A stretch of DNA of 64,000 nt from Escherichia phage rV5_ev147. Numbering within the stretch: the stretch's first letter is position 1; each line of letters starts with the position of its first letter. Positions 1-64,000 of the stretch are shown here, in pieces. The translations under genes were made by a program, and so were the position numbers. The stretch lies in sequence record LR597647. The stretch is one strand, 5' to 3'. The notes under the pieces were generated by a model. The model had not been told where the DNA came from. It worked only from the letters and a program-made list of their open reading frames with translations, and did no database searches.

Positions 1-231
1 GTCGGACTGATAGCGTTGTGCCCAGATTGTCACACATCTGTGCATCCTGGGTTAGCAAATATCCGTGGAAAGTATGCTCAGGCAGTTAGTCAGTTGGCTA
101 AGGTGAATAAGATCACCAAGGGTATGGCAGAGGCGTATTACCGAGACTGCTTTGCAGAGTGGCGTGAGCTTAGTAAAGTTCCAGAATGGAAGACTGACTT
201 TTCGTGGATAGAGGGTTACCTTGATGGCTAA
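1..231 (+). CDS. hypothetical protein, possibly 5'-truncated by window edge (CPDCH Cys motif)
   Basis: ORF frame open to position 1; first ATG at 16. Confidence 0.3.
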   Translation, partial: VGLIALCPDCHTSVHPGLANIRGKYAQAVSQLAKVNKITKGMAEAYYRDCFAEWRELSKVPEWKTDFSWIEGYLDG

Positions 232-514
232 GAAACCTTTAAAAGAGAAATTTGATAAGACAGCTTTTGTATTCGATACACCTCTGGACGACATCATCAG
301 AGGTATGCAATCCTTGTATCGGAAGGCTGAATCTGAGCAGTTGTCTGAATCAGAACTTTACTGGCTTGGTTGGTGGGAGTTAAACCTGCCTAAAGCTGAA
401 AGTTCTTGTCTGAGAACTGTTAAAACGTGCGCCCAAGAAAACGCTGCACTTGGAATCTACCACAAAAGGAAAAGATCAACAAAAAGCTCTCCAAGAAAGA
501 CCAAAAAGTCTTGA
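221..514 (+). CDS. hypothetical protein with basic C-terminus
   Basis: ORF collinear with neighbours; Lys/Arg-rich tail. Confidence 0.35.
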   Translation: MMAKKPLKEKFDKTAFVFDTPLDDIIRGMQSLYRKAESEQLSESELYWLGWWELNLPKAESSCLRTVKTCAQENAALGIYHKRKRSTKSSPRKTKKS

Positions 515-540
515 CAAAAGTGTTATTAATCTGATATTAT
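511..540 (+). promoter_or_regulatory. sigma70-like promoter (TTGACA-18 bp-TATTAT)
   Basis: consensus -35 at 511-516, -10 at 535-540, RBS aggag before ATG 574. Confidence 0.5.
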
Positions 541-573
541 CGGTCAGATATCTATAAACTAGGAGAACTAGAT

Positions 574-882
574 ATGCTTAAAATTTTTATTGTTGAAGAT
601 AAAGATATTGTCCAGTTGTATGCAAACGAGAATCATAAAGGTATGATTCTGAAGAAGGCAAGCAACCTTCATGAAAACACAATTCAACCTGGCGATGTAA
701 TTAAGATCTGTGGTTATATGATATCAGACTCCTTGATGAAAATAACCCACCACTGGGGGTCTAATCCGTTCCTTTTTGAAAAGTATTGGGATGTTGAGTC
801 ACTTATTGCAGAGAGTGATGATGCATTCCATTACAGCATCCAACCATCTTGCAGAATAACTAACAGGAGGGTCTTTGAGTAG
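574..882 (+). CDS. hypothetical protein
   Basis: ORF with upstream promoter and RBS. Confidence 0.45.
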   Translation: MLKIFIVEDKDIVQLYANENHKGMILKKASNLHENTIQPGDVIKICGYMISDSLMKITHHWGSNPFLFEKYWDVESLIAESDDAFHYSIQPSCRITNRRVFE

Positions 883-2014
883 AGAATATCCACTTATTGA
901 GTCCATAGATTGTCTGGCTGATCTTCTTGAACCTGACGCTATAGTTTATTATGACTTCGATCAGGTTGCATATCAAGCTGCAGCAAGTTGTGAAAAAAGG
1001 ACAATTGAGGTAACACACAAAGCCTCCGGACGTAAGAAGATGTTTAAAACACGAACAGAGTTCTGGGGGCGGCAGAAGAACACCGTTGGTGGTTGGTTAA
1101 AAGCTGAGAATACCAACCGTGAAGCTGCATGTAAAAAGGCTGGCAAGGAGTTTATTCCGTGGACACGAGAAGATTTCGATGTCTTGGATATCCAAACCCC
1201 TGATCCTGTAGAGAACTGCTTGCACACAATTAAGTGTAAAGCTAATGCAGTCCTTAATTATCTCGGTATTCCGGAAGATCGGTGCGTGGGGGTACTTGGA
1301 GGCACAGGTAATTTCAGACTAGATCTTCCCATGCCGGAAAGATATAAAGCCAACCGTAACAATACTCTTCGACCACTGCTGCTTGGAGATGCAAGACAGT
1401 ATCTCCAAAAGCAGTATAATGCTCAAGTGATCAACGGTATCGAGGCTGACGACTGGTTAGCTATCCAGCAATTTGAAGGTTGGAACCACTACCAAAAAAC
1501 AGGTAAGTTCAACAAGTTTATTATCTCTATTGATAAGGACCAAAGAACACTACCGGGGCTTGTGTTCGATCCCATGCGAAACGATAAGGGAGATTTTGTA
1601 AGAGAAACCCCTATGCTGATCGATAACGGTATGGGGAACATCTTCATGAAGCCTAATGGAGAGGTTGGTGGTTACGGAATGCTGTTCTTCGGATACCAAA
1701 TGCTGTGTGGTGACTCTGCTGACAACATTAAGCCGTATCAAGGACTTATCGGTAAGGGTAAGTTCGGAGATGCCTCAGCATTCTACCTACTGTCTCAGTG
1801 CAGCACTCCAAAGGAGATGTGGGTGGCTATTATTGATCAGTACAAGAAGTGGTTCCCAAAAGGTGTTGTTAAGTATACTGACTTCAATGGTATTGATCGT
1901 AGAATTTCCGTAGGTCAGTGGATGAGTATAATTTTTGACTGTTTGTATATGAAGCGAACATTCAATGATCAAACAAAACTTGTTAACGTTCTTAGAAATG
2001 TTGGAGCAATTTGA
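875..2014 (+). CDS. 5'-3' exonuclease / flap endonuclease (FEN family)
   Basis: motifs GIEADDWLA and LCGDSADNIKPYQGLIGKGKF match the 5'-nuclease signature (EADD, GDxxDNIPG..GIG.KTA). Confidence 0.75.
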   Translation: MSREYPLIESIDCLADLLEPDAIVYYDFDQVAYQAAASCEKRTIEVTHKASGRKKMFKTRTEFWGRQKNTVGGWLKAENTNREAACKKAGKEFIPWTREDFDVLDIQTPDPVENCLHTIKCKANAVLNYLGIPEDRCVGVLGGTGNFRLDLPMPERYKANRNNTLRPLLLGDARQYLQKQYNAQVINGIEADDWLAIQQFEGWNHYQKTGKFNKFIISIDKDQRTLPGLVFDPMRNDKGDFVRETPMLIDNGMGNIFMKPNGEVGGYGMLFFGYQMLCGDSADNIKPYQGLIGKGKFGDASAFYLLSQCSTPKEMWVAIIDQYKKWFPKGVVKYTDFNGIDRRISVGQWMSIIFDCLYMKRTFNDQTKLVNVLRNVGAI

Positions 2015-2346
2015 TGACTAAAAATTCTGTAGATAACGCAATTATGGAAGCTGTTTTTGAGGATGATCACACAACAGGGACACTTAAAACAAAAAATACA
2101 TTCGTTGTTGCCACAGGTATGTGGCGGTTGTATGAAGATGACACCATTTCATACATCCTGTACACGGATGATTACGCAGATGACCGTGTATGGTCTGCTG
2201 TTTTAAAAGAGGATTGTGAGCTGATTGAGGGCGAGCGGTTATGCATGTTCACCAGTGTGGAAACAGATGTTAAGCTTTGCTCTCTCGTATTGTTCAAAGA
2301 TAAGGCTTATGCTCCTGATGAAGGAGAGGAGGATGAGGAAGCATGA
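2011..2346 (+). CDS. hypothetical acidic protein
   Basis: ORF, overlapping stop/start with neighbours. Confidence 0.4.
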   Translation: MMTKNSVDNAIMEAVFEDDHTTGTLKTKNTFVVATGMWRLYEDDTISYILYTDDYADDRVWSAVLKEDCELIEGERLCMFTSVETDVKLCSLVLFKDKAYAPDEGEEDEEA

Positions 2347-2972
2347 GAGAGCGTCTATTATCCATAGACCAGTCGTTGACACACACAGCTTGCGTTGTAT
2401 GGGACGATGGAAAGCCTGTTCATAAGGTTGTGTTACGAACTCAAAGCTCATCTGCAAAAGAGAAGAAACCAGGGACGGTTTCTTTTGCAACAGCTGCTGA
2501 GCGTATTGACTGGATCTGCAAACAGGTCAGATATTATATCCACACGCACGGCGTTGACACTGTAGTTATGGAAGGGCTTTCCTTTGGATCACGCGGGGAT
2601 GCCACACGTGAACTGGCTGGGTTGTTTTACGGTCTTGAAGTTATGCTTTGGGATGCCTTAGCTGATTGTGAAAATGACGGCCTGTTTAAGGTCCACACAG
2701 TGACACCAACAACTGCCAAAAAGTTTGCTCGTGGTCATCTTCCTGAGGAACTTGCTTTCGAGGAGAAGAAAAAGCTTGACAAAAAGACAGGTAAAGAGCA
2801 TACTGTGAAGAAACCTGTTACGATGGATAAAAAGTTGATGGTTAAGGCCTGCGAAGTATCTGAACCTGGGTTCCTAGATGGGATCAATTTGGTACAAGGT
2901 AAGGCCGATCTCGCAGATGCTTATTGGATAGGCAGGGCGCATCTGGAGGGATTATCGCAAAGCGTAAAATAA
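2343..2972 (+). CDS. RuvC-like Holliday junction resolvase (putative)
   Basis: IDQS...VVMEG...ATRELAGLFYGLEV pattern resembling RuvC catalytic D/E layout. Confidence 0.5.
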   Translation: MRERLLSIDQSLTHTACVVWDDGKPVHKVVLRTQSSSAKEKKPGTVSFATAAERIDWICKQVRYYIHTHGVDTVVMEGLSFGSRGDATRELAGLFYGLEVMLWDALADCENDGLFKVHTVTPTTAKKFARGHLPEELAFEEKKKLDKKTGKEHTVKKPVTMDKKLMVKACEVSEPGFLDGINLVQGKADLADAYWIGRAHLEGLSQSVK

Positions 2973-3529
2973 GAAAGAAAGCTGTCAAAGCCCCCGTTCA
3001 TAACGGGTGGTTAAAAGATTCTAAGGACATAGCCAACTTTCGAAAAGAATTGTCAGAGGAGCAGGATGGTCTTGATCCTATCTTGTGCGAGCCACTTCGT
3101 AAGCCTTGTTTGGATCATGACCATCTGACTGGTCGTTGCAGGGGTGTTTTGTCCCAATGCACTAATACCTTTGAGGGGTATGTGCTTAAATACTGGATGA
3201 AATACTGTAACGAGTATACAGATTGCAGTTTATCAGAGGCGTTGCGCCGGATGGCTGACTATTTGGAGAAAGACTACAGCGACTCCCCGCTCCACAAAAA
3301 CTACAGAGATGATATGACAAAGTTCTTGAGGAGATGCTCTAAAGCTACGATCATTGCACGAGCAGAATCAGATCTCAATCTTGTCATTAATCCGGAGTGC
3401 ACCAAGCATGAGGCTATTGAGTTCTACATGCAGGAGTTTATAAAGAAAACTGAGGAGAGAGATTTCTATGGGGATGAAAAAGGTATTCAATCCTTGCGAT
3501 TCAGTTCTGATCAGGATGAAATACCGTAA
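2924..3529 (+). CDS. endonuclease VII-like (HNH-type) recombination endonuclease
   Basis: CLDHDHLTGRCRGVLSQCTN matches T4 endo VII core (LDHDH..G..RG.LC..CN); start codon uncertain. Confidence 0.7.
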   Translation: MDRQGASGGIIAKRKIRKKAVKAPVHNGWLKDSKDIANFRKELSEEQDGLDPILCEPLRKPCLDHDHLTGRCRGVLSQCTNTFEGYVLKYWMKYCNEYTDCSLSEALRRMADYLEKDYSDSPLHKNYRDDMTKFLRRCSKATIIARAESDLNLVINPECTKHEAIEFYMQEFIKKTEERDFYGDEKGIQSLRFSSDQDEIP

Positions 3530-3689
3530 CTGGAAAGGTGTTGTTGCAGATCGCTGCGTTACTGAACCTAATTTATGGTTTGGCTCTACAGAGTATCATA
3601 AAGAAGAGCAGTGGTTGATGCGTGCCTTCGATGTAGACAAGGGCGAATATCGTGACTTCGCTTTAAAAGACATTCTTCAGTTTTACTAA
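3468..3689 (+). CDS. hypothetical protein
   Basis: ORF; start uncertain (overlap with upstream gene). Confidence 0.35.
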   Translation: MGMKKVFNPCDSVLIRMKYRNWKGVVADRCVTEPNLWFGSTEYHKEEQWLMRAFDVDKGEYRDFALKDILQFY

Positions 3690-3701
3690 GGAATCTTAAC
3701 G

Positions 3702-4685
3702 ATGATGACAAAGTTAACTCTTGAGCAAATTTTAACACTAAAGCAACAGGGATACACTAATAGACAAATTGCTCGTGAATTTTTAGGCCGTGAGTCACGT
3801 GAGAGCTGGATCCGACTACAGCTTAAACGTGCACAAGAGAATATGTCAGAGATTGTAGGAGAAGCAACGGAGCGCTTCCTTGAAGAGCACAAAGGTGCTA
3901 AAGTTTGGGTGTATGATACAGAGACATCTCCAACAAACGGCTGGTTCTTTGGGCACTATAAGACCAACATTCAAACCTGCGGTATTGAAATTATGCCCTA
4001 CATGCTAACTTTCGCAGGTAAGTGGTTAGACAGTCCTAGTGTGGTTGACTGCGCTCTTCCTGATTACAAAATGTGGGATGAGGATATTCACAATGATCTC
4101 GAATTGATTCAGGATTTGTGGTATTATCTGGATAAATGTGATGTCGCAGTAGCCCACAATTCAGGTTTTGACTGTGGGTGGGCCAACCAACGATTTGCAT
4201 TTCACGGATTGCCTCCAACAAGCCCCTACAAAGAGGTTGACACCCTTAAAATGATCAAGAAGGCATTCCGTTTGAATGCAAACACTTTGGAGTATGCATG
4301 CAAATACTTCCAACTTGCCCGACAGAAACTGATTGACCACACATTTGAAATGTGGATCAAGTGTGTTCACGGTGATCTTGAGGCGTTTAAACAGATGCGG
4401 GAGTACAATGTTGGCGATATCCTATCTCTGGAAGGCCTGTATTTGCTGGCTCGCCCGTTTGCTAAGCAGCACCCCAACATGTCATTGTACTACCAGGATG
4501 AGGAGCCAAAAGTTCGTTGCCCACGCTGTGGTGGAGAACACCTTCACGAGGAAGAAGCTTTGGCGTATACTCAACTGAGTGCATTTAAAACATACCGCTG
4601 CGAAGGTTGTGGATCTGTTGTTCGTGACCGTAACAACATCCGCACCAGAGAAGAAATGAAAAATACCCTGATTCAGATAATCTAA
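3702..4685 (+). CDS. DnaQ-like 3'-5' exonuclease with N-terminal HTH and C-terminal zinc ribbon
   Basis: Exo motifs VYDTETS and AHNSGFDCGW; HTH TNRQIAREF; CPRCGG...CEGCG. Confidence 0.65.
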   Translation: MMTKLTLEQILTLKQQGYTNRQIAREFLGRESRESWIRLQLKRAQENMSEIVGEATERFLEEHKGAKVWVYDTETSPTNGWFFGHYKTNIQTCGIEIMPYMLTFAGKWLDSPSVVDCALPDYKMWDEDIHNDLELIQDLWYYLDKCDVAVAHNSGFDCGWANQRFAFHGLPPTSPYKEVDTLKMIKKAFRLNANTLEYACKYFQLARQKLIDHTFEMWIKCVHGDLEAFKQMREYNVGDILSLEGLYLLARPFAKQHPNMSLYYQDEEPKVRCPRCGGEHLHEEEALAYTQLSAFKTYRCEGCGSVVRDRNNIRTREEMKNTLIQII

Positions 4686-4693
4686 CAATTATA

Positions 4694-4720
4694 GGGAGGC
4701 TTGCGCCTCCCTTTTCCTTT
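4694..4720 (+). terminator. rho-independent terminator
   Basis: hairpin GGGAGGC-ttgc-GCCTCCC followed by TTTTCCTTT. Confidence 0.6.
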
Positions 4721-4730
4721 TGGAGGCACT

Positions 4731-5549
4731 TTGAGCAAGAAAGAGTCCAACGACAAATACTACACAAACCCTGAGTATGCAGAATATCTTGTTGGTAAAG
4801 TAAAAGATAAGTATGGGAATTGTGCATACGTTGAGCCTTCTGCTGGAAGGGGTTCTTTTTCAAAACTATTTTCAGAGATACTGTCGTACGATTTAGTACC
4901 AGATCCTGAATTTGAAGGACCAACACCGTGCATTCAGGCAAACTTCTTGGAGGTGCATCCCAAGGCAGATGTCTTCATAGGTAACCCACCATTTGGCAAG
5001 AATTCATCCTTAGCTTGCAAATTCTTTAACCATTGTGCATCATTGCTAGAGCTTGGAGGGGCTATAGCCTTCATCTTGCCACGGACATTTGAAAAAATAT
5101 TTTTTGCAAACAAACTGGACATGTCGATGCACCTTGTCTACAGCGAAAGGTGCCCTAAGAATTCGTTTTTACTTAATGGCAAACCTTATGACGTGCCATG
5201 TGTTTTCCAAATTTGGGAGAAAAAGGCGTGCAATAGGGATCCTGTAGAGATTGGAGAGAATAAGTTATTTTCTTTTAGCACACCAGATGACTACGACTTC
5301 TGTGTAAGACGTGTTGGGTATAATGCTGGAAAAGTATTGGGGGATGATGACCCAAAATCTGAAGAATCAACATATTTCATAAAATCTTTAGTTAACGGTG
5401 TTGACAGAGTGTTTGCTGAATGCTATTCTTCTTTTCAAGAAGAAGCAGGTAAGACTGCTGGAATGAAGAGTATAGGTAAGAAAGAACTACAATACATTTT
5501 GGAGACCAGGTATGATCAAAAGCATAGACTTGACCAAAGAACTTACTGA
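4731..5549 (+). CDS. DNA N6-adenine methyltransferase (TTG start)
   Basis: AdoMet motif VEPSAGRGSF and catalytic IGNPPFG; GGAGG RBS 5 nt before TTG 4731. Confidence 0.7.
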   Translation: MSKKESNDKYYTNPEYAEYLVGKVKDKYGNCAYVEPSAGRGSFSKLFSEILSYDLVPDPEFEGPTPCIQANFLEVHPKADVFIGNPPFGKNSSLACKFFNHCASLLELGGAIAFILPRTFEKIFFANKLDMSMHLVYSERCPKNSFLLNGKPYDVPCVFQIWEKKACNRDPVEIGENKLFSFSTPDDYDFCVRRVGYNAGKVLGDDDPKSEESTYFIKSLVNGVDRVFAECYSSFQEEAGKTAGMKSIGKKELQYILETRYDQKHRLDQRTY

Positions 5550-5970
5550 TGCAAAAGCTTTTGGTGAGACAGCGGTACAAAGAGGACAGGCGATGGGACT
5601 GGCACTACCTTTCGTCTTAAAAGAGCACTTTACAGATTTTCAACTTATCAAAGGTGATAAGGGAATGCTTATCCTGGAGCATAAGTTGAGTAAGAAACGC
5701 TATAAAGTCGTTTTTAATTCTAAAGCTCCAACAAAACTGGGATTCAGAACTTACAATCTTAACCCATCCTACACTAAGGGTGTTGGAAGGGTAGAACAAC
5801 AGCATTTCAGTGCCAGAGCTTCTTTAGCCCCTTTGATGCTAAATTTCTCAGGGGTGGCTTTAGGATACCTTGATAAGAAAAGGGTTCTTCATGTTCGTTT
5901 CACAGACTTTGTAACGCTTTTAGCTAACAACGAGGTTGATGAGAAGGGACGTGTAAAAACAAACTTCTAA
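5512..5970 (+). CDS. hypothetical protein
   Basis: ORF collinear. Confidence 0.4.
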   Translation: MIKSIDLTKELTDAKAFGETAVQRGQAMGLALPFVLKEHFTDFQLIKGDKGMLILEHKLSKKRYKVVFNSKAPTKLGFRTYNLNPSYTKGVGRVEQQHFSARASLAPLMLNFSGVALGYLDKKRVLHVRFTDFVTLLANNEVDEKGRVKTNF

Positions 5971-5985
5971 TAACGCATAGTATGA

Positions 5986-6189
5986 TTGGAGACCGAAATG
6001 ACACTAGAGTTAACAATTCCAGACAGCTTTTCAGAAAACTTTATCCCAGAAATGATGAGTAAGATGCGATCATTGCTTGATCAGATTGAGGAGGTTGTTT
6101 GGGAAGACGATGCTGTAGTGGCTAACGAGCTGGTAGATAAGTGTAAAAGTATTATTGATGCAGTTGAAGAATACCACGGAGGTTTTTAA
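5986..6189 (+). CDS. hypothetical acidic protein
   Basis: ORF with RBS. Confidence 0.4.
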   Translation: METEMTLELTIPDSFSENFIPEMMSKMRSLLDQIEEVVWEDDAVVANELVDKCKSIIDAVEEYHGGF

Positions 6190-6803
6190 TGGATATTATT
6201 GTTCTTAACGCCCCACCCAGCAGTGGTAAGGATCACATTGCAGATCTCTTGTTGGAAGCTATTCCTAACTCACACCACCGTGAGGTTAAGGAAATGCTCT
6301 TCAGTGTGGCAATTAAGGCAGCTGGTGTAACTCCTCAACTCTGGAATGCACTTTATGACCGCCACTACAAAGAAGAGCCTTGCCCTTTCTTAATGATAGA
6401 CGGCAAGCATGTTTCTCCGCGAGAATGGATGATCCATTGTAGTGAAAATCTGATTAAACCTATCTTTGGTGAAGATGCTTTCGGTAAAGCCGCAGTCGCA
6501 TCTTTGAAGAAAGATTTCCCTGAAGGTAAAGGGGTTATTGTTTACTCCGATGGGGGATTCAAAGAGGAGCTGGCATGCCTTAGCGAGTACGCATACAGCA
6601 CAGGTGGAGATCTGTTGTTGTTCCGTATTCACCGTGTAGGATATGACTGGGGAAATGATTCCAGAACCTATCTAAGTCTGGAAAAGAACGGAATAAAAGG
6701 GGTTGAGTTTGATGTTGTAAACCCTGAAGGTGCACCTTGGGAGTGTGCATCGGAGATTGTGTGCAAGTATATTGATGCTAAAGAGGCCCAAGAAGAATGT
6801 TAA
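6189..6803 (+). CDS. deoxynucleoside monophosphate kinase-like P-loop protein
   Basis: N-terminal IIVLNAPPSSGKDHIADLL resembles phage dNMP kinase P-loop. Confidence 0.55.
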   Translation: MDIIVLNAPPSSGKDHIADLLLEAIPNSHHREVKEMLFSVAIKAAGVTPQLWNALYDRHYKEEPCPFLMIDGKHVSPREWMIHCSENLIKPIFGEDAFGKAAVASLKKDFPEGKGVIVYSDGGFKEELACLSEYAYSTGGDLLLFRIHRVGYDWGNDSRTYLSLEKNGIKGVEFDVVNPEGAPWECASEIVCKYIDAKEAQEEC

Positions 6804-7390
6804 TCGGAATTGATGTAGATCTGACACTGGTAGATTCAGGAACAGCATGGTGGGAGTGGTTGGAGCGTTTGTATGGTCCAGCCAGTAAGACAGTAGCTAA
6901 ACCTTCTAATGGGCTAATGTATTACGATCTGTCAAAGTATTGGCCTGATCGTCCCAAAGAAAACATCATAGGACCTTTTGATTTCTGGAGTGATCCGTTC
7001 CTCTACGACTTCCTTAAGCCTGAAGAGGGGGCTATTGAGGTTATGAAAGATTTGGTGGCTCGTGGTCACAAGCTTGCATTTATCTCGGTATGCAAGAAAG
7101 GTCACCTTGCATCTAAATCAAGGTTCTTAAAGCGTTGGACCAGTGATTTTATGGATCTGGACGATCACACCCAGGGCCACGGCTTCTACGCCACACATTT
7201 CAAAGGGAATGTGGCTGTAGATGTTATAATTGACGACAGGCATGAATACCTGAACCAATTCGCTTCACGACCTGAAGTTATTAAAATCCTAAAAGATACG
7301 CCTTATGAGCAATTCGAGGAGTTAAAGGTCAGTGTTGACTATACCGCTAATAGCTGGTATAAAATAGGAAAATTTTTAGAAGGTATTTGA
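6797..7390 (+). CDS. HAD-family 5'(3')-deoxyribonucleotidase
   Basis: N-terminal IGIDVDLTLVDS (DxD HAD motif I) and later VIIDD. Confidence 0.55.
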   Translation: MLIGIDVDLTLVDSGTAWWEWLERLYGPASKTVAKPSNGLMYYDLSKYWPDRPKENIIGPFDFWSDPFLYDFLKPEEGAIEVMKDLVARGHKLAFISVCKKGHLASKSRFLKRWTSDFMDLDDHTQGHGFYATHFKGNVAVDVIIDDRHEYLNQFASRPEVIKILKDTPYEQFEELKVSVDYTANSWYKIGKFLEGI

Positions 7391-7391
7391 A

Positions 7392-7592
7392 ATGGGCAGA
7401 TGTTCTAAAGGTGGCGATCCTGTAGTCAGATACGGTGACTGGCTAGAGGTGTATGATCTAGGAGGTAAGCTAGTGTATGCCTCTAGGATCACCCAAGATA
7501 TGTGCTCTGACATGTTCAACAGATACCTTGCATTTAAGGCCAACATAAACCCAGACGAAATTTCCAAAATTAAAACAAGGAGAGCTAAATAA
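7392..7592 (+). CDS. hypothetical protein
   Basis: ORF. Confidence 0.4.
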   Translation: MGRCSKGGDPVVRYGDWLEVYDLGGKLVYASRITQDMCSDMFNRYLAFKANINPDEISKIKTRRAK

Positions 7593-8575
7593 TGCTAAAA
7601 CTGTGCACTGCAAAGATTATTGCTGACAGCATTTCCGAGAAAGGTAAGCGTATCACCACTTTTGAACTAGAGTATCCTCGAATTATTCACTCAGAGCTTA
7701 TGACGCACCGAGTGTTCAGCCGAAACGCCATGTCTTCCCGTGCAGTACCTGTCGGCAAGATGCTGCAACAGATTGTGGAGAATCCGGCAATGCCAGTTCG
7801 CTTCGGTGTAAATAAGCGAGGAATGGAAGATGGTGGGGAACACGATCAAAAGATCCGTGTAGAGTACACTGACATGGAGCTAACTCCTGAAGAGTTTTGG
7901 AAAGAAGCTGCAAAAAACGCCGCTTGGCATGCAGAGAAGTTCGCCCTTGCTGGTTACCATAAGCAAGTATGTAACCGCTTAGTGGAGCCGTTCCAGCGCA
8001 TGAAAACAGTTGTAACAAGCACCGAGTGGAATAATTTTTTCCACCTCCGTTGCTGGCACGATGCGGATCCTACGATTCAGATGTTAGCTAATTGTATGTG
8101 GGAGGCTCTTGAGAATAGCACTCCTGAAATCCTTAAACCGGGTCAATGGCACACCCCATATGTAGAGCACGTTTATTTGGACGGAGAGTTTAACTACGCT
8201 GTACGTGACACAGAAGGAAAGCTCTGCATTCTCGATACTAAAGAAGCTCTGTCTATCAGTGCTAGTTGCTGTGCACAAGTATCTTATCGAAATATTGACA
8301 GCACGTTTGAAAAGGCAGATAGTGTGGCTAAAAAATTGATTGGTGGGGATCGTATTCATGCAAGCCCTTACGAGCACCAGGCAACACCTATGGATCACGA
8401 TAACGCAATGGAACGTTTAAACTACTACCTGTCTTCATGTGAAATCACACAAGACATCAGTACTTGGCAGGAAGGTGTAACCCATCAAGACCGTGATGGT
8501 AAATTCTGGTCTGCCAACTTTTGTGGGTGGGTTCAGCACAGACAACTGCTTAATAACCACTTCGTGAAAGGTTAA
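7592..8575 (+). CDS. thyX: flavin-dependent thymidylate synthase ThyX-like
   Basis: THR-x7-SSR resembles ThyX signature RHR-x7-SxR; sits in nucleotide metabolism module. Confidence 0.5.
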   Translation: MLKLCTAKIIADSISEKGKRITTFELEYPRIIHSELMTHRVFSRNAMSSRAVPVGKMLQQIVENPAMPVRFGVNKRGMEDGGEHDQKIRVEYTDMELTPEEFWKEAAKNAAWHAEKFALAGYHKQVCNRLVEPFQRMKTVVTSTEWNNFFHLRCWHDADPTIQMLANCMWEALENSTPEILKPGQWHTPYVEHVYLDGEFNYAVRDTEGKLCILDTKEALSISASCCAQVSYRNIDSTFEKADSVAKKLIGGDRIHASPYEHQATPMDHDNAMERLNYYLSSCEITQDISTWQEGVTHQDRDGKFWSANFCGWVQHRQLLNNHFVKG

Positions 8576-8604
8576 TCCTATCACAGCGATAGGTAACTTT
8601 TGTG

Positions 8605-8633
8605 TTGACTAATAGTATTAGATAATCTATAAT
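8605..8633 (+). promoter_or_regulatory. sigma70-like promoter (TTGACT-17-TATAAT)
   Basis: consensus hexamers, 17 bp spacer. Confidence 0.55.
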
Positions 8634-8634
8634 A

Positions 8635-9135
8635 ATGGCTCACTTTGTTGGTGAGCCAGAAATGGAGACAGATATGAGTAATGTTATGATTCCTAAAAAG
8701 ACATTTATTTCAGTTACTTTAGATTTTCTATCTACCGTCCCCGGGTTTAACGTTCGCACACGAAACGGTCTCCGAGCTGCACTCTTTGCCGTAGGGTTTG
8801 ATTTAAAAAGTATTGATGTTCTTCGTGGAAAAAACGTTCGATGCAAAAATAAGCCAACACATTATCGAAAGGCAGATGTATTTGCTGGTGTCATGCGTGC
8901 AGACTTTAGATACCCACAAATGTATAACGGTGTAGATATTTTAGATGTAGATAAAGCACCTGGTGAGGCAATGCTTGTTCAAGATCTCCCGTATGATATC
9001 CCTGTAGAGGATCGTGTTAATGTAAGAAAGTATACAAAACAATCTGAAAAGGCTGAAGATATTCATATTGTTGATGAACCTTTCAATTTTGAAGATCTGC
9101 ATCGCCTGGAAAAATTATTCGGTATTGAAAGCTAA
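8635..9135 (+). CDS. hypothetical protein (start uncertain)
   Basis: ORF; first ATG lies inside promoter footprint so true start probably downstream. Confidence 0.4.
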   Translation: MAHFVGEPEMETDMSNVMIPKKTFISVTLDFLSTVPGFNVRTRNGLRAALFAVGFDLKSIDVLRGKNVRCKNKPTHYRKADVFAGVMRADFRYPQMYNGVDILDVDKAPGEAMLVQDLPYDIPVEDRVNVRKYTKQSEKAEDIHIVDEPFNFEDLHRLEKLFGIES

Positions 9136-9145
9136 GGTGGTGAAG

Positions 9146-9376
9146 ATGAGTCATAACTCCAAGTGGAAGGATCTTGGTTTTGCAAGTCGGGCAGAGTATG
9201 TTGGTTGGCTTTGGTTCAATGGCCTGACAAACGATATTAAAATGTATGATGATGTCTATTATGACGAGTATACAGGTAAAATTATAAATATCTCTGTAGA
9301 AGAGGATACTTTTATCCAGCAAGATACTGATACCTGCCTTGATAAATACGTTAGTGAAGTGGAGGAAGCAAATTGA
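9146..9376 (+). CDS. hypothetical protein
   Basis: RBS aaggtggtgaag before ATG 9146. Confidence 0.4.
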   Translation: MSHNSKWKDLGFASRAEYVGWLWFNGLTNDIKMYDDVYYDEYTGKIINISVEEDTFIQQDTDTCLDKYVSEVEEAN

Positions 9377-11688
9377 TCACCAAGGTAATTAAAAGCAACG
9401 GATGTGAAGTGGCATTCGATCCAGAACGTTTAAATAAGGCAGCTATTTTCGGTGACGATGGTAACGGCAATTGGTCACATATTGCACTGGATGCCTACAA
9501 GCGGTTGTATGATGGATGTACAACCAAAGAAGTTAACCAAGCTATTATAGACTCTTGTGTTAGCCGTAAAGACGAAGCACATTCCCGTATGGCTGGTCGT
9601 GTTCTTATTGGTCAGATCTATAAAGAGGCTTTTGGAGGGTTTACAAAGATCCCTTCCTTACCATCATTTTACAATGACATGGTTGAGAAAGGTTATTGGG
9701 AGGATATGGGTTATAGCTTTACCGAGCTAAACACTTTAGACGCTGTTATTGACCACAGTAAAGATCTCGGTTATGGCTATGCAGTCCTTAAACAGTTTCG
9801 CGACAAATACGGGATCAAGGATACTCTTAAAGACACCTTGTTTGAATCTCCCCAGATGATGTTTATGGGGATAGCAATGGCTGTCATGAAGAATATGCCG
9901 AAAGAACGTCGTATCAACGATGTTGTAAAATTATACACTTATCTGTCCGACTTAAAGATCAATGCCCCAACACCGTACTTAAACGGGCTGCGCACAGGTA
10001 AGACAGGGTATGCATCTTGTTGTGTAATAAAAGCTGACGATACAGCAAAATCTATTGGTGTGGCACGTGAAGTTGCGTACACAATGACGGTTAACCAAGC
10101 AGGTATCGGCTACTACTTATCCTCAAGATCTGCAGGCGATGGTGTTCGTGGTAACACTATTAAACATATGGGTAAGATTCCATATTATCGAGGTATTGAT
10201 GCTGGGGTTAAGGAGAACAGACAACAATCACGTGGTGGTTCTGCAACAGTATCATTCCTTGCACTGGACCCGCAGATTGATGAGCTAATCCGTTTGAGAA
10301 ACCCTATGACTGTTGCTTCAAAAAGAATCAACACCATGGACTACTCCATCGGTATTAATAGGTCGTTTATCAACCGTGTGGCTAAGAATTTAGATTGGAT
10401 GCTTGTTTCTTATAAGCACGCGCCTCAACTGCATGAGGGTATCTTCACCATGTCTATGGAGGAGTTTGATGCAGAGGTTGATCGTATTGCTAAAGATGAC
10501 AGTATTCCTAAAACATGGATCCGAGCTAGAGATCTTGCTGTTGAACTGATCACGCAGCGCACTGAGGTGGGAAGGCTGTACGTATACTGGACAGATGAGA
10601 TGAATAGACATACACCTTTTAAAGATGTGATCTATTCAAGTAACCTGTGTGCAGAAATAGCCCTCCCGACAAAAGGCTATTCAGATATGCGTAATATCTT
10701 CAAGTACGATGCTGATGATGGAGAGGTTGCATTGTGCTTCCTGTCATCTCTTGTAGCTGGAAGGGTTACTCCAGAGGAGTATGAGGATGTTGCATACTAC
10801 ACGGTGCTTATGATTGACAATGTTATGGAAATCATGACATATCCGTATGAAAATATGGAAAGCACAGTTAAAAAACGCAGATCCATCGGGGTTGGCCTTA
10901 CCAATGTTGCACATTTTATTGCCAGCCACAAGGTTACTTACGGGTCTCCTGAAAGTAAACAGCTCGTTCACGATCTTGCAGAACTTCACAGCTACAGCTT
11001 GCATAAGGCAAGTTTACGGTTGGCAAAAGAGCGTGGTGTCTGCGAGTGGATGCATAAAACAAAATATCCAGAAGGTTGGTTACCAATCGACACCTATAAC
11101 AAAGAGGTCGATAGCGTGGTGAAAGATCCTTCTCTTAAACAGGATTGGGAAGGGTTACGTAAAGAAATCATTGAGAATGGTGGGCTACGTAATAGCGTTC
11201 TTGAAGCATATATGCCTAATGAAAGCTCTTCGCTGGCAACAAACACCACTAACGGGGTTTATCCTGTCCGTGAGCACATTATCTTTAAAAAGTCGCCACA
11301 AGGGCAGGTGCTGTTTATCGTTCCTGACTATGATGAGTTGAAAGAGTATTACACCTCGGCTTGGGACGTTGATACTAACGACATGATCGATATGTATGCC
11401 GTGATTCAAAAATTCACAGGTCAGGCAATCAGCGCGGATTTATACATAGACTACACCAAGTTGAAAGATGGTAAAATTTCAATGAAGGAGCAGTTAGGGT
11501 ACCTTATCCGTGCCACTAAATTCGGGATGAAGACATGGTATTATTTAAACTCTAGGGTTGGTGCTGGTGACTCCTTGGCAGAGGAACTTCATGCCAAGAA
11601 ACAGGCTGAAGATGAAACCAGAAAGAACTATCCTTTGATTGCAGATAGTTCAGTTGAAGATCCGTATTGCGAAAGCTGTGCACTATAA
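9373..11688 (+). CDS. nrdA: ribonucleotide reductase class Ia large subunit NrdA (TTG start)
   Basis: N-terminal ATP-cone, catalytic SNLCAEI motif, C-terminal CESC pair; GGAGG RBS. Confidence 0.9.
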   Translation: MITKVIKSNGCEVAFDPERLNKAAIFGDDGNGNWSHIALDAYKRLYDGCTTKEVNQAIIDSCVSRKDEAHSRMAGRVLIGQIYKEAFGGFTKIPSLPSFYNDMVEKGYWEDMGYSFTELNTLDAVIDHSKDLGYGYAVLKQFRDKYGIKDTLKDTLFESPQMMFMGIAMAVMKNMPKERRINDVVKLYTYLSDLKINAPTPYLNGLRTGKTGYASCCVIKADDTAKSIGVAREVAYTMTVNQAGIGYYLSSRSAGDGVRGNTIKHMGKIPYYRGIDAGVKENRQQSRGGSATVSFLALDPQIDELIRLRNPMTVASKRINTMDYSIGINRSFINRVAKNLDWMLVSYKHAPQLHEGIFTMSMEEFDAEVDRIAKDDSIPKTWIRARDLAVELITQRTEVGRLYVYWTDEMNRHTPFKDVIYSSNLCAEIALPTKGYSDMRNIFKYDADDGEVALCFLSSLVAGRVTPEEYEDVAYYTVLMIDNVMEIMTYPYENMESTVKKRRSIGVGLTNVAHFIASHKVTYGSPESKQLVHDLAELHSYSLHKASLRLAKERGVCEWMHKTKYPEGWLPIDTYNKEVDSVVKDPSLKQDWEGLRKEIIENGGLRNSVLEAYMPNESSSLATNTTNGVYPVREHIIFKKSPQGQVLFIVPDYDELKEYYTSAWDVDTNDMIDMYAVIQKFTGQAISADLYIDYTKLKDGKISMKEQLGYLIRATKFGMKTWYYLNSRVGAGDSLAEELHAKKQAEDETRKNYPLIADSSVEDPYCESCAL

Positions 11689-11695
11689 TTTTAAA

Positions 11696-11716
11696 GGGGC
11701 TTCGGCCCCATTTTAG
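11696..11716 (+). terminator. hairpin with T-run between nrdA and nrdB (attenuator/partial terminator)
   Basis: GGGGC-ttcg-GCCCC followed by ATTTTAG. Confidence 0.45.
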
Positions 11717-11726
11717 AGGTAGAATA

Positions 11727-12815
11727 ATGGCTGTATTTAATGCTGAGAACACCGCTCATAAAACTGGTGACTATCCGCTGTTTCTGGGACAGCAAATGGG
11801 TATGTACGACTCTATCAACAAAAAATATCCACAACTGTTTGAACTATACAAAAAACAAAAAGAGCAAGATTGGGCAGAGGATGAAGTGGATTTGTCGCAA
11901 TCTATTTCAGATTTTGTAACATGCTCAAAGTCAACTTATGACGTGATGGTGCAGACCTTGATGTGGCAATGGGAGGCTGATAGCGTTGCGGCAAGATCGA
12001 TCATCTGCCTCTTTTCACCATTCATCACTAATAGTGAGCTTTTCACTTTATTGATGAAACAGTCAGAGATTGAAGTTCTTCACGCACTAACTTACTCAGA
12101 GATTGTTAGACAATGCCTCCCCAATGCCCGTGAGATTATAGAAGAGATTCAGGAAAACCAAAACGTTCTGAGCAGATCCGGCGTTATTGTCAAATACATG
12201 CAAGAGCTTGAGGTTATTGGTGCAAAATACCGCCTGGATCCTTCTAGTGTTGAAGAAGATATTGTGCGGAAATGCATTCTTAGAGCGCTTTTTGCGCTTT
12301 TAGCTCTGGAAAGTATTGAGTTTATTGCAAGTTTTGCATGCACTTTCGCAGTAGCTGAACAGGGTATCTTTGTTCAGGTGGCGCAGCTTGTTCAAAAAAT
12401 CATGCTTGACGAAATGCTACATTCGAAAGGTGATTTTGCCATCATTGATATCTTGCTTAATGATCCCGCATGGGAGAAAAGCTTCCTTGAGATAAAGGGG
12501 GAGTTAAAAGAGATTCTTGATGAAGTACGAACCAAAGAGTACGGTTGGAGTGACTATATTTTCAGCGAAGGAAGAGCGATTATAGGTCTTAACTCACCGT
12601 TGCTTAAAGAGTGGGTTGACTATAACTGCTCACCGATTTATGATTACTACGACATCGACAAAGACTTTGTGCCGCCAACAAAGGACCCGCTACCGTTTAT
12701 GCAGGTGTGGATGAAACCTTCATTACAACAGACGGCGAACCAAGAAATGTCGAACACTGACTACCGCGTCAACACAACTGTTAACGACGCTGAAGAAGAA
12801 ATTTGGGAGTTTTAA
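11727..12815 (+). CDS. nrdB: ribonucleotide reductase small subunit NrdB
   Basis: di-iron ligand-like E/H motifs, position after nrdA. Confidence 0.8.
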   Translation: MAVFNAENTAHKTGDYPLFLGQQMGMYDSINKKYPQLFELYKKQKEQDWAEDEVDLSQSISDFVTCSKSTYDVMVQTLMWQWEADSVAARSIICLFSPFITNSELFTLLMKQSEIEVLHALTYSEIVRQCLPNAREIIEEIQENQNVLSRSGVIVKYMQELEVIGAKYRLDPSSVEEDIVRKCILRALFALLALESIEFIASFACTFAVAEQGIFVQVAQLVQKIMLDEMLHSKGDFAIIDILLNDPAWEKSFLEIKGELKEILDEVRTKEYGWSDYIFSEGRAIIGLNSPLLKEWVDYNCSPIYDYYDIDKDFVPPTKDPLPFMQVWMKPSLQQTANQEMSNTDYRVNTTVNDAEEEIWEF

Positions 12816-12818
12816 TAT

Positions 12819-13097
12819 ATGAGCTGCGAAAAATCTTTTTTCATCATCATTTACGGTAAGGATAACTGCCCACATTGTGTCAGAGCAAAAGAATTTGCAA
12901 TCAGCAAAGGTCTGCCTTTTGTATATAAGACACTTGGCGAGGGCTACACAAAAGAAGAGCTTATTGAGAAGTGCAGTCCAATTGTCCCCAGAACGTTGCC
13001 GCAGATCTTCTTAGAAAGCGATCTTGACAGTGTCCATATAGGCGGTGCCGACGATTTCATCTCTTTTGTTAAGAATGGTTTTGGAGAGAAAAAGTGA
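12819..13097 (+). CDS. glutaredoxin/NrdH-like redoxin
   Basis: CPHC active site in first 20 residues, 92 aa. Confidence 0.7.
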   Translation: MSCEKSFFIIIYGKDNCPHCVRAKEFAISKGLPFVYKTLGEGYTKEELIEKCSPIVPRTLPQIFLESDLDSVHIGGADDFISFVKNGFGEKK

Positions 13098-15217
13098 AAG
13101 TTGTAAAACGGGACGGTAGAGAAGAGTTCTATAACGGAATTAAGGTGATCAAGGCGGCAGAGTCCGCCTTACTTGAGTCTGGACATACTGAAGAAGAAGC
13201 TTACCGGATCGCCTGCGCGGTTAATGAAGTTGTTGCTAACAATCTACCAACCGACCAGTGCACGATCTCTGTAAAAAATATCCATATCCTTGTTGAAGAT
13301 GCTCTTATGGATATGGGTTTAAAATGTGCAGCCAGAGAATACATCCAGTATAGACAGACAAGAGATAATAACAGAGAGGCAGGTGGAAAACTGCTTGCAG
13401 ATATTAGTGGCTTCTTGGATCGAACTTGTGATGAATTTACAAAAGAAAACGCAAATAAGCCTACTAATCATGTACACACTCATCGCGACCTGCTTGCAGG
13501 TATTCTTAGCAAACACCTTGCATCAACACAGATCCTGCCAGACCGTGTCTCCGAAGAGCACAATAAAGGATTCATCCATGTGCATGATCTTGACTACTTG
13601 ATCAGTCCGTTAACAAACTGTTGTTTGGTAAATTATCCAGATATGTTGGAAAACGGATTCAACATTGGTAACGCCCATGTCAGTAAGCCGAAGTCAATAG
13701 GGGTTGCAACAACAATCCTTAGCCAAATCTCTAGTGCGGTAGCTAGTGCTCAATATGGTGGTCAGACTATGAGCCATATTGATCATTATCTGGCACAGTA
13801 TGCTGAAGCAACCTATGAGAAGAACCTTAAATTTTGCCAGGAACATTGGTTGCCGGATGCTGAAACTGTTGCAATGCAAATGACAGATAAAGACGTATTT
13901 GACAGCATGCAGACTTTGCTCTATCAAATCAACACGTTAACTTCTGTCAACGGGCAAACTCCATTCATCACATTGAGTTTAGGACTGGATACCTCGGTCT
14001 TTGGTAGAATGATTACCAAAAACTACCTGAAAGTCCACAAAATGGGTCTTGGTGAAGAACGTATCACACCTGTGTTCCCTAAAGTGCTGTTCTTCCTGGA
14101 AGAGGGTGTCAACATGAACCCTGGGGATCCTAACTATGATTTGAAACGATTAGCTCTGGAATGCTGTGCAGAACGTATCTATCCTGACTTCGTATCTGTA
14201 CCACTAAATAGAAAAGTGACAGGCTCGACAGATGGCAAAGTAACTAGCATGGGTTGCAGGAGTTTTCTTAGCAAATACAATGACTTGGAAACAGGCGAGG
14301 AGAAATACCTTGGCAGATTTAACTTAGGCGTTGTTAGCCTTAACCTGCCAATGATTGCGGCAAAAGCCAAGACGGAAGGTGTTGATTTCTTTGCAGTTCT
14401 TGACGAATACTTGGATCTTGCATACGAGGCTCACCTTGTAAGGGTTAATCGTCTAAAAGGAACAAAGGCAGGGCAGAACCCCATCATGTGGTGTGAAGGC
14501 GCTCTTGCTCGCCTGGATCCTGAAGAGAGTATTGATAAACTCTTCTATGACGGGTACGCTTCCATCAGTATTGGGTATATCGGTGTGTATGAAACCTGTC
14601 AGATTTTGGGCAGAGAGGGTGACAAGGCTTTAGCTCTTGGAATCCTTCAGCACATGAGAGATGCTTGTGAGCGATACAAGAAGGAAAGTAGACTAGCATT
14701 TAGCTTGTACGGCACTCCTTCTGAGAGTCTATGCTATAAAGCTGCAACCTGTCTGGATCGTGAATATCCGGAAGTGTTGAAGCACGAGCATGAATATCTC
14801 ACCAACAGTTTCCATCAGCCAGTATGGATAAATAGCTCTCCTTTTGATAAGTGGGAGTATGAGGAAGGTTTTGCTATGATCTCCTCTGGTGGCAACATCG
14901 GATACGTAGAAACACCTAACCTGAAAAACAACCTAGATGCTTTAGAGGCTCTTGTTGACTTCGGGTATAAACACATTATGTATTTTGGTATTAACCAACC
15001 TGTGGATAAATGTCTCAAGTGTGGTTTCTCTGGTGAGTTCAGTGCAACAGCTAAAGGCTTTGTATGCCCAGAGTGTGGAAACCATGAAGAGGGAACGATC
15101 AGTGTAATTCGACGTGTGTCTGGATACCTTTCCAGTCCTAACTCCCGTCCTTACAATAAAGGTAAGCAAGCGGAAGTTATCGAGCGAGTTAAGCACTACG
15201 GAAGTTGTGGTTGCTGA
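13094..15217 (+). CDS. nrdD: anaerobic ribonucleotide reductase NrdD (class III), GTG start
   Basis: ATP-cone VVKRDGREE, C-terminal CxxC...CxxC and glycyl-radical motif RVSGY. Confidence 0.85.
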   Translation: MKVVKRDGREEFYNGIKVIKAAESALLESGHTEEEAYRIACAVNEVVANNLPTDQCTISVKNIHILVEDALMDMGLKCAAREYIQYRQTRDNNREAGGKLLADISGFLDRTCDEFTKENANKPTNHVHTHRDLLAGILSKHLASTQILPDRVSEEHNKGFIHVHDLDYLISPLTNCCLVNYPDMLENGFNIGNAHVSKPKSIGVATTILSQISSAVASAQYGGQTMSHIDHYLAQYAEATYEKNLKFCQEHWLPDAETVAMQMTDKDVFDSMQTLLYQINTLTSVNGQTPFITLSLGLDTSVFGRMITKNYLKVHKMGLGEERITPVFPKVLFFLEEGVNMNPGDPNYDLKRLALECCAERIYPDFVSVPLNRKVTGSTDGKVTSMGCRSFLSKYNDLETGEEKYLGRFNLGVVSLNLPMIAAKAKTEGVDFFAVLDEYLDLAYEAHLVRVNRLKGTKAGQNPIMWCEGALARLDPEESIDKLFYDGYASISIGYIGVYETCQILGREGDKALALGILQHMRDACERYKKESRLAFSLYGTPSESLCYKAATCLDREYPEVLKHEHEYLTNSFHQPVWINSSPFDKWEYEEGFAMISSGGNIGYVETPNLKNNLDALEALVDFGYKHIMYFGINQPVDKCLKCGFSGEFSATAKGFVCPECGNHEEGTISVIRRVSGYLSSPNSRPYNKGKQAEVIERVKHYGSCGC

Positions 15218-15220
15218 TTC

Positions 15221-15251
15221 TTGACAAAAGCCACAAGGATGTGGCATATTA
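15221..15251 (+). promoter_or_regulatory. sigma70-like promoter with palindrome GCCACAAGGATGTGGC in spacer
   Basis: TTGACA at 15221; palindrome 15230-15245; -10-like ATATTA. Confidence 0.45.
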
Positions 15252-15280
15252 TTGACACACAGTGAGCTAGGAGGTGCAGT

Positions 15281-15397
15281 ATGTCATCAGGTATTTATAA
15301 AATTTGCAAGTGCGGCTGTAGTTGTAATCTTCGTTGGTGCAAGGCACTAGACGATTTTATTTGGCATTGCCCTAAATGTGATGCGGAGTATCTATGA
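15281..15397 (+). CDS. 38-aa Cys-rich zinc-ribbon-like micro-protein
   Basis: AGGAGG RBS; CKCGCSC...CPKC; ATGA overlap with nrdG start. Confidence 0.4.
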   Translation: MSSGIYKICKCGCSCNLRWCKALDDFIWHCPKCDAEYL

Positions 15398-15867
15398 ACA
15401 TTGCTGGATACACAGAAATATCTTACACCGAAGGACCAGGTATTAGAACTGCCTTGTGGGTATCTGGGTGCCCACACGCTTGCCCTGGTTGCTTTAATCA
15501 GGCATTTTGGTCAAAAGATAAGGGGAGGAAGTTCACTGAAGAAGACTTGCAAAAAATCTTGTCAGATTTAGATAACCCGTCTGTGTGCGGTATCTCTCTA
15601 CTGGGTGGAGAACCCTTAGCATACTATAATGAGCCAGATATTATTAGCCTGATGGAGAAAATTAAGGAAAAATTTGGTGACAAGAAAACTATTCTTGTAT
15701 ATACTGGGTTCACATTTGACCATATCTCTAGTGATGTTCTTAAACTGGCTGATATCATCATTGACGGTAAGTATGTAAAAGATTTACCAACCAAGAAACC
15801 GTTCCGAGGCAGTGATAACCAAAGAATGTTTAAAAAAGTATCAGGCGGTTGGGTTCAGGTAGACTAG
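15394..15867 (+). CDS. nrdG: anaerobic RNR activating enzyme NrdG (radical SAM)
   Basis: CPHACPGC radical-SAM cluster motif. Confidence 0.8.
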   Translation: MNIAGYTEISYTEGPGIRTALWVSGCPHACPGCFNQAFWSKDKGRKFTEEDLQKILSDLDNPSVCGISLLGGEPLAYYNEPDIISLMEKIKEKFGDKKTILVYTGFTFDHISSDVLKLADIIIDGKYVKDLPTKKPFRGSDNQRMFKKVSGGWVQVD

Positions 15868-15870
15868 TTG

Positions 15871-15900
15871 TTGACAAAGCTTTGTTGAGTTGGTTATAAT
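15871..15900 (+). promoter_or_regulatory. sigma70-like promoter (TTGACA-18-TATAAT)
   Basis: consensus hexamers. Confidence 0.55.
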
Positions 15901-15929
15901 TGCCGTAATGAAAGCAGAGGAGGTGCCAA

Positions 15930-16043
15930 ATGGCTAAAAAAGCCTTGAAGAAGGCGTACAAGAAAGAGATTGCGCTTGAGCTTAAGAAAAAACACAAGCG
16001 TGAAAAGAAACATCATGAAGATGAAGAGGGGGTGCAACAGTGA
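15930..16043 (+). CDS. 37-aa highly basic peptide
   Basis: strong RBS agaggaggt; Lys-rich; stop overlaps GTG start of next ORF. Confidence 0.35.
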   Translation: MAKKALKKAYKKEIALELKKKHKREKKHHEDEEGVQQ

Positions 16044-16390
16044 CACAAGAACGTATCGATTTGGCTAATAAGTTTGTAGATCTCATTTTGCCACGGTTAG
16101 TTACTCAACATGCAGATGCTATTTCTACTAATCTTGATGGCTTACGCCTAATGCTGAATCGCACAGATGACCCTCGTATTCGGGCTGATTTAGAAGCCTC
16201 TGCCAACAAACTGGAAAAGTTCTTGCAAGTAGACACGCAAGAAGCCTTGCACAAGATTATGGTGGAAGGTTTCTCTAAAGAATTTACCATTAAAGAGCTT
16301 AAGGAGCTGATCCACCAAGAAGAGATGAATATCCGAGTTCAGGCTGTTGCAAGCAGCATGGAAGCGGCTATTGAAAAACTGTTGCAGTAA
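16040..16390 (+). CDS. hypothetical protein
   Basis: ORF. Confidence 0.4.
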   Translation: MTQERIDLANKFVDLILPRLVTQHADAISTNLDGLRLMLNRTDDPRIRADLEASANKLEKFLQVDTQEALHKIMVEGFSKEFTIKELKELIHQEEMNIRVQAVASSMEAAIEKLLQ

Positions 16391-16428
16391 AAGTACTTGG
16401 CACATCTCAATCTGAAAGGAGTCCCAAC

Positions 16429-17217
16429 ATGGGTCGAGCTAAAGAAACAAAACGCATGCGTGATGAAGCTAGAGAGGCTCGCAAATCTGATCGCCTGCGT
16501 AAGGCTGCTGAGAAATTTGCTGACGAAAGAGAGCACACCGCTCCAGCTCTCCGACCAATGAATAAGAAGCAGCAAAAGTATCTTGATTATCTAGGGTCAC
16601 GTAAGATTATTATTGTAAACGGTGTGTTTGGATCCGGTAAGACATTCATGGCATCTGCATATGCAGGTGATCTTCTGCGTAAGAACGAGATTGATAAGAT
16701 TATTGTTGCACGTCCTTACGTTCAGACAGGAAAGACTTCAGGATTTAAACCTGGAAATGCAATGCAGAAACTGTGGCCCTATCTTCGAAGCATGATGGAC
16801 ACGATTTGTCGTCGTGTTGGCAAAGGTGCTTTTGCCGCAATGCTGGGAGACGGTCAGAACAGCCGTATCGAGATTTGTGAAGTTGAAAGCATTCGTGGTC
16901 GTAGTTTCGATGAGCGATGCTTTGTCCTGATTGACGAGGCACAGCAAACTAACCCTGAAGAAATGTTGTCAATTATCACAAGGATCTCTGATCAAGCCAC
17001 CCTTGTAATTATGGGTGATAATAGCCAACGTGACATCCCTGGTAAATCTGGCCTTGCATGGGTGACGGATTTCTTTACTCGTCATCCAGATCCTGAGGTT
17101 GGAATGATCAGCTTTGATAGTCCAGACGATGTCGTTCGTTCTGGGTTGGGTCGTCAGATCGCACTCAATCTTATTGAGGATCGTGCAAATCATATTTGGA
17201 CCCCTGTTTCCGAGTAA
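16429..17217 (+). CDS. phoH: PhoH-like ATPase
   Basis: Walker A GVFGSGKTF and PhoH-like IIVARPYVQTGK...GFKPG. Confidence 0.75.
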   Translation: MGRAKETKRMRDEAREARKSDRLRKAAEKFADEREHTAPALRPMNKKQQKYLDYLGSRKIIIVNGVFGSGKTFMASAYAGDLLRKNEIDKIIVARPYVQTGKTSGFKPGNAMQKLWPYLRSMMDTICRRVGKGAFAAMLGDGQNSRIEICEVESIRGRSFDERCFVLIDEAQQTNPEEMLSIITRISDQATLVIMGDNSQRDIPGKSGLAWVTDFFTRHPDPEVGMISFDSPDDVVRSGLGRQIALNLIEDRANHIWTPVSE

Positions 17218-17261
17218 TACAGAAGGGTGGTTATTCCACCCTTAAATATCTAAAACAGTTG

Positions 17262-17290
17262 TTGACAAATAGGTAAGCTTTAGATATTAT
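17262..17290 (+). promoter_or_regulatory. sigma70-like promoter (TTGACA-17-TATTAT)
   Basis: consensus hexamers; preceded by hairpin GGGTGG-ttatt-CCACCC. Confidence 0.55.
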
Positions 17291-17318
17291 TATCGGACAA
17301 AACAGAGAGAAGGACAGT

Positions 17319-17630
17319 ATGGCTACAATACAAGAGAAACTGAATAAAATATACTGCCTGTTTGTCTATAACGGCGAGACAATTTTGGCAAATAAGGGAT
17401 CCAAGAATGTGTGGACCAAGGACAGCGGTGGTAATATAATTAACTTAGCGTTGCTACGTGAGCGCCGACACAGATTCTTTATCGAGTCTCGAATTATTGA
17501 AAGCAGCACTTGCTACAGAACAGGCGATAAAGTAATTGTTGACAATGATACGTGGTATGTGGTAGACTGGCAATCATCGAGTTGTGATGCTTCTGACAAT
17601 CGTAAGTATTCCATAGTGATTGCTAAATAA
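17319..17630 (+). CDS. hypothetical protein
   Basis: ORF downstream of promoter. Confidence 0.45.
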   Translation: MATIQEKLNKIYCLFVYNGETILANKGSKNVWTKDSGGNIINLALLRERRHRFFIESRIIESSTCYRTGDKVIVDNDTWYVVDWQSSSCDASDNRKYSIVIAK

Positions 17631-17690
17631 AGGTAAATGTGAATCAGGTTTAAATAAATAGCTTTCAACTTCCAATATTAAGGATTTCTC

Positions 17691-18740
17691 ATGAATTTAA
17701 CACCTCGCAGAACCATGGTACACGGCATGAAAGAAAAACAGAACGGTTTCGAACCTATGAGTAATAAAATGTTTGGTATGCCGGGCGGTATCATGGAAAC
17801 ATACAGCTACCCAACACCTGTTGTTGACCACGTTCTTTATATCGACGATTTGGAAGACTTACAAGATCATATGTCTCGTCTGCAGACGATCCGTATGGCT
17901 CAGCCGGAAGAAAGCATTCGGGTGATCATCAATAGCCCTGGGGGTTGCGTGCACATTGCAATGGCTTATCTGCAGGCATTCCGAGAGTCTCAGGCAAGCG
18001 TTGTTGCACATGCTGAAGGGATGTGCTGCTCTGCTGGAACAATCTTATGGCTTGGTTGTAAAGAACGTACTGTGGCTCCGGACACAGAGTTTATGTTCCA
18101 CTACTATCAAGGTGGCACTTATGGTAACGGTGTGAACATGAATACTCAGGTCAGCTACTGGAAAAAACGTTTTGAACGCCTGATCGAAAAATACTACGGT
18201 GGGGTGCTGACAGAAGATGAGATCGCATCCATCACAGCTGGTGGCGAAGTGTGGTTGGACGGAGAAGAGCTGGCAGCACGCACTGGAGCTATTATTCTGG
18301 ATGAAGGCAACATACAACGCATCCAGAACGGACAAAAACCGAAAAAGCTTCTGGCAAAAGGTGATGAAGAAGGCGTGTTAGGTGAAGCAGGTCTTCCGGA
18401 GATTCACCAGTGCACATCTTTAGATGAGTTAGTTCATGCTGTTGAATCTGCAAAAGCGGGTGGTTCGAAAGGTGATGTTCACACTGTGTTCCTGAATCTG
18501 CAGATGGAAAGTGGCGAGACCGTCAGAATTGCCCTGAGTGAGATTACTTCAGAAGATCTGCAGAGATTCTCTGTCGTTGAACTTCAGGATATTCTGTCTC
18601 AATTGAAGACTACTCTGAACGGCGGTGAAGAGGTTAAGGTGAAAGATAAGACTCGCAAGCGTCTGGTGGACAATATTATTAAAACAGCAAAAGAGCTCAA
18701 TGAAAAAATCCTGGGTGCAGGAATTGTCGAAGAAGCTTAA
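17691..18740 (+). CDS. ClpP-like serine peptidase with C-terminal extension
   Basis: INSPGG and GMCCSAG motifs resembling ClpP/S49; 349 aa. Confidence 0.55.
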   Translation: MNLTPRRTMVHGMKEKQNGFEPMSNKMFGMPGGIMETYSYPTPVVDHVLYIDDLEDLQDHMSRLQTIRMAQPEESIRVIINSPGGCVHIAMAYLQAFRESQASVVAHAEGMCCSAGTILWLGCKERTVAPDTEFMFHYYQGGTYGNGVNMNTQVSYWKKRFERLIEKYYGGVLTEDEIASITAGGEVWLDGEELAARTGAIILDEGNIQRIQNGQKPKKLLAKGDEEGVLGEAGLPEIHQCTSLDELVHAVESAKAGGSKGDVHTVFLNLQMESGETVRIALSEITSEDLQRFSVVELQDILSQLKTTLNGGEEVKVKDKTRKRLVDNIIKTAKELNEKILGAGIVEEA

Positions 18741-18752
18741 ACATTAATTCTA

Positions 18753-18777
18753 AAGCCCTCTTCGGAGGGCTTTTATG
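18753..18777 (+). terminator. rho-independent terminator
   Basis: AAGCCCTC-ttcg-GAGGGCTT followed by TTTAT. Confidence 0.6.
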
Positions 18778-18791
18778 ATCTGGAGATTTGC

Positions 18792-19325
18792 ATGACTTGT
18801 GCTAGAAAACCTGATGAACAACGTAACGCCTACGATGAGTATGTGACACCGGAGTGGTGTGCAGAAGGGCTGTATGACCTTATTCCGTTCCCAGAAGACT
18901 GGACCTACTTAGAGCCTTGCAGGAATAGTGCCTCAGGTGTGTTCTACTCCCGTATGCCGTTAGGATCTGCATGGGGAGAAATACAAGAAGGTGTTGACTA
19001 TCTGAATACAGAATACAACCATGTTGACTGTATTATCACCAACCCACCATACAGCCTGGCTCGTGAGTTTGTAGACAAGGCGTTGAAAGATGCTGACGTA
19101 GTTATTATGCTTTTGCGTCTTAATTTTCTGGAAAGCAAAGCCAGATTTGAATGGTGGCTTGATAATGCACCTACTACTGTGATCACAATATCTAAGCGTC
19201 CATCATTTCAATCAAACGGCAGAACTGACGGGCAAGCATATGCATATTTTGTGTGGGATAAGAAAAACCGTTTAGACTTGCCGCCGTTTATGTGGTTGGC
19301 ACCCCCAGAGGTAGACCTGAAATGA
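18792..19325 (+). CDS. phage Dam-type DNA N6-adenine methyltransferase
   Basis: CIITNPPYS catalytic motif, about 170 aa. Confidence 0.75.
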   Translation: MTCARKPDEQRNAYDEYVTPEWCAEGLYDLIPFPEDWTYLEPCRNSASGVFYSRMPLGSAWGEIQEGVDYLNTEYNHVDCIITNPPYSLAREFVDKALKDADVVIMLLRLNFLESKARFEWWLDNAPTTVITISKRPSFQSNGRTDGQAYAYFVWDKKNRLDLPPFMWLAPPEVDLK

Positions 19326-19606
19326 AAATGAGTGCTAAGGACAAATTACACCAGCTAGCGCTAAAACGCCCTGTAACGCTCCCTGACGAGCTTAACTCCA
19401 TTTATGATGCGATTGTAGGGGAGATACAAAATAAAGCGTTAGCAGGCTTTCTGGGGTGCGGATTTTCGATAAATCTACCCTCGCATCTCTCAGATTACTT
19501 CCCGCACATTGTTGGAGATTTAAGGGCAGGAGGTCTGCAGGTAGATGTTGTTGGCATCTCCCCAGAGAAAAATAATACGGTTGCCTACTTGACAGTAACC
19601 TGGTAG
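19322..19606 (+). CDS. hypothetical protein
   Basis: ATGA overlap with upstream stop. Confidence 0.4.
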   Translation: MKMSAKDKLHQLALKRPVTLPDELNSIYDAIVGEIQNKALAGFLGCGFSINLPSHLSDYFPHIVGDLRAGGLQVDVVGISPEKNNTVAYLTVTW

Positions 19607-19642
19607 TTGTGTATTGTTGTTTTCAACAAGAGGGGGTCATTT

Positions 19643-19882
19643 ATGTACAAGTCATTTTCAATCTACTCAAGACAGGCGAAACACTGCACAGAGATCCTGA
19701 TCACTCAGAAAAAATCTGTGGAAGGTGAGTGGGAATATCACCATAAAATGTTGCGTCCAGACTGGGTTTTTGATAGACTTATTGCTATGATCCCTCTCGG
19801 AGAAGTATACCCTCTGACAGCCCATCGCGATGCTTGGGATTTAATTGATTACATAGATTCATTTAAGGAGCCTAGATTATGA
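19643..19882 (+). CDS. hypothetical protein
   Basis: RBS agggggt before ATG 19643; promoter-like TTGACA 19589. Confidence 0.4.
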   Translation: MYKSFSIYSRQAKHCTEILITQKKSVEGEWEYHHKMLRPDWVFDRLIAMIPLGEVYPLTAHRDAWDLIDYIDSFKEPRL

Positions 19883-20277
19883 AGATTGAGATTACTAAAG
19901 AAGGTAAGAAAGTGTCCGGCAACTATGCAACAGTAATTCGGGATTTAATGTTTGAAGCCACCAAGATCGGTACATCTAAAGTTGGTCAAACTGTTAGTGT
20001 GAAAAGTAATATCTCCACAGGAGAGAAGGTATTCATTGTGGTCAAAGGGCAGGATCCCGTGGAAGGAACAGTGGGCCGAGGTGGCTACCTGTGCATTTCT
20101 GAAGAGCCGCGTATGTTAGTGGCTGACGCTACTATGGGTGGGAAACGTGTGTGCGAGGCGGATGAGGTAATGATTATCCAACCTGTTGATCCAGATGACC
20201 CAGCAACTTGGGTGGTAGGAAATGAAATCTTCTCTTTAGAAGAGTTATCCTTCCCAGCACCGCGCTCTGTTCAGTAA
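19879..20277 (+). CDS. hypothetical protein (possible distant member of small-protein family 1)
   Basis: MKIEIT N-terminus. Confidence 0.4.
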   Translation: MKIEITKEGKKVSGNYATVIRDLMFEATKIGTSKVGQTVSVKSNISTGEKVFIVVKGQDPVEGTVGRGGYLCISEEPRMLVADATMGGKRVCEADEVMIIQPVDPDDPATWVVGNEIFSLEELSFPAPRSVQ

Positions 20278-20314
20278 TAATTTATCTTACCAGGGACGGT
20301 AGGTAGGAGGTAGC

Positions 20315-20548
20315 ATGAAAGTTAAATTTCTTACAGATTTAGGGTACCCTTCCTTGGTTGACTGTGTTGGTAAAATTGTGGAAGCAAAACGGCTATCTGC
20401 AAACGAGAATGTTGTCCTGGTTAAAGGGAAGGATTTACTAGCTGCAGGTGCAGAGTCTGGCAGGATCTCTCCTGATTATATGTATTACCTATCTTTAAGT
20501 AATCTGCCAGAGCGAGGCGGTAAAGGCCTTGAAGTTGTGGAGGAGTGA
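20315..20548 (+). CDS. small acidic protein, paralog family 1
   Basis: MKVKF..GKDLLAAGA..EVVEE. Confidence 0.5.
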   Translation: MKVKFLTDLGYPSLVDCVGKIVEAKRLSANENVVLVKGKDLLAAGAESGRISPDYMYYLSLSNLPERGGKGLEVVEE

Positions 20549-21078
20549 CAGGTATGCTTCTGATTAACTGGGAAGACCTCTATGGGGACAAAGACCCTGT
20601 TGCGTTTGTTGATCGTAGGTGGAGATACACTGAAGAACAACTGGCGGCAAAAAATTTAACTGCAAAACGCAGAAAGATCATCCAGTGCAAGTACAAATAC
20701 GCACAGTTTGCTGCAAAAGTGTCTCCACAAATCGAGAACTTTGTGCTTAAATTGTATGACGAGTACCTCAAATTCAAATTGGATTTTGTGCAGGTGTACC
20801 GTGCACAGGTACGACCAGATACCAACATATGTAGATGGAAGGTTGTTTGTGAAGGTAAAGATTTGCCGCTCAGCTTGACAATTGAGTGGCGTTATGGGTA
20901 TCATGAGTGTGGTCTGTATGATATTTGGGATGTCATTGTAGATCCTGCTAAGCATCTGAACACAGAGGAGCTGGAATATATCAATAAGGTTATTCTCGAT
21001 ATGTTTTTCAGCTACACACATGAAAACTCTGAGAAAGAACGGGATAATTTTCTTGACACCCTCAGCGACCATTTGTAG
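20545..21078 (+). CDS. hypothetical protein
   Basis: ORF. Confidence 0.45.
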   Translation: MTGMLLINWEDLYGDKDPVAFVDRRWRYTEEQLAAKNLTAKRRKIIQCKYKYAQFAAKVSPQIENFVLKLYDEYLKFKLDFVQVYRAQVRPDTNICRWKVVCEGKDLPLSLTIEWRYGYHECGLYDIWDVIVDPAKHLNTEELEYINKVILDMFFSYTHENSEKERDNFLDTLSDHL

Positions 21079-21108
21079 TATACAATTTAACCTACAAAGG
21101 GAGGACCA

Positions 21109-21336
21109 ATGAGTATAAATGTTGTGCTAATAGGTTACCTGGTAATGTCCGTTATAACAGCGGTATTCTTGACAGGTGTATGCATCGTGTCCAGACGAAG
21201 GGTGAAGTTTGATGATTTTATCACCATCATCACTGCTGCACCTTTTTGGCCTGTTGTTATCTTCATCGTAATAATGTGCCTAGTTGATTACTACAAGAAT
21301 ATCAGGAAGGAGAGTAGGGATGGAGACCGCACCTAA
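21109..21336 (+). CDS. small membrane protein
   Basis: two hydrophobic segments; RBS aagggagg. Confidence 0.45.
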   Translation: MSINVVLIGYLVMSVITAVFLTGVCIVSRRRVKFDDFITIITAAPFWPVVIFIVIMCLVDYYKNIRKESRDGDRT

Positions 21337-21472
21337 AACTATCTATACTGTTCTTAAAGAGATTGCGTTCTACGCAGATCTTAGCCAGGCACCTTTATGG
21401 GAAAAGAGCATGTATTTAAAATGGTGCGTTAATTTAGGGAGACCTTCCAGTGTTTCAAGCCATGTTTATTGA
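21320..21472 (+). CDS. hypothetical small protein
   Basis: RBS aggaaggag before ATG 21320. Confidence 0.3.
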   Translation: METAPKTIYTVLKEIAFYADLSQAPLWEKSMYLKWCVNLGRPSSVSSHVY

Positions 21473-21555
21473 GATGCTATCTGGGATATTGTTACTGGTA
21501 GCCATCTTAGGTGGTGCAGTTCTGATGTATAACTATCTTGAAAAAGGAGACAGCA

Positions 21556-21741
21556 ATGGTAAAAAATAAATCTTTAGAGCAGGCTGAAAACCTTCTCCAC
21601 GAGCTGGTAAAGGAGTGGAAAGTTGAATACTCAGATTTTAATGCACGAGAGGGTGAAGATTATTGGCCTACGGAGCGCTCAGAGGGCGAATGGTATCAAG
21701 ATTTTATAGAGTGGTTATATCAGACGTGCGATGAGGGGTGA
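21556..21741 (+). CDS. hypothetical acidic protein
   Basis: RBS aaaggaga before ATG 21556. Confidence 0.4.
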   Translation: MVKNKSLEQAENLLHELVKEWKVEYSDFNAREGEDYWPTERSEGEWYQDFIEWLYQTCDEG

Positions 21742-22208
21742 CGATGTTTGTTAAATATGTAAAAACGTGCCTCAACAGTCTTGGCAGAGAGCATTGGTAC
21801 ACCTTGCTTGAAAAAGGGGAAATTTTAACAAAATCTGGAAAGATAACTTTGATACCTCTTGATAGTAAAGGTAAAGACCCGTCACGACTTGTTATAGATG
21901 ATTACGTTACAGGTGTGACGTTCGAGGTCTCTGTGGAGAGGTTAATACGCAGAGCTGGCGGCCCTTATGACCGAAGAGAGTATGTTTTCGATTCCGTTAC
22001 AGAGATGGGGGAGCATCCGTCTTTAATGTTCAGGATGGTAATCAGAGATATGAGGTCATCTATAGATAGGATCGTAAAGGACATTAAGGAACCTTTTAGA
22101 GTAAAAGTTAAGAAGTTTTTCGATTCTAAGATTAACATACTCGCCGTTGCACTAGGTGTAGTTCAACTTCTGTTAATTTTGCACTATTTTGAACTACTAT
22201 TTAAGTAG
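21738..22208 (+). CDS. hypothetical protein with C-terminal hydrophobic anchor
   Basis: ORF; C-terminal ILAVALGVVQLLLIL. Confidence 0.45.
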   Translation: MTMFVKYVKTCLNSLGREHWYTLLEKGEILTKSGKITLIPLDSKGKDPSRLVIDDYVTGVTFEVSVERLIRRAGGPYDRREYVFDSVTEMGEHPSLMFRMVIRDMRSSIDRIVKDIKEPFRVKVKKFFDSKINILAVALGVVQLLLILHYFELLFK

Positions 22209-22270
22209 TAGTTGAGATATGGCACAAAGGATGTGCCATAGTGAAATAAACTAAGAAAGAGGTAGAGAGA

Positions 22271-22618
22271 ATGCCAAAGATTAAAACGTTATTACTGTGG
22301 GTAGCTGTTTTAGCTTTTATAGGGTACTGGACTTGGGAAACTGAATTAAAAGATATCGGATATACCAGTCTTGAGAGCAAGGCGTGCATTGGCATAACCG
22401 ATGCGTTCAGGCAAAATGCTATGGATCACGAATGTGTTGATGCAGATATAGATGAGAAACTGTCTAAGGACAAAGATTTTTACCATGGGCATGCTTTACT
22501 TGATAGTGGTGACACTGTAGAGTTCTGGTCGTGGTTTCGTGAAGATGGAACAATAAAAACAGCAGTAAAGATCTCTAACAAAGAGTTAATGCTGTTGCAG
22601 CAAAAGGAGGCTCAATGA
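22271..22618 (+). CDS. hypothetical protein with N-terminal TM/signal segment
   Basis: RBS agaggtagagag; TLLLWVAVLAFIGYWTW. Confidence 0.45.
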   Translation: MPKIKTLLLWVAVLAFIGYWTWETELKDIGYTSLESKACIGITDAFRQNAMDHECVDADIDEKLSKDKDFYHGHALLDSGDTVEFWSWFREDGTIKTAVKISNKELMLLQQKEAQ

Positions 22619-22902
22619 TCTGGATATCCTATGCTGATGGCACCATGCTGTATACTGCAGGTACCAGATATGAAGTTCAGGAGAACGATAAAAAATTTAT
22701 CGTAAAAACATTTGACAAGGACGACAACCTTTTGCTAGAATTGACTTACAAAGTTGGAGAGGTATCCAATATCCAGTTGGATTGTGGTCATAAAGATAAT
22801 CCACTCAAAAAACCTGGAGTAGGTAAGGCTTCAGAAGAACGTCTGTCTCGTATTGCAGAAAGCGTTTCTCCCCAAAAATCTAAGAAGAGGACTAGAAAAT
22901 GA
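22615..22902 (+). CDS. hypothetical protein
   Basis: overlapping stop/start. Confidence 0.45.
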   Translation: MIWISYADGTMLYTAGTRYEVQENDKKFIVKTFDKDDNLLLELTYKVGEVSNIQLDCGHKDNPLKKPGVGKASEERLSRIAESVSPQKSKKRTRK

Positions 22903-23093
22903 AAAACTTACGTTTTAACACTTATTACTACAACACATTGAATGATTTGTATTATATTGTTCGAAGTAAAAGTCCTGAAACAGTCCTATTCTGCCGCGAA
23001 CCTTTCAAAGGGGAGGAAGTAGAGTCTGAGATGAATGTTAGCCAGATCACCTCTTTGTTGCTCTCAGGCGCAATGGAAGAAGCAATATTCTAA
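22899..23093 (+). CDS. hypothetical protein
   Basis: ORF. Confidence 0.4.
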   Translation: MKNLRFNTYYYNTLNDLYYIVRSKSPETVLFCREPFKGEEVESEMNVSQITSLLLSGAMEEAIF

Positions 23094-23111
23094 ACCAGGC
23101 AGGAGGGTTTT

Positions 23112-23300
23112 ATGAAGCACTATTGCCTGTCTGGTAGAATGGGTGCAGATTGTGATTGGGTTTTCTTAAAACTTGTCAGCATTCGAGAGTTCATCCCAGA
23201 GGAAGAGCAAGAAAGCGAGCTGATGTCATGGATCAACCATTACGGTAACACTTTTCGGCATGTTAAGGTAGAAGAGTTGCCAAGCGAGGCTGAATTATGA
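23112..23300 (+). CDS. hypothetical protein
   Basis: RBS aggagggt. Confidence 0.4.
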   Translation: MKHYCLSGRMGADCDWVFLKLVSIREFIPEEEQESELMSWINHYGNTFRHVKVEELPSEAEL

Positions 23301-23593
23301 AACTTTTTGAGTGGTTTAAAAAGTTTAAATATAAAGCTGTAGCCATCGTGCCGTGGTCCATTCAGTGGGTTGATGAAGGTGGTCTACCGATACCTGGTGA
23401 CAAAGATACTGGGTACTGGATTATGATGGAGAACGGGTTTGGAAAGCGAAAGTATACGTGCACAAACTCTACTCGATCTGCACTTAATAGAGTGCCTGGT
23501 TACAAACTTATGGTTGTGTGGAAAATGTCAGGCGTGCCTCCAGCCAATGCTCAATTTCTTACTGACAATCCGACCACGGTAGAGGGAGATTGA
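23297..23593 (+). CDS. hypothetical protein
   Basis: ORF. Confidence 0.45.
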   Translation: MKLFEWFKKFKYKAVAIVPWSIQWVDEGGLPIPGDKDTGYWIMMENGFGKRKYTCTNSTRSALNRVPGYKLMVVWKMSGVPPANAQFLTDNPTTVEGD

Positions 23594-23877
23594 TAATGAA
23601 AAAGATTAACAGTAGTGAAGTAGAGTTTAAACTTGTCGGAAAAGGCACTTACTGGGAAGTTCGTCAAAAGGTATATTTGTTCGGTCTTATTCCCTACTGG
23701 TCTAAATTCTACTGGGGAGCTAACGAGTTGGGAAGATACGCCACCAAATCAATGGCACTTATTGGTATAGCAGAGTACATTGCAGCCCGAGACAGGGTTG
23801 GAACCACTTATTACTACACTGCTGACGATATTCGTAACAGTGTTTACGTCCCACAACCACCTGATGGAGACCGTTGA
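23590..23877 (+). CDS. hypothetical protein
   Basis: ORF. Confidence 0.45.
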   Translation: MIMKKINSSEVEFKLVGKGTYWEVRQKVYLFGLIPYWSKFYWGANELGRYATKSMALIGIAEYIAARDRVGTTYYYTADDIRNSVYVPQPPDGDR

Positions 23878-24101
23878 TGAAAGTTAAAGTTTTAGATTCA
23901 AGCTTCTATATTGGTCAGGAGCCTTTAGTAGGAAAAGTGTTTACTGCTGTCCCTAACGAAGATTACCCTGACCTTTTAAAAATAAAAGGAGCAGATCTTA
24001 TTGCCGCTGGTGCATCTCAGGAATGCTTTGACAGTCAGTGGACCTATAACTTTGCCCTAGGTGAGGATGTAGAGGTAGTGGAGGACGATCATGAAGGTTA
24101 A
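23874..24101 (+). CDS. small acidic protein, paralog family 1
   Basis: MKVKVL..GADLIAAGA..EVVEDD. Confidence 0.5.
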   Translation: MMKVKVLDSSFYIGQEPLVGKVFTAVPNEDYPDLLKIKGADLIAAGASQECFDSQWTYNFALGEDVEVVEDDHEG

Positions 24102-24345
24102 AATTCTTGATTCTAACGTCTACTTGGGACAATCCTTCCTGAATGGAAAGGTCGTTCCTGCGGTATACTTTGAAGGGTTGCCGTGGGATGATCCTGTGCG
24201 GCAACATCACAGTTATGTAGGCCACAACGTGGTGTTTATCTTGGGATCAGACCTGATCACCGCTGGTGCACCTGAATATTATTTCGGGGAAGAGTCCTAT
24301 TATGCCTTTGGGGCAGGGTCAGATGCAGATATTGTAGAACTGTGA
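24091..24345 (+). CDS. small acidic protein, paralog family 1
   Basis: MKVKIL..GSDLITAGA..IVEL. Confidence 0.5.
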   Translation: MKVKILDSNVYLGQSFLNGKVVPAVYFEGLPWDDPVRQHHSYVGHNVVFILGSDLITAGAPEYYFGEESYYAFGAGSDADIVEL

Positions 24346-24357
24346 TGGGTAACCGTT

Positions 24358-24756
24358 GTGAAAAATAAACTATTCAAAGTTACAATGAAAATTCGCGGAG
24401 CTTGGAGCGTAAAGCAAGGGCGTATCCCAGAATTTGAGAAAGACTTCTACGTAGTCTCCACCTCGGAGGAGGCTGCATGCTGGCAGGCTGGCTATGCCTA
24501 TGCAAGAACCTGGTACGAAGGATACCAGACCGGGGGATATGACGGAGAAATTATCAGCAGGGGTGTGGAAGAAATTAATGTGTTGACAAGTGAAAAAGTT
24601 TTTGTTATAGTGCATCCAGATTCCAGAGTGAAGCATTACTGGAACGCCAGAACAAAAACTTGGACACCGTTTGCAGATTCTGCTACGCCACTTTTAAACC
24701 AGAAAGCTCTTGACTCTGCCCCAAGTTATGGGATTGTTGAAGAAAAGCTAAACTGA
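24358..24756 (+). CDS. hypothetical protein, paralog family 2 (start uncertain)
   Basis: C-terminal HPDSRVKHYWNARTKTWTP shared with ORF 26562-26957. Confidence 0.45.
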   Translation: MKNKLFKVTMKIRGAWSVKQGRIPEFEKDFYVVSTSEEAACWQAGYAYARTWYEGYQTGGYDGEIISRGVEEINVLTSEKVFVIVHPDSRVKHYWNARTKTWTPFADSATPLLNQKALDSAPSYGIVEEKLN

Positions 24757-24773
24757 AACAGTGAGGTACTAAC

Positions 24774-25064
24774 ATGATGGATTTAGTTCTGGACACGGAT
24801 AACACCGGAGAGTTTAAAAAGGATGGTGTAACAAGCGTTGACCAATCCTTCCCTGCCAAGATTGACTCAAAATGGACCTACAAGTTTGATGGAGAGATCT
24901 TCGCAAATGATGAGAAGGTTGTAGATGCTGCAGCCATTTTGAACGCTCTAGGGTACGACCCTGTGAATTCTTTGATCAAGGATCCTGTTGAGTTTGCAGA
25001 GTATGTTCGAAAAATGGCAGATCTTGCTGTGGATATTTTAAAAACTATCGACGACAAGCTGTAA
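24774..25064 (+). CDS. hypothetical acidic protein
   Basis: RBS gtgaggt. Confidence 0.45.
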   Translation: MMDLVLDTDNTGEFKKDGVTSVDQSFPAKIDSKWTYKFDGEIFANDEKVVDAAAILNALGYDPVNSLIKDPVEFAEYVRKMADLAVDILKTIDDKL

Positions 25065-25070
25065 AAACTG

Positions 25071-25099
25071 TTGACACAACGCTTCAGATTTAGTATCAT
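25071..25099 (+). promoter_or_regulatory. sigma70-like promoter (TTGACA-17-TATCAT) followed by leader hairpin
   Basis: hexamers plus hairpin AGAGGG-tttggtt-CCCTCT at 25110-25135. Confidence 0.5.
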
Positions 25100-25146
25100 T
25101 GTTTTAAAAGAGGGTTTGGTTCCCTCTTCTTTAAAAGGAACACGTT

Positions 25147-25464
25147 ATGCAAATTGAAATCACTGGCAACGTAGAAATCACTGAAGGTATGGTGTCTTTC
25201 ATTTCCCACAAAATGTCTAAGCTGGAGCGTTTGCACCCATCTGCCAACTATGCACGTGTGAGTGTAAAAGTTGAAAATGATCACCAGGAAGTTATGGCGT
25301 TCATTTTTGACAATTCTGGAAAAGAAGTTATTGCCAAGGCTAAAGGCAGTGATGCTTACGAGGCAACTGACCGTATGGTAGATGTTGCAGCACGTCAGCT
25401 GGCTAAATGCGGTGGAAAGAAAGGTAAGGGGAAAGGCAAAGTAAAGATTGACTTTGGAGAATGA
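25147..25464 (+). CDS. hpf: ribosome hibernation promoting factor / RaiA (YfiA) family homolog
   Basis: MQIEITGNVEITEGM...KLERL...VSVKVEN...G.DAYEA.DRMVDVAARQLAK follows E. coli HPF (MQLNITGNNVEITEAL...) along its length. Confidence 0.8.
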   Translation: MQIEITGNVEITEGMVSFISHKMSKLERLHPSANYARVSVKVENDHQEVMAFIFDNSGKEVIAKAKGSDAYEATDRMVDVAARQLAKCGGKKGKGKGKVKIDFGE

Positions 25465-25601
25465 GGTGCTACAATGGGTGTGATTGAGAAATTAGTCCCA
25501 AATGTAGAGATTGCATGCTTTGAAATTATGTTTGCAATCGCAGTTGTAGTTAATGTGTTAGGTTACGGCTATTAATATCAAATAATTGAGGAGACCTCTA
25601 A

Positions 25602-25871
25602 ATGAAAATTAAATTATTCAAAACTGAGCTGGCAGACAAAAATTGTGGTCTGGTTGAAGGCATGATTGTTGAAGCACAACCAGTGGACTATATGAAGGTG
25701 GTTCGTGATGCCCTGGGTGAAGGTTTTGATCTGATGGAGCCAGCCCTGCGGGAAGATGTTATCGAGATGGCTAAAAAGCACACACCTGAAGGTTTGGTGG
25801 TGTTTATTGCACCGGGTAACGGAGAAGAGTTGATTGTAACTCCTGATGTGTATGAGATTGTAGAGGAATAA
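25602..25871 (+). CDS. small acidic protein, paralog family 1
   Basis: MKIKLF..C-terminal YEIVEE. Confidence 0.5.
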   Translation: MKIKLFKTELADKNCGLVEGMIVEAQPVDYMKVVRDALGEGFDLMEPALREDVIEMAKKHTPEGLVVFIAPGNGEELIVTPDVYEIVEE

Positions 25872-25961
25872 TCCTGCTTGGATTAGCATACTTCCTCGAT
25901 AAGGAAGGTTTGTAATTATTTGTGGGAAAGGAATCCCATCTCTTACCAGAGGTGATACTAT

Positions 25962-26225
25962 ATGATTGTTTATTTTAAAACTTCAGGTGGATACCCTGAT
26001 TCTCAAAGCTTGATCGGAAAAACGTGCACAGCATACTCACCTCTTGATGAGGAGGTAAGCGATATTCTACGAAATATGTATCGGATTGATCCCCAAGAAG
26101 CTTTTGATCAAAACCTTGTATTTGTCAAGGGCTCAGACATGAAGTCTTTGGGAGCATTCCCTGAAGCAGATGATGATGCCGTTTATTCGTTCATGACCCC
26201 TTTTGAAGCTATGGTTGTTGGGTGA
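25962..26225 (+). CDS. small acidic protein, paralog family 1 (divergent)
   Basis: VFVKGSDMKSLGA segment. Confidence 0.45.
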   Translation: MIVYFKTSGGYPDSQSLIGKTCTAYSPLDEEVSDILRNMYRIDPQEAFDQNLVFVKGSDMKSLGAFPEADDDAVYSFMTPFEAMVVG

Positions 26226-26229
26226 TAAT

Positions 26230-26562
26230 ATGAAAGTACGCTTTATTGGTGAAACAATTCCTGTGCATCTCAGGTCGCCTGAAGATTCTGCGGATCTTGC
26301 ATCTCAGAAGGCGAGAGGTTATGATAAGAAAGTAATCTCAACCGATGTAGAACTTGAGGCTACTAGTCTACCTGACCCTGCTGCATTCTTTAATCATTAT
26401 GGATACTATTTCAGCAATCTGATGAATATCGGTGAGCTTGTGTTTATTAGTGGTGGAGAAATTGTTAGCAAGCTTGGCGGCGATCCGGATATCTTTCATG
26501 AAACCTGTCCTTTTGCATTTGTGGTAGGTTCAGATGTGGAAGTTATTGAGGAGGTGCGGTAA
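26230..26562 (+). CDS. small acidic protein, paralog family 1
   Basis: MKVRF..VVGSDVEVIEE. Confidence 0.45.
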   Translation: MKVRFIGETIPVHLRSPEDSADLASQKARGYDKKVISTDVELEATSLPDPAAFFNHYGYYFSNLMNIGELVFISGGEIVSKLGGDPDIFHETCPFAFVVGSDVEVIEEVR

Positions 26563-26957
26563 TGGTAAGCCTATACCGTGTTGAGTATAGCTCAGATACT
26601 GTATACAACGTAAGAAGCAAAGATCGCAGCGACAGAGTGCAAGAAATGTATGTTCTTGCCGACAGTCCGTTATCTGCAGCGTTCAAGGCAGGGGCTCTTG
26701 CATCTCGTTGGAAATTTGAAGGTGGATCTTTCTATGAAGAAACCCTTGAAGATTCTGTTGTTATTTCTTCTGTAGAGGTTTCAGATGACTACGAAGGGAA
26801 AAAGTTCGTAATGCGGCACCCACACAGCAACATTGCGTACTACTGGGATGTTCTGAACAACGAGTGGACCCCAGATCTTCAGAAGGCTACTGTGCTAACA
26901 CCGTTTTTGGCAGATAAGTTCCCACCAGAAGGTAATTTATCCGCACTGTTTCAGTAA
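26562..26957 (+). CDS. hypothetical protein, paralog family 2
   Basis: HPHSNIAYYWDVLNNEWTP shared with 24358-24756. Confidence 0.45.
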   Translation: MVSLYRVEYSSDTVYNVRSKDRSDRVQEMYVLADSPLSAAFKAGALASRWKFEGGSFYEETLEDSVVISSVEVSDDYEGKKFVMRHPHSNIAYYWDVLNNEWTPDLQKATVLTPFLADKFPPEGNLSALFQ

Positions 26958-26974
26958 TTTTCTTGCACACAGGT

Positions 26975-27004
26975 GTTGACAACGCCAACCCTGTGTGAAA
27001 TAAT
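26975..27004 (+). promoter_or_regulatory. promoter (TTGACA-18-AATAAT) bracketed by 8-bp inverted repeat CACACAGG/CCTGTGTG
   Basis: IR at 26967-26974 and 26990-26997 flanks the -35. Confidence 0.45.
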
Positions 27005-27033
27005 ACCTTCATCTTAACAAGACAGGGGACCGA

Positions 27034-27294
27034 TTGATGAAGATTAAATTGAAAAACCTTGAAACGGCAGAGATTCAGGACGGTGTTGATTTCCGTTCTA
27101 AAGATGGTGACATCTTAGAGGTAAATATTCCAACCTACGAGCTGATTAAAGGTTTTGGCAACGTTCCGGAAGAGGATATTACAGAAATTCTTATGATGTT
27201 GATTCTTGACGGAACTGTGTTTGTAGGTGAAGGTGAGAACGCTATTGCAATCCCAGGCCATTTTTATGAAGTAGTTGACGAAGAGGTGCTGTAA
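27034..27294 (+). CDS. small acidic protein, paralog family 1
   Basis: MKIKLKN..YEVVDEEVL. Confidence 0.5.
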   Translation: MMKIKLKNLETAEIQDGVDFRSKDGDILEVNIPTYELIKGFGNVPEEDITEILMMLILDGTVFVGEGENAIAIPGHFYEVVDEEVL

Positions 27295-27645
27295 ATGAAA
27301 GTAGAAATTACCGGTTTTGATGTGAATGTGGTTCCGGAAGATATTTTAGCTAAACTTCCAGAAGGTTTTGGTAACGGCGTTGTGGTGGATGCTGTTCCTC
27401 CTACCAAAGACATTCTGCTGCAGTATGGTGTAGCAGAGGAAGATGTCGATAAAGTTCTTACAATGATGGCAATCGATCGTGTTGTCGTTGTTAAAGGTCT
27501 CGATAATTTTGAGAGTGATCCCCTGATTATTCGTGGAGATGACTACAAAATCATCGATAATGAAGGCCAAGAGTTCTATGAACCTTGTGCAGAAGATATT
27601 CTTAACTTATTACTGGAAGCAGGTACCGAAGAGGAGGACGAATAA
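27295..27645 (+). CDS. small acidic protein, paralog family 1
   Basis: MKVEITG, very acidic C-terminus. Confidence 0.5.
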   Translation: MKVEITGFDVNVVPEDILAKLPEGFGNGVVVDAVPPTKDILLQYGVAEEDVDKVLTMMAIDRVVVVKGLDNFESDPLIIRGDDYKIIDNEGQEFYEPCAEDILNLLLEAGTEEEDE

Positions 27646-27974
27646 TGAAGATTGACCCGTTACTGAAGGCTCGTGCAGAAAAAGCGTACACCATTAAGTT
27701 GACCAACTTGGTTCCTACTTGTCATCCGGATGTAGGTTGGCCCGAAGGTTTGGTGGAGGGAACTGTAACAGCTGCATACCTTCCTAACATCAAATACCTC
27801 ATGGAAATCTTGGAGCTGGATGAGGAAACGGCAGAAGAGTTCCAGTTGGACATGAAACAAAGTGGGACTCTGGTTATTCACGGGTGGTACAATACTAAAG
27901 ATGCAGAAGACCCTCTGGTAACTTCTAATCTGGCATATGAAATCTTAGGGCCTTTGAACCTGGAGGAAGACTAA
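27645..27974 (+). CDS. hypothetical acidic protein
   Basis: ATGA overlap. Confidence 0.45.
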   Translation: MKIDPLLKARAEKAYTIKLTNLVPTCHPDVGWPEGLVEGTVTAAYLPNIKYLMEILELDEETAEEFQLDMKQSGTLVIHGWYNTKDAEDPLVTSNLAYEILGPLNLEED

Positions 27975-28261
27975 TGAAAGATCTGGTTAAGATTAAGATT
28001 AAAGATACCAATGGAGAACTCAGCCATTTTGGAATTAATGATGGTGACGAGCTGATCGCACACCTGCCTACCAAGGAGGTTGTAAGCAAAGCAGTTGCCG
28101 GAGAAGAAGCTGCAATGCAGGCTGCAGGTGTGGATGAAAACTATGTAGCTATGTGCATGTGCCGAGATCAGGTTGTTCTGTATAAAGCGTATCGACCAAA
28201 CGGAGCCACGGAGTGGCTTGTATTCCGACCCGAAGGATATGAAATCTTAGAGGCACTATGA
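27974..28261 (+). CDS. hypothetical protein
   Basis: ATGA overlap. Confidence 0.45.
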   Translation: MKDLVKIKIKDTNGELSHFGINDGDELIAHLPTKEVVSKAVAGEEAAMQAAGVDENYVAMCMCRDQVVLYKAYRPNGATEWLVFRPEGYEILEAL

Positions 28262-28350
28262 TAAATCTTGCCAAGGTTGCAACGGCACTGTTAATTATTT
28301 GCTGGTCAGTAACCTTAACACTGTGTCTTGTATTTCAGTGAGGTGCTTGT

Positions 28351-28614
28351 ATGAACATCCTGATGTGGGTTATAGCAGTGGCGTTTGTTGCATGTTTTTG
28401 CTGCTGGGTTGCGGTGAGGATTTCTGTAGCTACCCTTCGGAAGTTGGGGTTCTCAGAATGGGATATTAATATCCTTTCTTTTCGCAATGAAACAATCTCA
28501 GCCGCCCTGCTTTGTAAGAAATTTAAGTGGGAACCTTGTGAGGTCATGAGCTATCTAAGAACAGGCGATATCCCTGAAAGATTTAAAAAAGTTCTTGACG
28601 GCAAGGATAAATGA
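28351..28614 (+). CDS. small membrane protein
   Basis: N-terminal TM ILMWVIAVAFVACFCCWVAV. Confidence 0.45.
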   Translation: MNILMWVIAVAFVACFCCWVAVRISVATLRKLGFSEWDINILSFRNETISAALLCKKFKWEPCEVMSYLRTGDIPERFKKVLDGKDK

Positions 28615-28769
28615 CAGTATAGTGACTAACAAGAGGTGAGGGGTGACTGATTTTACTGAAGCTTTAATGATGGCCTTGTCTGTTTTAGCGCTATCGGTGT
28701 GTTTTGGGGCGTTATTCACATCTCTGGTTAAAGTTTTACATACAGTATTATTACCCAAGGAGCGCAGTA

Positions 28770-29021
28770 ATGACGAAGATTGACTTGAATGCTGGTGATC
28801 ATGTTGTTGTCAAATGCGTTGGAGATTATCTTGGATTCACAATCGGCAATACTTACGAGGCGGTAGTGGCGAAGGTTTATCATGATAAAGTCCTCAGTCT
28901 TGTATTTGACTGTGATGATGACGGAGATGACCGTTACGTCTGTGAGGTGCTGGCTCGTGACGATAGTGAAGACCAGAAATTCCTGGTTATTGAACTGAAC
29001 GGTATTTTTGTAGAACGTTAA
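28770..29021 (+). CDS. hypothetical protein
   Basis: RBS aaggagcg before ATG 28770. Confidence 0.45.
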   Translation: MTKIDLNAGDHVVVKCVGDYLGFTIGNTYEAVVAKVYHDKVLSLVFDCDDDGDDRYVCEVLARDDSEDQKFLVIELNGIFVER

Positions 29022-29049
29022 TTTAAAACAACATAAGGAGACTCTTACT

Positions 29050-29355
29050 ATGGCTAAATCTAAAGTTGAACTGTTCACCTCTCTTCCTTCTGACACTGCA
29101 GAACGTGATCGCCTTCGCAAAACAATTGAAGAACTGGTGGAACTCCAGCTTCAGATTAAAGATTTGAAAGATGCCATCAAGGATATCATTCTTGTTGAGA
29201 AGCAGGATCATCTGTATTCTCCTAAATTCATCAAATCTTTGGTGGCTACAGAGTTTGATATCCGCTACGAAGCTGAAAAACGTCGCGCTAAGATTGAAGA
29301 AGAGGTTGAGCACATGTCTGAGGCAGACATTCTGTTCAAACGCTCTGTAGAATAA
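29050..29355 (+). CDS. hypothetical coiled-coil protein
   Basis: RBS aaggagac. Confidence 0.45.
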   Translation: MAKSKVELFTSLPSDTAERDRLRKTIEELVELQLQIKDLKDAIKDIILVEKQDHLYSPKFIKSLVATEFDIRYEAEKRRAKIEEEVEHMSEADILFKRSVE

Positions 29356-29362
29356 TATGGCA

Positions 29363-29390
29363 GAGGGGCTACGGCCCCTCTTTCACTATT
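29363..29390 (+). terminator. rho-independent terminator
   Basis: AGAGGGGC-tacg-GCCCCTCT plus T-rich tail. Confidence 0.55.
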
Positions 29391-29407
29391 TGCAAAAGGA
29401 ACCAGCT

Positions 29408-29734
29408 ATGAGAATGCCAATCACTGTGAAAGAGCTAAATGAACGTGATGCAGGTGGTCTATGGCCTGCACGAAAAATCCGCTACGTCTATATGAAAGAG
29501 AATCTTGAACATCTTGATCAACAGATCAAGGTCGGTGATATTTTCGAGGTCTTCTATTCCAATCGTCGCAACTGGGAAACCATTCAGCCTTCTGGTTTTG
29601 TTCTTGCCAAACTTGACACTGGAGAAGTGATTATTCCTGGGTTGGATATTGTCTTCAAAATTATCCAGGAGTGGGATCCGGATAAGATTAGATATGAAGA
29701 GTTATTCGGTGAAGGTATTATCAAACCTGTGTGA
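29408..29734 (+). CDS. hypothetical protein
   Basis: RBS aaaggaac before ATG 29408. Confidence 0.45.
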   Translation: MRMPITVKELNERDAGGLWPARKIRYVYMKENLEHLDQQIKVGDIFEVFYSNRRNWETIQPSGFVLAKLDTGEVIIPGLDIVFKIIQEWDPDKIRYEELFGEGIIKPV

Positions 29735-30042
29735 GGTGGATTATGTCTACAAAGGCGGCTAAATACTCCTATATGCCATCAACCTCTGCAGAGGTAGACT
29801 TTAGTTTCGATGTGTTTCCACTGTTTGAGGTGGTTCTGGCATACCCAACAATACTATCTACTCCTGAATCACTTGTACCTGTTAAGTTGCAGAACGCTAT
29901 GCATTCCATGCACTACAACAACAAATGTAGGCACAGATGGTGTCAGGACGAGGAAAAAGATTTGGATAGTTTGAGAGATTTTGACAGTCACCTTTTGACA
30001 CCTTTCAGCTACTCCAACCTTGATAAGCCCTCGTGGGTATAG
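29731..30042 (+). CDS. hypothetical protein
   Basis: ORF. Confidence 0.4.
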   Translation: MRWIMSTKAAKYSYMPSTSAEVDFSFDVFPLFEVVLAYPTILSTPESLVPVKLQNAMHSMHYNNKCRHRWCQDEEKDLDSLRDFDSHLLTPFSYSNLDKPSWV

Positions 30043-30066
30043 CAAAATATCAAATTTAAGACACCT

Positions 30067-30095
30067 AGGACGCTCTGTGGCGTCCTTTTCTTTAT
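30067..30095 (+). terminator. rho-independent terminator
   Basis: AGGACGC-tctgtg-GCGTCCT followed by TTTTCTTTAT. Confidence 0.6.
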
Positions 30096-30255
30096 CTGGT
30101 GCACGATTGCATACCTTGGGTAGTTAATCTCATTACAGAGCGTTTAAGAGCTCCCTACAAACAACTCCATATTTCGAGCGTAGCGAGAACGCACGTCCGT
30201 TTTGACCCAAATCACCATACGCTCGGATTTTAACCAAACCCTCGCGGCGTTTCTG

Positions 30256-30284
30256 TTGACACATTACCGATCCAGTGATAGTAT
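30256..30284 (+). promoter_or_regulatory. sigma70-like promoter (TTGACA-17-TAGTAT)
   Basis: consensus hexamers. Confidence 0.5.
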
Positions 30285-30304
30285 CCACACATAGTTTGTA
30301 GAAT

Positions 30305-30406
30305 ATGGAGTACACAATGAGAACATTGTCCGAAGTTTTAGTGGTGATCCTGATGATCATTACGTCCATAGCGGCTGTTGCCGGAATACTCACGGGTGGA
30401 ACATGA
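30305..30406 (+). CDS. small hydrophobic peptide (29-33 aa)
   Basis: downstream of promoter; single TM-like segment; ATGA overlap with next ORF. Confidence 0.3.
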   Translation: MEYTMRTLSEVLVVILMIITSIAAVAGILTGGT

Positions 30407-30615
30407 TCAACACACATGCATCTGAAGAGACATCCGAAGGAGTGACCATCTGTCCCTTGGCCGAGCCGGGGAAAGAGGAAAACTTCGATTCTGAAGATTC
30501 TCCATCTCCGTCCCAGGTAGACCCTGAGGCTGATGACCTGACGTGGGAGGACATCGTAGACATCTGGTTCTCTATTATGCCTGAGCACGAAGAGTTCAGA
30601 GGTGGTAGACTATGA
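30403..30615 (+). CDS. hypothetical acidic protein
   Basis: ORF collinear with plus-strand arm. Confidence 0.4.
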   Translation: MINTHASEETSEGVTICPLAEPGKEENFDSEDSPSPSQVDPEADDLTWEDIVDIWFSIMPEHEEFRGGRL

Positions 30616-30736
30616 AGCACCGAGCCCACACCGGTTCCTCATGCTAAAGCATGGCCTGAAGAGGCAAACGTGTATAATTCCTGTGCATTAGAACGTATAA
30701 AACCCTGTTCACACTTTCATTCCCAGAGGAGATTTT

Positions 30737-30952
30737 ATGAAGATAGAGATATTTGGTGGAGCTGACAACACTCGTGGCCTGATTTACCTTGAATTCGATG
30801 AATCATACCTGCCAGAGGTGTTAAATATAGACTCTGTTGCTGAGGCTTTGGGAGTAAACCCTAAAGAACTCCACTCTTGTGCTGAGATCGATGGTTGGGA
30901 AGAGACCATGAACATTGATTTCAGTGAAGTAGAGGATGAACCGCTGGACTGA
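30737..30952 (+). CDS. small acidic protein (family 1-like)
   Basis: RBS agaggag; MKIEIFGG, acidic C-terminus. Confidence 0.45.
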   Translation: MKIEIFGGADNTRGLIYLEFDESYLPEVLNIDSVAEALGVNPKELHSCAEIDGWEETMNIDFSEVEDEPLD

Positions 30953-32423
30953 CACACAATTAGCTGCCCGGCTAAAGTGCTGGAAGCACCTATAACACAT
31001 CTTTCAACTAAATTTCCTACCACCACAATCACTTACCTCCCACACATGACTGTTTGCTTGTTTAGTGAGCAGTCATGCCTTGACATTCTTGCCTATCCTG
31101 ATAAAATTAAGTTCTTCTCTTTTCTTTTACCGAGTAATTCGGGTTTTCTGTTCTCTTCGGTTTGAAGGGGTATAGAGATACACCTGAGTGAACAGGGTGA
31201 ACAACCGAACCATTAGCTATGGCATTAGCATGGCGAAGCGGACGGGTGACGAAAGAGGGGCCGGAGGACACCAGTCACTGCCATATGATATATGGGTGAT
31301 AACCTGAAGAGTCTGAATAAGTGTTTAAGTACCAGTCAGAGGAAAAGGTGAATGGTAGCCGAAGGGGGGGAGGGGGGTTTCTTGTATCTTTAATTTGTAT
31401 ATTATGTATACACTTGTAAACCAATCTAATCTGAATCTGTTTACCACACAAAGCGGATAGAGACAAATATTGCCTATTAAACTTGAATTATTTATAGAAA
31501 ATACCACAACACCCCTTAAGTCTTTGATTTTACACACAAATCCTACAGATATTCAACCTCCATATTTAACATACTTGTAACATATTCCATACTCTACCTG
31601 TCTGATCAATTTCCCCAACTACATTCTCATATTTTCCCTGTCTGTACTACCCCTGCCCCGCCGGGAGTCCCGTCATATCTGGCTTTCCAGCAAATATCAC
31701 ACCCACAAATATCATTGCCTGAAGAGGGTTTCATCCCATAATACCTGCCTTACCTGAAGAGCGCTTCATACACCACGTAAATTTTTTAATTGACCTCCCC
31801 CTGCCCCGCCGGAGAGGTTGGCTTTTCCCACACAGACCTGAAGAGTCAGCCAGAAATATCTGAATAGGCCCAATTCTACCACGATTTTGACCTGACCTAC
31901 AGGGAGGCCCGAAGGGTCTAGCTTTCAGCTAGAGTCCTTGCAGGACCTACAGGAGCGCTGCCAGGCGGACGGAATGGGAATACTTCTCATTCTTATAACA
32001 ATTCTCAAATATCGAGGCAGTGAGAGAAATTAATAGGCCAGGCCGTTCACACAGTGGCACAACATTTGCAACCTATTTTGTGTGGATGAATGAGAATACC
32101 TATCATTGTGAGAACTGTTATCATTACGGGCAATTTAACATAATACCCATTATGCGCACCACTGGCGATACATACAAGGATTGATAACATGAGTTACAGT
32201 TTACGCATATAACAATCATATTTCTTACTATTTGTGTGGGATATAGTTAGCAGCCAATAGATTAGATATTGACCTGCGGACTTCCAACCGTCTAGACGTC
32301 TAAACGCCCACACAACAAGGATTATACATACATTACTGAATGTAAACAGGACCGCAAAAATGCTACCATACCAGTTTGTAAATTTTTCATGCAGCACTTG
32401 ACAAAGAGGAGGAAAACTTGTCT

Positions 32424-32475
32424 GACATAATGGTGACATAACTGACACGATTGACATAATTGACATGCCTGACTG
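32424..32475. repeat. iteron array: 5-6 direct copies of TGACA(T/C) at 9-11 bp spacing
   Basis: copies at 32424, 32435, 32444, 32452, 32461, 32470. Confidence 0.5.
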
Positions 32476-32520
32476 TTCACGCTCTCATTATTCCCGCCCT
32501 TACTATTCACGCCCTTTACT

Positions 32521-32610
32521 GCTTACATTCTTGATAGTCTACATGCTTAATGGTTTACATGACTAATAGTTTACATAGCTAACTGTTTACGCATAAACTG
32601 TTTACACAGA
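32521..32610. repeat. iteron array: about 6 copies of (G)TTTAC(A/G) at 15-16 bp spacing
   Basis: copies near 32523, 32540, 32555, 32570, 32586, 32601. Confidence 0.5.
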
Positions 32611-32618
32611 TATGATAA

Positions 32619-32910
32619 GCCATGCCATTCGTTTGCATGATAACAATAACGATCAACAACAATAAAGACTGAAATGATAACGTTGTTGATTTGACTGACT
32701 AACAATTAACAGGCTAATAATCTATGACATAATATAAAAGCAGGGCAACTATTAGCAGATCTATAGTTGCCTTGCTTGTTATGTCATGATTAACTAAATA
32801 CAAGGCAACTATGATCTGATTAATAGTTTGCAGACAAACTATCACGGGGGTGATGGTTACTGCTTTTATATTATGTCGCGACTCCGTCGCGCCATGCCAT
32901 TCGTTTGCAT
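32619..32910. repeat. 252-bp palindrome-rich segment flanked by perfect 20-bp direct repeats GCCATGCCATTCGTTTGCAT
   Basis: DR at 32619-32638 and 32891-32910; nested inverted repeats inside. Confidence 0.5.
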
Positions 32911-33571
32911 AGTTGCCTTATTGTTACAGATAAAATAATTGTATTGTTAATTATTTCTTATCTTTCTATTAGTCATCTAATGATTCCAGTTAGTATAGTA
33001 ACGTACAGTAAACATTAGACGACTAAAGATTTCTCTGATTATGATAACTTGCCGTGACAATTTCAGACTGTTTACGAAAAATGTTGACACCTGAGCTGAT
33101 TTATGTTATGCAATTTAAACGAATAATTATTTTATGCAGGTATTGACTATTCTGTTATTCTATGGTCGGAATAAATACTTAGCAGGCTATAGAATGGTGA
33201 GCGTACGTAAATTCTGAGATCTGTCGGCTATAGTTATACTCGATTTTTCACGTAGAACACGCTTTTTGGTTTGTGTAAGTGTATGACTTATAAAGATTTT
33301 TAGTTGTTGACAAGATATTGAAGATGTGCATCAGGTTAAATTTTGTGCAATAGCTGCATTACGTGCAATTTTGGAAGGAAAACGGGTAAAAATAGCACCG
33401 CTACCACACAATGAAAGGTTATGCAATAGTTATTTTACATGTATATTTGTACAGTGTGTGGGATTGATGGCTCGTCAATTATTCCACTTGCCAGGTAGGG
33501 CCGTTTATGGTAGGGAGGAAGAGCAGACAAAAAGAAAGGGACCTAAGCCCCTTGATAATTCAGTTAAAAAA

Positions 33572-33991
33572 TTATAATGATTCGTATATTTCAAAAATCC
33601 GATTTGCCAGGTCGTTACGGTACCGGAATTTTTCATCACGTTTGATCATAAGATCTTTATAGCCGTACTCTTTAAGCACTTCATTAACTTTATGGCGGCA
33701 CACCTTCATATTATCCTGAGCGTCACCAATAAACCTGTTGCTATGGTGCATGGCTTTAATTTCTTCTTCCAGGACCAGGGCAACTATGCGGACCGGATCA
33801 AGCTGATAGGCGGTAACATCCATGCGGCATTGTAAACGGCTTTTTACGTCTGCCACCGGATATACTGCAACCTCTTCCCCGTCAACATTGACAATAATTA
33901 GTTTACCATCGATTTCGAATCCTTTCGCCGCCGGACCGTGACAAAAAGCGTTATCAAAGCTATATGCCGGATTATTAGATTTAATGTTCAT
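33572..33991 (-). CDS. hypothetical protein
   Basis: first gene of minus-strand arm. Confidence 0.45.
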   Translation of the reverse strand: MNIKSNNPAYSFDNAFCHGPAAKGFEIDGKLIIVNVDGEEVAVYPVADVKSRLQCRMDVTAYQLDPVRIVALVLEEEIKAMHHSNRFIGDAQDNMKVCRHKVNEVLKEYGYKDLMIKRDEKFRYRNDLANRIFEIYESL

Positions 33992-34134
33992 GGTGTTTTT
34001 ACCTCTTAGTTAATTTTCTTACAACTTCCCTTCAAAAAAGAATATAGCAAAACTGCCGATCCCTGTCAACCAGGGATAGCATAATTTTTATGTGATCAAG
34101 GGGCTTTAAGCCCCTGACCGTGCACCTTGTTGTA

Positions 34135-34398
34135 TTATTTGTTGCTCATCCAGTTTTCCCAAGCTGCCTGATAATCTGCCTCACTACGGCGGATCTCTTC
34201 TTGCTCTTCAAGTCGGATCTCTTCTTCCAGGTACCCCAAGATGTCAGCCTTTTTGGTCTGGCGTAGCATCCAGTCATCTTTTTTGCGAGTGAAGATCTTA
34301 TAAGCTTTCTCGCAAACCTCTTTTTTGCTACCTTTCTGGACTTCAAGAACACGATAAGCCATATATTGAACTAATTTGAGCTGATCAAGGCGTTTCAT
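34135..34398 (-). CDS. hypothetical protein
   Basis: RBS aaagaggaaaaac. Confidence 0.45.
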   Translation of the reverse strand: MKRLDQLKLVQYMAYRVLEVQKGSKKEVCEKAYKIFTRKKDDWMLRQTKKADILGYLEEEIRLEEQEEIRRSEADYQAAWENWMSNK

Positions 34399-34460
34399 GA
34401 TGTTTTTCCTCTTTATGTGGTTTTTGTTTAGTGGGCCTTTTGGCCCGTGTCATTATCTTA

Positions 34461-34733
34461 TTACTTACGGCGGCAGAATTCAAGCGTTTTTAATTGATAA
34501 TCTTCCTCAGCCTGGAGTACAACCGCCTCGATCATTTCGTTGGCATTGTTGAAGCCATATCCTTTAGCGAATTCATCCGCACCACCTTCGTGATCATGTT
34601 CTGCGTTCATCGCTTCCACGAAATGGAATTCAAGATTATTGAGATAAGGGCTTGATGTTCCGTCCTCTTTTTCGATGAGATCCCAAATAGCATTGAAACG
34701 TGATTCAACTTCTTGGTTAATCCAGCTTAACAT
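34461..34733 (-). CDS. hypothetical acidic protein
   Basis: RBS agaggaaa before ATG at 34733. Confidence 0.45.
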   Translation of the reverse strand: MLSWINQEVESRFNAIWDLIEKEDGTSSPYLNNLEFHFVEAMNAEHDHEGGADEFAKGYGFNNANEMIEAVVLQAEEDYQLKTLEFCRRK

Positions 34734-34945
34734 GGCGTTTTCCTCTCTTCCGGTTGTTGTGTGGGCGCTTTTGCCCCCTTCGAGATAAATGCTACCCCAC
34801 CACCTGGCAGATGTCAACGGTTTTTATAGTTTTTATATAGCAGGCACACCCGGTGATTGTCTCCCCCCGTCGCCAGGTGCCTGCCGTGAAACAAGTATAA
34901 CAAAAAACAGGACCATTGCAAGCCCTGTTTTGTAGTTTATAAGGA

Positions 34946-35137
34946 TTATATTTTTTCGCCTATGTAGTCCGGTCGGTTTTTCTCTGTCATGCGCTTTAGC
35001 AATTCTTGCATGTTACTTATGGCTTGTAGTGTATCCCCTTCCAGGCTTGAATCGACATAATCAGGATCGTCTATGACCTTTCTATGATTATGATAACGCA
35101 GTACCGCCAATACCTTTCTAACTTGTTCGATATTCAT
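34946..35137 (-). CDS. hypothetical protein
   Basis: ORF. Confidence 0.4.
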   Translation of the reverse strand: MNIEQVRKVLAVLRYHNHRKVIDDPDYVDSSLEGDTLQAISNMQELLKRMTEKNRPDYIGEKI

Positions 35138-35286
35138 TTTTACCGCTCTTTAAAACAAGGTGCCAACCGTTTCCAATAGATCACTGACTACCAGGACAAT
35201 ACCGATCAGTACATACCTAACCATAAGGAGAAAGAGCGCCAGCGATCCCGCCACAATCCCCAAGGTGATGATTATCTTTCTCATGG

Positions 35287-35571
35287 TTAACGGTTTACGT
35301 AAGTTTTCCCGTTTACGGTGATGGGCAGATCCTCCAGGTCTGGATCTTCCTTAAGGTCGCGAGCAAGTTCACCGCACCGGACACCCTCGAATCCGTAGTA
35401 CTCTGTCGTGCCGTCCTTAAAAGTTTTAGCGGCAAGGCATAAGCGATAAGTAACCCCGATTCGATTGACGGCATGAATATCCGTTAGATTAACCTCTTTT
35501 GCCAGCTCTTTAGCCATTACAGGCGCATTAAGTCCAACAACCAGGGCAACCACTGCGATCATCTTTTTCAT
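35287..35571 (-). CDS. secreted/periplasmic small protein with signal peptide
   Basis: N-terminal MKKMIAVVALVVGLNAPVMA. Confidence 0.5.
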   Translation of the reverse strand: MKKMIAVVALVVGLNAPVMAKELAKEVNLTDIHAVNRIGVTYRLCLAAKTFKDGTTEYYGFEGVRCGELARDLKEDPDLEDLPITVNGKTYVNR

Positions 35572-35662
35572 TGTGTCTATCCTCTTTCTGCTACGTTTAA
35601 GGCGGCGGTAACCGCCTGTTTATGCTTTGTTGGTTAATTTTCGGGTATCGGTATAAATTAAA

Positions 35663-35878
35663 CTATGCTGTACGCTCAACTATAACAACGGTTTGAGGGA
35701 TCTCACCTTCCACCACTATCAAGGCCTTTTTCTGCGTGATGGATATCTTTGCCCGTTGCAGCGTGGCGGTGAAGTCTTTCATTTCGTCACGTGGTGTTTT
35801 AGTGCAATACCAGATCTCAGGCTTGCCGATCTGTAAGTTGCGTAAAAATTCCGTTTTGCCTGTTTTGTTAGTGATCAT
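35663..35878 (-). CDS. hypothetical protein
   Basis: RBS gaggt. Confidence 0.45.
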   Translation of the reverse strand: MITNKTGKTEFLRNLQIGKPEIWYCTKTPRDEMKDFTATLQRAKISITQKKALIVVEGEIPQTVVIVERTA

Positions 35879-35887
35879 TTGCCAACC

Positions 35888-35992
35888 TCACCCGATACCG
35901 TTGGAAGACAAGATCACATTAGCCATGGTTGCAATCAGGCCAATACCCAGGGCAATAACCAGGATCACCGCATCAATTAATTTCTGTTTCAT
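35888..35992 (-). CDS. 34-aa hydrophobic peptide
   Basis: RBS gaggaaaac; single TM segment. Confidence 0.35.
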   Translation of the reverse strand: MKQKLIDAVILVIALGIGLIATMANVILSSNGIG

Positions 35993-36333
35993 TTTGTTTT
36001 CCTCTTCTTGTTCCAGGTGGCGGACCATTCCACCGCCTTATGTATTATGCTTTGTAAGATGGTTGTTTGTTTTCAAACTATTTTAACGATAATCATCGTA
36101 CGCTTTATTAACCTGGCGAATATAACATTCAAAAGCCAGATCAATAGATTTATATTCACGGATATACTCACCATAGGAAACCACATACATTTCTATAGCT
36201 TCCTCATATGCGAGGAGAATAGAATCCAAGCCTACGATCTCAGTCTTTGCAATAATAGCCATGATTTTTATCCTCTTTGTGGTTGGTGGGGCTTGCCCCT
36301 TTGATTTATATACTACAGTCTTATATGGTCATG

Positions 36334-36567
36334 TCAACTATTTTCAAAAAATTTTTCTGCTGTGATATTTTTCCCGGTAGGGTTCGCTACTTTCAAAATT
36401 TTATCATGCACTGGACGCCCAAAAGAATAAGCGCCGTACACAGTACACCAATAATCGCCGTCAGGCTGTACTATTACCGCCGCATAGGGTACGCCTTTTT
36501 CGTTTTTGCTGACAAAATAGATCACGTTGCCATTAATAGCCTCGGCGCGTTTAATTTGTTCCATCAT
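36334..36567 (-). CDS. hypothetical protein
   Basis: RBS aagagagg; GC hairpin upstream. Confidence 0.45.
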   Translation of the reverse strand: MMEQIKRAEAINGNVIYFVSKNEKGVPYAAVIVQPDGDYWCTVYGAYSFGRPVHDKILKVANPTGKNITAEKFFENS

Positions 36568-36622
36568 GATGATTTGCCTCTCTTTATTTTCATAATTGGG
36601 GGCCTTTTCGGCCCCGCCAGGT

Positions 36623-36907
36623 TTATTTGTTGATAGCGTGCAGCGGGAAAGGTACGCCAGGTTGATAGATAACTTTTACAACCTCATCAGGGCAAAAGAA
36701 ATTACAAAATTCACCCTGATAAGCCTCATCCTCTTTTAATTCTTCATCAACATACTGGAAAAAGTAGTCAATGCTTGGATAATCCTGACCGGGATTATAT
36801 TCAACCATGGTTAATAACAATTCTTGATCATTCCGTATGATATGCATACCAGCTTTTAAGTATTTGGCTTCCATTTCTACTACATCGCCAACGGTAACAA
36901 TAGCCAT
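36623..36907 (-). CDS. hypothetical acidic protein
   Basis: RBS aggagtt. Confidence 0.45.
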   Translation of the reverse strand: MAIVTVGDVVEMEAKYLKAGMHIIRNDQELLLTMVEYNPGQDYPSIDYFFQYVDEELKEDEAYQGEFCNFFCPDEVVKVIYQPGVPFPLHAINK

Positions 36908-37114
36908 GGTTTTAACTCCTATCTATCCGGTTAATGATTGGAGGCCTCACCGCCCCCCCGACACCCTTTATTATCCATATTGTAGGACTTGATGCAAGTA
37001 CTTCTTTAAAAATTTTTTAAGCGCCTTGGGGGCCGCTGTAACGCCAAAATAATAAAGGCTATGCAACCGCATAGCCTTTATGTGATTATATCGCTGCAGG
37101 CCCTGCCAGGGGCC

Positions 37115-37465
37115 TTATTTTGCATTCTTTCCTATATTGCCGCTACGGTACCAGCGTTTACGGTGAAAATGGTAATAATCACCATCGGCATTAAACATCA
37201 GATGATTTTCAATAACCAGCTTACGAAGGTGGGCCGGATCTTGTTCCATTCTTGCCAGATTCTGGCGGCTGTTACGTAAGCGGATAAATTCCATATTCAG
37301 GCCGTTGATTGCAGCATGGATGTCAAAGTAACCACCTTTGAGACGTTCACGCATGGAGTTAAGCTCAACACAATATACAGATTTCTCACAAATCAAGGTA
37401 TTAGCCAGGGCGCGGACCTGGGCAAGGGGGTTAAGCTCATTAAGGTAATATAGTTTTACTTTCAT
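37115..37465 (-). CDS. hypothetical protein
   Basis: ORF. Confidence 0.45.
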   Translation of the reverse strand: MKVKLYYLNELNPLAQVRALANTLICEKSVYCVELNSMRERLKGGYFDIHAAINGLNMEFIRLRNSRQNLARMEQDPAHLRKLVIENHLMFNADGDYYHFHRKRWYRSGNIGKNAK

Positions 37466-37482
37466 AAAATCACCTGCTGAAA

Positions 37483-37788
37483 TTAGTTTGAGAAAACATC
37501 GTTCACAATAGCGATCACAATGCCGCCCACCTTGTCACGGTCAACAATGCACAAATCACCATAGATCATGTGGTAGTCTGGATGATCTTTCACGGAATAA
37601 TCAATGAGTGTTTTCTTGTCATCCAGCTTACTAACTTCCATTCTCATAACGATATGAGAATCATCAAAGGCATTATTCCGAAAAGTCATAACCTGACCGC
37701 CAGGGCACCCGGTGATTTCCACCTCCACGCCGTCTACGATCTGACCATCAAAGAAATAAAGATTATTAGCCTGGATAAACATGATCAT
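37483..37788 (-). CDS. hypothetical protein
   Basis: RBS aaaggag before ATG at 37788. Confidence 0.45.
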   Translation of the reverse strand: MIMFIQANNLYFFDGQIVDGVEVEITGCPGGQVMTFRNNAFDDSHIVMRMEVSKLDDKKTLIDYSVKDHPDYHMIYGDLCIVDRDKVGGIVIAIVNDVFSN

Positions 37789-37826
37789 TACTCCTTTTTG
37801 CACTGATTATTTTAACAGGGTTTAAA

Positions 37827-37870
37827 TTTACTTTATTGATGGCCCTGGAGTCAAGGCCATCTAAAAATAA
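37827..37870 (-). promoter_or_regulatory. conserved 44-bp element, copy 1 (palindrome GATGGCC-n10-GGCCATC with embedded TTGACT)
   Basis: identical to copies at 41566 and 42187; lies between stop of upstream gene and RBS of next. Confidence 0.5.
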
Positions 37871-37873
37871 ATT

Positions 37874-38074
37874 TTACAGGCCTACAATCTCTTTAATTCG
37901 TTTTACTGCTGCCTCAGCGCCTTGAGGGTAAAAATTATGGTAACCAATCACGCGAGTGATACTAATCGCCGTTTGATGATCTTCATAATCACCTTTAAAG
38001 ATTTCTTGACCGTCAATCAGCACGGCAATTTTTTCTTCTTTTTTGAAGTTAATAACGCGGATATTGTTGCTCAT
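37874..38074 (-). CDS. hypothetical protein
   Basis: RBS aaaggagaaac; 5' UTR hairpin GGGGAG-aca-CTCCCC. Confidence 0.45.
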   Translation of the reverse strand: MSNNIRVINFKKEEKIAVLIDGQEIFKGDYEDHQTAISITRVIGYHNFYPQGAEAAVKRIKEIVGL

Positions 38075-38169
38075 TTTGTTTCTCCTTTTGGAACTTTGTC
38101 TATGCGGTGGGGAGTGTCTCCCCGTTGATTGTTATTATCCATATTCTGGATCGGATTGCAACACTCAGG

Positions 38170-38210
38170 GAGAAAAAAATTTGAAAAGTTAGGCCCCAGG
38201 GATCGGGGCC
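38170..38210 (-). terminator. rho-independent terminator (minus strand)
   Basis: GGCCCC-gatccct-GGGGCC followed by T-runs. Confidence 0.55.
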
Positions 38211-38553
38211 GTTATCAATTACTTACAGCGATAAAATACATCCCTACGCCTAACAATATTTCAAGGGCGATGATCTCAAGCCATACCATAACACGGCGCG
38301 CCTTATCGGTGCGGGGCTTATCCTTGGGTGTCATCGTCTCCCCCTTTCCTCCTGTTAGCAGTGACGTGGTTTGCAATGGCCCCCAGGAGTATTATCACCA
38401 CGCACATTACAAGAAAAATTATCTCTGTCGTTGTTCGATCCATTGTTATAAAATTCCTTAAGATCAGGCCTGAAAATAAAGCTTTCGTTATTGAATCCAT
38501 CCCGCCAGGCGGCTGGCTTCAAATCTTCACTAAAGGGGTTAATTAACGTGGCA

Positions 38554-38925
38554 TTATTTAAACGGCTGGTCCACATATTTTCTATTCCTCTCAAATAGGC
38601 GATCCGCCTCAGTTAAACAAATCTCATGGGCGTGATCTCTGGTTTTAGCTTCATCGAAAACCTGTTGTGCAAGGCTGCAACGTAGGGAGACTGGAAGATC
38701 GCTGTAGTAGGCGTTGACAAATGTTTGAGCGTCGTACAGGTCTGAAAATACTTTACCCTTTCTATTATTCCCCTTGTCAACAATTGCAAGGATAACAAGT
38801 ACAATAGTTGCAACCACCCCCAGGAAAATAGATATAATAAACCATAAAAAAGCGGATCTACCCATCTTGCCAGCGATCCAGGCGTTGAACAAGGCAACTA
38901 CTACAGCCAAAATAATAAATTCCAT
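38554..38925 (-). CDS. membrane protein
   Basis: RBS aagagg before ATG at 38925; two TM segments. Confidence 0.45.
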   Translation of the reverse strand: MEFIILAVVVALFNAWIAGKMGRSAFLWFIISIFLGVVATIVLVILAIVDKGNNRKGKVFSDLYDAQTFVNAYYSDLPVSLRCSLAQQVFDEAKTRDHAHEICLTEADRLFERNRKYVDQPFK

Positions 38926-38989
38926 TCTATGTACCTCTTTTGCAGTTCTGTTTAACAATAAGGCGGCAAATATGCCGCCTGTTACCTGA

Positions 38990-39370
38990 TTAAAAAATAT
39001 CGCCGTAAATCTTTCCGCTTTCTGCCCACACCACCACGCGGGGCATGTTATCCCATACATCTTGTTTCAGATTTAACGCGTGCAATTCTTCGGTGGTGCT
39101 CATACCGGGCACGGGCTGATTGTATACTGCAAAACGACCGCCTGCATAATCATAGGCCAGAGTTAAATCACACTGGATCATCTTTTTGATCATGGCGTTA
39201 AGCATAGCGTTAGCCGCGTACTGGTCACGTTTTAAAGGCAACTCTTTGATTAGTTTGCGATAGTTTTCGATATGGTCGCACACTGTTTCACGTGGAAGAT
39301 CTTTCATATCTTCACGGAATGTAACCAGGTTAAACATAACGGTGTCAATAGCTTTAGTAGTGTTTTTCAT
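38990..39370 (-). CDS. hypothetical protein
   Basis: RBS aaagaggaaaac. Confidence 0.45.
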   Translation of the reverse strand: MKNTTKAIDTVMFNLVTFREDMKDLPRETVCDHIENYRKLIKELPLKRDQYAANAMLNAMIKKMIQCDLTLAYDYAGGRFAVYNQPVPGMSTTEELHALNLKQDVWDNMPRVVVWAESGKIYGDIF

Positions 39371-39460
39371 GATGTTTTCCTCTTTGTTTTGTGGGGGGCA
39401 AGTCATCTCGCCCCTTGAGTTTTTAATATAGCAGGTTTTTAGATTATTGCAACACTTTAT

Positions 39461-40084
39461 TTATGAAAAACTCATCTCCCCATATTCATCCACATCAAAC
39501 CGCCAATCATTGGCTTCAATAAGGCCGATCAGGTTTTCGGTAGTAAACTGTTCAAGATAGGCCTCCTCCAGGTCTACGTAAACCTTGCGGGATAGCTCCC
39601 GTACCGTCTCGGTGATCAGCTCTTCCAGCTCTTCAACTTTGTCCTCTTGCTTGGTGGTCAGGTCTAGCCAATTAGTATCGATGCACCCTCCTATTGTGTT
39701 TTCGTGATGATAATGGCTAAACGGGATACGTTCAACACTGGCTGATAACTCGCCATCGTGCATTGTGCCGAACAAGTGACGAATTGATCGGAACTTGGTC
39801 AGGGCCTTTACTTTACGCAAGAATTTTTCTAAATCCACGTTTTCAGCACTGATTGACGCGCCATCGCCTTGACACCAAAAGCCGGACCAACGTACTTCGG
39901 TATCTTCAAGGCCGTACTCTGGAAAGACATATTCTTTATAGTGTTCAATTACACTTTCTGCAAAAAAATTATCCCCGCTGTGTTCTTCTCTTTCGCGGAC
40001 CATTTCAATAGCTTTTTCTTTTTGTTCGTCGGTCAGCACGTCGAAAGATAAATTGTAACCTGTGGTAATGTTAACGGTGGTCAT
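39461..40084 (-). CDS. hypothetical acidic protein
   Basis: promoter, hairpin and RBS upstream. Confidence 0.45.
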   Translation of the reverse strand: MTTVNITTGYNLSFDVLTDEQKEKAIEMVREREEHSGDNFFAESVIEHYKEYVFPEYGLEDTEVRWSGFWCQGDGASISAENVDLEKFLRKVKALTKFRSIRHLFGTMHDGELSASVERIPFSHYHHENTIGGCIDTNWLDLTTKQEDKVEELEELITETVRELSRKVYVDLEEAYLEQFTTENLIGLIEANDWRFDVDEYGEMSFS

Positions 40085-40141
40085 GATATTTTCTCCTATT
40101 TTCTTTGTTAGTGGCGGGAAGTTTTCCCGCCTGTGTGTTTA

Positions 40142-40169
40142 AGTATACTTATCGAGATTTACTTGTCAA
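40142..40169 (-). promoter_or_regulatory. sigma70-consensus promoter (TTGACA-16-TATACT) with downstream 5' UTR hairpin
   Basis: hexamers at 40164-40169 and 40142-40147 (minus); hairpin GGCGGGAA-gttt-TCCCGCC at 40113-40131. Confidence 0.6.
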
Positions 40170-40419
40170 CACTATTTTTTAAATTATTGTGGCGTAAAAT
40201 GTTCAAGATCTCTTCAACGTCATCAACACGGCGGCAATTTTTAAACGCTACCAGTTGCCCCAGTATTTTAATCACTGGACGGCCTTGCCAGTGCCCTTGG
40301 AGAAAGCGAGCTTTAACTTTATCGGTGGAACTATCACGCCACCAAATGGCCTTGTTGTTGCAGTAGTAAAAATTATTCAGGACAACATCAACTTTATCAA
40401 AATTTTTTAATTTACGCAT
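40159..40419 (-). CDS. hypothetical basic protein
   Basis: ORF. Confidence 0.4.
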   Translation of the reverse strand: MRKLKNFDKVDVVLNNFYYCNNKAIWWRDSSTDKVKARFLQGHWQGRPVIKILGQLVAFKNCRRVDDVEEILNILRHNNLKNSVDK

Positions 40420-40451
40420 GGCGTTTACTCCTTTCTCTCTTTGATGTGGTT

Positions 40452-40479
40452 AGTATAGCTAACCTGTTTAAGATGTCAA
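40452..40479 (-). promoter_or_regulatory. sigma70-consensus promoter (TTGACA-16-TATACT)
   Basis: hexamers; RBS aaaggag before ATG 40419. Confidence 0.55.
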
Positions 40480-40621
40480 GCTTTAAATAAAATCACTGTC
40501 AATGATATTTTTAACGCCATAAAACGGCCCTAAGCGATGTTTTCAGGTTAAAGGGGGGGCGATTGCATAGGTGGGGCCTTTTTGGCGCTTACAGGGCCAA
40601 CCGGGGGCGCTATTCGTAGGA

Positions 40622-40659
40622 TAGAAATAAAAAGCCCCGCACAATGGCGGGGCGTTGGT
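40622..40659 (-). terminator. rho-independent terminator (minus strand)
   Basis: CGCCCCGC-cattgt-GCGGGGC followed by TTTTTATTT. Confidence 0.6.
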
Positions 40660-40661
40660 TG

Positions 40662-40859
40662 TTATTTGCCTTTGTGGCGGTATCGTTCCGCCTGTCGTTC
40701 ACGTTCCAAAAGCAGGCCCGGTAATTTGCGATCATAATGATTCCGCCAGATCTTCCCAAATCTTTTTGGCTTATTCAGTTTATTGTTGCGCTGGCGGCGT
40801 TCCGGCAGCTCTTCGGAAGCATGAGATCGCTTTACAATCTTCTCAAAATTAATCTTCAT
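40662..40859 (-). CDS. hypothetical basic protein
   Basis: RBS aggggggaa before ATG at 40859. Confidence 0.4.
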   Translation of the reverse strand: MKINFEKIVKRSHASEELPERRQRNNKLNKPKRFGKIWRNHYDRKLPGLLLERERQAERYRHKGK

Positions 40860-40913
40860 ATATTCCCCCCTTGCTAACTTCAATATTGGCCTGAATAGCC
40901 CGGATACGGCGCT

Positions 40914-41201
40914 TTATAACTTCCTGATCTGTGTGATCGTATCCCAAAAGTCTACGATTTTTGCGCCTCCAGCCTTTAGGCGGTATAGTGTTTCTTGCAT
41001 CTTGTAAGCCGGGATCGGTCGCGGTGTTACCTGGTCGCCCTTCTCATTCTTGTACTTGATAATATAGTCTTCATTGTCGTTGAATACCCAAAACGGGTAT
41101 TCTGTAAGGGCGTTGCTATCTTTTTCGTTTTTAGATTGGATCTTGTTTACAATTAAAGCCGTAGCAATAGCGCCAATAATAAAACTTGCCCCGCTGATCA
41201 T
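40914..41201 (-). CDS. small protein with N-terminal TM segment
   Basis: RBS aaaggagaaag before ATG at 41201. Confidence 0.45.
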   Translation of the reverse strand: MISGASFIIGAIATALIVNKIQSKNEKDSNALTEYPFWVFNDNEDYIIKYKNEKGDQVTPRPIPAYKMQETLYRLKAGGAKIVDFWDTITQIRKL

Positions 41202-41276
41202 GTACTTTCTCCTTTCATTGTATTGATAAACTATCTTTATAGATGGCCCTGCTACCAGGACCACCGAAAAAACAGC

Positions 41277-41522
41277 TTATTTGACGATACCGACAAAACA
41301 GATCCCGCCTTCCCCTATATAGGCAATATCGGTAATTTTATAATTTGTCAAGATCCGCGTGTTCAGATCATTAATAAAATCGGTCATCGCGTTGGTGTAG
41401 TTGTCTTCCGTGTCTAAGGCATAATCCCAGGTGTACACCTTTTTACGTCCGAAGCCTTTTACCATGATACGGGCGCTTTTGGTGTTGGTAGGGGCATAAT
41501 ATTTGGTGATTAGTGCTGCCAT
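41277..41522 (-). CDS. hypothetical protein
   Basis: RBS aggagtt; copy 2 of 44-bp element upstream. Confidence 0.45.
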   Translation of the reverse strand: MAALITKYYAPTNTKSARIMVKGFGRKKVYTWDYALDTEDNYTNAMTDFINDLNTRILTNYKITDIAYIGEGGICFVGIVK

Positions 41523-41565
41523 GGTTTTAACTCCTATGCATTAGTTCAGTGTTAACAGTATAAAG

Positions 41566-41609
41566 TTTACTTTATTGATGGCCCTGGAGTCAAGGCCATC
41601 TAAAAATAA
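41566..41609 (-). promoter_or_regulatory. conserved 44-bp element, copy 2
   Basis: TTGACT-18-TAAACT reading on minus strand, palindrome GATGGCC/GGCCATC. Confidence 0.5.
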
Positions 41610-41611
41610 TC

Positions 41612-41953
41612 TTACTCGTTTTCTTCCAGTTCTGCAAGCTCTTCTTTTGCTTCTTCTAACTCTGTCTGTAATTCCTGGTATTCTTCATCGTCCTCAATAT
41701 CCAGGCTGTCGATGTAGTCGCTAAATCCGCAGCGGTAAGCGATAGGATCTAGCTCCTTGAGGATACGCGACGGAAGAAAAGAAATGTTTCCGATCATAAT
41801 TTCGCCGTAGATCTCGTCTAACCATTCATCATAGTTTTCGTCGTACTTGTCCTCGTCGATTTCAAAGTTATCGATCTTGTTCTCAAGGTCTGCGATCTGT
41901 TTTTTCAGTGCGGCGATCTGAATAGCTTTTTCTGCGGCGGTCATAGTAGTCAT
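41612..41953 (-). CDS. acidic coiled-coil protein
   Basis: RBS aaaggagaaaac; promoter and hairpin upstream. Confidence 0.45.
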   Translation of the reverse strand: MTTMTAAEKAIQIAALKKQIADLENKIDNFEIDEDKYDENYDEWLDEIYGEIMIGNISFLPSRILKELDPIAYRCGFSDYIDSLDIEDDEEYQELQTELEEAKEELAELEENE

Positions 41954-42004
41954 GGTGTTTTCTCCTTTTGTGTGCTCTGGGAAGTTTTCCCGTTTACGTG
42001 TTTA

Positions 42005-42032
42005 AGTATATCAATCTAAGTTAGCTTGTCAA
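42005..42032 (-). promoter_or_regulatory. sigma70-consensus promoter (TTGACA-16-TATACT)
   Basis: hexamers; hairpin GGGAA-gtt-TTCCC downstream. Confidence 0.6.
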
Positions 42033-42152
42033 TTAAAAATTTAAGAAAAATTTTGCAAAACTGTTAGCGCTACTCATTAACATTTGCGCCAGGATGTAAC
42101 CGACAACGCAGGCGATAATAGTTACCTTTGTGTATTGGCGTGTAGTGCTCAT
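42024..42152 (-). CDS. 42-aa membrane peptide
   Basis: downstream of 44-bp element copy 3; hydrophobic core. Confidence 0.3.
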
Positions 42153-42186
42153 CTTAAAGCCCCCTTTTTCGCTTAGCTGAGATTAA

Positions 42187-42230
42187 TTTACTTTATTGAT
42201 GGCCCTGGAGTCAAGGCCATCTAAAAATAA
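42187..42230 (-). promoter_or_regulatory. conserved 44-bp element, copy 3
   Basis: same 44-mer. Confidence 0.5.
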
Positions 42231-42232
42231 AT

Positions 42233-42637
42233 TTAGTAAGTTTTAAGTACTTTACCGTCTAACCTGTCAAGCTGGATCTCAATAGCTGCAGAGAATCTAT
42301 TGTACACCACATCGCCCATAGAATCCAACCAGTCTATGACATTATACACTTGCTCTTTGTTCTTGCAGGTCCGGATCCGTTTCATGATGTAAGCCGGATC
42401 AATATTGGTACTCTCGTTGGTGCTCCCCTGTACCTGGTTTGCCGTATTAGTTACATCTTTAATGGCCTTTACCACCACCTGGAATGGCTTTAAGGTGCCT
42501 TTTGCGTTCATCTCACGCGCTTTTGCGGCGCGGTTGTTATATGTTACACAACGGCGGCAAATGTTGATCAAATGCATGTCAATAATTTTTTCATCGTTTG
42601 CCAGTTCATTCATGATGCGGCGTACGTTCTTATTCAT
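42233..42637 (-). CDS. hypothetical protein
   Basis: promoter, hairpin and RBS upstream. Confidence 0.45.
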   Translation of the reverse strand: MNKNVRRIMNELANDEKIIDMHLINICRRCVTYNNRAAKAREMNAKGTLKPFQVVVKAIKDVTNTANQVQGSTNESTNIDPAYIMKRIRTCKNKEQVYNVIDWLDSMGDVVYNRFSAAIEIQLDRLDGKVLKTY

Positions 42638-42685
42638 GATCTTTTTCCTTTGTGTTGGCGGGAAACATTCCCGCCTTTTGTGACT

Positions 42686-42714
42686 AGTTTACTTGAATTT
42701 TGCAGCGTGTCAAC
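42686..42714 (-). promoter_or_regulatory. sigma70-like promoter (TTGACA-17-TAAACT) with 5' UTR hairpin
   Basis: hairpin GGCGGGAA-tgtt-TCCCGCC at 42653-42675. Confidence 0.6.
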
Positions 42715-42719
42715 AATTT

Positions 42720-43118
42720 TTATTCGTGGGCGCATGTTACAATGTGCTTTTTATAGCCAAGGTGGTTAGCAAGTGCCGACAAAAACTCTTCTTCATAGAT
42801 CCAGCCGTTGGCAGTGATCCCCATAGCATTTAATGCGCTCTCAAGTGCTGCATTAGCTTTATCGTAACCGTGACCGCTCGCCTTCCCGCCAGTATAACCG
42901 TACTTATTGTTCTTGTTGTCGTGAATCCAAAAAACGCAGTATTGAGTGTTCCCGCTGGCGGCGGCATAATACCGGATCTCAGCTACTTCGTGCAAATTAT
43001 TGTCATCGTCCAGGCCAACCAGATTATAAGCCTTGTAGAATCCACGATCACGGCGGCAGTTCTTGACATCAGAAAAAGAAAAGTCCGCATTATCAAAGTT
43101 AAAGGTAGTGGTTTTCAT
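42720..43118 (-). CDS. hypothetical protein
   Basis: RBS aagaggat. Confidence 0.45.
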   Translation of the reverse strand: MKTTTFNFDNADFSFSDVKNCRRDRGFYKAYNLVGLDDDNNLHEVAEIRYYAAASGNTQYCVFWIHDNKNNKYGYTGGKASGHGYDKANAALESALNAMGITANGWIYEEEFLSALANHLGYKKHIVTCAHE

Positions 43119-43182
43119 GATTTTATCCTCTTAGTGTCTTTTGTGCTTTTAGTGTATTTGGTGTCGGACTATATGTCAATAC

Positions 43183-43380
43183 CTATTTTTTATTAAACCA
43201 GTGGTTGATCTGGCCTTTTGTCAGGGCGCAACGATTAAGCTGTTGCCGGGTATAGCTCTGACCGCGACGGAATTTATAAAGGCCTTGCCCGTTGTTGATG
43301 GTTACGTCCGCCTGGCAAACCATTTGATCGGTGACGGCCTGGCGAGTGTTGCGACGTACTTTAATTCCGTAGGCGTTCAT
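43183..43380 (-). CDS. hypothetical basic protein
   Basis: RBS agagagg. Confidence 0.4.
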   Translation of the reverse strand: MNAYGIKVRRNTRQAVTDQMVCQADVTINNGQGLYKFRRGQSYTRQQLNRCALTKGQINHWFNKK

Positions 43381-43468
43381 GATTTTTATCCTCTCTGTTA
43401 ATTAGTGTGGTGTTGTTCACCTTGCGAGGATAAGAATAACAGAACTATCCGAGCTGTCAACCATTGGT

Positions 43469-43639
43469 TAGAATTTTTTTGGTAAGAATTCTCCAGCCGC
43501 CGCCCCTGCCAGGTTAACCATCATTTTTTCGTACTCTTCTTTATGTTCCAACGCTCCCGCCATAGCCTTTTCAACCAGGGCGATAGCCTCAGCGTCATTA
43601 ATAGCTACATTTTCCAGGGGGATCATATTACCTTTCATT
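43469..43639 (-). CDS. 56-aa hypothetical protein
   Basis: strong RBS gaggagg 7 nt before ATG. Confidence 0.4.
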
Positions 43640-44165
43640 TTTGTACCTCCTCTTCAATTGTTACCTATCCTATAGCATAGGCCCACCAGGTTTGCAAGCC
43701 TTCATTCTCTCCTACCTGGTCAGTTAGGTCCTGCCAGGCTGGCCCCGCCAGGTTGCAGCGGTCAGCGCATCAGGTTAGAAAAATTTTTTTGAAAAGTGTT
43801 GACAGCGGCCCCGCCAGGTGGCACAATATACCTATCGAAAGGACGGCAGGCACCGGTGACGGGGAGACAACCACCGGGGATGGGCGCTGCATAAAATGAG
43901 AACGGTTATCATTATCGTCTAAAAATTTATGCAAAAACTTCTTGCTTTCTTTGTCCTGTGTGTTACTATAATAACAAGCCGGGGCAGTAGGGGCCGGGAG
44001 ACAATCACCGGGGGTGCCCGTTATTCTGCAAACGAGAATGATTATCATTCAAAATTCTAAATGAGAACTTTTCTCATTTCATAAATTTAGTTAGCATGCT
44101 AATTACCTACCGTGACAATTCTATATAAAATAATACCTCCTAAAATATTTCCATATACAAATTTT

Positions 44166-44365
44166 AAAAATCCATTTCCGAAAACGAAAAATCGCTTTCG
44201 TTCCCAAAAATTTTAGACCTGGTGCTGGACCAATTTCAAGAAAATCCGATTCAGAAAACGAAAAACAGATCGAGTACTGAGAAGTTTATCGAGAAAAATT
44301 TTCAGAAAATTCAATCTTTGAAACGAAAAACAGATCGAGTACCTAGAAAGCTGCACCGCAATTTC
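44166..44365. repeat. three degenerate tandem repeats of about 65 bp (AAAAT-C-ATT...GAAAACGAAAAA...ATTTCAAG)
   Basis: units starting near 44166, 44232, 44296; GAAAACGAAAAACAGATCGAGTAC duplicated. Confidence 0.45.
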
Positions 44366-44654
44366 AAGATGGTGGTTAGATTATTACCATAAAAGGTCAA
44401 GGGTGAGTGGGAAAGTTCTGGTAGAGGGGTGTGAGCATACGCGGAAAATCTAGAATGGTAGTCCGGAATATGGTGCAAACGATAGGATGAGTGGTTCAGC
44501 TCGTCGTGCCTACTCTGAAAAAATCCATTTTAGTTTTCGATCCATTTTCTGATTTTCTAACAATTTTAAAATATCTGGCCGGGTGAAATATCAAAAGGAG
44601 GAAATCCATTTTAGAAATCCTCCTTATACTTGATATGTCAGAAATTTTCAAGTA

Positions 44655-44984
44655 TCAGCTATCTTTGTTTTTAGGTTTATACATGCGGAGAGGTATAGTC
44701 TTTGTAACATTCCATTTACTCAACCCTTCCCAGCTCCAGTTGTGGGCATGGTATCCGGTTATGCATGCACTGCTGGAGTGATCGTAAGCATAAGAGAACG
44801 CTAAGCGCACCAGGTGAGGCCAGTCTTTCCACGGTTGTGGTCCGTAAGCTTTTCTCCAACACCGACACAAACTAAATGTCTCAAGAATAGGCAGGATAAC
44901 AAATCCATACACCGCCACCAGAATAGCCAGCGCAATGATTGTCAGGAATACATACCCTGCAGTTGAAACGATGATCTCTGTCAT
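44655..44984 (-). CDS. membrane protein
   Basis: N-terminal TM VFLTIIALAILVAVYGFVILPIL. Confidence 0.45.
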   Translation of the reverse strand: MTEIIVSTAGYVFLTIIALAILVAVYGFVILPILETFSLCRCWRKAYGPQPWKDWPHLVRLAFSYAYDHSSSACITGYHAHNWSWEGLSKWNVTKTIPLRMYKPKNKDS

Positions 44985-45184
44985 TTGTCGTCCCCTTTCT
45001 TACGGATATAGATGTGAGAGCCTGCCTGTATATAAATTTCTCGACCATCTTCTGCAAAGATATGAAATACACGATCACCTTCATACTCGATACGTGATAT
45101 CTTCATAATGGTCTTTCCACCTGGGATGCGGATCTCGTCCCCCACAGCGATGTTCCATGCAGATTTAAGCTTAAACATCTGCAC
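44981..45184 (-). CDS. hypothetical protein
   Basis: ATGA overlap. Confidence 0.4.
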   Translation of the reverse strand: MQMFKLKSAWNIAVGDEIRIPGGKTIMKISRIEYEGDRVFHIFAEDGREIYIQAGSHIYIRKKGDDK

Positions 45185-45416
45185 CCTCCTTTGGGAACTT
45201 AAACTCTGGCATAGCCATATACGCTACAACAGGGTTGTGATCAAAGTAGAACTGACCGTTAATTATCCCGGTTTTGTCCACATAGTTACCAGATCCTGCA
45301 AGAACAACCTCGCAAGCTCCGAAATCCACATTGCCATCCTCATCAGCCATGGCTACGATATACTTTCCAAGAGGCATGTTTTTAACGCCGTCTACAAATG
45401 TCCACCCTTTGTTCAT
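45171..45416 (-). CDS. hypothetical protein
   Basis: ORF. Confidence 0.45.
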   Translation of the reverse strand: MNKGWTFVDGVKNMPLGKYIVAMADEDGNVDFGACEVVLAGSGNYVDKTGIINGQFYFDHNPVVAYMAMPEFKFPKEGADV

Positions 45417-45436
45417 ACTTTATCTCCTGCATTCTC

Positions 45437-45769
45437 TTAAGGTAACCAGTAAACAATCTCGCCTTTCAGCTTCATGTCGTTTCCAACATAAATTTGCCAG
45501 CCATCCATCTTAGCAGCTGCAGGCCCAAAGTCATCCGCACCCCTTACCTCTTTCCAGGTCCCGTAGTCAGGTTGCCAGATGTAAAATCCACCTTCTTTGT
45601 CCCATGCTCCATACACTACGTTTAACAAGTTTCCCATTGCAACAATAGTGGGCCGTGGGAACAATGCATCTACAGATGCGCCACAATATCTGGTATCTTT
45701 TAAATTGCACTCCCAAAAGATGTCTGCCAGTGTGGCGGCGATAGCTTTACGTCTTTCTAATGTTACCAT
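45437..45769 (-). CDS. hypothetical protein
   Basis: ORF. Confidence 0.45.
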   Translation of the reverse strand: MVTLERRKAIAATLADIFWECNLKDTRYCGASVDALFPRPTIVAMGNLLNVVYGAWDKEGGFYIWQPDYGTWKEVRGADDFGPAAAKMDGWQIYVGNDMKLKGEIVYWLP

Positions 45770-45776
45770 ATCATAC

Positions 45777-45968
45777 TCACTTGTTGTTAATAAGTTCTAA
45801 AACTTTCTGTCTTACCTTATCAATATCTGTTGATTCAAAAACTGTACGATATCCCCAACTTTGCCCATAAGAATGGCTGCAATCACCATAACACCATTGC
45901 TCAATTTGATAGTATTCAAGGAACGGGTGCTGTCTAACTATGATACCGTCCCGGTTAAAAATTACCAT
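45777..45968 (-). CDS. hypothetical protein
   Basis: ORF. Confidence 0.4.
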   Translation of the reverse strand: MVIFNRDGIIVRQHPFLEYYQIEQWCYGDCSHSYGQSWGYRTVFESTDIDKVRQKVLELINNK

Positions 45969-46031
45969 AATACATCACTCTCTGTTAGTTTATGCGTATA
46001 TTATACACTGCAGTTTTCAGATGTCAACCTC

Positions 46032-46226
46032 TTACAGATTGCTCCAGTACAATCGGCATTTACATTTTGGGCAATGAGGTTCTTTTATGTAATAACCGTC
46101 AGTCTTTGGAACACTTTTTGGTGCAGTTTTAATATTGTACCTGGTAAAACATCGGAAGCAGGTTACCTCTCCAATCTGTTGATCGTTGATCCACTCGCCA
46201 GAGTAAAGTTCTTTCTTGTTCCTCAT
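46032..46226 (-). CDS. small zinc-ribbon protein
   Basis: CFRC...CPKCKC. Confidence 0.4.
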   Translation of the reverse strand: MRNKKELYSGEWINDQQIGEVTCFRCFTRYNIKTAPKSVPKTDGYYIKEPHCPKCKCRLYWSNL

Positions 46227-46462
46227 AAGCCCTCCTCAGTCCTCCAGAACAAATACCAACTCTCCGGTAAATGTTTTTGCAAAGTAATAGCCTGAACATT
46301 CATCACTTTTGTACAGCCACCACGTGTCCCAGTCAGGAAGTCGTACAAGGATATGCTAGGCCCATCTATTACTGGGTATTCTTCAAACGGCCCTTGATTA
46401 TCCGATTGCGTGGACACACATATGCAGGTTTTCATGCCAGAATCTCCAGCCAGAAAGCGCAC
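46223..46462 (-). CDS. hypothetical protein
   Basis: ATGA overlap. Confidence 0.4.
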   Translation of the reverse strand: MRFLAGDSGMKTCICVSTQSDNQGPFEEYPVIDGPSISLYDFLTGTRGGCTKVMNVQAITLQKHLPESWYLFWRTEEGL

Positions 46463-46656
46463 GGGAACACTTTGATGATTGAATCTTTACCCGGTTCGGC
46501 AGTTCTTTTTCCGTAGGGTAGGTAGAAATACCCTCCTGCAGATTCGAACACAGCCCCTTCGGTTGTATCTATCACAGCTAGAATTAAGATTTTAGTCTCC
46601 ACAGTGCTCTCCTCTCTTAGTTGTTGTGGAAACTATATCACCTCAGAAGATGGTCG

Positions 46657-47214
46657 TCAACACTTTTTGTACTCTACTACAACCACATCAATATCTGTGG
46701 TTGCAAGATTAATTACATCTTCTACATGTTCCCACTTTAGACCGCCAATACCGCATCCGATTTTAGGAATGTAGAACGGCAATGACACACCTTTGAATAC
46801 CTCGTTGACTCGCTCAAAACCTTTCATGATTGAGAAGTATTCAGCATTGGGCCCTGGGTAGAACTGGGTATACAGGTTGATTCCATATACGACCCTGTTC
46901 TTGGCAAAATGCTCCCAACAAGAAAACATACCCAGCTTGTCTAGATTCCCATAAGCAGTCTCTTTGTCGGCTGCCAGTGCTTGAGGGAACTCACGGGCAA
47001 TATCTTTCGCTATGCCTGCACCCATTGTGTGAAAGCAGTTACAACCGTGGATCATGTGGCCTGACCCTTTCTTGAAAATGGAGATTAGATCTCCCTTTAC
47101 AGTATCAATAATCACGGTATTCCAGCTCCTCTTCTGCAATTTCCAAAAACTCATCCCAACCCTGTGGCATATTTGAGTTGCCGAAGTGGCTTTCGTAGTA
47201 GAGATTTTTACCAC
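46657..47214 (-). CDS. macro-domain protein, TARG1/OARD1- and DarG-like (ADP-ribose processing)
   Basis: KGDLISIF...IHGCNCFHTMGAGIAKDI and IPKIGCGIGGLKWEHVEDVI parallel TARG1 (GDLF..HCISEDCRMGAGIA / MPRIGCGLDRLQWENV); start uncertain. Confidence 0.7.
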   Translation of the reverse strand: MVKISTTKATSATQICHRVGMSFWKLQKRSWNTVIIDTVKGDLISIFKKGSGHMIHGCNCFHTMGAGIAKDIAREFPQALAADKETAYGNLDKLGMFSCWEHFAKNRVVYGINLYTQFYPGPNAEYFSIMKGFERVNEVFKGVSLPFYIPKIGCGIGGLKWEHVEDVINLATTDIDVVVVEYKKC

Positions 47215-47530
47215 TTGGAAGGTAGAAATCTGTTACCTCATAGAATCCACAATCGTCGCACTCACCTTCTTCAAACTTGGCCTCAACCTTAATACCGAGG
47301 AAGGTGAAAAGTTTATGGATATCTTCAGTTTCGAACTCCCAGTGAATGTTGTTTTCCGCATCGGTGTAGAACTGGATCAGCAGACCATTGTCCAGTTTAC
47401 CAAAATACTCTGTGAAGTAACTTCCTTCCCAGAAATCTTTATGACAAATAATATCCATGCGTTTGCCCATAATAATGGTGTGAGCGTTTTGGGCATCGTC
47501 ACGAATCAGTTTTGGCATTTCATAGATCAT
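47105..47530 (-). CDS. hypothetical acidic protein
   Basis: ORF; 3' end overlaps macro ORF. Confidence 0.4.
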   Translation of the reverse strand: MIYEMPKLIRDDAQNAHTIIMGKRMDIICHKDFWEGSYFTEYFGKLDNGLLIQFYTDAENNIHWEFETEDIHKLFTFLGIKVEAKFEEGECDDCGFYEVTDFYLPSGKNLYYESHFGNSNMPQGWDEFLEIAEEELEYRDY

Positions 47531-47598
47531 CTTAGTTCTCCGGGTTCAACAGGTGGTGGTGCTACAGGAAGATCATAAAACATGGCTATCACAGTCTC

Positions 47599-47796
47599 TT
47601 ACACAGGAATTGCTTCAAATAGACCGTTATCTATACCGTCCTTCAGATAGAGATTATATTCTATGTCGGTATCTGTATAAAGGGCAGCATCCAGCATTCT
47701 ATCTGTGAGTCCATCCATCGGGTGGAGAAACCACCACCCACGCCAGTCAAAGTAACAGCCTGGTGCATCTTCTCTTACACGGATTCGATAAATCAT
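47599..47796 (-). CDS. hypothetical protein
   Basis: ORF. Confidence 0.4.
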   Translation of the reverse strand: MIYRIRVREDAPGCYFDWRGWWFLHPMDGLTDRMLDAALYTDTDIEYNLYLKDGIDNGLFEAIPV

Positions 47797-47892
47797 GGGC
47801 AGTGGCCTCCTGTTAGTTATACATCCCAGTTTTCTTCGTTCATCACGTCCTCCCGTTCTATGAAGTTATAATTGCACACCTTTCAACTTGTG

Positions 47893-48309
47893 TCAACAGA
47901 AAACTTCAACAAATTCTTCCACAGTTTTAATGTCGTGGGAAAAAGGTTTACGGCTATAACGGGCAATAGCACTATCAACCACCGCCCGGTACTCCAAATC
48001 TTCAGAATATTTCATGAAGCATTGCAGCGTCTCTGGGCAGATAGCTAAATAGCTCCACCACCCCTCTTCAGATTGGTAGTCGAATCCCATACTCTCCAAC
48101 CATGAAGCATATACGCCTGCACCTTCAAGCCAGTGAGTATTTTCATCCAGAAACTTGTTAATAGACATGTGAGCTTCTAAGCATTTATCCAGCTCTTTTC
48201 CGTTAACCAGCCATGCACTGACTGTGGCGCATCCGAGGTCTACAGATTGAGTTGACAGGTTGTATTGGTCATAGTTCTCAGGTTTAACAATGATATCTTC
48301 TAATGTCAT
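47893..48309 (-). CDS. hypothetical acidic protein
   Basis: ORF. Confidence 0.45.
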   Translation of the reverse strand: MTLEDIIVKPENYDQYNLSTQSVDLGCATVSAWLVNGKELDKCLEAHMSINKFLDENTHWLEGAGVYASWLESMGFDYQSEEGWWSYLAICPETLQCFMKYSEDLEYRAVVDSAIARYSRKPFSHDIKTVEEFVEVFC

Positions 48310-48371
48310 TTTTCAGATCTCCTTATACAAAAATGCCCCACCCTTTCGGGCAGGGCTATGTTAACTAGATG

Positions 48372-49598
48372 TTAGAATGGGATGTCATCATCAAAGGCGT
48401 ACTGTGCTGGATTCTGATCCATCGGGTCATCTTCCTCGTCATTTACAGGAGGAGCGTCTACAGTGTTTTGCTGTGGAGCTGCTTCCTGTTTGGCAGCTTG
48501 AGGTTCTTGATGGTCAGTGGACTCAGCACCGTTCTTGATCCAATCGTACAACGGCTCAGCCAGATTAGTCAAGACATCTTTTGCTTCTGCAGTAATTGCC
48601 GCTGCAAAATCATCAACTTTCGTTTTCTTGTCAATACGGCGACAAGCGTTCAACACCGCATTACCGACACTGGCACCTACTTCATCTTCAGTTCGGTTGG
48701 TGGCTTGAGCATACTCTTTCTTAAGCTCAATGGTGACTACGTGCAGTGTTTTAGCCACGCTTAGTGGGTCATCCACTTTAAACCCGCGATCCAGGATGAT
48801 CTGCAAAGCATTGATGCTATGCCCCGTCTCTACACCAATAGGGTCGTAAGAGGATTTACGCTTGCCACCAGAGCCTTGAGTGCCGTTCTCTGCCTTAGGT
48901 GGATAGGCTTTGAAACCACTGATAATGTTTCCGGTGTCTTTGTCAACAATGGCTGCAACACGACCACCTACTACCAGGTCTTTAAGCTGCTCATCAGTGA
49001 CAACCATAGCACCTTCGCCAATCTTGTGGTCATTAACAGTAACCACGTTGCCAACAATCTGAGTCACATCACCATAGATGCGTAAAACGTCCTGATTGGC
49101 ATTCTGCTGAGGTTTCTGCTTCTGGCCTTGTGATTGTGCACCTTGTTGCTGTTTTTGCTGTTGAGTCGCTGCTGGGGCCTCTCCTGCACCCAGCTTAACC
49201 ATTTTAGCCAGTGATCCTTTATAATAGGTCTTACCGTTATGCTCGTTTGCCTTCAAAGGGATATTTACGATCCATCCCGGCGTTACGGTTTCCCACTTGT
49301 CATCAATTTTAACAGAGACAGAGTCTTGATGACCAGGTTTAAGCAGCTTATCACCCATACTGATCCAAACTTCTTCACCACCTTGAAGCAGGTTATCAGA
49401 GGAATCCAGTTCAGAAATCAGTAAAGAGATGGTGTGGCTGGATTCAATTTTCTTACCTTGCCACACAGTGGTTTTAATACCTGTTGTAGGATCAGCACCT
49501 TTGATAGGTTTGATGCTGACACGTTTAATCATGCCGTGAGCCAGTAAAACAGTTTCACGCGGATTCATCGGGTTAGCAAATTGTTGAATAACGCTCAT
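48372..49598 (-). CDS. ssDNA-binding protein-like, with E. coli SSB-type C-terminal tail
   Basis: C-terminus ...YAFDDDIPF (E. coli SSB ends ...MDFDDDIPF); Q/G-rich low-complexity linker; next to replication genes. Confidence 0.55.
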   Translation of the reverse strand: MSVIQQFANPMNPRETVLLAHGMIKRVSIKPIKGADPTTGIKTTVWQGKKIESSHTISLLISELDSSDNLLQGGEEVWISMGDKLLKPGHQDSVSVKIDDKWETVTPGWIVNIPLKANEHNGKTYYKGSLAKMVKLGAGEAPAATQQQKQQQGAQSQGQKQKPQQNANQDVLRIYGDVTQIVGNVVTVNDHKIGEGAMVVTDEQLKDLVVGGRVAAIVDKDTGNIISGFKAYPPKAENGTQGSGGKRKSSYDPIGVETGHSINALQIILDRGFKVDDPLSVAKTLHVVTIELKKEYAQATNRTEDEVGASVGNAVLNACRRIDKKTKVDDFAAAITAEAKDVLTNLAEPLYDWIKNGAESTDHQEPQAAKQEAAPQQNTVDAPPVNDEEDDPMDQNPAQYAFDDDIPF

Positions 49599-49963
49599 TA
49601 TTTGTCTCCTTGTTCTTCGTTAGTGTTTGCCGTGTGTGCAAACCCTGCTTGAATTAATTTGTCCTGAACTTGAGCCAGCAGGCCCATTGCAAAACTTGTG
49701 GTCCCAGAGAGGGCCATCAGCATATCTCGTTGTTGAGCTACCCAACCTAAGGCATAGTCCAAACGACGATATTTTTCTTCTTCACGCAAAGCTTGGAATA
49801 ATTGTTCAGCCTCTGGCTGTTGTGTGAGCTCCTGAAGTCTTCCCATGAAAGAAGAAAGCACTAGCAGAAGAGACACTTGATCTTTACTTAACCCTAAGAA
49901 AAATTCTTGAGGTTGTTCTTGCTCGTTCATCGCAACCGACGCTTGATCGTTCATTTGTTCCAT
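49598..49963 (-). CDS. hypothetical protein
   Basis: ATGA overlap with SSB-like gene. Confidence 0.45.
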   Translation of the reverse strand: MEQMNDQASVAMNEQEQPQEFFLGLSKDQVSLLLVLSSFMGRLQELTQQPEAEQLFQALREEEKYRRLDYALGWVAQQRDMLMALSGTTSFAMGLLAQVQDKLIQAGFAHTANTNEEQGDK

Positions 49964-50046
49964 TATGGAATCTCCGATTTTATTTGAACAACATAGAAGG
50001 AGACACTATTTTAGCATCCCCTTCTGTAAATTACAATAGGTATTTG

Positions 50047-50292
50047 TTAGCCAATCACTTCGAAAGTTCCCCAATTCCCGTCCAGCAGGCAGGTGATCGG
50101 ATCTCCATCGTCGTCAAAGATTTCAAAGTTTTCAGCATCCAGGATGTGGCCCTCGAACACAATACTCTCGTCGCCACCACCAGAAATAACAGCGTATTCC
50201 TTACCTTGAGTCAAGTTTTGACACCCTTTGCCACCAAAACCTACTTCCACACAACGTACTTTCTGTCCTGCGCGAGCAACTACTTCAGCCAT
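50047..50292 (-). CDS. hypothetical acidic protein
   Basis: RBS aggagac. Confidence 0.4.
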   Translation of the reverse strand: MAEVVARAGQKVRCVEVGFGGKGCQNLTQGKEYAVISGGGDESIVFEGHILDAENFEIFDDDGDPITCLLDGNWGTFEVIG

Positions 50293-50309
50293 CTTAAGGT
50301 CTCCTGATA

Positions 50310-50630
50310 TTAATCGTCAAGTTCAAAATAGATTTTAACAGCTTCATCAAAGATTGGAATCCCGATGTTGTTGATAAGCTGCCAAACTACCATATCTTTA
50401 CCTGGATCTGGGAGAATGTCAACCTTTCTCCATGCGCTGTATATCCAGTTCGGACCACCTTCTGCACTAACTGGCAGATTTTCACCAGCTTCCTGTAGAT
50501 ACTTATACAGCAAAAGATATTCTGGATACTCTAGAACACTGTCCTCTGTAGTATATAGCAGTTCACGGTATACTTTTAAAAACCCTGCGGGGGTGATGTT
50601 TTCAGTCTTCATTTGCTGCTTCTCCTGCAT
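50310..50630 (-). CDS. hypothetical protein
   Basis: ORF. Confidence 0.45.
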   Translation of the reverse strand: MQEKQQMKTENITPAGFLKVYRELLYTTEDSVLEYPEYLLLYKYLQEAGENLPVSAEGGPNWIYSAWRKVDILPDPGKDMVVWQLINNIGIPIFDEAVKIYFELDD

Positions 50631-50994
50631 TCATCAGATCTGCCATAGCGTCACCAACGAAGAGGACAACCACATCGTTGACAGCGTCAGCATCATCTTT
50701 GTTGACGTTGCTGAATTTAGGACACACAGCAATGATCATATAGACACCGTTGCCCACCTGAACTGTCCGTGTGGTGCACATCATGGCGGTATTTGTGCCT
50801 TCTTTGAAGGCGAAGCCTTGAAGACGCTCCTCTAGAGTGTTACCGGTAGATTTCAGAAGCGCCAGCTCGTCCAAGGCATAGATGATATCTCCGGAAGTTA
50901 GTGTTGCCTTTCCATCAGACACCATAATCACTCCATCAGCACCGTCAAGCTTAGAGGCTTCAAAGATATCAATATCCCAAATATTTTTCATCAC
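50602..50994 (-). CDS. hypothetical protein
   Basis: ORF. Confidence 0.45.
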   Translation of the reverse strand: MMKNIWDIDIFEASKLDGADGVIMVSDGKATLTSGDIIYALDELALLKSTGNTLEERLQGFAFKEGTNTAMMCTTRTVQVGNGVYMIIAVCPKFSNVNKDDADAVNDVVVLFVGDAMADLMNAGEAANED

Positions 50995-51263
50995 GCTTCC
51001 TCGTCGTCTAAGTAATCATCAAGAGAGGTGAAGATTTCACCGAAGTATTCTAAGATTTCTAGCTCACGTGTGGTGCAGCAAACATAATCTCCTTGGTCGT
51101 CCTTAATAGTGGCCTCTTTACCCAGAATATCTACTTCAAGTTCATCGTTCAACAGGACGGCCCCTGTGTAAACTTTGTCAGCTGTGCAGTCCCGAAAAGC
51201 AGAGTCCTTCTCCAGATAGTCTGGCTTAACCTTGGCTTTAATTCGTTGATATTGTTTGGTCAT
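50991..51263 (-). CDS. small protein, paralog family 3
   Basis: DSAFRDCT and KDDQGDYVCCT shared with 51327-51581; RBS aagggg. Confidence 0.45.
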   Translation of the reverse strand: MTKQYQRIKAKVKPDYLEKDSAFRDCTADKVYTGAVLLNDELEVDILGKEATIKDDQGDYVCCTTRELEILEYFGEIFTSLDDYLDDEEA

Positions 51264-51326
51264 TGCTGTGGTCCCCTTTCGTTTTGATAGGGCCATTATA
51301 GTAGGCCCTATCACTGTTGTCAAGTA

Positions 51327-51581
51327 TTAATGTTCAGGTTTTACAAAAACTACTTCATTAACAGTGCACCAGACAGAGTCTCCTTCATCATCTTTAAAGG
51401 TAAGGCACTGTGCTGAGTTTTCCAGCTCATCGATCTCTTCTTGTGATAAAGGGGCCCCTTCTTCCAGGAGGGCTTTTACCAGAGGGTTCTCACAAAACTC
51501 TGCTTCATAAATTGCACCGACTGTGCAATCTTTAAAAGCTCGGTCATTTGCAACGCATTCTGACTTCAAAGTAATTTTCAT
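51327..51581 (-). CDS. small protein, paralog family 3
   Basis: DRAFKDCT and KDDEGDSVWCT. Confidence 0.45.
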   Translation of the reverse strand: MKITLKSECVANDRAFKDCTVGAIYEAEFCENPLVKALLEEGAPLSQEEIDELENSAQCLTFKDDEGDSVWCTVNEVVFVKPEH

Positions 51582-51657
51582 CTTAGCAGTCTCCTTAGTT
51601 ATTTAAAAATCAACGCTCTGTTTGTGTAAAGCATCTTATATCTAATCTTACTTCTTG

Positions 51658-52056
51658 TCAATGACTATTTTCAATCAGCCACACAGGGTCGAGGTAAATT
51701 TGTTGGCGTGTTGCCCAATGACAAACTTCATTGTACATCTGAACCTCTTTGTCCGTCAGTTCACGAATAGGCTCATCTATACCCCCATTTTTGTGGTAAT
51801 CCCAGTCGGCATCGATTTCCCACAGCCATGACTTGTTGTCACCACGCTTACGCACACAGAAGTCACCAGGACGGCCTGCCAGTGCATTTAAGAACTCGTT
51901 CTCCGCTCGCTCCTGAAGAATACTAAGGAGCAAAACGTTGGAGCATGACCGTAAAATATGCTTCAGCTCACAATCATCAATCTCAACTTCAATACGTTGT
52001 TTGACTGTGTGGGTACCTTTTACTAACATACTACCTCCTCTAAACGAACTCTGCAA
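51658..52056 (-). CDS. hypothetical protein
   Basis: ORF. Confidence 0.45.
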   Translation of the reverse strand: MQSSFRGGSMLVKGTHTVKQRIEVEIDDCELKHILRSCSNVLLLSILQERAENEFLNALAGRPGDFCVRKRGDNKSWLWEIDADWDYHKNGGIDEPIRELTDKEVQMYNEVCHWATRQQIYLDPVWLIENSH

Positions 52057-52234
52057 GAGTTGTGTTGTTCACTGCACCGCAGTAAATGGAGTATCCCAGC
52101 CCATTAGAGTGCAGAAACCACGGCGTGCCGAAATTATCTTTCACGTAGACATCACCGTTGTTTGTAAAGGGCCAATATTCTTCCCCAAGGGTAAAATACC
52201 TATTCATACCTTCAGCAAGATACTTTACTTTCAT
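52040..52234 (-). CDS. small protein, paralog family 4
   Basis: VKDNFGTPWFLHSNG aligns with 52231-52458 and 52455-52862. Confidence 0.45.
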   Translation of the reverse strand: MKVKYLAEGMNRYFTLGEEYWPFTNNGDVYVKDNFGTPWFLHSNGLGYSIYCGAVNNTTLAEFV

Positions 52235-52458
52235 AGGTCCTCTTCAACAACTACAAACTTGGCAAGCAAAGTGGTTCCGTAGATATGATACTCGCCGTTT
52301 GCCAGATGGGAGATAAACCAGGCAACCCCTTCCTCGTCTTTAATCATTTTATTTGCACGAGCTTTATCGTAATAAACCTCGTAGGTCTTTCCTTCTTTAA
52401 AGAATGACAGGTCTGTCATCTTTTCTTCTACAAAAGTAGCTTTAACCAAAGTTGTCAT
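52231..52458 (-). CDS. small protein, paralog family 4
   Basis: IKDEEGVAWFISHLANG. Confidence 0.45.
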   Translation of the reverse strand: MTTLVKATFVEEKMTDLSFFKEGKTYEVYYDKARANKMIKDEEGVAWFISHLANGEYHIYGTTLLAKFVVVEEDL

Positions 52459-52862
52459 TGATCGGTCTCCTTCTTGTTAAGTCTGAATACTGCAATAATA
52501 GCATTCCCAAGGTGCAGTGTCAAATCATTTCCAAGATACCACAGCATCCCACGGTCATCTTTAATGAAAGGGTAGCAATTTGGTGCCTTCTCTTTAATGA
52601 AAGGGTGACAATCTGGTGCCTTCCAGACATTGTACACTTTCCCAACCTGAAAGAAATCAGGCCCTGTCGGGATTTTGGTGCCTGGCCACACTTGAGATAC
52701 CTGAACACACTCCACCTGCATAATAACAGGGATAGTCATGGATGTAAATGTTTTTGTTGGCTCTACTACCATAAAAGTCTCCTCTTTGCTCAACAACACT
52801 TCCATGTGTTGATAGTTTACATTAGTGACAATCACCCCAATTACGACCACACAAGTATTCAC
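52455..52862 (-). CDS. small protein, paralog family 4 (with internal 11-aa duplication)
   Basis: IKDDRGMLWYLGNDL; KAPDCHPFIKE/KAPNCYPFIKD tandem. Confidence 0.45.
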   Translation of the reverse strand: MNTCVVVIGVIVTNVNYQHMEVLLSKEETFMVVEPTKTFTSMTIPVIMQVECVQVSQVWPGTKIPTGPDFFQVGKVYNVWKAPDCHPFIKEKAPNCYPFIKDDRGMLWYLGNDLTLHLGNAIIAVFRLNKKETDQ

Positions 52863-55599
52863 CTGTGATCTGGAACGGGACTCCCATCATTTTAGAAGCT
52901 TGCCAGAAGCAATGCACCACCATTTCACCCACAGGGCTCCAGATAAGTTCAAGCTTCCCGTCATCGTTCAGGATAGGATCGTACACCGTGTTTCCGTCTC
53001 TGTCAACCACTTCGTTTCCGTTCTCATCCTTGCGTGCCTTTTTGTACTTATGACCGTCAAACACATGAAGTTTGGCTTCCTGCTCTGCCTTAAATGCTTC
53101 CAATTCTTCAATTGTGTCGAAGGTGTACACAGTCTTATACTTAGGCGTGTCAGGGACTTGAAGTTGGTACTCATCATGGTAATAAATAATACGACGAACA
53201 CCTTCATCGTACCACCCACGCTTCACCATTTGGTGGTGCATGAGTATCCCAACTAAGTCACACAACGATGCACCGCCATTTTGTTGGTATGCATTGAGTA
53301 AAGAGTGTTTAGATCGAGTCCAGATAGCATGACCATCAAAAGAGTAGATAAACTTCTTACCCGTTGCTTCCCAGAATTTCTCCAGATCTTCTTTACGCCC
53401 CTTAAGACCCGGGTTGGCATCCCAGAGTGCATCGATTACCCTTTGTCCCAACTCTGGAGAGATATCCAGCATATCTGCAACTTTATCTTTTTGTGCCCCG
53501 TACATAACCCCATACGTGATAGGTTTACCGTCGTTACGAGATACCTCTCTGCCTGCTACTTTTGTATATGCCTCGGCGTTGTTTTGGTGTGCGTCTCCGT
53601 TACTTACAACATCATAATACAAGCCGTTGTCGAACTCAAAGGCACCCCAAGCCCCGATAAGCTGCTCTAAGTTGGACCCGTCAATACCGATCTCAAAGTA
53701 TCCCGGAGGAACACCCCACAGACTACGCATCTCTTTACCCATAACCACTTTAGGAGATGGTTTAGGCATGTTCGCACAAATACTGTGTTTCTGTCGGGAA
53801 GTGTTTGTTAACCCAGAACTTTTAGCAGGAAGCTTATGGTCAATCTTCAAACGTGGGTGATTAAGAAGACCAGTATCAACCTTATCCTCCTTGATTGGAT
53901 CAAGTACCGATCTGCGGTTTCGCAATGATAACCACAAGACGATATCTTTAGCCATCTCTCCGTTCAATTTTTCAAGATTAGGGCATAGGTGTCCAAACGT
54001 ATCTTTCAGTTGCGGAGAAGTAATAAGTGCCCTAGCTTTTCTACGTATTTTCCCGAATACTTCCTTTTTAATCCTTTCGGAGTTAGGAAAGCTTCGGAAC
54101 TTGTGCACGGTTGTCTGGAACTTAGCATCAGTTTTGTTCCAGAAGTTGATAATCAGGTCACAATACTCTGACTCTAAAAGCTCGTCCATATATGCATATA
54201 CTCGTGCATCAACATCTGCATCAGGTAGAGCTTTCTTCTTGCTGTCTTTAGTTACATCCTTAGTTCTCCACATTGTCGGAAGCCAACCAGCACTGATCAG
54301 GTATCGCTTAATGTCGTCCTGGTTGCTGATTTTCATAGGTATCTTGCAGTCCGGCATTCGCTTCTGCTGTAGATCACTTATTGCCTGATCCATTAGCTCT
54401 TTAGGTAAAGGTTGTGGTGTGGAGGTGCCCTTAATATAGCCTCTCAAGAAATCAGCCATCTTATCGGGGTCTTTGCAGCCCATCTCTTCACACCATTTTA
54501 TCCCCATCTTACTGACATCTCCTGTAGAGGTAAATGCTCGCTTAGGCGGGGCTTTGAACTCTAAAGCGCTCATATCTACAGGATAGCCAAGCTTATCTTT
54601 TAACCATTTCCAACCATTATTGGAGATTGTCCCATCTTGGTTAAACGGCTTTTCAGGGAACTTGGGCCGCTGAGACATTGACAGCTCTTTTAAAGGTAGT
54701 TGCGGTTCAACACGATCAGCGATTTCTTTCATCCACGCATCGCAACGGTCACGTAAAGCAATAGCCCCATCTATGTCAAAATACACACCCTGACGGGCCT
54801 GCAGCTCCATCAGGAAGTGCTGCAGCATGCCTCGGCGTAATGCGTTCTTCCAGGTGATCTTCTTGAACCCTTTCGGCTTCTCTTTGGCAGGATCGTACAT
54901 AAAGTTCTGCATGTCAGATTTGCCGTAGAATACACCTTTTGATTCCGCTACCAGCTCTTTCCAGAGCAGCTCCTGGATGATAACGTCCTCGAATACACGA
55001 TCCACATACTTCCACAACGGAAGATCGCGCCAGTCATCAATTTGAACTTTCTGGTTACCAAGGGCGTAGCCCCATGCCATAAGGCCGTGAGGACCGACAG
55101 GCTGCATTTTCTTAGTAACCGGGTTGAATACAGAGTCCGGACAACCTTTTGGTAAAGGGCGATCAGGCCATAAGATTCGGCTCATCGCCAACGTATCAAA
55201 CAGGTTGACCTGGTGGTCGTTGATAGTCCCCATGCATTTAGGATCACGGAACATATCAAAATGAATACCGGATAATCTTTCCATCAGCATAAAGTCATAA
55301 CTGTAGCAGTTATGGCAGTTCAAAGCTGTTGGTGACCAGTCGGAATTGCCTGTAAGCCAACCTTCTAACTCCGAAAAATCTGCTATGCGAACTTCAAAAT
55401 CTTTATAAAGAGTTTTCTTTGCCAGAATAAAGTTCTTAGCCTTCTCTATATCCTCCTCGGAGTAGTGTGTGCGGTCATTTAGAGGAAGGAACAGCATAAA
55501 ACGGTTCTTATTCAGCTCTTTAAACAGGCCGCAGTGATAATAAAGATCTGGGTCTTCCAGCAAACCGGATGACTCAAAATCGAAAGACCACATGCTCAT
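52822..55599 (-). CDS. DNA polymerase, family A, with N-terminal 3'-5' exonuclease
   Basis: Exo I FDFESSG; motif B-like KPITYGVMYGAQ; motif C YYHDEYQLQV. Confidence 0.85.
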   Translation of the reverse strand: MSMWSFDFESSGLLEDPDLYYHCGLFKELNKNRFMLFLPLNDRTHYSEEDIEKAKNFILAKKTLYKDFEVRIADFSELEGWLTGNSDWSPTALNCHNCYSYDFMLMERLSGIHFDMFRDPKCMGTINDHQVNLFDTLAMSRILWPDRPLPKGCPDSVFNPVTKKMQPVGPHGLMAWGYALGNQKVQIDDWRDLPLWKYVDRVFEDVIIQELLWKELVAESKGVFYGKSDMQNFMYDPAKEKPKGFKKITWKNALRRGMLQHFLMELQARQGVYFDIDGAIALRDRCDAWMKEIADRVEPQLPLKELSMSQRPKFPEKPFNQDGTISNNGWKWLKDKLGYPVDMSALEFKAPPKRAFTSTGDVSKMGIKWCEEMGCKDPDKMADFLRGYIKGTSTPQPLPKELMDQAISDLQQKRMPDCKIPMKISNQDDIKRYLISAGWLPTMWRTKDVTKDSKKKALPDADVDARVYAYMDELLESEYCDLIINFWNKTDAKFQTTVHKFRSFPNSERIKKEVFGKIRRKARALITSPQLKDTFGHLCPNLEKLNGEMAKDIVLWLSLRNRRSVLDPIKEDKVDTGLLNHPRLKIDHKLPAKSSGLTNTSRQKHSICANMPKPSPKVVMGKEMRSLWGVPPGYFEIGIDGSNLEQLIGAWGAFEFDNGLYYDVVSNGDAHQNNAEAYTKVAGREVSRNDGKPITYGVMYGAQKDKVADMLDISPELGQRVIDALWDANPGLKGRKEDLEKFWEATGKKFIYSFDGHAIWTRSKHSLLNAYQQNGGASLCDLVGILMHHQMVKRGWYDEGVRRIIYYHDEYQLQVPDTPKYKTVYTFDTIEELEAFKAEQEAKLHVFDGHKYKKARKDENGNEVVDRDGNTVYDPILNDDGKLELIWSPVGEMVVHCFWQASKMMGVPFQITGEYLCGRNWGDCH

Positions 55600-55657
55600 A
55601 TACAGTTCTCCTTAAAGGGGAGGCGGTTGTACTACCCCTCCCACTCTTTGTTAAACA

Positions 55658-57736
55658 TTAAAAAGGTGTTTCATCATCCTCAAAACCAGGAACATGGTCA
55701 GAGGACGGATCATCGTACTGGAGTTCTTCCTGCGTGTCAACAGGCTTAACAGTAGGAGTTACAACCTTATCAGCCACAACCTTGCCCATAGGTGTTTCTA
55801 CAACTGCATGCTCCTGATCCTCAAACATAGCCTGAGGTCTCCAAACAACCTCCCCACCTTCTCCATCTGTAAACATTTGCATTTCTTTGTCCCAGTACCA
55901 ATTACTGGCATCATGGAACTTACCTGTGTGCGGGTCCATAACCAAAGTGTCAGCAATACCTAGAGTTTTTGCTGGACGGTTTTTAAGACCTACCAGACGG
56001 ACACGTCCACGAGAACGATCCACCATTTCTTCGGCCTCGACACCTATGACTACCCAACTCAACTGTTCAAGCCCCGCCGATCCTCGCAAATTCTCTTTTC
56101 GCACAGGATACCAGAAAGGTAACGGGTTACCATCCTTGTCCTTAGGAGGCACAATCTCTGTACGTTTGAGGTGAGCGATCACCAAGATAAACACGTTAAA
56201 CTGCTTACAAAACGCAGCCAGCTGAGTCATAGCCATGTCCAGTTCTTTTCGCTCATCCTTAACATTAAGCCCTGAAATTACCATGGACAGGTGATCCAGC
56301 ACAATATAACGGCAATGGTACAGGCAAACCATTTGCTTAAGCTTGGTAATCAACTCATCCACCGGAATAGACCCGAAATGTTTGAACACCTTGATTTTTC
56401 CAGCTTTTGCCCATGATTGGTGAATCTCTGCGTGTTCTTGATCAGTTAAAAACTGGCTAGGATCTTCAACAAACTCTTTAACATCAAACCCTAACTGGTT
56501 TGCATACAAGGAGTTAATTGCTTCCTCTGGGTCCTCCTCAAGATGGATCATACATAGACGATCATCCTCTTCATAGTCATCAGCCTTCGGGCATGTCGGG
56601 TCCATTAGGTATCTTGCAATACAGTGTTCCAGTTTTTTAGCTACGGTTGTTTTACCGCCACCTGATGGACCTGTAAGCATTACGAGTGTCCCTTTGTGCA
56701 AGCCTTTTAGCATTTTTTGCAGTTTTGGGAACTCTGCGCTGATATCTACCCCGTTGGAAGTCTTTTTCCGCAAAGACTCGATAGAGAAGTCTTCTAAATC
56801 CGACACCGCATCAGGCACATATTTAACAGGATGCCGGAACATGTTGACAATATCTTCCAGCTTTTTAGCCTTCAGCATGTCTCGGATATCTTTTACACCG
56901 TCAGGGTCGTTTACTTCACCAGGGTATTCTACGTGGTAAACGTTATCAGCCATCAAAAATGCTGCGATATTGTGCGTGGCCTCAACACCTTTAATGACGT
57001 GTTTTTGCTTCTCTACCTCGTTAGCTGCATCGTTATCCATTGCCAGCACAACTGTTCCATAGCTACGGATAAACTTCTCATTGTTTGCAAAAGTATCTAC
57101 TGCGTTTGCACATCCACAGTTAATTCCAACAAAAGGCAGGCAGGGTTTTCCTGCCAGATCACCACCGTTGATAACTGCATCGATCCCGTCCTGGACCTCT
57201 TTAGCCCACTGCTTCACCTTTGCCGGGGCTTTAGCGTTGGTGAGAATCCCTTTTACTTGTATCTGATATGCAGCCTGCCATGCTGCAATAACATCACCTT
57301 CCCCCTCACAAACGTTAATTTGCTTACGGTTGTTGGAAGATGCACACAGCTTTTGCCCAAACATCTGAGAGTTAGCCTTTACTATGCCAACAACTGAGAA
57401 ATGGCCCCTTTGCTCTTTAGGAATCGTCCAGTCACGCTTTTTGAAACCGGACAGATTTCCGTAGCGGTCGTAATATGGGAAATATGTTGCAGTGACTGTC
57501 ACACCGTCTTCTTGTGACAATGCTGATCGCACACCAAAATATTGTGCAGCCATCAGACCGATATTTTGTTGTGGGACAGGGACAATTTTAGTATTTTCTA
57601 AAACAGTCTCTACAGTTTCAACTTCTTTTTCATCACGATAGTCTCGTTTCACACTTCCCCCACTTTTATACTTAGTTGCTTTCGGGTTTGGCTCACCGAA
57701 ACGGTTGTATGCAGATGCCATAAATTTACTTCCCAT
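55658..57736 (-). CDS. DNA primase-helicase (TOPRIM plus DnaB-like ATPase, T7 gp4-type)
   Basis: TOPRIM VVLAMDNDAANE; Walker A GPSGGGKTT; helicase motif VIAHLKR. Confidence 0.75.
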   Translation of the reverse strand: MGSKFMASAYNRFGEPNPKATKYKSGGSVKRDYRDEKEVETVETVLENTKIVPVPQQNIGLMAAQYFGVRSALSQEDGVTVTATYFPYYDRYGNLSGFKKRDWTIPKEQRGHFSVVGIVKANSQMFGQKLCASSNNRKQINVCEGEGDVIAAWQAAYQIQVKGILTNAKAPAKVKQWAKEVQDGIDAVINGGDLAGKPCLPFVGINCGCANAVDTFANNEKFIRSYGTVVLAMDNDAANEVEKQKHVIKGVEATHNIAAFLMADNVYHVEYPGEVNDPDGVKDIRDMLKAKKLEDIVNMFRHPVKYVPDAVSDLEDFSIESLRKKTSNGVDISAEFPKLQKMLKGLHKGTLVMLTGPSGGGKTTVAKKLEHCIARYLMDPTCPKADDYEEDDRLCMIHLEEDPEEAINSLYANQLGFDVKEFVEDPSQFLTDQEHAEIHQSWAKAGKIKVFKHFGSIPVDELITKLKQMVCLYHCRYIVLDHLSMVISGLNVKDERKELDMAMTQLAAFCKQFNVFILVIAHLKRTEIVPPKDKDGNPLPFWYPVRKENLRGSAGLEQLSWVVIGVEAEEMVDRSRGRVRLVGLKNRPAKTLGIADTLVMDPHTGKFHDASNWYWDKEMQMFTDGEGGEVVWRPQAMFEDQEHAVVETPMGKVVADKVVTPTVKPVDTQEELQYDDPSSDHVPGFEDDETPF

Positions 57737-58520
57737 TAATTCTGCTCCTTACTACAGGCTCGTTTGCCAGGAATACGGCTTTTGCCCAGCCACGTGGTGT
57801 GAGGCTTCGAATCATCTTCGTTCTTGCACTCTTTCCACCCAGCTTGGCGTGTTGCATGGAATACCCGCTAACCACGTCAACTATTTGCGGGACAGGTTTT
57901 GTGGCTGGGATTATAAATCCATTACCTATCCAGCCGCAAGTTATTTTTGGATAGGCATCACGTGGAGCTATAAATTCAGGAAACCATGGGTTTACATCAT
58001 CTTCCGGTAAATACCCGCCATAATCCGAAGGGTGAAAACGGTAATCAGGTTTGCGCCACAGTGTGGACATAACACCCACAGGATTCTCTACATGCCACGG
58101 GCAATCGTAAATCTCTCCCAGCTCTTCCGCAACCCGAGCATCCTTTACAGCATTAATTTGGATCATGGGGTCCTTAGCCAGCTTTTTCTTAAAATGTGCA
58201 GCACCTGATACCGCTAAATGCGTGCACGGAGGAAATGCAAGAATAAAATCTGGAGCCGGATACATGCAAAAAGTTTCCTGAGGGAACCACGGGTCAATCC
58301 AATAGTCCACATAGTGAATGTTGGGATGATCGGTGATCACCTCTGCATAACTGCCGTGATCAGCGCCTTCTGCATTAAAGCACAGGCACAGGTACCCAGC
58401 TTTTGCCCAGTCAATGACTGCACCACCAGACCCGTCAAATAGACTCCACACAACACCTTTGTGGTAGTGTTCTTTGTAGATAAATTTCAATTTGCTGTCT
58501 CCTAATGCAAAAAGCCCCAC
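57726..58520 (-). CDS. DNA cytosine-5 methyltransferase (compact)
   Basis: motif I LFDGSGG, motif IV FPPCTHLAVSG (PC dyad), motif VI HVENPVG. Confidence 0.65.
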   Translation of the reverse strand: MGLFALGDSKLKFIYKEHYHKGVVWSLFDGSGGAVIDWAKAGYLCLCFNAEGADHGSYAEVITDHPNIHYVDYWIDPWFPQETFCMYPAPDFILAFPPCTHLAVSGAAHFKKKLAKDPMIQINAVKDARVAEELGEIYDCPWHVENPVGVMSTLWRKPDYRFHPSDYGGYLPEDDVNPWFPEFIAPRDAYPKITCGWIGNGFIIPATKPVPQIVDVVSGYSMQHAKLGGKSARTKMIRSLTPRGWAKAVFLANEPVVRSRINGK

Positions 58521-58541
58521 CCTTTCGGGCAGGGCCTAGTG

Positions 58542-59024
58542 TTAAACCCGGATACCTATTGTATACTCGGTGGATACCAATGTCAAATCTAAATTTAAAA
58601 TTTCTTGCATCTCATAATATGCGTCCAGGGTTAGATACATTTCCCCATCCTTTTCTGCATACTTGTCCAAGTGCTTAAGGCATTTCGGATAACTATCGAG
58701 TGCAGCTTTCAGACACTCAAATTCTGTGCTGTTAATGAATCCTTCCATCTTAGCTACCCGTTCTGGAGTAACGATAGCACTGTAGTGAGATTTAGCTTCC
58801 TGAATGCAATGGGTCCAAGCATCAACTTTCTCTTCGAAAAGCCCGAAGAACTTCTTTTTGGTGAGCTTCAGATTCTTTAAGTGCTTAAGCACTCGGTTGC
58901 CGATCACAGCCACATCACGAAACTTAAGGATCACTTTGTCGATATCCTCGCGGCCTATTTTCACAAAGCAAGCCTCGCACATTTCAGGAGTGGCATAGCC
59001 TACTTTCCACATAAAATCTGACAT
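58542..59024 (-). CDS. hypothetical protein
   Basis: ORF. Confidence 0.45.
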   Translation of the reverse strand: MSDFMWKVGYATPEMCEACFVKIGREDIDKVILKFRDVAVIGNRVLKHLKNLKLTKKKFFGLFEEKVDAWTHCIQEAKSHYSAIVTPERVAKMEGFINSTEFECLKAALDSYPKCLKHLDKYAEKDGEMYLTLDAYYEMQEILNLDLTLVSTEYTIGIRV

Positions 59025-59036
59025 AACACCCTCTCC

Positions 59037-59432
59037 TTATTCCTGAAAAGCAACGATATCATATGAACTTGCAGATGATCCTGGTGAAGAATGACTCCAG
59101 TCTAGGTCATCAGAGTAGTCAGCGTACTGTGCACCACTACGTAGTTTGTATTTTACCCACTTACCTGGTGCAGGGTTTTCACCACCTTCCCATACTTCCC
59201 AGCCTTCTGGCAGGCCGTCCTGGGGGTAGTCATCCACCTCACTAATAATCTTAGGGTTTGGCACCAAGATCCCTGCAGGCTCTTCCTTCCTGATAAGTGT
59301 CCACACAGTGTAGGTGTCTGAGCAGGCGCATGATAGCAAAGTATATCCACTATTCAGAACTTCTGCAAGCTCTTTCTCAGCATCTTCCAACTTGGTTAAG
59401 TGGTATTGGACAATCTTCACATCTGTAATCAT
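59037..59432 (-). CDS. hypothetical protein
   Basis: ORF. Confidence 0.45.
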   Translation of the reverse strand: MITDVKIVQYHLTKLEDAEKELAEVLNSGYTLLSCACSDTYTVWTLIRKEEPAGILVPNPKIISEVDDYPQDGLPEGWEVWEGGENPAPGKWVKYKLRSGAQYADYSDDLDWSHSSPGSSASSYDIVAFQE

Positions 59433-59737
59433 CAGAAACCTCCCACTTCTTCGGCAAATGCAGCTGCTGTCGTCGCTGCATCAAGATAGGACTCTAGTTC
59501 ACGGGCTGCACGTTTGTAAATTGAGTGGCGCATATCGTTTGGCAGTTTGTGGAAGTCCACCTCTTCACCGTTGTGGTAAACATGCACATCAGTGATCTGT
59601 CTAAATCCATAATAGTCAACATCAGAATCACGACACTCTGGGTCTGGCAACTGGACAACTGCCTGAGCTTCCACAGTGAACATATCGTCAAGTTCAAAAT
59701 CGATTTCAAAAGTGTATGGTTTATAACGTTTCATCAT
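59432..59737 (-). CDS. hypothetical acidic protein
   Basis: ORF; start shifted to internal ATG to avoid overlap. Confidence 0.4.
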   Translation of the reverse strand: MMKRYKPYTFEIDFELDDMFTVEAQAVVQLPDPECRDSDVDYYGFRQITDVHVYHNGEEVDFHKLPNDMRHSIYKRAARELESYLDAATTAAAFAEEVGGF

Positions 59738-59750
59738 TTGATTGTACTCT

Positions 59751-61076
59751 TTATTGATCAGACTTATCTTTCGCAACTAAGGCCGGGGCAAGTTTGTAAT
59801 AACGGAAGCCACCACCACCTTGCCAGTTTACAGACTTAGAAATACCCCCTTGATCTTCGCCATCGATCACTTTTTCCAAGCGCGGAATAATATGGGTATG
59901 ACAATGATCACCTAGCTCGATTGAGATCCAGCGTCTTTTCATCTTATGAGCTACAGCAGCAGTAGTTCCCGAACCACCGAATGAATCCAATACCAAATCG
60001 CCTTCTCGCGTGCACATTTCGAAAATCCGCTTCAAAAGCGCTTCTGGTTTTTTCCCATTTTTGAAACTAACGCCGCCTTCATTTGCTATTCCATTCCAAC
60101 TAATGTCTGTCCAAACATCAGTTATTAGTTCCGCAGGTTGCATCTCACCGTCAATTTCCAAAAGCCTATTGGAGTAAAAGACCATTTGCCTACCATTTGC
60201 GATATAAAATCCTTCAACATCCTCATTTGGATGTACATAAACCTTATCCCTATCTTTCTTTGACTTCTCGATAGTTTCTTTTCTCTTTATTTTAGCACCA
60301 CCACCAATTGCAACAGATTGAAATACACGTTCTGCATTATCAATTGCGAATTGTGCTAATTCATCATCGAATGTATCAGGCAGTTTTTTCTTGGCTTCTT
60401 TTGCATCTTTATAGCCATTGGCCTTTGCAAACGCATCGGCAATACCGCACCACGTCCAATTTTTATAATGGTCATCCGGGTTTAATAGGTATTTGTTATA
60501 TCCTGTATCATACCCTTTAGGTATATAGATTTTGTTAAGCGGTTTCTGGGTGCGATCTTTTGCATATACAAGCAAAAAGTTTGCTGTGGAGAAAACTGTG
60601 GCTCCTGTTGCCTTAAATCCCGAAGGGGAATTTGTGGTCATCGATATAGTATTTAACTGATTTGCACGACCAAAAATCTCGTCCATCAAAACTTTTAAAT
60701 ACGCCATTTCGCAATCATCTAAGTGAACGAATATTACCCCATCATCACTTAGAAGATTACGAATTATTTCTAACCTATCCCTCATTAAGCCCAGCCAAAT
60801 GGAATGCTCCAGGCTATCATCGTAATGCTCAAAAGCCCTCCCGGTATTGAATGGTGGGTCTATGTAAACACACTTCACTTTGCCTGCATACTCTTGCTCT
60901 AGCGCCTTCAATGCTAATAAGTTATCTCCAAAAATCAGTTTATTATCAAAAATATCGTTTTCGGTCACTTTCTGGCTGTGGTAAGATTTGCTAGAATCTT
61001 CTAACAAAATGTGTGGCTCTAACTTTTTGCGCTCGTTTTTACCTATCCAGGTAAGTTCTAATTTGGTTTTGCTCAT
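59751..61076 (-). CDS. DNA methyltransferase, N6-adenine/N4-cytosine (beta class)
   Basis: catalytic VYIDPPFNTG then AdoMet motif DLVLDSFGGSGTTA (IV before I). Confidence 0.8.
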   Translation of the reverse strand: MSKTKLELTWIGKNERKKLEPHILLEDSSKSYHSQKVTENDIFDNKLIFGDNLLALKALEQEYAGKVKCVYIDPPFNTGRAFEHYDDSLEHSIWLGLMRDRLEIIRNLLSDDGVIFVHLDDCEMAYLKVLMDEIFGRANQLNTISMTTNSPSGFKATGATVFSTANFLLVYAKDRTQKPLNKIYIPKGYDTGYNKYLLNPDDHYKNWTWCGIADAFAKANGYKDAKEAKKKLPDTFDDELAQFAIDNAERVFQSVAIGGGAKIKRKETIEKSKKDRDKVYVHPNEDVEGFYIANGRQMVFYSNRLLEIDGEMQPAELITDVWTDISWNGIANEGGVSFKNGKKPEALLKRIFEMCTREGDLVLDSFGGSGTTAAVAHKMKRRWISIELGDHCHTHIIPRLEKVIDGEDQGGISKSVNWQGGGGFRYYKLAPALVAKDKSDQ

Positions 61077-61137
61077 CGTTTGGTGCTCTCCTTAGTTTTT
61101 TGTGGGGAGGAGGCCTCCCCTTTATACTCACATCTTA

Positions 61138-61479
61138 CTACTCAAGGTCTTCAGAGTCAAGCTCAAAAAGAATCAAACTGTGCATGCCTGCAGATAGATT
61201 AACACACCCTGCAACAATAAGGGTCTGATAGTAAGGTTCAGCACCCTCAATGTCTTCGTTAAAATCCACAACAAGGTAGTCACCTTTGTTAAAGGTGTAT
61301 TTGTCCGATGTAAACGCAAAACCTGCCCAGTCCCCTACTGCAGGGTCTTTATCAGTCACCTTTGTTAACAGTAGATCTTTTTCACGGGATCTTTTAGTAA
61401 AATCGTGAATCACAACATCCTTCTCTTCAGGAGTTGGATTGCCACACACGTAGTTAACTATATTTCTCCACAAACTCAT
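61138..61479 (-). CDS. hypothetical protein
   Basis: ATGA overlap with helicase gene. Confidence 0.45.
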   Translation of the reverse strand: MSLWRNIVNYVCGNPTPEEKDVVIHDFTKRSREKDLLLTKVTDKDPAVGDWAGFAFTSDKYTFNKGDYLVVDFNEDIEGAEPYYQTLIVAGCVNLSAGMHSLILFELDSEDLE

Positions 61480-62846
61480 ACGTCCCCCTCTTCGGCTCTG
61501 GTTTCAAAATCTTTCCTGACAATTTTGTCTAAGTCAGGGAATGTTGTATTGTAAAACTCTACGACTCGCGGGTCAACAATAATGTCAACTTCTCTTAGTG
61601 GACGCAACAAGTTTATTCCTTGTATTGTCTTAACCCGACTCAAAGCAACATACGTCATCCCAGGAGAGAAAGCTCCGTTCTTTCCAAGGTCCAGGTTGTA
61701 ACAATCTAGCGTAAGTCCTTGACTTTTATGAGATGTTACGGCATACCCAGATTTCAGAGGAAGTTGCCTGTATGACCCAATCACTACCCTCTCTATAAAC
61801 TTCTCCATCTTCCTTTCTGCAATGTTGTATCTCTGAGATGGCTTATACTCGTTATTTTCCCACAACCTCTGCTCTATGTCAACCTGTGTTCCATCTTCAA
61901 GCTCTACCACCACCGCCTTGTTCTTAAATTTAACAATTGTGGCACGTGTTCCGTTAACATAATAAGGTACTTTGTGCGTCGGGTCAACATCGTTGGCGGT
62001 TATCATAACTTTCATGCCAATTTTCAACTTCATCTCCTGCTCAACTGGCAGGGTGGAGGGAAACTTACCCTTCATTTCACCAGTGTATACCTTCTCTGGG
62101 GCGTTGATGGCATCATAGAACCTTCTGTTCACTTCCTCTGCTTGTTTGTTGGTGGCGCAAATTGTGAGAGCGTCTGTTGGTACACCGCCTTTGTAACAGC
62201 GAGCATTAAGTTCTGCTACAACCTCTTTTATGCGACGACCCTCACGAACACAGTTGAGCATTGTGGCAAATCGAATAGACTCCTGTCGGAACTGGTCTAT
62301 TAGGGCTATGTTGTGAAGGTCCAGCTCTTTCCAAGATTCGGTATAGCAACATAGGTCTGTGTGGTAGAAGTTGAAGTAGGCCTCCTTCTCCATAGAAGAG
62401 ACAACAGGAGGTGCCTGGTAAAAATCGCCAAACAATATGACCTGTATGCCTCCGAAAGGTTTGTCATTTTTTCGAAGGAAGCGGAGTTTCCTATCCATCT
62501 CTATAAACTTATCAGCACGGATCATAGAGATTTCATCGATAATTAGGATGGTAAATGCCTTGCTTTTCAAAGGCTTTGCTGTTTTTGCCCTTATTGCAGT
62601 CCAGTCAGACTCCATGCTCACACCTGCTGCAAGATCGAAGGTTCGGTGTGCTGTTGCTCCATTAACGTTTAAAGCGGCTACCCCTGTCGGGGCAACCGTT
62701 ATGCAAGAGTCTCCATACATTGACTGGATCATGTTGATGAGGTACGTCTTCCCACAACCTGCGGGTCCTGAAACGAAGACATTCTCCCCACTCATGATTG
62801 CAACAAGGGCAGCATCTGTGCCTACATCATACTGCCCTTTTTCCAT
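61476..62846 (-). CDS. SF1 helicase, Dda/RecD-like
   Basis: Walker A GPAGCGKTY, Walker B LIIDEISM, motif VTSHKSQGLTLD. Confidence 0.8.
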   Translation of the reverse strand: MEKGQYDVGTDAALVAIMSGENVFVSGPAGCGKTYLINMIQSMYGDSCITVAPTGVAALNVNGATAHRTFDLAAGVSMESDWTAIRAKTAKPLKSKAFTILIIDEISMIRADKFIEMDRKLRFLRKNDKPFGGIQVILFGDFYQAPPVVSSMEKEAYFNFYHTDLCCYTESWKELDLHNIALIDQFRQESIRFATMLNCVREGRRIKEVVAELNARCYKGGVPTDALTICATNKQAEEVNRRFYDAINAPEKVYTGEMKGKFPSTLPVEQEMKLKIGMKVMITANDVDPTHKVPYYVNGTRATIVKFKNKAVVVELEDGTQVDIEQRLWENNEYKPSQRYNIAERKMEKFIERVVIGSYRQLPLKSGYAVTSHKSQGLTLDCYNLDLGKNGAFSPGMTYVALSRVKTIQGINLLRPLREVDIIVDPRVVEFYNTTFPDLDKIVRKDFETRAEEGDV

Positions 62847-64000
62847 TACGCCTCCTCGTAAAGAATGTCGATAGTGTTACCGTCTCGGTCAACCACGTAT
62901 TCAATCGGGTCTCCGTCCTTGCGTGCTTCCGGAGCTACCACAATCTCATAGCGGCATGCACGGCACTTAGCGCTATTGTGTTGGTATGGCACACTAACCA
63001 CATCTGCAGGGTCAACCATGACAGTCATTACAGTGCCGTAGCTCTTTGCATACTCCTTGCTGGCGCAGTGTAAGCCATAGGAGCACGCAGCTTCAGGATC
63101 ATCCTCTACAAAGTTACGAGGCATGGATACAAAAGCACCCTGGTATTGTGGAACTTTACCACTGTGCCAATCCACCCACTTGCTGCCGTTAAACTGAACC
63201 CCTTTGTAGCAAATGATTCGACCATCTTCTGCAATCTGGATATCGTTGGCCTGCATAAAATCGTAGAGCATGTTTACAGATTTTGCAGAAGGATTGCGTA
63301 GCAGGCGAACGAGGAATTTCACATAGCGGTCATCCAGTGTTCCGTCTGCATAGTCTTTCTCAATTTTCTTTGCAATGGTGGATCGCATCTCTACACCGTA
63401 GTAGTAGAGCTTACCATCTTTCATGATCAGGTTGTCTGCAAGTGTGGTGAACTCATTCTTGCGTTCCAGCCAGACAAGGATTTCACCAATTGCCTCATCA
63501 TATTCCTGAACAGAGATATGGTCGAAGACTTTCTGGTAAACTTCCTCACTTTCGCTGCGGCGAATTTCAAAAATGCCTTCGTTGCAGGTGATCTGGAGGA
63601 GTTCCCCACAAATAACTACTAAAGGCTCGATGCTTCGAGTCTGTTGCTGAGACACACTGCTCACCACCTCCAGCACCGGGTCTTTGACTTCTACTAAAGG
63701 TTCTTCTGACTTGATTGCCACCCCAGTGAACCCCACACCGTGAACAACACACAGTGGGTATACCACGCCCCAACGTTTAACGGAACCTTCGCCTAAGTCT
63801 AAGATCATGGCGTACTTACCATTATCTTCCAGCCCATATCGAAATAGACGGGCCTCTTCACGGGTTTCAAAATCCTCACGGGTGTAGCAGACGCTGTCAC
63901 GGTCAGGATCGAACAACTCTGGGGCACCAACTGCCAGTGTCCAGGTTGTGTCGCCTTTCTCAATGGCACATGTGAAACCCTTCTTCTCAAGTTCTGCACG
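62846..64000 (-). CDS. hypothetical protein, 5'-partial (frame open to window edge); KxDG-containing, possible ligase-like nucleotidyltransferase
   Basis: frame stays open upstream of 63916 to 64000; IMKDGKLYYYG and GSKWVDW loosely resemble RNA ligase motifs. Confidence 0.35.
   Translation of the reverse strand, partial: RAELEKKGFTCAIEKGDTTWTLAVGAPELFDPDRDSVCYTREDFETREEARLFRYGLEDNGKYAMILDLGEGSVKRWGVVYPLCVVHGVGFTGVAIKSEEPLVEVKDPVLEVVSSVSQQQTRSIEPLVVICGELLQITCNEGIFEIRRSESEEVYQKVFDHISVQEYDEAIGEILVWLERKNEFTTLADNLIMKDGKLYYYGVEMRSTIAKKIEKDYADGTLDDRYVKFLVRLLRNPSAKSVNMLYDFMQANDIQIAEDGRIICYKGVQFNGSKWVDWHSGKVPQYQGAFVSMPRNFVEDDPEAACSYGLHCASKEYAKSYGTVMTVMVDPADVVSVPYQHNSAKCRACRYEIVVAPEARKDGDPIEYVVDRDGNTIDILYEEA

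Follow-up and report, generated by a model that had tools for sequence, protein, structure and literature searches.

Escherichia phage rV5_ev147 carries a gene for a 105-residue protein that resembles the bacterial factors of ribosome hibernation. This raises the questions of whether the protein is a true member of that family, whether it would act on ribosomes, and how its synthesis is controlled. The window analyzed here is a 64,000-nucleotide stretch of the phage sequence (record LR597647), about 47% of the genome, and all positions refer to it. Our explanation is that the gene product, gp139, is a captured hibernation promoting factor (HPF), expressed from the promoter P144 and acting at the ribosomal site of its cellular relatives, and that the hairpin in its leader is a generic one. 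Taken as a whole, we give this explanation a probability of roughly 0.55; its parts differ in strength and are discussed in turn.

The locus and its public record

The gene corresponds to rV5 ORF144, and three features define it:

25147-25464, plus strand: hpf-like gene (rV5 ORF144, product gp139, YP_002003641), ATG to TGA, 105 aa
25147-25413, plus strand: HPF/YfiA core of rV5 gp139, residues 1-89
25405-25461, plus strand: Lys/Gly-rich tail KCGGKKGKGKGKVKIDFGE, residues 87-105, net charge +5, predicted to be disordered

By nucleotide comparison, the 3-kb stretch around hpf is 100% identical to that of Escherichia phage rV5_ev156, and some 115 further rV5-type members of Vequintavirus match it at 97-99% identity. 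The rV5 hpf gene, its family assignment and its promoter P144 are already known from databases and from papers of 2013 and 2019. The PF02482 match of ORF144 is listed in Table S3 of Kropinski 2013 (PMC3606486), rV5 HPF is one of Mizuno 2019's own examples of virus-encoded ribosome-associated factors (PMC6375957), and the presence of hpf in rV5_ev isolates has been remarked upon (PMC6969025). On the expression of Vequintavirus hpf during infection, or its functional follow-up, literature searches found only Mizuno 2019 and Mathieu 2020, and they found no transcriptome of rV5-type phages.

The public names of gp139 vary. RefSeq calls it RaiA (in full 'ribosome-associated translation inhibitor RaiA', NC_011041), and GenBank records use 'ribosome hibernation factor', 'hpf' and 'sigma 54 modulation factor'. 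Annotation errors are spreading in the region of hpf and ORF146 (25147-25464 and 25602-25871) among the OR0625xx, MT8840xx and MN850xxx records. The hpf gene is mislabelled 'ATP-dependent protease La type I' in several GenBank records, and the MN850xxx phages give the name 'sigma 54 modulation factor' to ORF146 (25602-25871), which is unrelated and has no Pfam match.

Some records also place the gene in unexpected hosts or replicons. GenBank MG065635-MG065690 includes 18 'Campylobacter phage' records (host C. jejuni) that are 97-100% identical to rV5-type coliphages, hpf included, and these probably reflect host misattribution or contamination. PLSDB entry CP057073.1, a 137,565-bp E. coli 'plasmid' from pooled cattle faeces, encodes a 99%-identical copy of the phage HPF under the name raiA and looks like an rV5-like phage genome assembled together with its host.

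Family membership and predicted fold

It is almost certain that gp139 is an HPF-family homologue. The initial annotation had aligned the 105-aa ORF with bacterial HPF/YfiA along its whole length. Homology is borne out by significant Pfam, TIGRFAM, structure-sequence and tblastn matches, so that profile and BLAST comparison with the HPF family (PF02482, TIGR00741, tblastn) agree; the alignment itself covers residues 1-89 or 1-91, and the last 15-19 residues or so have no counterpart. The sole Pfam domain of gp139 is PF02482 (Ribosomal_S30AE), matched at E=1.8e-12 and 48.3 bits against a gathering score of 23.7, and the HPF/YfiA family model TIGR00741 is matched at 45.9 bits against a cutoff of 40.9. 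The E. coli HPF structures 2rql, 4v8h and 6h4n match residues 1-89 with E about 5e-12. The C-terminal dimerization domain of long HPFs is absent from the 105-aa protein in the Pfam scan.

By sequence, gp139 is closer to HPF than to RaiA. With the window as tblastn target, E. coli HPF is 43% identical over 88 aa (E=1.7e-14) and E. coli RaiA 25% identical (E=0.02); in alignments, gp139 has 41% identity to HPF versus 22% to RaiA. Its nearest cellular sequences are the enterobacterial HPFs, at 43-45% identity. It scores under the cutoff of both equivalog models, with 55.8 bits against 125 for short HPF (NF007780) and 17.6 bits against 158 for RaiA/YfiA (NF007654). RaiA identity, as in the RefSeq name, was rejected. 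Because gp139 falls below the NF007654 cutoff and its tail is basic and unrelated to that of RaiA, the RefSeq label is unjustified at the equivalog level.

An AlphaFold2 model of gp139, built from a 20-sequence alignment, has a mean pLDDT of 85 and the order beta-alpha-beta-beta-beta-alpha, with strands at residues 2-7, 33-43, 46-55 and 60-67 and helices at 13-29 and 70-89. The first 37 Foldseek matches of this model in the PDB are all hibernation factors, the best being V. cholerae HPF (4hei_A; TM 0.93, rmsd 1.0 Å), and E. coli HPF in the 100S ribosome (6h4n_x) is matched at TM 0.90. Genuine HPFs as a group lie at TM 0.8-0.93 and 35-41% identity.

The residues judged critical were chosen by family conservation. 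In family alignments the near-invariant T12, K22, G58, A63, D69, Y71, D75 and D79 are all kept, RQLAK satisfies the family motif R-Q-L-x-K, and K22, K25, R83 and K87 are kept on the two helices. Helix 2 departs from the consensus in two places, with DMYAAID replaced by DAYEATD and DKL by DVA.

Among known systems, gp139 has most in common with the short HPF of E. coli and other enterobacteria (YhbH; 2RQL, 6H4N) and of V. cholerae (4HEI). They share the single S30AE domain, 41-44% identity over residues 1-88 including the near-invariant residues, and the same predicted fold (about 1 Å rmsd). The tails differ, that of short HPF being the 9-residue KHKDKLKQH and that of gp139 19 residues long and rich in Lys and Gly. 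With E. coli RaiA (YfiA, protein Y), gp139 shares the domain, the fold and a C-terminal extension beyond HPF length, but identity is only 22-25%, and the gp139 tail is shorter, basic and unrelated, whereas the RaiA tail is acidic-ended. Other phage HPFs (Cronobacter phage GAP32; phrog_8990) and virus-encoded ribosomal proteins share with gp139 the concept of a virus-borne ribosome-associated factor. In PHROGs, gp139 has its own family, phrog_12469, labelled 'unknown function', which is separate from phrog_8990 and matches it weakly (E=1.5e-6). The GAP32 HPF is placed apart in the tree of Mizuno 2019 (PMC6375957). The weak match fits separate origins of the two phage families and is no proof of them.

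The C-terminal tail

Neither structure-sequence matches nor the family alignment revealed a counterpart of the KCGGKKGKGKGKVKIDFGE tail in HPF or RaiA. Residues 93-100 have pLDDT below 50 in the AlphaFold2 model. The protein sequence of the tail is unchanged across relatives despite 5-9 nucleotide changes, mostly synonymous, and from this codon pattern the tail is under purifying selection. A divergent orthologue that is 64% identical has a different tail sequence, which is likewise basic.

Two kinds of length variation are seen in the gene (loci L010, L011 and L014). In phage Murica, and in the partial match from APECc02, the Lys/Gly tail is shortened (the Murica protein has 99 aa), perhaps because of slippage or misread bases in a low-complexity AAAGG repeat. 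Near the N-terminus (25165-25170), alleles differ by one Asn codon, GNVEIT versus GNNVEIT, the latter being the form of E. coli HPF.

Distribution, selection and origin

The dN/dS of hpf is 0.03-0.09 against seven relatives, a range that covers comparisons with dS of at least 0.13 and up to 0.74. By this measure hpf is under strong purifying selection, and gp139 is very likely a functional protein. The gene was found in 117-118 records, and other genome regions retrieve 118-120 Vequintavirus records, making hpf effectively a core gene of the genus. Outside it, tblastn gave no match to hpf in the Salmonella, Klebsiella and Cronobacter Vequintavirinae, in which the ribonucleotide reductase region was detectable. 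The 64%-identical orthologue comes from an uncultured sister lineage, represented by 125-kb contigs of about 75% nucleotide identity, in which it is syntenic.

Database searches returned few relatives. A word-indexed protein search with gp139 found phage copies only, and a scan of IMG/VR gave only two loci. The exhaustive search of representative sequences gave 22 matches at E<=1e-3 among 1.84 billion sequences, the E-values being scaled to 1.8 billion sequences, which keeps matches at this threshold few; one of the 22 (P0006) is a spurious repeat protein. Given the 43% identity to cellular HPF and the small number of representatives, we take hpf, from its sequence, to have been captured long ago and to have diverged afterwards. 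The gene taken up by an ancestor of Vequintavirus would have coded for a short hibernation promoting factor of the enterobacterial type, and its identity would have fallen to about 43% over time.

Promoter and gene neighborhood

Two control elements precede the gene:

25071-25099, plus strand: sigma70-type promoter P144, -35 TTGACA at 25071-25076, 17-nt spacer, -10 TATCAT at 25094-25099
25134-25139, plus strand: Shine-Dalgarno (SD) sequence AAAGGA of hpf, spaced 7 nt from the ATG and free of base pairs in the leader fold

A consensus-like promoter had been proposed at 25071-25099, and it holds up: the site matches the consensus at 11 of 12 positions and is the annotated P144, base-for-base identical to 'Sigma70-type promoter P144' in RefSeq NC_011041 and listed in Table S4 of Kropinski 2013 (PMC3606486). 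Sites with at least 11 matches out of 12 number 18 in the window, versus 1.65 +/- 1.2 in Markov simulations (about 11-fold enrichment). Across the 11 aligned sequences the -35 hexamer never varies; at the -10, the 10 from Vequintavirus read TATCAT or TATTAT, and a divergent relative reads AATTAT. The start of transcription at about 25106 is predicted, placed 7 nt after the -10 hexamer. The ribosome-binding site of hpf is also annotated in phage Murica.

The hpf cassette sits inside an array of small, early-type genes, described by Kropinski 2013 as an array of 88 small ORFs (PMC3606486). Because of this location and the consensus sigma70 promoter, hpf is inferred to be expressed early. Host sigma70 RNA polymerase would transcribe from P144 both hpf and the tiny membrane-protein gene that follows it:

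25474-25575, plus strand: ORF145 (rV5 gp140), 33-aa predicted membrane protein, phrog_15151

The SD of ORF145, GAGGTG, overlaps the hpf stop codon, and this arrangement suggests that ORF145 is probably co-transcribed and translationally coupled with hpf. ORF145 appears as 'Membrane protein, 1 TMD' in Table S3 of Kropinski 2013 (PMC3606486). In the divergent relative L003, gene calling places nothing like ORF145 between hpf and its downstream neighbor.

Other sequence features surround the cassette. A promoter-like site lies within the 3' end of hpf at 25448-25475 (TTGACT-16-TACAAT with an upstream TG, 10/12), and its -10 extends into the ORF145 ATG (25474-25475). The cassette is also flanked by a paralogous two-gene module (24091-24756 and 26230-26957). 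The ORF at 24091-24345 belongs to one paralogue family with those at 23877-24101, 20315-20548 and 26230-26562, its membership being linked via 23877-24101 with no direct match; the ORF at 24358-24756 is related to that at 26562-26957, both being in phrog_7379. The blastp E-values of these links range from about 6e-4 to 4e-14.

Proposed action on ribosomes

The initial annotation took a phage copy of HPF to imply direct manipulation of the ribosome state of the host, which is a candidate role. In the published test, Mizuno 2019 (PMC6375957) expressed rV5 HPF from pBAD24 and found its peptides in the crude cell extract; no rV5 HPF peptides were present in the 70S and 100S fractions purified under high-stringency salt, and 100S abundance was unchanged by the expression. 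In that one test gp139 differs from short HPF, showing neither a 100S effect nor ribosome association. The explanations offered there are growth phase, the salt washes, or a genuine loss of binding. The control of the genes also differs, gp139 having a consensus sigma70 phage promoter and the host HPF gene being induced at growth arrest (PMC7913689).

[quoted passage not shown] Since gp139 keeps the fold and the helix residues K22, K25, R83 and K87, is under strong purifying selection and has a selected polybasic tail, we lean toward gp139 acting on vacant ribosomes at the HPF site. The core would bind the tRNA/mRNA cleft (A/P sites) of vacant 30S or 70S, as do cellular HPF and RaiA, and the Lys/Gly tail would give added electrostatic contact with 16S rRNA. 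As with the RaiA tail, it may extend towards the mRNA channel and the RMF site. Against this model speak the negative published test, the score below the HPF equivalog cutoff, the differences in helix 2, and the search of the window for an RMF homologue, which found none.

Both parking or shielding of ribosomes and competition with host hibernation factors are candidate outcomes, because hibernation factors are known to block RNases and the tail of RaiA to encroach upon the RMF site (PMC7913689). We prefer the first, in which idle ribosomes in the infected cell would be held in reserve, out of reach of nucleases, until they are taken up by phage mRNAs.

Competition would make gp139 an anti-hibernation decoy. 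Through weak or transient binding at the HPF/RaiA site, or a tail that occludes the RMF site, it would outcompete host HPF, RaiA and RMF, prevent or dissolve 100S ribosomes and free ribosomes for phage mRNAs, with the greatest effect in slow-growing or stationary hosts. Such a role was proposed for viral HPF by Mizuno 2019 (PMC6375957), and weak or salt-labile binding would suit the negative result of that study. The gp139 tail, which is under purifying selection, exceeds the HPF tail by 10 residues, and it is a C-terminal extension that underlies the RaiA-RMF antagonism (PMC7913689). However, 100S abundance did not change in the published test, though the cells there were not hibernating; the basic tail is unrelated in sequence to the acidic-ended tail of RaiA; and the consensus sigma70 promoter suggests that the protein also acts in growing cells. 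Taken together, a decoy is possible but rather unlikely.

A related and equally tentative idea is that gp139 is a re-tuned, tailed HPF, made early from transcripts with hairpin leaders, that serves as a fast-exchanging, salt-labile ribosome shield or as an anti-hibernation decoy. It would fill the HPF/RaiA site and, via the tail, the RMF/anti-SD region, and so would guard idle ribosomes from host RNases or A-site toxins, or block hibernation imposed by the host. This is compatible with the negative binding assay, which was run at high salt and on cells in growth.

The leader hairpin

Between promoter and SD lies a hairpin:

25108-25128, plus strand: 5'-proximal leader hairpin, stem AAGAGGG (25108-25114) and CCCTCTT (25122-25128), loop TTTGGTT

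The initial annotation had seen here a terminator-like hairpin with a T-run and suggested attenuator-type control. The hairpin is real: a 7-bp stem with a 7-nt loop, at -9.9 kcal/mol, starts 2 nt from the predicted 5' end. The T-run is interrupted (TTCTTT), the hairpin being followed by CTTT and then AAAA (25129-25136). The leader is 41 nt long, with a single hairpin and a free SD, and folding and reading of its sequence found neither an antiterminator pairing nor a leader ORF. The 71-nt leader region folds no better than shuffles (z = -0.63). The terminator scan of the window did not flag the hairpin, and the Rfam search left the leader unmatched, its sole match at E<=1 lying downstream (25593-25679).

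A 5'-proximal hairpin is kept in ten Vequintavirus relatives with changed loops and stems (-7 to -12.5 kcal/mol). The sequence after it varies even among close relatives, being TTCTTT, TTCCTT, TTCTGC or TTATTT. In the divergent relative L003, the -35 and the gene are retained, the leader is about 17 nt long, and the hairpin is absent.

Similar hairpins recur elsewhere in the window, as shown by a survey of 26 promoter-like sites that are followed by an SD and an ORF. Leaders of 13-34 nt mostly have no hairpin (P107 at 8605 is the exception), and about 9 of the 15 leaders of 41-76 nt have one that starts near +3 to +8. Energies of -7 kcal/mol or lower occur in 7 of the 26 leaders, against 9% of random 32-mers. 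The hairpins behind the minus-strand promoters 42713, 40169, 34817, 36337 and 61576 all lack a T-run. Given this recurrence, the hpf hairpin is one instance of a general transcript architecture in this phage.

G+C-rich hairpins with no T-run also lie behind the minus-strand promoter 42032 and on the plus strand at 8605-8660, and identical stems, GGCGGGAA/TTCCCGCC, occur in two leader hairpins at 40113-40131 and 42657-42675. These phage-wide leader hairpins are missing from the published rV5 promoter and terminator table. On the minus strand at 58586-58500, a strong terminator-like hairpin, GGCCCTGCCCGAAAGGGTGGGGCTTTTT (rV5 t232), comes no more than about 20 nt after the consensus promoter P231.

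Under attenuation, the hairpin and T-run would be a regulated leader terminator that sets the amount of hpf mRNA. The arrangement is suggestive, in that a stem-loop followed by TTCTTT stands between promoter and SD, and true terminators do follow some promoters in this genome, as at P231/t232. But the stem, at -9.9 kcal/mol, is weaker than all 20 rV5 terminators predicted with ARNold (-11.5 to -24.7 kcal/mol; Kropinski 2013, Table S4, PMC3606486), a list that does not contain it. Because of this weak energy, the unconserved U-tract, the lack of an alternative fold or leader peptide, the loss of the hairpin at the divergent orthologue locus, and the recurrence of like architecture with no T-run at unrelated genes, attenuation is rejected as highly improbable, and the lack of an Rfam match for the leader also speaks against it.

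The hpf hairpin is thus likely to be a generic leader stem-loop rather than an attenuator. Stem-loops of the ompA type at the 5' terminus reportedly stabilize bacterial mRNAs. The hpf hairpin is alike in starting about 2 nt from the 5' end, itself predicted, and in leaving the SD free downstream, a likeness of mechanism with no claim of membership. By this analogy, its role would most plausibly be to protect the 5' end of the mRNA, as a generic 5'-terminal stem-loop. Less probably, it may be a weak insulating terminator.

Other possible functions

Exaptation would have the fold (HPF/dsRBD-like) re-used away from the ribosome, for example as an Acb4-like sponge for a nucleotide immune signal or for binding another RNA. 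The Acb4 anti-CBASS sponge (PDB 9E4W) has been reported to resemble hibernation factors including 4HEI (PMC11722364), and 9e4w_N is among the fold matches of gp139 (rank 47, TMq 0.51). Ribosome association went undetected in Mizuno 2019, and the neighbors of hpf are early genes of unknown function. Against this, gp139 has no PF13876 match at E<=1, hhalign with an Acb4 homologue gives a probability of 0.07%, and Acb4 is tetrameric and differs in topology. Genuine HPFs are far nearer to gp139, which keeps the near-invariant residues of that family. With no sequence or profile similarity and a fold match much weaker than those of HPFs, an Acb4-like sponge was rejected as the primary reading, and a non-ribosomal role of any kind is slightly less probable still than attenuation.

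That hpf is a dispensable passenger, acquired from a host not long ago and playing no part in infection, is scarcely credible: the gene is accessory at the subfamily level, given the missing tblastn matches in the Salmonella, Klebsiella and Cronobacter phages, and its tail is shortened in Murica and APECc02, but the dN/dS of 0.03-0.09, its presence in essentially every Vequintavirus genome and in the sister lineage (64% identity), and an identity of a mere 43% to host HPF, which speaks against recent capture, all point the other way.

Significance

To the existing record of rV5 hpf, this analysis adds the rejection of the attenuator idea, the evidence of selection on the gp139 tail, the finding that the RefSeq 'RaiA' label is unjustified at the equivalog level, and the observation that 5' leader hairpins recur behind promoters of this phage. 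If gp139 acts on ribosomes, it would clearly exemplify how a virulent phage can manage the idle-ribosome pool of its host, by protection or by anti-hibernation. If true, this would bear on how phages infect gut bacteria that grow slowly and on the use of rV5-like phages in therapy.

Follow-up and report, generated by a model that had tools for sequence, protein, structure and literature searches.

The 64-kb window examined here is 100% identical to phage rV5_ev156 (genus Vequintavirus) and contains, at 30953-33571, a block kept across 121 phage records. It lies between ORF163 (plus strand, stop at 30952) and a homolog of ORF164 (minus strand, stop at 33572), the latter followed directly on its own strand by an intrinsic terminator (33536-33553) that is also annotated in Murica and HdK5. 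The 2013 genome map of rV5 shows the block as a box labelled only "non-coding" and, beyond that label and a repeat length, we found nothing in the literature on its function, origin or transcriptome. The proteins on either side carry no Pfam domain, the ORF164 homolog is missing from four relatives, and ARAGORN found neither tRNA nor tmRNA.

Does the block encode protein? Its longest ORFs measure 90, 83, 70, 63 and 62 aa, and none of the 27 block ORFs of at least 30 aa combines a frame conserved among the 14 relatives compared with an excess of changes at third codon positions. Substitutions in the flanking genes are distributed 16/12/70 and 13/19/125 over the three codon positions, and 61-88% of variable sites in these genes fall in one codon phase, compared to 33-56% throughout 30953-33571; unlike both neighbours, the block nowhere shows a 3-nt periodicity of variable sites. 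The first-pass annotation, which reported no credible ORF in this interval, is borne out on this point, and relatives, where ordinary coding sequence might have been found, conserve no block ORF either. Judging from these comparisons, the block would seem to hold no protein-coding gene. One might nevertheless imagine coding sequence that has decayed or escaped annotation, or what is left of a mobile element. Several depositors have annotated small ORFs here, but inconsistently from record to record, and the rV5 virion proteome prompted no annotation in the block. The GC skew of 31470-31960 (-0.31) resembles that of minus-strand genes, the block of a second clade of relatives (clade B) holds an inserted HNH endonuclease gene, and indels flanked by direct repeats are found at 31894-31953 and 32619-32910. 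Against this stand not only the missing periodicity and the lack of any ORF that is both intact in relatives and biased towards third positions, but also two islands conserved above the level of the flanking genes, and we regard a coding or mobile-element history as highly improbable.

A different explanation comes from the centre of the block. In two independent GenBank records, those of HdK5 (Germany) and ECP2309 (China), an exact 459-bp copy of the same sequence stands at both ends and maps, at 95% identity, to 31964-32422 of the window. This segment is the direct terminal repeat (DTR) found at both virion DNA ends in close relatives, with the left genome end starting GGCGGACGGAATGGG and the right end stopping ...AAAACTTGTC. 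Position 31964 is also where the bov11CS3 record begins, and 32422 is the last position of three further records; Korf 2019 (PMC6563267) describes "short terminal redundancies of 458 bp", and a second paper gives 459-bp terminal repeats in the genus. Two PhageTerm-based reports, on the other hand, call vequintaviruses circularly permuted or headful, which counts against fixed ends. The repeat itself is free of indels among 15 genomes, both outer flanks are rich in them, and identity falls to 50-80% within ~10 bp of the right boundary. The same sequence at both ends, as in a T7-type DTR, is thus present in relatives, and the ends of the window phage would follow by homology from relatives 95% identical across the repeat. 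That the DTR occurs only once in the window matches a replicative concatemer or a circularised assembly.

Genes to the left of the DTR form the right end of the chromosome and genes to its right form the left end. The two transcription arms that had been seen to converge on the block are therefore the two ends of a linear genome, joined as they would be in a concatemer: they converge in a circularised or concatemeric representation, but lie at opposite ends of virion DNA. We consider it likely that the phage packages its DNA in unit lengths, each with short exact direct terminal repeats, and that its genome-end region, or concatemer junction, is this block. The packaging site, one of several functions proposed on first inspection, gains support from the DTR at the block's centre and from the repeat array that abuts its right boundary. 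The core of the block is thus mostly known biology, and only some of its conserved sub-elements look undescribed. About 1.6 kb of the block lies beyond what a minimal T7-type junction needs, an observation that counts against the genome-end reading.

The array in question begins at 32423, the first base past the DTR, and comprises six TGAC-type units with the consensus TGACATAA, spaced 8-11 bp apart on the plus strand up to 32475. It is followed, at 32468-32610 on the same strand, by eight TTCACGC / GTTTAC(A/G) units that recur every 15-16 bp. Iteron arrays had been placed at 32424-32475 and 32521-32610; both are real, and tandem arrays are found at 32423-32466 (period 9), 32468-32516 (period 15) and 32523-32590 (period 16). 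Among relatives the first array is hypervariable in copy number and sequence and the second differs by large indels, while clade B has AGGCATAC units where the window has the first array.

To the left of the DTR, the motif CCTGAAGAG occurs at 31303, 31718, 31753 and 31837 (span 31303-31845), always on the plus strand, and a further intergenic copy, the fifth, at 30655. Nine copies are present in the window as a whole, against 0.57 expected, and the other four lie inside genes, where they encode Pro-Glu-Glu. Every rV5-clade genome checked has 4-6 copies and clade B has 4-5, and the copies are perfect in clade B although their flanks are only ~76% identical. Distances to the left DTR boundary vary (-77, -127, -133, -188), which also counts against the genome-end reading. 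Two C-rich boxes, CT(A/C)CCCCTGCCCCGCCGG, at 31647-31664 and 31795-31812 on the plus strand, are each followed by a CCTGAAGAG copy, and similar units of C-rich box and motif also occur in L009. Just outside the left DTR boundary, at 31894-31953, lies a 50-bp optional insert, missing in eight of 14 relatives and bounded by 10-bp direct repeats, GACCTACAGG, at 31894 and 31944. The repeats listed by the first-pass annotation on this flank (CCTGAAGAG four times, CCCTGCCCCGCCGG at 31651 and 31799, GACCTACAGG twice) were recovered at their positions, save that the first GACCTACAGG copy starts at 31894 and not at 31904.

Other identities for these motifs fared poorly. As a hammerhead core (CUGANGA), CCTGAAGAG should come with a GAAA/stem arrangement, yet this is not kept in clade B and the Rfam hammerhead models give no match. 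As a promoter class it shows no consistent downstream -10, and elsewhere in the window it stands for Pro-Glu-Glu codons. An enrichment of CCACACA was likewise set aside, as it came without extended consensus or promoter context.

A pac- or cos-type site would be expected to carry repeated motifs beside the cleavage position, conserved in place. With the TGACATAA array starting at 32423, a different iteron occupying the same place in clade B, and CCTGAAGAG conserved on the left flank, the region has such an arrangement. In the comparison with relatives suggested at the outset, CCTGAAGAG is perfect in clade B and the iterons are hypervariable.

Further to the left we find an element missed by the earlier reading. 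The best promoter that our scan returned for the block, a sigma-70 site at 31080-31107 on the plus strand (TTGACA-16-TAAAAT with an extended -10 TG; 11/12 matches), keeps its hexamers in IMG2 and clade B with a different spacer, the clade B version being TTGCAA-17-TGnTATAAT. It is followed by a near-invariant island of ~270 nt (31107-31383, plus strand), which we consider a candidate ncRNA or primer/R-loop transcript. The island opens with a 5' pyrimidine tract, continues with a small hairpin plus U-run (31130-31142) and a purine-rich body, and closes with a 3' G-run; across 31150-31380 the non-template strand has a GC skew of +0.38 and is 64% purine. Its identity to the window is 98-99.9%, and only two variable sites fall in 31217-31336 compared to 18-28 in 120 bp of flanking gene. 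The G-run (31364-31377), which had been noted as the end of a purine-rich stretch, is indeed there as G7AG6, followed by TTTCTT; conservation stops just after it, and AT-rich DNA (31385-31534, 28% GC) comes next. Relatives have G4-7 A G5-6 and clade B has G5-6 TA G5. Clade B also carries a homolog of the island as a whole; a minus-strand ORF that crosses the island in L009 was rejected, as inter-clade indels are not multiples of 3. No match to the island was found in 5,426 E. coli genomes that might have pointed to a host origin, and in a metagenome scan a 19-base conserved pattern matched the two known clades and, apart from ~10 chance matches, nothing else. The element at 31080-31383 would probably be an RNA or a transcription-primed origin.

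Might the island encode a structured small RNA, ~270 nt long, with host or phage targets and a role unconnected to the DNA ends? Promoter hexamers conserved despite a variable spacer and constraint at every position, above that of neighbouring genes, are what one would expect of such a gene. The predicted structure points the same way: the first hairpin co-varies between clades (CCGA/UCGG versus CCAGAA/UUCUGG), variation within a clade sits in a predicted hairpin loop, and ten pairs have changed on both sides between the two clades, with 98.8% of cells paired, compared to 1-4 pairs and 53-61% in slid controls, keeping in mind that the alignment used for this test had also yielded the structure and that two clades amount to effectively one evolutionary contrast. 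Pairing of the terminal pyrimidine tract with the G-run, moreover, would arise without selection, and the U-tract is absent after the clade B G-run. Folding z-scores are not significant (-0.9, -1.9 and -0.4). Rfam 15 gave no gathering-score match in the 64 kb, and a scan of the block at a permissive E<5 yielded only a chance plant-miRNA hit at E=4.7. A structured ncRNA, as originally proposed for the block at large, is therefore plausible only for 31107-31383, where promoter, near-invariance and ten compensatory pairs speak for it while Rfam and the folding scores do not; we think this quite possible, if somewhat short of probable.

The second conserved structure lies on the other side of the DTR. 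A unit at 32619-32910 has a 20-bp direct repeat, GCCATGCCATTCGTTTGCAT, at either end (copies at 32619 and 32891), and inverted repeats are nested in the interval, as the first-pass annotation had described. Sixteen of 17 genomes have both repeat copies, the exception being FV3, where a precise deletion between the copies leaves the record without the hairpin unit altogether, so that the unit is either dispensable or was lost in assembly; this absence, too, counts against the genome-end reading. In the clade B counterpart the repeats have co-varied, to GCCATGTTATCGTTGCAT. Inside the unit, at 32726-32877 on the plus strand, an 18-bp perfect outer stem encloses two structures, a long hairpin and a 9-bp stem capped by a GGGG loop. 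This compound hairpin has folding z-scores of -9.0 as RNA and -10.1 as DNA and shows 97.5-99.8% identity. The same architecture, built from different sequence, recurs in L009, phAPEC8 and A5-4 (z = -10.6, -11.1 and -5.5); it is thus common to four lineages whose sequences no longer align, and in all four the plus strand folds better.

Next to it, 32899-33048 is AT-rich (26.7% GC, the second lowest 150-bp value in the window). A promoter-like site then follows at 33084-33112 on the plus strand (TTGACA-17-TATGCA with TG in front), its hexamers invariant and its spacer variable in 15 genomes. Consensus promoters had been called at about 33081 and 33306; perfect TTGACA boxes do stand at 33084 and 33307, but the -10 hexamers are poor and the promoter scan listed neither site. 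The heptamer (A/G)TGCAAT, reported four times between 33108 and 33427, was found at 33108, 33345, 33363 and 33421.

Tandem arrays, AT-rich DNA and a strong promoter naturally raise the question of whether the block is a replication origin, with iterons and AT-rich DNA binding an initiator, or with the G-rich 31080 transcript forming a persistent RNA-DNA hybrid at the G-run that primes synthesis into the AT-rich stretch. Such an origin can coexist with a terminal-repeat function. The block has two tandem arrays. Of the twelve 150-bp stretches with the highest AT content in the 64 kb it holds three, two of which directly follow the G-run and the hairpin, respectively; promoter and G-run are conserved in two clades, and the non-template strand between them is skewed and purine-rich as described above. 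In addition, the rV5 paper reports a T7 gp4-like primase-helicase encoded by the phage. The arrays, however, vary in number and sequence among phages more than 90% identical, which is unusual for origin iterons, and Phapecoctavirus has no equivalent of the promoter-driven island. DnaA boxes occur as 2-3 tandem perfect copies in the clade B equivalent of the repeat, but in the window neither DnaA boxes nor GATC sites are enriched or clustered (DnaA-like boxes, 4.6 per kb against 2.8 per kb). An iteron-type origin would further pair phased iterons with an initiator encoded nearby; given that no block ORF is conserved, that flanking proteins lack Pfam domains and that the ORF164 homolog is missing in four relatives, no initiator gene appears to lie beside these iterons. 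The GC-skew analysis recommended earlier counts against an origin too, since the switch coincides with the change in gene orientation and follows it, as the authors of the rV5 paper also said. The proposal of an origin is left with clade B DnaA boxes and AT-rich stretches as its hints, and we judge it rather unlikely.

Returning to the genome-end reading, we envisage the following T7-like scheme. Replication would yield head-to-tail concatemers in which one repeat is shared per junction. Terminase might be positioned by short motifs on the outer flanks, with CCTGAAGAG serving on the left side and the arrays of TGACATAA and GTTTACR on the right side, and would cut at 31963/31964 and 32422/32423, with the repeat copied by strand-displacement synthesis so that both daughter ends retain it. 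The compound hairpin, ~300 bp inside the left end, would probably serve as a single-strand or cruciform signal in end processing or priming. The host-type promoter at 31080 would give rise to a transcript of ~270 nt, near-invariant and rich in purines, which ends at the G-run beside AT-rich DNA and might act as a small RNA or as a replication-priming transcript. A more speculative version, which we consider improbable, joins these parts into an undescribed end-replication/packaging module common to rV5-like and phAPEC8-like myoviruses: the 31080-31385 transcript, made by the host RNA polymerase and ending at a CSBII-like G-run, would start replication near the right end by way of an R-loop or primer, and the hairpin at 32726-32877 would be the single-strand signal for hairpin-primed copying of the 459-bp repeat.

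Locating the DTR has practical consequences. Most of the 121 deposited vequintavirus genomes have been opened at an arbitrary point, so that the block appears as an unexplained gap, and some reports call packaging headful; with the repeat placed at 31964-32422, genome ends and orientation come out correctly. If the ends are fixed, little generalised transduction is to be expected, which is relevant for phages used against E. coli O157. The block also offers candidates for terminase recognition, engineering and packaging vectors, allows the duplication of a short terminal repeat to be tested in a large myovirus and, with its architecture-conserved hairpin and near-invariant promoter element, provides cheap and specific targets for study.

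How does the block compare with known systems? Transcription-primed origins such as ColE1 RNA II, the T7 primary origin and mitochondrial LSP-CSBII have in common with the island a strong promoter and a G-rich transcript whose G-run is followed by AT-rich DNA. CSBII reads approximately G6AG8TTTG compared to G7AG6TTT here, an analogy that goes no further than resemblance; clade B has a different G-run spacer. Iteron-type origins (lambda ori, P1 oriR, pSC101) likewise set tandem direct repeats beside AT-rich DNA, and DnaA boxes are present in clade B but not in the window; their units, however, measure ~19-22 bp, whereas those of the block measure 9 and 15-16 bp, in hypervariable arrays with no adjacent initiator gene. 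P1 packages headful from pac and lambda makes cohesive ends, and neither yields exact direct terminal repeats. At P1 pac and lambda cosB the small terminase subunit recognises short repeated elements located next to a fixed cleavage point, a role for which the motifs described here are candidates, although we found no motif similarity between the block and either site.

Closer parallels exist in Phapecoctavirus (phAPEC8, Mt1B1_P17). Direct terminal repeats have been reported at the genome ends of Stephanstirmvirinae, and in Mt1B1_P17 a 328-bp terminal repeat, compared to 459 bp in rV5-like phages, adjoins the ORF164 homolog (90% protein identity). The interval from repeat to gene contains short repeated motifs together with a compound hairpin built like that of the window, and motif sharing within the repeat is patchy; in BLAST searches between the genera only the ORF164 homolog aligns, and non-coding DNA does not. 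Phapecoctavirus differs in having neither the island nor the CCTGAAGAG family, and its left flank is only ~285 bp, with co-directional genes beyond.

The concatemer junctions of T7 and T3 carry a short exact terminal repeat once per junction (160 bp in T7, 230 bp in T3). In T7, arrays of short direct repeats (SRL/SRR) abut the terminal repeat; in both phages an inverted repeat or hairpin near the junction has been implicated in duplicating the repeat, and transcription signals at the junction matter for processing. These junctions were reportedly treated by Dunn and Studier in 1983, by Chung, Nardone and Hinkle in 1990 and by Fujisawa and Morita in 1997. The window phage differs in being a ~137-kb myovirus without a phage RNA polymerase, in its 459-bp repeat and much longer non-coding flanks (~1 kb each side), and in having its hairpin on that side of the repeat which faces the left end; the block and the T7/T3 junction showed no sequence similarity. 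It shares with T7 and T3 a gp4-type primase-helicase and, at the junction itself, a single exact repeat, abutting arrays of short repeats, a nearby hairpin and transcription signals.

Several records open or close at two shared positions within the 2.6-kb ORF-free block at 30953-33571. Those of phages HdK5 and ECP2309 both start at window position 31964 and end at 32422, with identical first and last 459 bp, and that of bov11CS3 starts at 31964. The transcription arms that the first-pass annotation described as converging here are therefore the opposite ends of a linear chromosome, drawn joined as in a concatemer, and the 459 bp at 31964-32422 form a direct terminal repeat (DTR). Korf et al. 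(PMC6563267) noted "short terminal redundancies of 458 bp" in HdK5 and EdH4, and fixed terminal repeats of 458/459 bp are on record for the genus (PMC6563267, PMC7471380). Circularly permuted ends and headful packaging have, however, been called for the same genus (PMC8407724, PMC13211470); both of these reports are PhageTerm-based, and we consider them outweighed by the three that describe fixed repeats. Alignment supports the DTR boundaries independently, because the repeat carries no indels in 15 genomes while the sequence directly outside is indel-rich or diverged: just beyond the left boundary lies a 50-bp indel with direct repeats on either side, and within ~10 bp of the right one identity falls to 50-80% with many indels. 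We regard as established where the repeat lies and how long it is, that the block is non-coding, and how conservation is distributed across it.

The absence of a credible ORF was borne out in an alignment of the window with 14 other vequintaviruses (15 genomes). Between 61 and 88% of variable sites in the flanking genes fall in a single codon phase (substitutions by codon position: 16/12/70 and 13/19/125); across 30953-33571 the top phase holds only 33-56%. All 27 ORFs in the block that reach 30 aa are either broken in relatives or show no enrichment for third-position changes, and depositor-annotated ORFs are inconsistent between records. The block is truly non-coding.

All 2,619 bp of the block match Escherichia phage rV5_ev156 (100% identity); identity to 120 other records, nearly all assigned to the genus Vequintavirus, is 86-97%. 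In type phage rV5 it lies, unannotated, between ORF163 (plus strand) and ORF164 (minus strand); the rV5 genome paper (2013) showed it in grey, as a box "labeled non-coding", proposed no function and matched GC-/AT-skew shifts at 104425-105475 to the switch in transcription direction. The later literature that we searched assigns it no function. The ORF164 homolog (33572-33991; 139 aa, no Pfam domain found) borders the terminal non-coding block wherever it is present; it is missing in HdK5, HMD-6, pangalan and FV3. Nineteen 'Campylobacter phage' records (MG065646-MG065690) share 92-96% identity with E. coli vequintaviruses over the block; the one inspected is flagged UNVERIFIED, and mislabelling or contamination is the probable explanation.

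To the right of the DTR, just inside the left genome end, an array of six TGAC-type units (consensus TGACATAA, 8-11 bp apart) opens at 32423, immediately after the repeat's last base; eight TTCACGC/GTTTACR units recurring every 15-16 bp come next. Iteron number and sequence vary among phages otherwise >90% identical. Beyond them, inside the unit bounded by 20-bp direct repeats (32619-32910), lies a 152-nt compound hairpin (32726-32877; identity 97.5-99.8%) with a folding z of -9 as RNA and -10 as DNA; the DNA 3' of it is among the most AT-rich of the window. In all four lineages compared, the strand in window orientation gives the better fold of the two, a weak hint of a single-strand function. 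The FV3 record (NC_019517) lacks the whole hairpin (window 32639-32910): a deletion exact to the 20-bp repeats leaves a single copy, around locus position 2191, where 16 other genomes keep both. Either the deletion is natural and the phage viable with it, or a palindrome was lost in assembly.

The left flank carries four CCTGAAGAG copies on the same strand, two C-rich boxes and, far left, a near-invariant element (island 1, 31040-31384). Island 1 comprises, in order, a sigma-70 promoter (11/12 matches, extended -10), a small hairpin with a U-run, a purine-rich body and a terminal G7AG6TTT, directly past which conservation stops and AT-rich DNA starts; 31217-31336 holds just two variable sites among 15 genomes. 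Folding z-scores are unremarkable. RNAalifold predicts 47 pairs; in 10, both partners differ between clades, against 1-4 such pairs in slid controls. Two clades were compared, and the structure was predicted from the alignment also used for the test. Island 1 may encode a small RNA or, alternatively, a primer/R-loop transcript.

All repeats listed by the first-pass annotation are present, the GACCTACAGG pair with its first copy at 31894 instead of 31904. The first-pass annotation proposed asking whether repeats persist as sequence drifts; among the relatives compared, this holds for the hairpin and for the presence of arrays adjoining the DTR. The supposed consensus promoters at 33084 and 33307 have a consensus -35 and are otherwise not consensus; a promoter scan placed the block's strongest promoter, previously overlooked, at 31080-31107. 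The window has 28 copies of the heptamer CCACACA where 8.9 would be expected; eight are in the block (31040, 31444, 31828, 32079, 32233, 32308, 33404, 33455), at ~10 times the density seen outside it, and no longer consensus emerged around the copies. The window's top TRF score (111) belongs to a 33-bp tandem repeat at 52558-52623 (2.0 copies, 90% match).

A sister clade known only from metagenomes (clade B; L009, L025, L027 and others) aligns with the window in patches at 72-87% identity. It keeps island 1 (promoter hexamers, first hairpin with compensatory changes, a G5-6 TA G5 run), 4-5 perfect CCTGAAGAG copies and the sequence at both DTR boundaries; a different iteron, AGGCATAC, occupies the corresponding position, and the hairpin arms have co-varied, as have the flanking direct repeats. 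A 24-27-nt segment with CCTGAAGAG is present in island 1 of L009, L025 and L041 and cleanly missing from L027, L031, L032, L042, L047 and L050, so that CCTGAAGAG moves on a small indel. One contig, L009, carries an inserted HNH_3 endonuclease gene (8716-9486; 256 aa, Pfam E = 1.6e-18) that separates island 1 from the C-rich/CCTGAAGAG repeats, so the block can accommodate mobile genes. Three otherwise non-aligning lineages have AATGAGAATAnnTATCATT in common within their terminal repeats (window 32085-32125; L009 about 8000-7975; phAPEC8, L014, about 6680-6650 and 6500-6475), a motif similar to the Fur box of E. coli (GATAATGATAATCATTATC).

How might these elements work together? By analogy with T7 and T3, as generally understood, replication would yield concatemers with one repeat per junction, terminase would recognise flank motifs and cut at 31963/31964 and 32422/32423, and strand-displacement synthesis would duplicate the repeat. 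The strongest candidates for the recognition site are the clade-specific iterons, whose start coincides with the cut, and the hairpin may serve as a structural signal in end duplication or priming. Of the functions first proposed for the block, a packaging site agrees with the genome ending here, and a non-coding RNA is one of the two readings of island 1. A replication origin is a possible but less probable function. Two to three perfect DnaA boxes (TTATCCACA) stand in tandem inside the DTR-equivalent stretch of clade B (L009 7845-7884; three copies each in L025, L027, L041 and L047, two each in L032 and L050), a motif pattern that suggests recruitment of host DnaA to the genome end there; no perfect DnaA boxes were found in the terminal repeat of the rV5 clade.

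In Phapecoctavirus, the ORF164 homolog (90% protein identity) sits beside a 1.5-kb non-coding gap that in Mt1B1_P17 contains a 328-bp terminal repeat. Between that repeat and the ORF164 homolog is a compound hairpin built like the one in the window (z = -11.1), and another is found in the unclassified phage A5-4 (z = -5.5). We found no earlier description of an iteron array abutting the repeat, of a hairpin conserved across genera or of a near-invariant promoter-to-G-run element. The explicit link between the DTR and the "non-coding" box may also be new, and is already implicit in GenBank records. At its core the block is a genome end of the short-DTR type, which is a known class, and the repeat length has already been published for the genus; the iteron array, hairpin and promoter-to-G-run element are known kinds of element rather than a new kind of system.

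What the first reader, a model, noticed from the sequence alone, without database searches (positions are those of the whole stretch)
32424..32610. Two helically phased iteron arrays (TGACAT x5-6 and GTTTACA x6)
TGACA(T/C) recurs at roughly 10-bp intervals and (G)TTTAC(A/G) at roughly 15-bp intervals in adjacent blocks. Such phasing is what initiator or partition proteins bind, for example plasmid and phage origin iterons.
Basis: seen in the sequence. Interest (0 to 1): 0.55.

Follow-up and report, generated by a model that had tools for sequence, protein, structure and literature searches.

The report
Repeat arrays beside phage genome end
The short repeats are real, and they begin at the exact base where this rV5-like E. 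coli phage's 459-bp terminal repeat ends, so they more likely help cut and package the genome than act as plasmid-style origin iterons.

Summary
The window is Escherichia phage rV5_ev156 (Vequintavirus). The arrays exist as described, with corrections. TGACAY occurs five times at spacings of 11, 9, 9 and 9 bp, not about 10. An overlooked 15-bp array follows. Then come six (G)TYTACR units at 15-16 bp. They are the densest 5-mer and 6-mer clusters in the 64-kb window.

Their position is the main result. Records with experimentally placed ends (HdK5, YN3) carry an exact 458/459-bp direct terminal repeat (DTR), which maps to window 31964-32422. The first TGACAT is the first base after it. All 18 vequintavirus sequences examined keep ...CTTGTC|TGACAY.

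Across 14 phages the DTR has no indels. The arrays vary from 114 to 239 bp, but unit spacing stays at 9-11 or 15-16 bp and core positions are kept. T7, tested here, has the same layout: a 160-bp DTR followed by CCTAAAG repeats at 13 bp.

The arrays lie in a roughly 2-kb gene-free gap. A 2025 transposon screen found no insertions in the matching gap of a relative.

Best reading: a multi-site protein platform at the concatemer junction, acting in terminase cutting and packaging. An origin function is not excluded. This is a new member of a known, poorly understood kind.

The parts
31964..32422 (.). Direct terminal repeat (DTR) of the virion DNA, present once in this record. Left boundary is ...GCTGCCA|GGCGGACGG; right boundary is ...AAAACTTGTC|.
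   Evidence: HdK5 has an exact 459-bp repeat at both record ends, mapping to window 31964-32422. Korf 2019 placed the ends from abrupt read ends and reports 458-bp redundancies. YN3 has an exact 458-bp repeat with the same boundaries, and the Pr121LW record is opened exactly at TTGTC|TGACAT. The DTR has no indels and 90-99% identity in 14 phages.
32398..32427 (+). Right-hand DTR cut-site region: TTGACAAAGAGGAGGAAAACTTGTC|TGACA. It holds a GACAA...TTGTC inverted repeat and the 9-bp palindrome TGTC-T-GACA. The palindrome straddles the boundary, and its right half is the first array unit.
   Evidence: Read directly from the sequence. The junction is conserved in 18 of 18 vequintavirus sequences. 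Klebsiella phage KPP-1 has a homologous boundary, CTTGACAAGGAGAGAGAATTGTGT|.
32423..32475 (+). Array 1: TGACAY x5 plus a degenerate TGACTG. Unit is TGACAYAMT(n)(G). Spacing is 11, 9, 9, 9, 9 bp.
   Evidence: Across phages the copy number is 1-6 and the spacing 9-11 bp. Unit logo.
32468..32516 (+).
   Evidence: TRF, repeat family D11 and motif positions.
32517..32610 (+). Array 3: six units of 15-16 bp, T.AYTGTTYACRY plus 3-4 free bases. Cores are GCTTACA 32521, GTCTACA 32537, GTTTACA 32553, GTTTACA 32569, GTTTACG 32585 and GTTTACA 32600.
   Evidence: A 15-16 bp spacing was seen 63 times across 14 phages.
32613..32640 (+). Conserved block GATAAGCCATGCCATTCGTTTGCATGA, which closes the arrays in all phages. 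Its core GCCATGCCATTCGTTTGCAT recurs exactly at 32891-32910.
   Evidence: (D6).
32196..32210 (+). Dispersed copy of the array-3 unit (ACAGTTTACGCATAT) inside the DTR. Further copies lie at 32338-32349 (-), 33005-33018 (-) and 33067-33081 (+).
   Evidence: Repeat families D3, I16 and I21 and motif positions.
32654..32713 (+). Second hypervariable stretch of (A/C)AAGYTAACA-type short repeats. Its length and sequence differ among phages.
   Evidence: 30-33% identity and 37% gaps in the 14-phage alignment. Sequences shown.
32726..32877 (.). Large nested inverted repeat. The outer 18-nt arms, GACATAATATAAAAGCAG, are 100% complementary, and the inner arms carry GGCAACTAT/ATAGTTGCC. The outer arms carry the TGACATAAT motif of array 1.
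   Evidence: Inverted repeats I1, I3, I7 and I18. Folded as single-stranded DNA: -48.9 kcal/mol, z = -8.06. 97-100% identity across 14 phages.

Best explanation
The three same-strand arrays form a roughly 190-bp multi-site protein-binding platform at the concatemer junction of a phage that packages unit-length genomes with a short direct terminal repeat (DTR), as T7 does.

Shown:
- The arrays begin at the first base after the DTR. The right-hand cut falls between ...CTTGTC and TGACAY, inside a TGTC-T-GACA palindrome whose right half is the first repeat unit.
- Unit number varies among phages, while the junction, unit spacing and core bases are kept.

Inferred:
- An oligomeric DNA-binding protein occupies the repeated cores. 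The likeliest candidates are the small terminase subunit or an accessory packaging factor.
- This binding positions or activates the terminase nuclease for the cut at the first unit. It could also mark the junction for DTR duplication or for starting the next packaging round.
- The role would resemble that of cosB next to cosN in lambda. By position, the arrays are the counterpart of the T7 SRL repeats.
For: - The window is a Vequintavirus, 100% identical to rV5_ev156.
- Korf 2019 placed the ends of HdK5 and EdH4 from abrupt read ends and reported 458-bp terminal redundancies.
- The HdK5 and YN3 records carry exact 459/458-bp repeats ending ...AAAACTTGTC, immediately followed by TGACAY. Pr121LW is opened at the same phosphodiester bond.
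- The junction is identical in 18 of 18 sequences.
- Related Klebsiella phage KPP-1 has a 514-bp DTR, shown by coverage and PhageTerm and classed as T7-type, in the same convergent gap with homologous boundaries.
- Core spacing across 14 phages falls into discrete classes: 9-11 bp 28 times, 15-16 bp 63 times, and multiples of these.
- Flanking core positions carry information (0.7-1.7 bits) while spacer positions carry almost none (0.05-0.3 bits). This argues for selection on a recognition motif rather than homogenisation alone.
- The array motifs also occur as dispersed direct and inverted copies only within this roughly 1-kb region.
- T7, tested here, has a 160-bp DTR followed 14 bp later by about 10 CCTAAAG repeats at a 13-bp period.
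- A transposon screen of vequintavirus Bas54 found no insertions in the roughly 2-kb intergenic region between convergent gene blocks. The homologous gap in Bas58 lies between genes 0133 and 0134.
- The arrays have no fold potential (z = +0.22), no Rfam match and no consistent ORF. They therefore most likely act as duplex DNA sites.
Against: - No binding protein has been identified, and the terminase genes are outside the window.
- KPP-1 shares the DTR boundaries but has no arrays after them. The arrays are therefore not required for the basic cutting chemistry in the subfamily.
- In some vequintaviruses (isim, C15) most TGACAY units have decayed to ..CAY, so constraint on array 1 is loose.
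- The function of the T7 SRL repeats, the closest analogue, is itself not established (my own knowledge).
- The packaging direction is unknown, so it is unclear whether the arrays lie on the packaged side of the cut they adjoin.
- One paper infers headful packaging for a vequintavirus from PhageTerm, which conflicts with exact DTRs.
- The transposon result covers the whole 2-kb gap, not the arrays specifically.
Confidence: 0.45

Rival explanations
1. The arrays are replication-origin iterons. A phage or host initiator binds the repeated cores, melts the nearby AT-rich DNA and loads the T7-like primase-helicase and DNA polymerase. This could be a late rolling-circle origin placed next to the packaging site.
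For: - The arrays are same-strand direct repeats with a conserved core and free spacers.
- The lowest-GC stretch of the gap (GC 0.25-0.27, 32900-33050) lies 300-400 bp to the right.
- A highly conserved nested palindrome lies alongside.
- The whole gap takes no transposon insertions.
- In ICP1, whose polymerase is a close homologue of rV5's, the terminus lies in a 1.3-kb ORF-free region and the predicted rolling-circle origin is nearby.
- The rV5 authors saw a skew change at 104425-105475, which is this region, while looking for the origin. They attributed it to the change in transcription direction.
Against: - No initiator-like protein was found in the ten flanking ORFs by Pfam or PHROGs.
- Units of 9-16 bp at 9/15/16-bp spacing are unlike classical iterons of about 19-22 bp, phased at about 11 or 22 bp.
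- An origin gives no reason for the array to start at exactly the first base after the DTR in 18 of 18 phages.
- Copy number varies widely, with the total array region 114-239 bp, and KPP-1 and ICP1 lack such arrays.
- GC skew here tracks gene orientation, so it does not help decide.
Confidence: 0.25
2. The arrays have no sequence-specific function. They are slippage- and recombination-prone duplications of the cut-site half-site and neighbouring sequence. They persist near a genome end by concerted evolution, at most serving as a length-tolerant spacer between the cut site and the conserved palindrome.
For: - The arrays are the most variable part of an otherwise 90-100% conserved non-coding region, with 58-84% identity and 9-30% gaps.
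- Copy number ranges from 1 to 6 for TGACAY units and from 5 to 14 for all cores.
- Units decay in isim and C15.
- The arrays are absent from KPP-1 despite homologous DTR boundaries.
- Array-1 and array-3 units are related (TAATGGTGACAT versus TAATGGTTTACAT), consistent with duplication from one ancestor.
Against: - All 18 sequences retain the arrays with the same two periods.
- Within units, core-flanking positions are kept while spacer positions are free. Homogenisation alone would not produce this pattern.
- Extra dispersed and inverted copies of both motifs lie only in this region.
- The gap tolerates no insertions in Bas54.
Confidence: 0.15
3. The arrays are a transcription-related element. 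They could be a cluster of -35-like hexamers (TTGACA, TTTACA) that binds host RNA polymerase. They could also be operator sites for a phage regulator or a host OmpR/PhoB-type response regulator, controlling or blocking transcription into the genome end.
For: - TTGACA and TTTACA are consensus or near-consensus sigma-70 -35 hexamers.
- One 10-of-12 promoter-like site (GTGACA-16-CATAAT with an upstream TG) lies at 32433-32460.
- The arrays sit between convergent transcription units whose terminator-like hairpins lie at 31130-31142 (+) and 33536-33553 (-).
- A PHROG 'transcriptional regulator' is encoded at 29050-29355.
- Read on the minus strand, array 1 (ATGTCA at 9-11 bp) resembles tandem Pho-box half-sites, and GTTTACAT resembles OmpR half-sites. 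This is from memory and was not tested.
Against: - Promoter-like sites are not clearly enriched in the gap: 15 found against 9.8 +/- 3.2 in shuffles.
- Most units have no -10 partner at 16-18 bp.
- The candidate promoter depends on unit spacing, which differs among phages.
- No gene lies downstream on the + strand before the convergent block, and the ORFs over the arrays are inconsistent among phages.
Confidence: 0.1

Closest known systems
Phage T7 SRL short repeats, just inside the left terminal repetition (Dunn & Studier 1983; checked here on NC_001604)
   Same: Both phages have an exact short DTR (T7 160 bp, here 459 bp). In both, a same-strand array of about 10 or more short units with a conserved core of about 7 bp at a regular period follows immediately. 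In T7 this is CCTAAAG at 13 bp over nt 175-338, starting 14 bp after the DTR. Here it starts 0 bp after the DTR. In both, the array is much more regular on this side of the junction than on the other.
   Different: There is no sequence similarity. The host phage is a 136-kb myovirus without its own RNA polymerase, so T7's polymerase pause signal right after the DTR has no obvious counterpart. There are three arrays with two periods. The first unit forms part of the cut-site palindrome. The function of SRL itself is not established (my own knowledge).
Lambda cosB (R3-I1-R2-R1 sites for the small terminase subunit gpNu1, next to the nicking site cosN)
   Same: Both place repeated protein-binding sites directly beside the terminase cut, at one genome end. 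This is the functional model proposed here.
   Different: Lambda makes 12-nt cohesive ends, not a DTR. It has three 16-bp R sites in mixed orientation plus an IHF site, rather than 15 or more tandem direct units. Binding has not been shown here. The comparison rests on my own knowledge and was not tested.
Plasmid and phage origin iterons (lambda ori O-protein sites, P1/F/pSC101 Rep iterons)
   Same: Both are tandem direct repeats with a conserved core, with an AT-rich stretch not far away.
   Different: Classical units are about 17-22 bp, phased at about 11 or 22 bp, and sit beside or within the initiator gene. Here the units are 9-16 bp, no initiator gene was found nearby, and the array is anchored to a genome end.
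Herpesvirus 'a' sequence (DR2/DR4 arrays between the pac1 and pac2 cleavage-packaging signals)
   Same: Both have short direct-repeat arrays of variable copy number embedded in the terminal cleavage and packaging region of a genome cut from concatemers.
   Different: The herpesvirus is a eukaryotic virus with unrelated sequence, and its arrays lie inside the terminal repeat rather than just outside it. The comparison is from my own knowledge.
Vibrio phage ICP1 ORF-free terminus region
   Same: ICP1's polymerase is a close homologue of rV5's. Its terminus lies in a 1.3-kb ORF-free region, with two cut positions a few hundred bp apart and the late origin predicted nearby. It shares a GAATGAGAAT..ATCATT element with the DTR here.
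   Different: ICP1 has no tandem arrays there. It is described as a headful (pac) packager.

Membership tests
Terminus-adjacent short-repeat arrays of DTR phages (T7 SRL type) | The phage packages unit-length DNA with an exact short direct terminal repeat. | tested here: met
   Exact 459/458-bp repeats lie at both ends of the HdK5 and YN3 records, with ends placed from read ends. KPP-1 has a 514-bp DTR classed as T7-type. This was not measured on rV5_ev156 itself; it is inferred from 90-99% identity of the DTR with no indels.
Terminus-adjacent short-repeat arrays of DTR phages (T7 SRL type) | The array starts within a few bases of the inner DTR boundary, on the unique-sequence side. | tested here: met
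   The first TGACAY is base +1 after the DTR in 18 of 18 sequences. In T7 the array starts at +15.
Terminus-adjacent short-repeat arrays of DTR phages (T7 SRL type) | Many same-strand copies of a short conserved core occur at a regular period. | tested here: met
   There are 5-6 units at 9-11 bp and about 9 units at 15-16 bp. T7 has about 10 units at 13 bp.
Terminus-adjacent short-repeat arrays of DTR phages (T7 SRL type) | Sequence homology to the T7/T3 repeats. | tested here: not met
   CCTAAAG versus TGACAY / TGTTYACR. The resemblance is one of layout, not descent.
Small-terminase recognition site (cosB / pac type) | Lies next to the terminase cleavage site. | tested here: met
   The cut falls at the first unit.
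Small-terminase recognition site (cosB / pac type) | Specifically bound by the small terminase subunit and required for packaging. | not testable with these tools
   This needs EMSA or footprinting and deletion phenotypes. The only indirect support is that the whole gap takes no transposon insertions in Bas54.
Small-terminase recognition site (cosB / pac type) | Conserved in relatives that share the cut site. | tested here: inconclusive
   Present throughout the genus Vequintavirus. Absent from Mydovirus KPP-1, which has homologous DTR boundaries.
Replication-origin iterons | Tandem direct repeats of about 17-22 bp phased with the helix (about 11 or 22 bp). | tested here: not met
   The repeats are direct, but the units are 9-16 bp at 9, 15 and 16 bp.
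Replication-origin iterons | A cognate initiator gene lies adjacent to or overlapping the repeats. | tested here: not met
   None of the ten flanking ORFs has a Pfam match. PHROGs gives only 'unknown function' and one 'transcriptional regulator'. Only the neighbours were scanned, not the whole genome.
Replication-origin iterons | An adjacent AT-rich unwinding element. | tested here: inconclusive
   The lowest GC (0.25-0.27) is at 32900-33050, 300-400 bp from the arrays and separated from them by the conserved palindrome.
Replication-origin iterons | Replication starts there. | not testable with these tools
   This needs marker-frequency sequencing or an origin-plasmid assay.
Sigma-70 promoter cluster | -35 and -10 hexamers at 16-18 bp, enriched over chance. 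| tested here: not met
   15 sites were found in 2.6 kb against 9.8 +/- 3.2 in shuffles. Only one site lies inside the arrays.
Structured RNA or hairpin element | Fold energy below that of shuffled sequence, or a match to a known RNA family. | tested here: not met
   z = +0.22 for 32390-32620. No Rfam match at E <= 1.

The most novel reading that the evidence does not exclude
The arrays are the loading platform for the vequintavirus terminase. A ring or filament of small-terminase subunits binds the TGACAY and TGTTYACR units and directs the nuclease to the TGTC-T-GACA palindrome formed with the first unit. That would make this a sequence-defined recognition and cut module for short-DTR packaging in a large myovirus. 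It would also explain why the roughly 2-kb gene-free gap is essential. The platform may additionally serve as the entry point for late rolling-circle replication.
Probability: 0.3. Interest if true: 0.6.

Novelty: new member of a known kind. Interest (0 to 1): 0.45.

Why it matters
A 2026 review states that how phages generate exact direct terminal repeats from concatemers is less well understood than cos or headful packaging. Vequintaviruses are common therapeutic and biocontrol E. coli phages. A 2025 transposon screen flagged their roughly 2-kb gene-free gap as essential, with no known function.

This analysis gives that gap an anatomy: the DTR, a palindromic cut site, three repeat arrays, and an almost invariant nested palindrome. 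It also gives specific, cheap experiments.

There are practical consequences too. Genome records of this genus should be opened at 31964 and include the DTR. Engineering or rebooting these phages should keep the junction and arrays intact.

Tried and rejected
- **Rfam.** A scan of 31000-33800 at E <= 1 found nothing.
- **Single-strand folding.** The arrays show no structure (z = +0.22).
- **Promoter scan.** No clear enrichment.
- **Coding potential.** ORFs overlapping the arrays differ in start, length and presence among 14 phages. The 9-bp repeat creates in-frame ATGs on the minus strand, which explains the 90-aa ORF in this window. A coding role was rejected.
- **Neighbouring proteins.** Pfam and PHROGs on ten flanking ORFs, searched for an initiator, ParB-like or other DNA-binding candidate, gave only one generic 'transcriptional regulator'.
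- **Satellite mimicry.** I looked for a host element copying the junction, as PLE copies the ICP1 pac site. Among 5,426 complete E. coli genomes there was only a marginal 40-bp match to the DTR interior, beside a filamentous prophage.
- **IMG/VR.** A scan for the DTR-end sequence gave only two more contigs.
- **Distant relatives.** KPP-1 and ICP1 were checked for equivalent arrays; there are none.
- **Literature.** Searches found no description of these arrays or of an rV5-group origin. The library does not hold the classic T7/T3 packaging papers, so statements about them are from memory.
- **Not attempted.** DNA curvature prediction, because I had no reliable parameter table. Analysis of the terminase genes, because they lie outside the window.

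Full report
**Identity and setting**

Window 31400-33400 is 100% identical to Escherichia phage rV5_ev156 (LR694165.1, 103784-105784). It matches about 120 Vequintavirus records at 90-97% identity. The finding lies in a gene-free gap. Plus-strand genes run into it from the left and minus-strand genes from the right. In the annotated relatives rV5, Murica and navn the same gap of about 2-2.6 kb carries no consistent genes.

The rV5 genome paper called the genome circularly permuted. While looking for an origin, it noted a skew change at 104425-105475, which is this region, and attributed it to the change in transcription direction.

**The observation**

TGACA[TC] starts at 32423, 32434, 32443, 32452 and 32461, at spacings of 11, 9, 9 and 9 bp. 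A degenerate TGACTG follows at 32470. GTTTAC[AG] starts at 32553, 32569, 32585 and 32600, preceded by GCTTACA (32521) and GTCTACA (32537), at spacings of 16, 16, 16, 16 and 15 bp.

In a test that assumes no motif, TGACA x5 is the densest 5-mer cluster in any 45 bp of the 64-kb window. It was reached in 2 of 200 dinucleotide-preserving shuffles. GTTTAC x4 is the densest 6-mer cluster in any 70 bp, reached in 6 of 200 shuffles. The two maxima are adjacent. The extended motif A[CT]T[GA]TT[TC]AC[AG] occurs five times in the window, all between 32472 and 33067 on the plus strand.

'Helically phased' is only loosely true. A 9-bp step drifts off one face of the helix, and 16 bp is about 1.5 turns.

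**Position**

Several database records begin 416 bases upstream of the query and match it at both ends. Korf et al. 2019 placed genome ends where most reads ended abruptly. They reported 458-bp terminal redundancies for the vequintaviruses EdH4 and HdK5.

The HdK5 record carries an exact 459-bp repeat at both ends, which maps to window 31964-32422. It ends ...AAAACTTGTC and is followed directly by TGACAT. YN3, from a different laboratory, has an exact 458-bp repeat with the same boundaries. The Pr121LW record is opened at exactly TTGTC|TGACAT. All 18 vequintavirus sequences I examined keep this junction.

The first repeat unit is therefore the first base after the direct terminal repeat (DTR). 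The boundary lies within the palindrome TGTC-T-GACA, and GACAA...TTGTC lies just upstream. The left boundary, GCTGCCA|GGCGG, also lies in a short palindrome, GCC-A-GGC.

**Comparison across the genus**

I aligned 14 phages:

| Window segment | Identity to rV5_ev156 | Gaps |
|---|---|---|
| DTR, 31964-32413 | 90-99% | none |
| Arrays, 32414-32623 | 58-84% | up to 30% |
| 32654-32713 | 30-33% | about 37% |
| Nested palindrome, 32744-32923 | 97-100% | none |

The array region measures 114-239 bp, taken from the DTR end to the conserved CATGCCATTCG block. Despite this variation, spacing between cores falls into discrete classes: 9-11 bp (28 times), 15-16 bp (63 times), and multiples of these.

Unit logos show conserved positions outside the bases used to pick the units. 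The 15-16-bp unit is T.AYTGTTYACRY with 3-4 uninformative bases, and the short unit is TGACAYAMT. The two unit types are related: TAATGGTGACAT versus TAATGGTTTACAT. Conserved cores with free spacers argue for selection on a recognition motif, not just repeat homogenisation. Extra direct and inverted copies of both motifs lie only in this roughly 1-kb region, including on the outer arms of the big palindrome.

**What the arrays are not**

- There is no Rfam match and no fold potential (z = +0.22).
- ORFs over the arrays are inconsistent among phages.
- Promoter-like sites are not clearly enriched.
- The ten flanking ORFs have no Pfam match, and PHROGs gives one generic 'transcriptional regulator'.

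**More distant relatives**

Klebsiella phage KPP-1 (Mydovirus, same subfamily) has a 514-bp DTR shown by coverage and PhageTerm, described as T7-type. It lies in the equivalent convergent gap. Its boundaries are recognisably homologous: GCTA|GACGGAC and CTTGACAAGGAGAGAGAATTGTGT|. No arrays follow it. The arrays are therefore specific to the genus and are not part of the minimal cutting signal.

ICP1 has a polymerase closely homologous to rV5's. Its terminus lies in a 1.3-kb ORF-free region, with the late rolling-circle origin predicted nearby. It has no arrays either.

**The closest analogue, tested**

T7 (NC_001604) has a 160-bp DTR. Fourteen bases later, about ten CCTAAAG units follow at a 13-bp period, over nt 175-338. 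The other side of the junction is much less regular. The layout matches the one found here, but the sequences are unrelated. To my knowledge the function of these T7 repeats has never been settled. A 2026 review says DTR packaging is less well understood than cos or headful packaging.

**Functional evidence from others**

[quoted passage not shown] The authors concluded that the region has an important but unknown role. In Bas58 the homologous gap lies between genes 0133 and 0134, so this is very probably the same region.

**Interpretation**

The best-supported reading is a protein-binding platform at the concatemer junction that helps the terminase find or make the cut at the right-hand DTR boundary, or helps organise DTR duplication or packaging initiation. 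I give this 0.45.

What is shown: the position, the conservation pattern, the layout shared with T7, and the essentiality of the surrounding gap. What is inferred: the identity of the binding protein and the step it affects.

The main rival is an origin (0.25). It is kept alive by the AT-rich stretch at 32900-33050, the almost invariant palindrome and the ICP1 precedent. It is weakened by the lack of an initiator, the atypical unit sizes and the exact anchoring to the genome end. A by-product of repeat instability near an end (0.15) and a transcription-related element (0.10) are less likely.

**Novelty**

The 458-bp DTR of vequintaviruses was already published. Within the searchable literature, the arrays, their exact abutment to the DTR cut site and their conservation pattern were not. 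Some records only carry automatic 'repeat_region' tags nearby. I class this as a new member of a known but poorly understood kind, of moderate interest.

Noticed in passing
window 32726-32877 (wider block 32744-32923): A large nested inverted repeat with 18-nt outer arms that are 100% complementary and inner GGCAACTAT/ATAGTTGCC arms. As single-stranded DNA it folds at -48.9 kcal/mol, z = -8.06. It is 97-100% identical across 14 phages, which makes it more conserved than the rest of the gap. It is a candidate for the real origin, a terminase site or a cruciform.
   Followed up: partly
window 32084-32116 and 31975-31991; L020 (KPP-1) about 2400-2470; L023 (ICP1) about 933-950: A GAATGAGAAT...ATCATT(C) palindromic element lies inside the DTR here. 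It recurs in the KPP-1 DTR and in the ORF-free terminus region of ICP1 (GAATGAGAATCATTC). It may be a shared cis element across distantly related phages.
   Followed up: no
window 31294, 31718, 31753, 31836; also 31647-31664 and 31795-31812: To the left of the DTR there are four dispersed copies of CCTGAAGAG and two copies of the C-rich CT(A/C)CCCCTGCCCCGCCGG. KPP-1 has GACCTGAAGTGTCAGCC at the equivalent place. There is no tandem array on this side, so the junction is asymmetric, as in T7.
   Followed up: partly
window about 31899-31953: rV5_ev156 carries about 55 extra bases just left of the DTR, bounded by a duplicated GACCTACAGG. HdK5 and YN3 lack these bases.
   Followed up: partly
window 32654-32713: A second hypervariable stretch of (A/C)AAGYTAACA-like short repeats, with 30-33% identity and 37% gaps among phages. 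It sits between the conserved GCCATGCCATTCGTTTGCAT block and the palindrome.
   Followed up: no
window 32619-32638 and 32891-32910: The 20-nt sequence GCCATGCCATTCGTTTGCAT is repeated exactly, 272 bp apart, bracketing the palindrome region.
   Followed up: no
window 32126-32165; L025 9001-9040 (E. coli UTI89): A 40-bp stretch inside the DTR matches an intergenic site in 35 E. coli genomes at 90% identity (E = 5e-4). UTI89 and NU14 are among them. In UTI89 the site lies beside a filamentous prophage with Zot and pII/X genes. The match is marginal and may be chance.
   Followed up: partly
PLSDB record CP057073.1 (137,565 bp): A record filed as a non-mobilizable E. coli 'plasmid' from cattle faeces matches the region at 95.5% and has the size of a vequintavirus genome. 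It is probably a phage genome or carrier state, not a plasmid.
   Followed up: no
GenBank MG0656xx records (for example L014, L016): About 19 'UNVERIFIED Campylobacter phage' records are ordinary vequintaviruses, 91-96% identical to E. coli phages across this non-coding region. The host label is doubtful.
   Followed up: no
window 32423-32475, minus strand; 32553-32606: Read on the minus strand, array 1 is ATGTCA at 9-11 bp with AT-rich spacers, which resembles tandem Pho-box half-sites (CTGTCAT at 11 bp). GTTTACAT resembles OmpR half-sites. In HdK5 some units (TTTTACACA) fit the relaxed DnaA box. All three resemblances are from memory and were not tested.
   Followed up: no
literature (PMC13211470 versus PMC6563267 and PMC9862379): One 2026 paper infers headful packaging with partial permutation for a vequintavirus from PhageTerm. 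The rV5 paper called the genome circularly permuted. These claims conflict with the exact 458/459-bp DTRs seen in HdK5 and YN3.
   Followed up: partly
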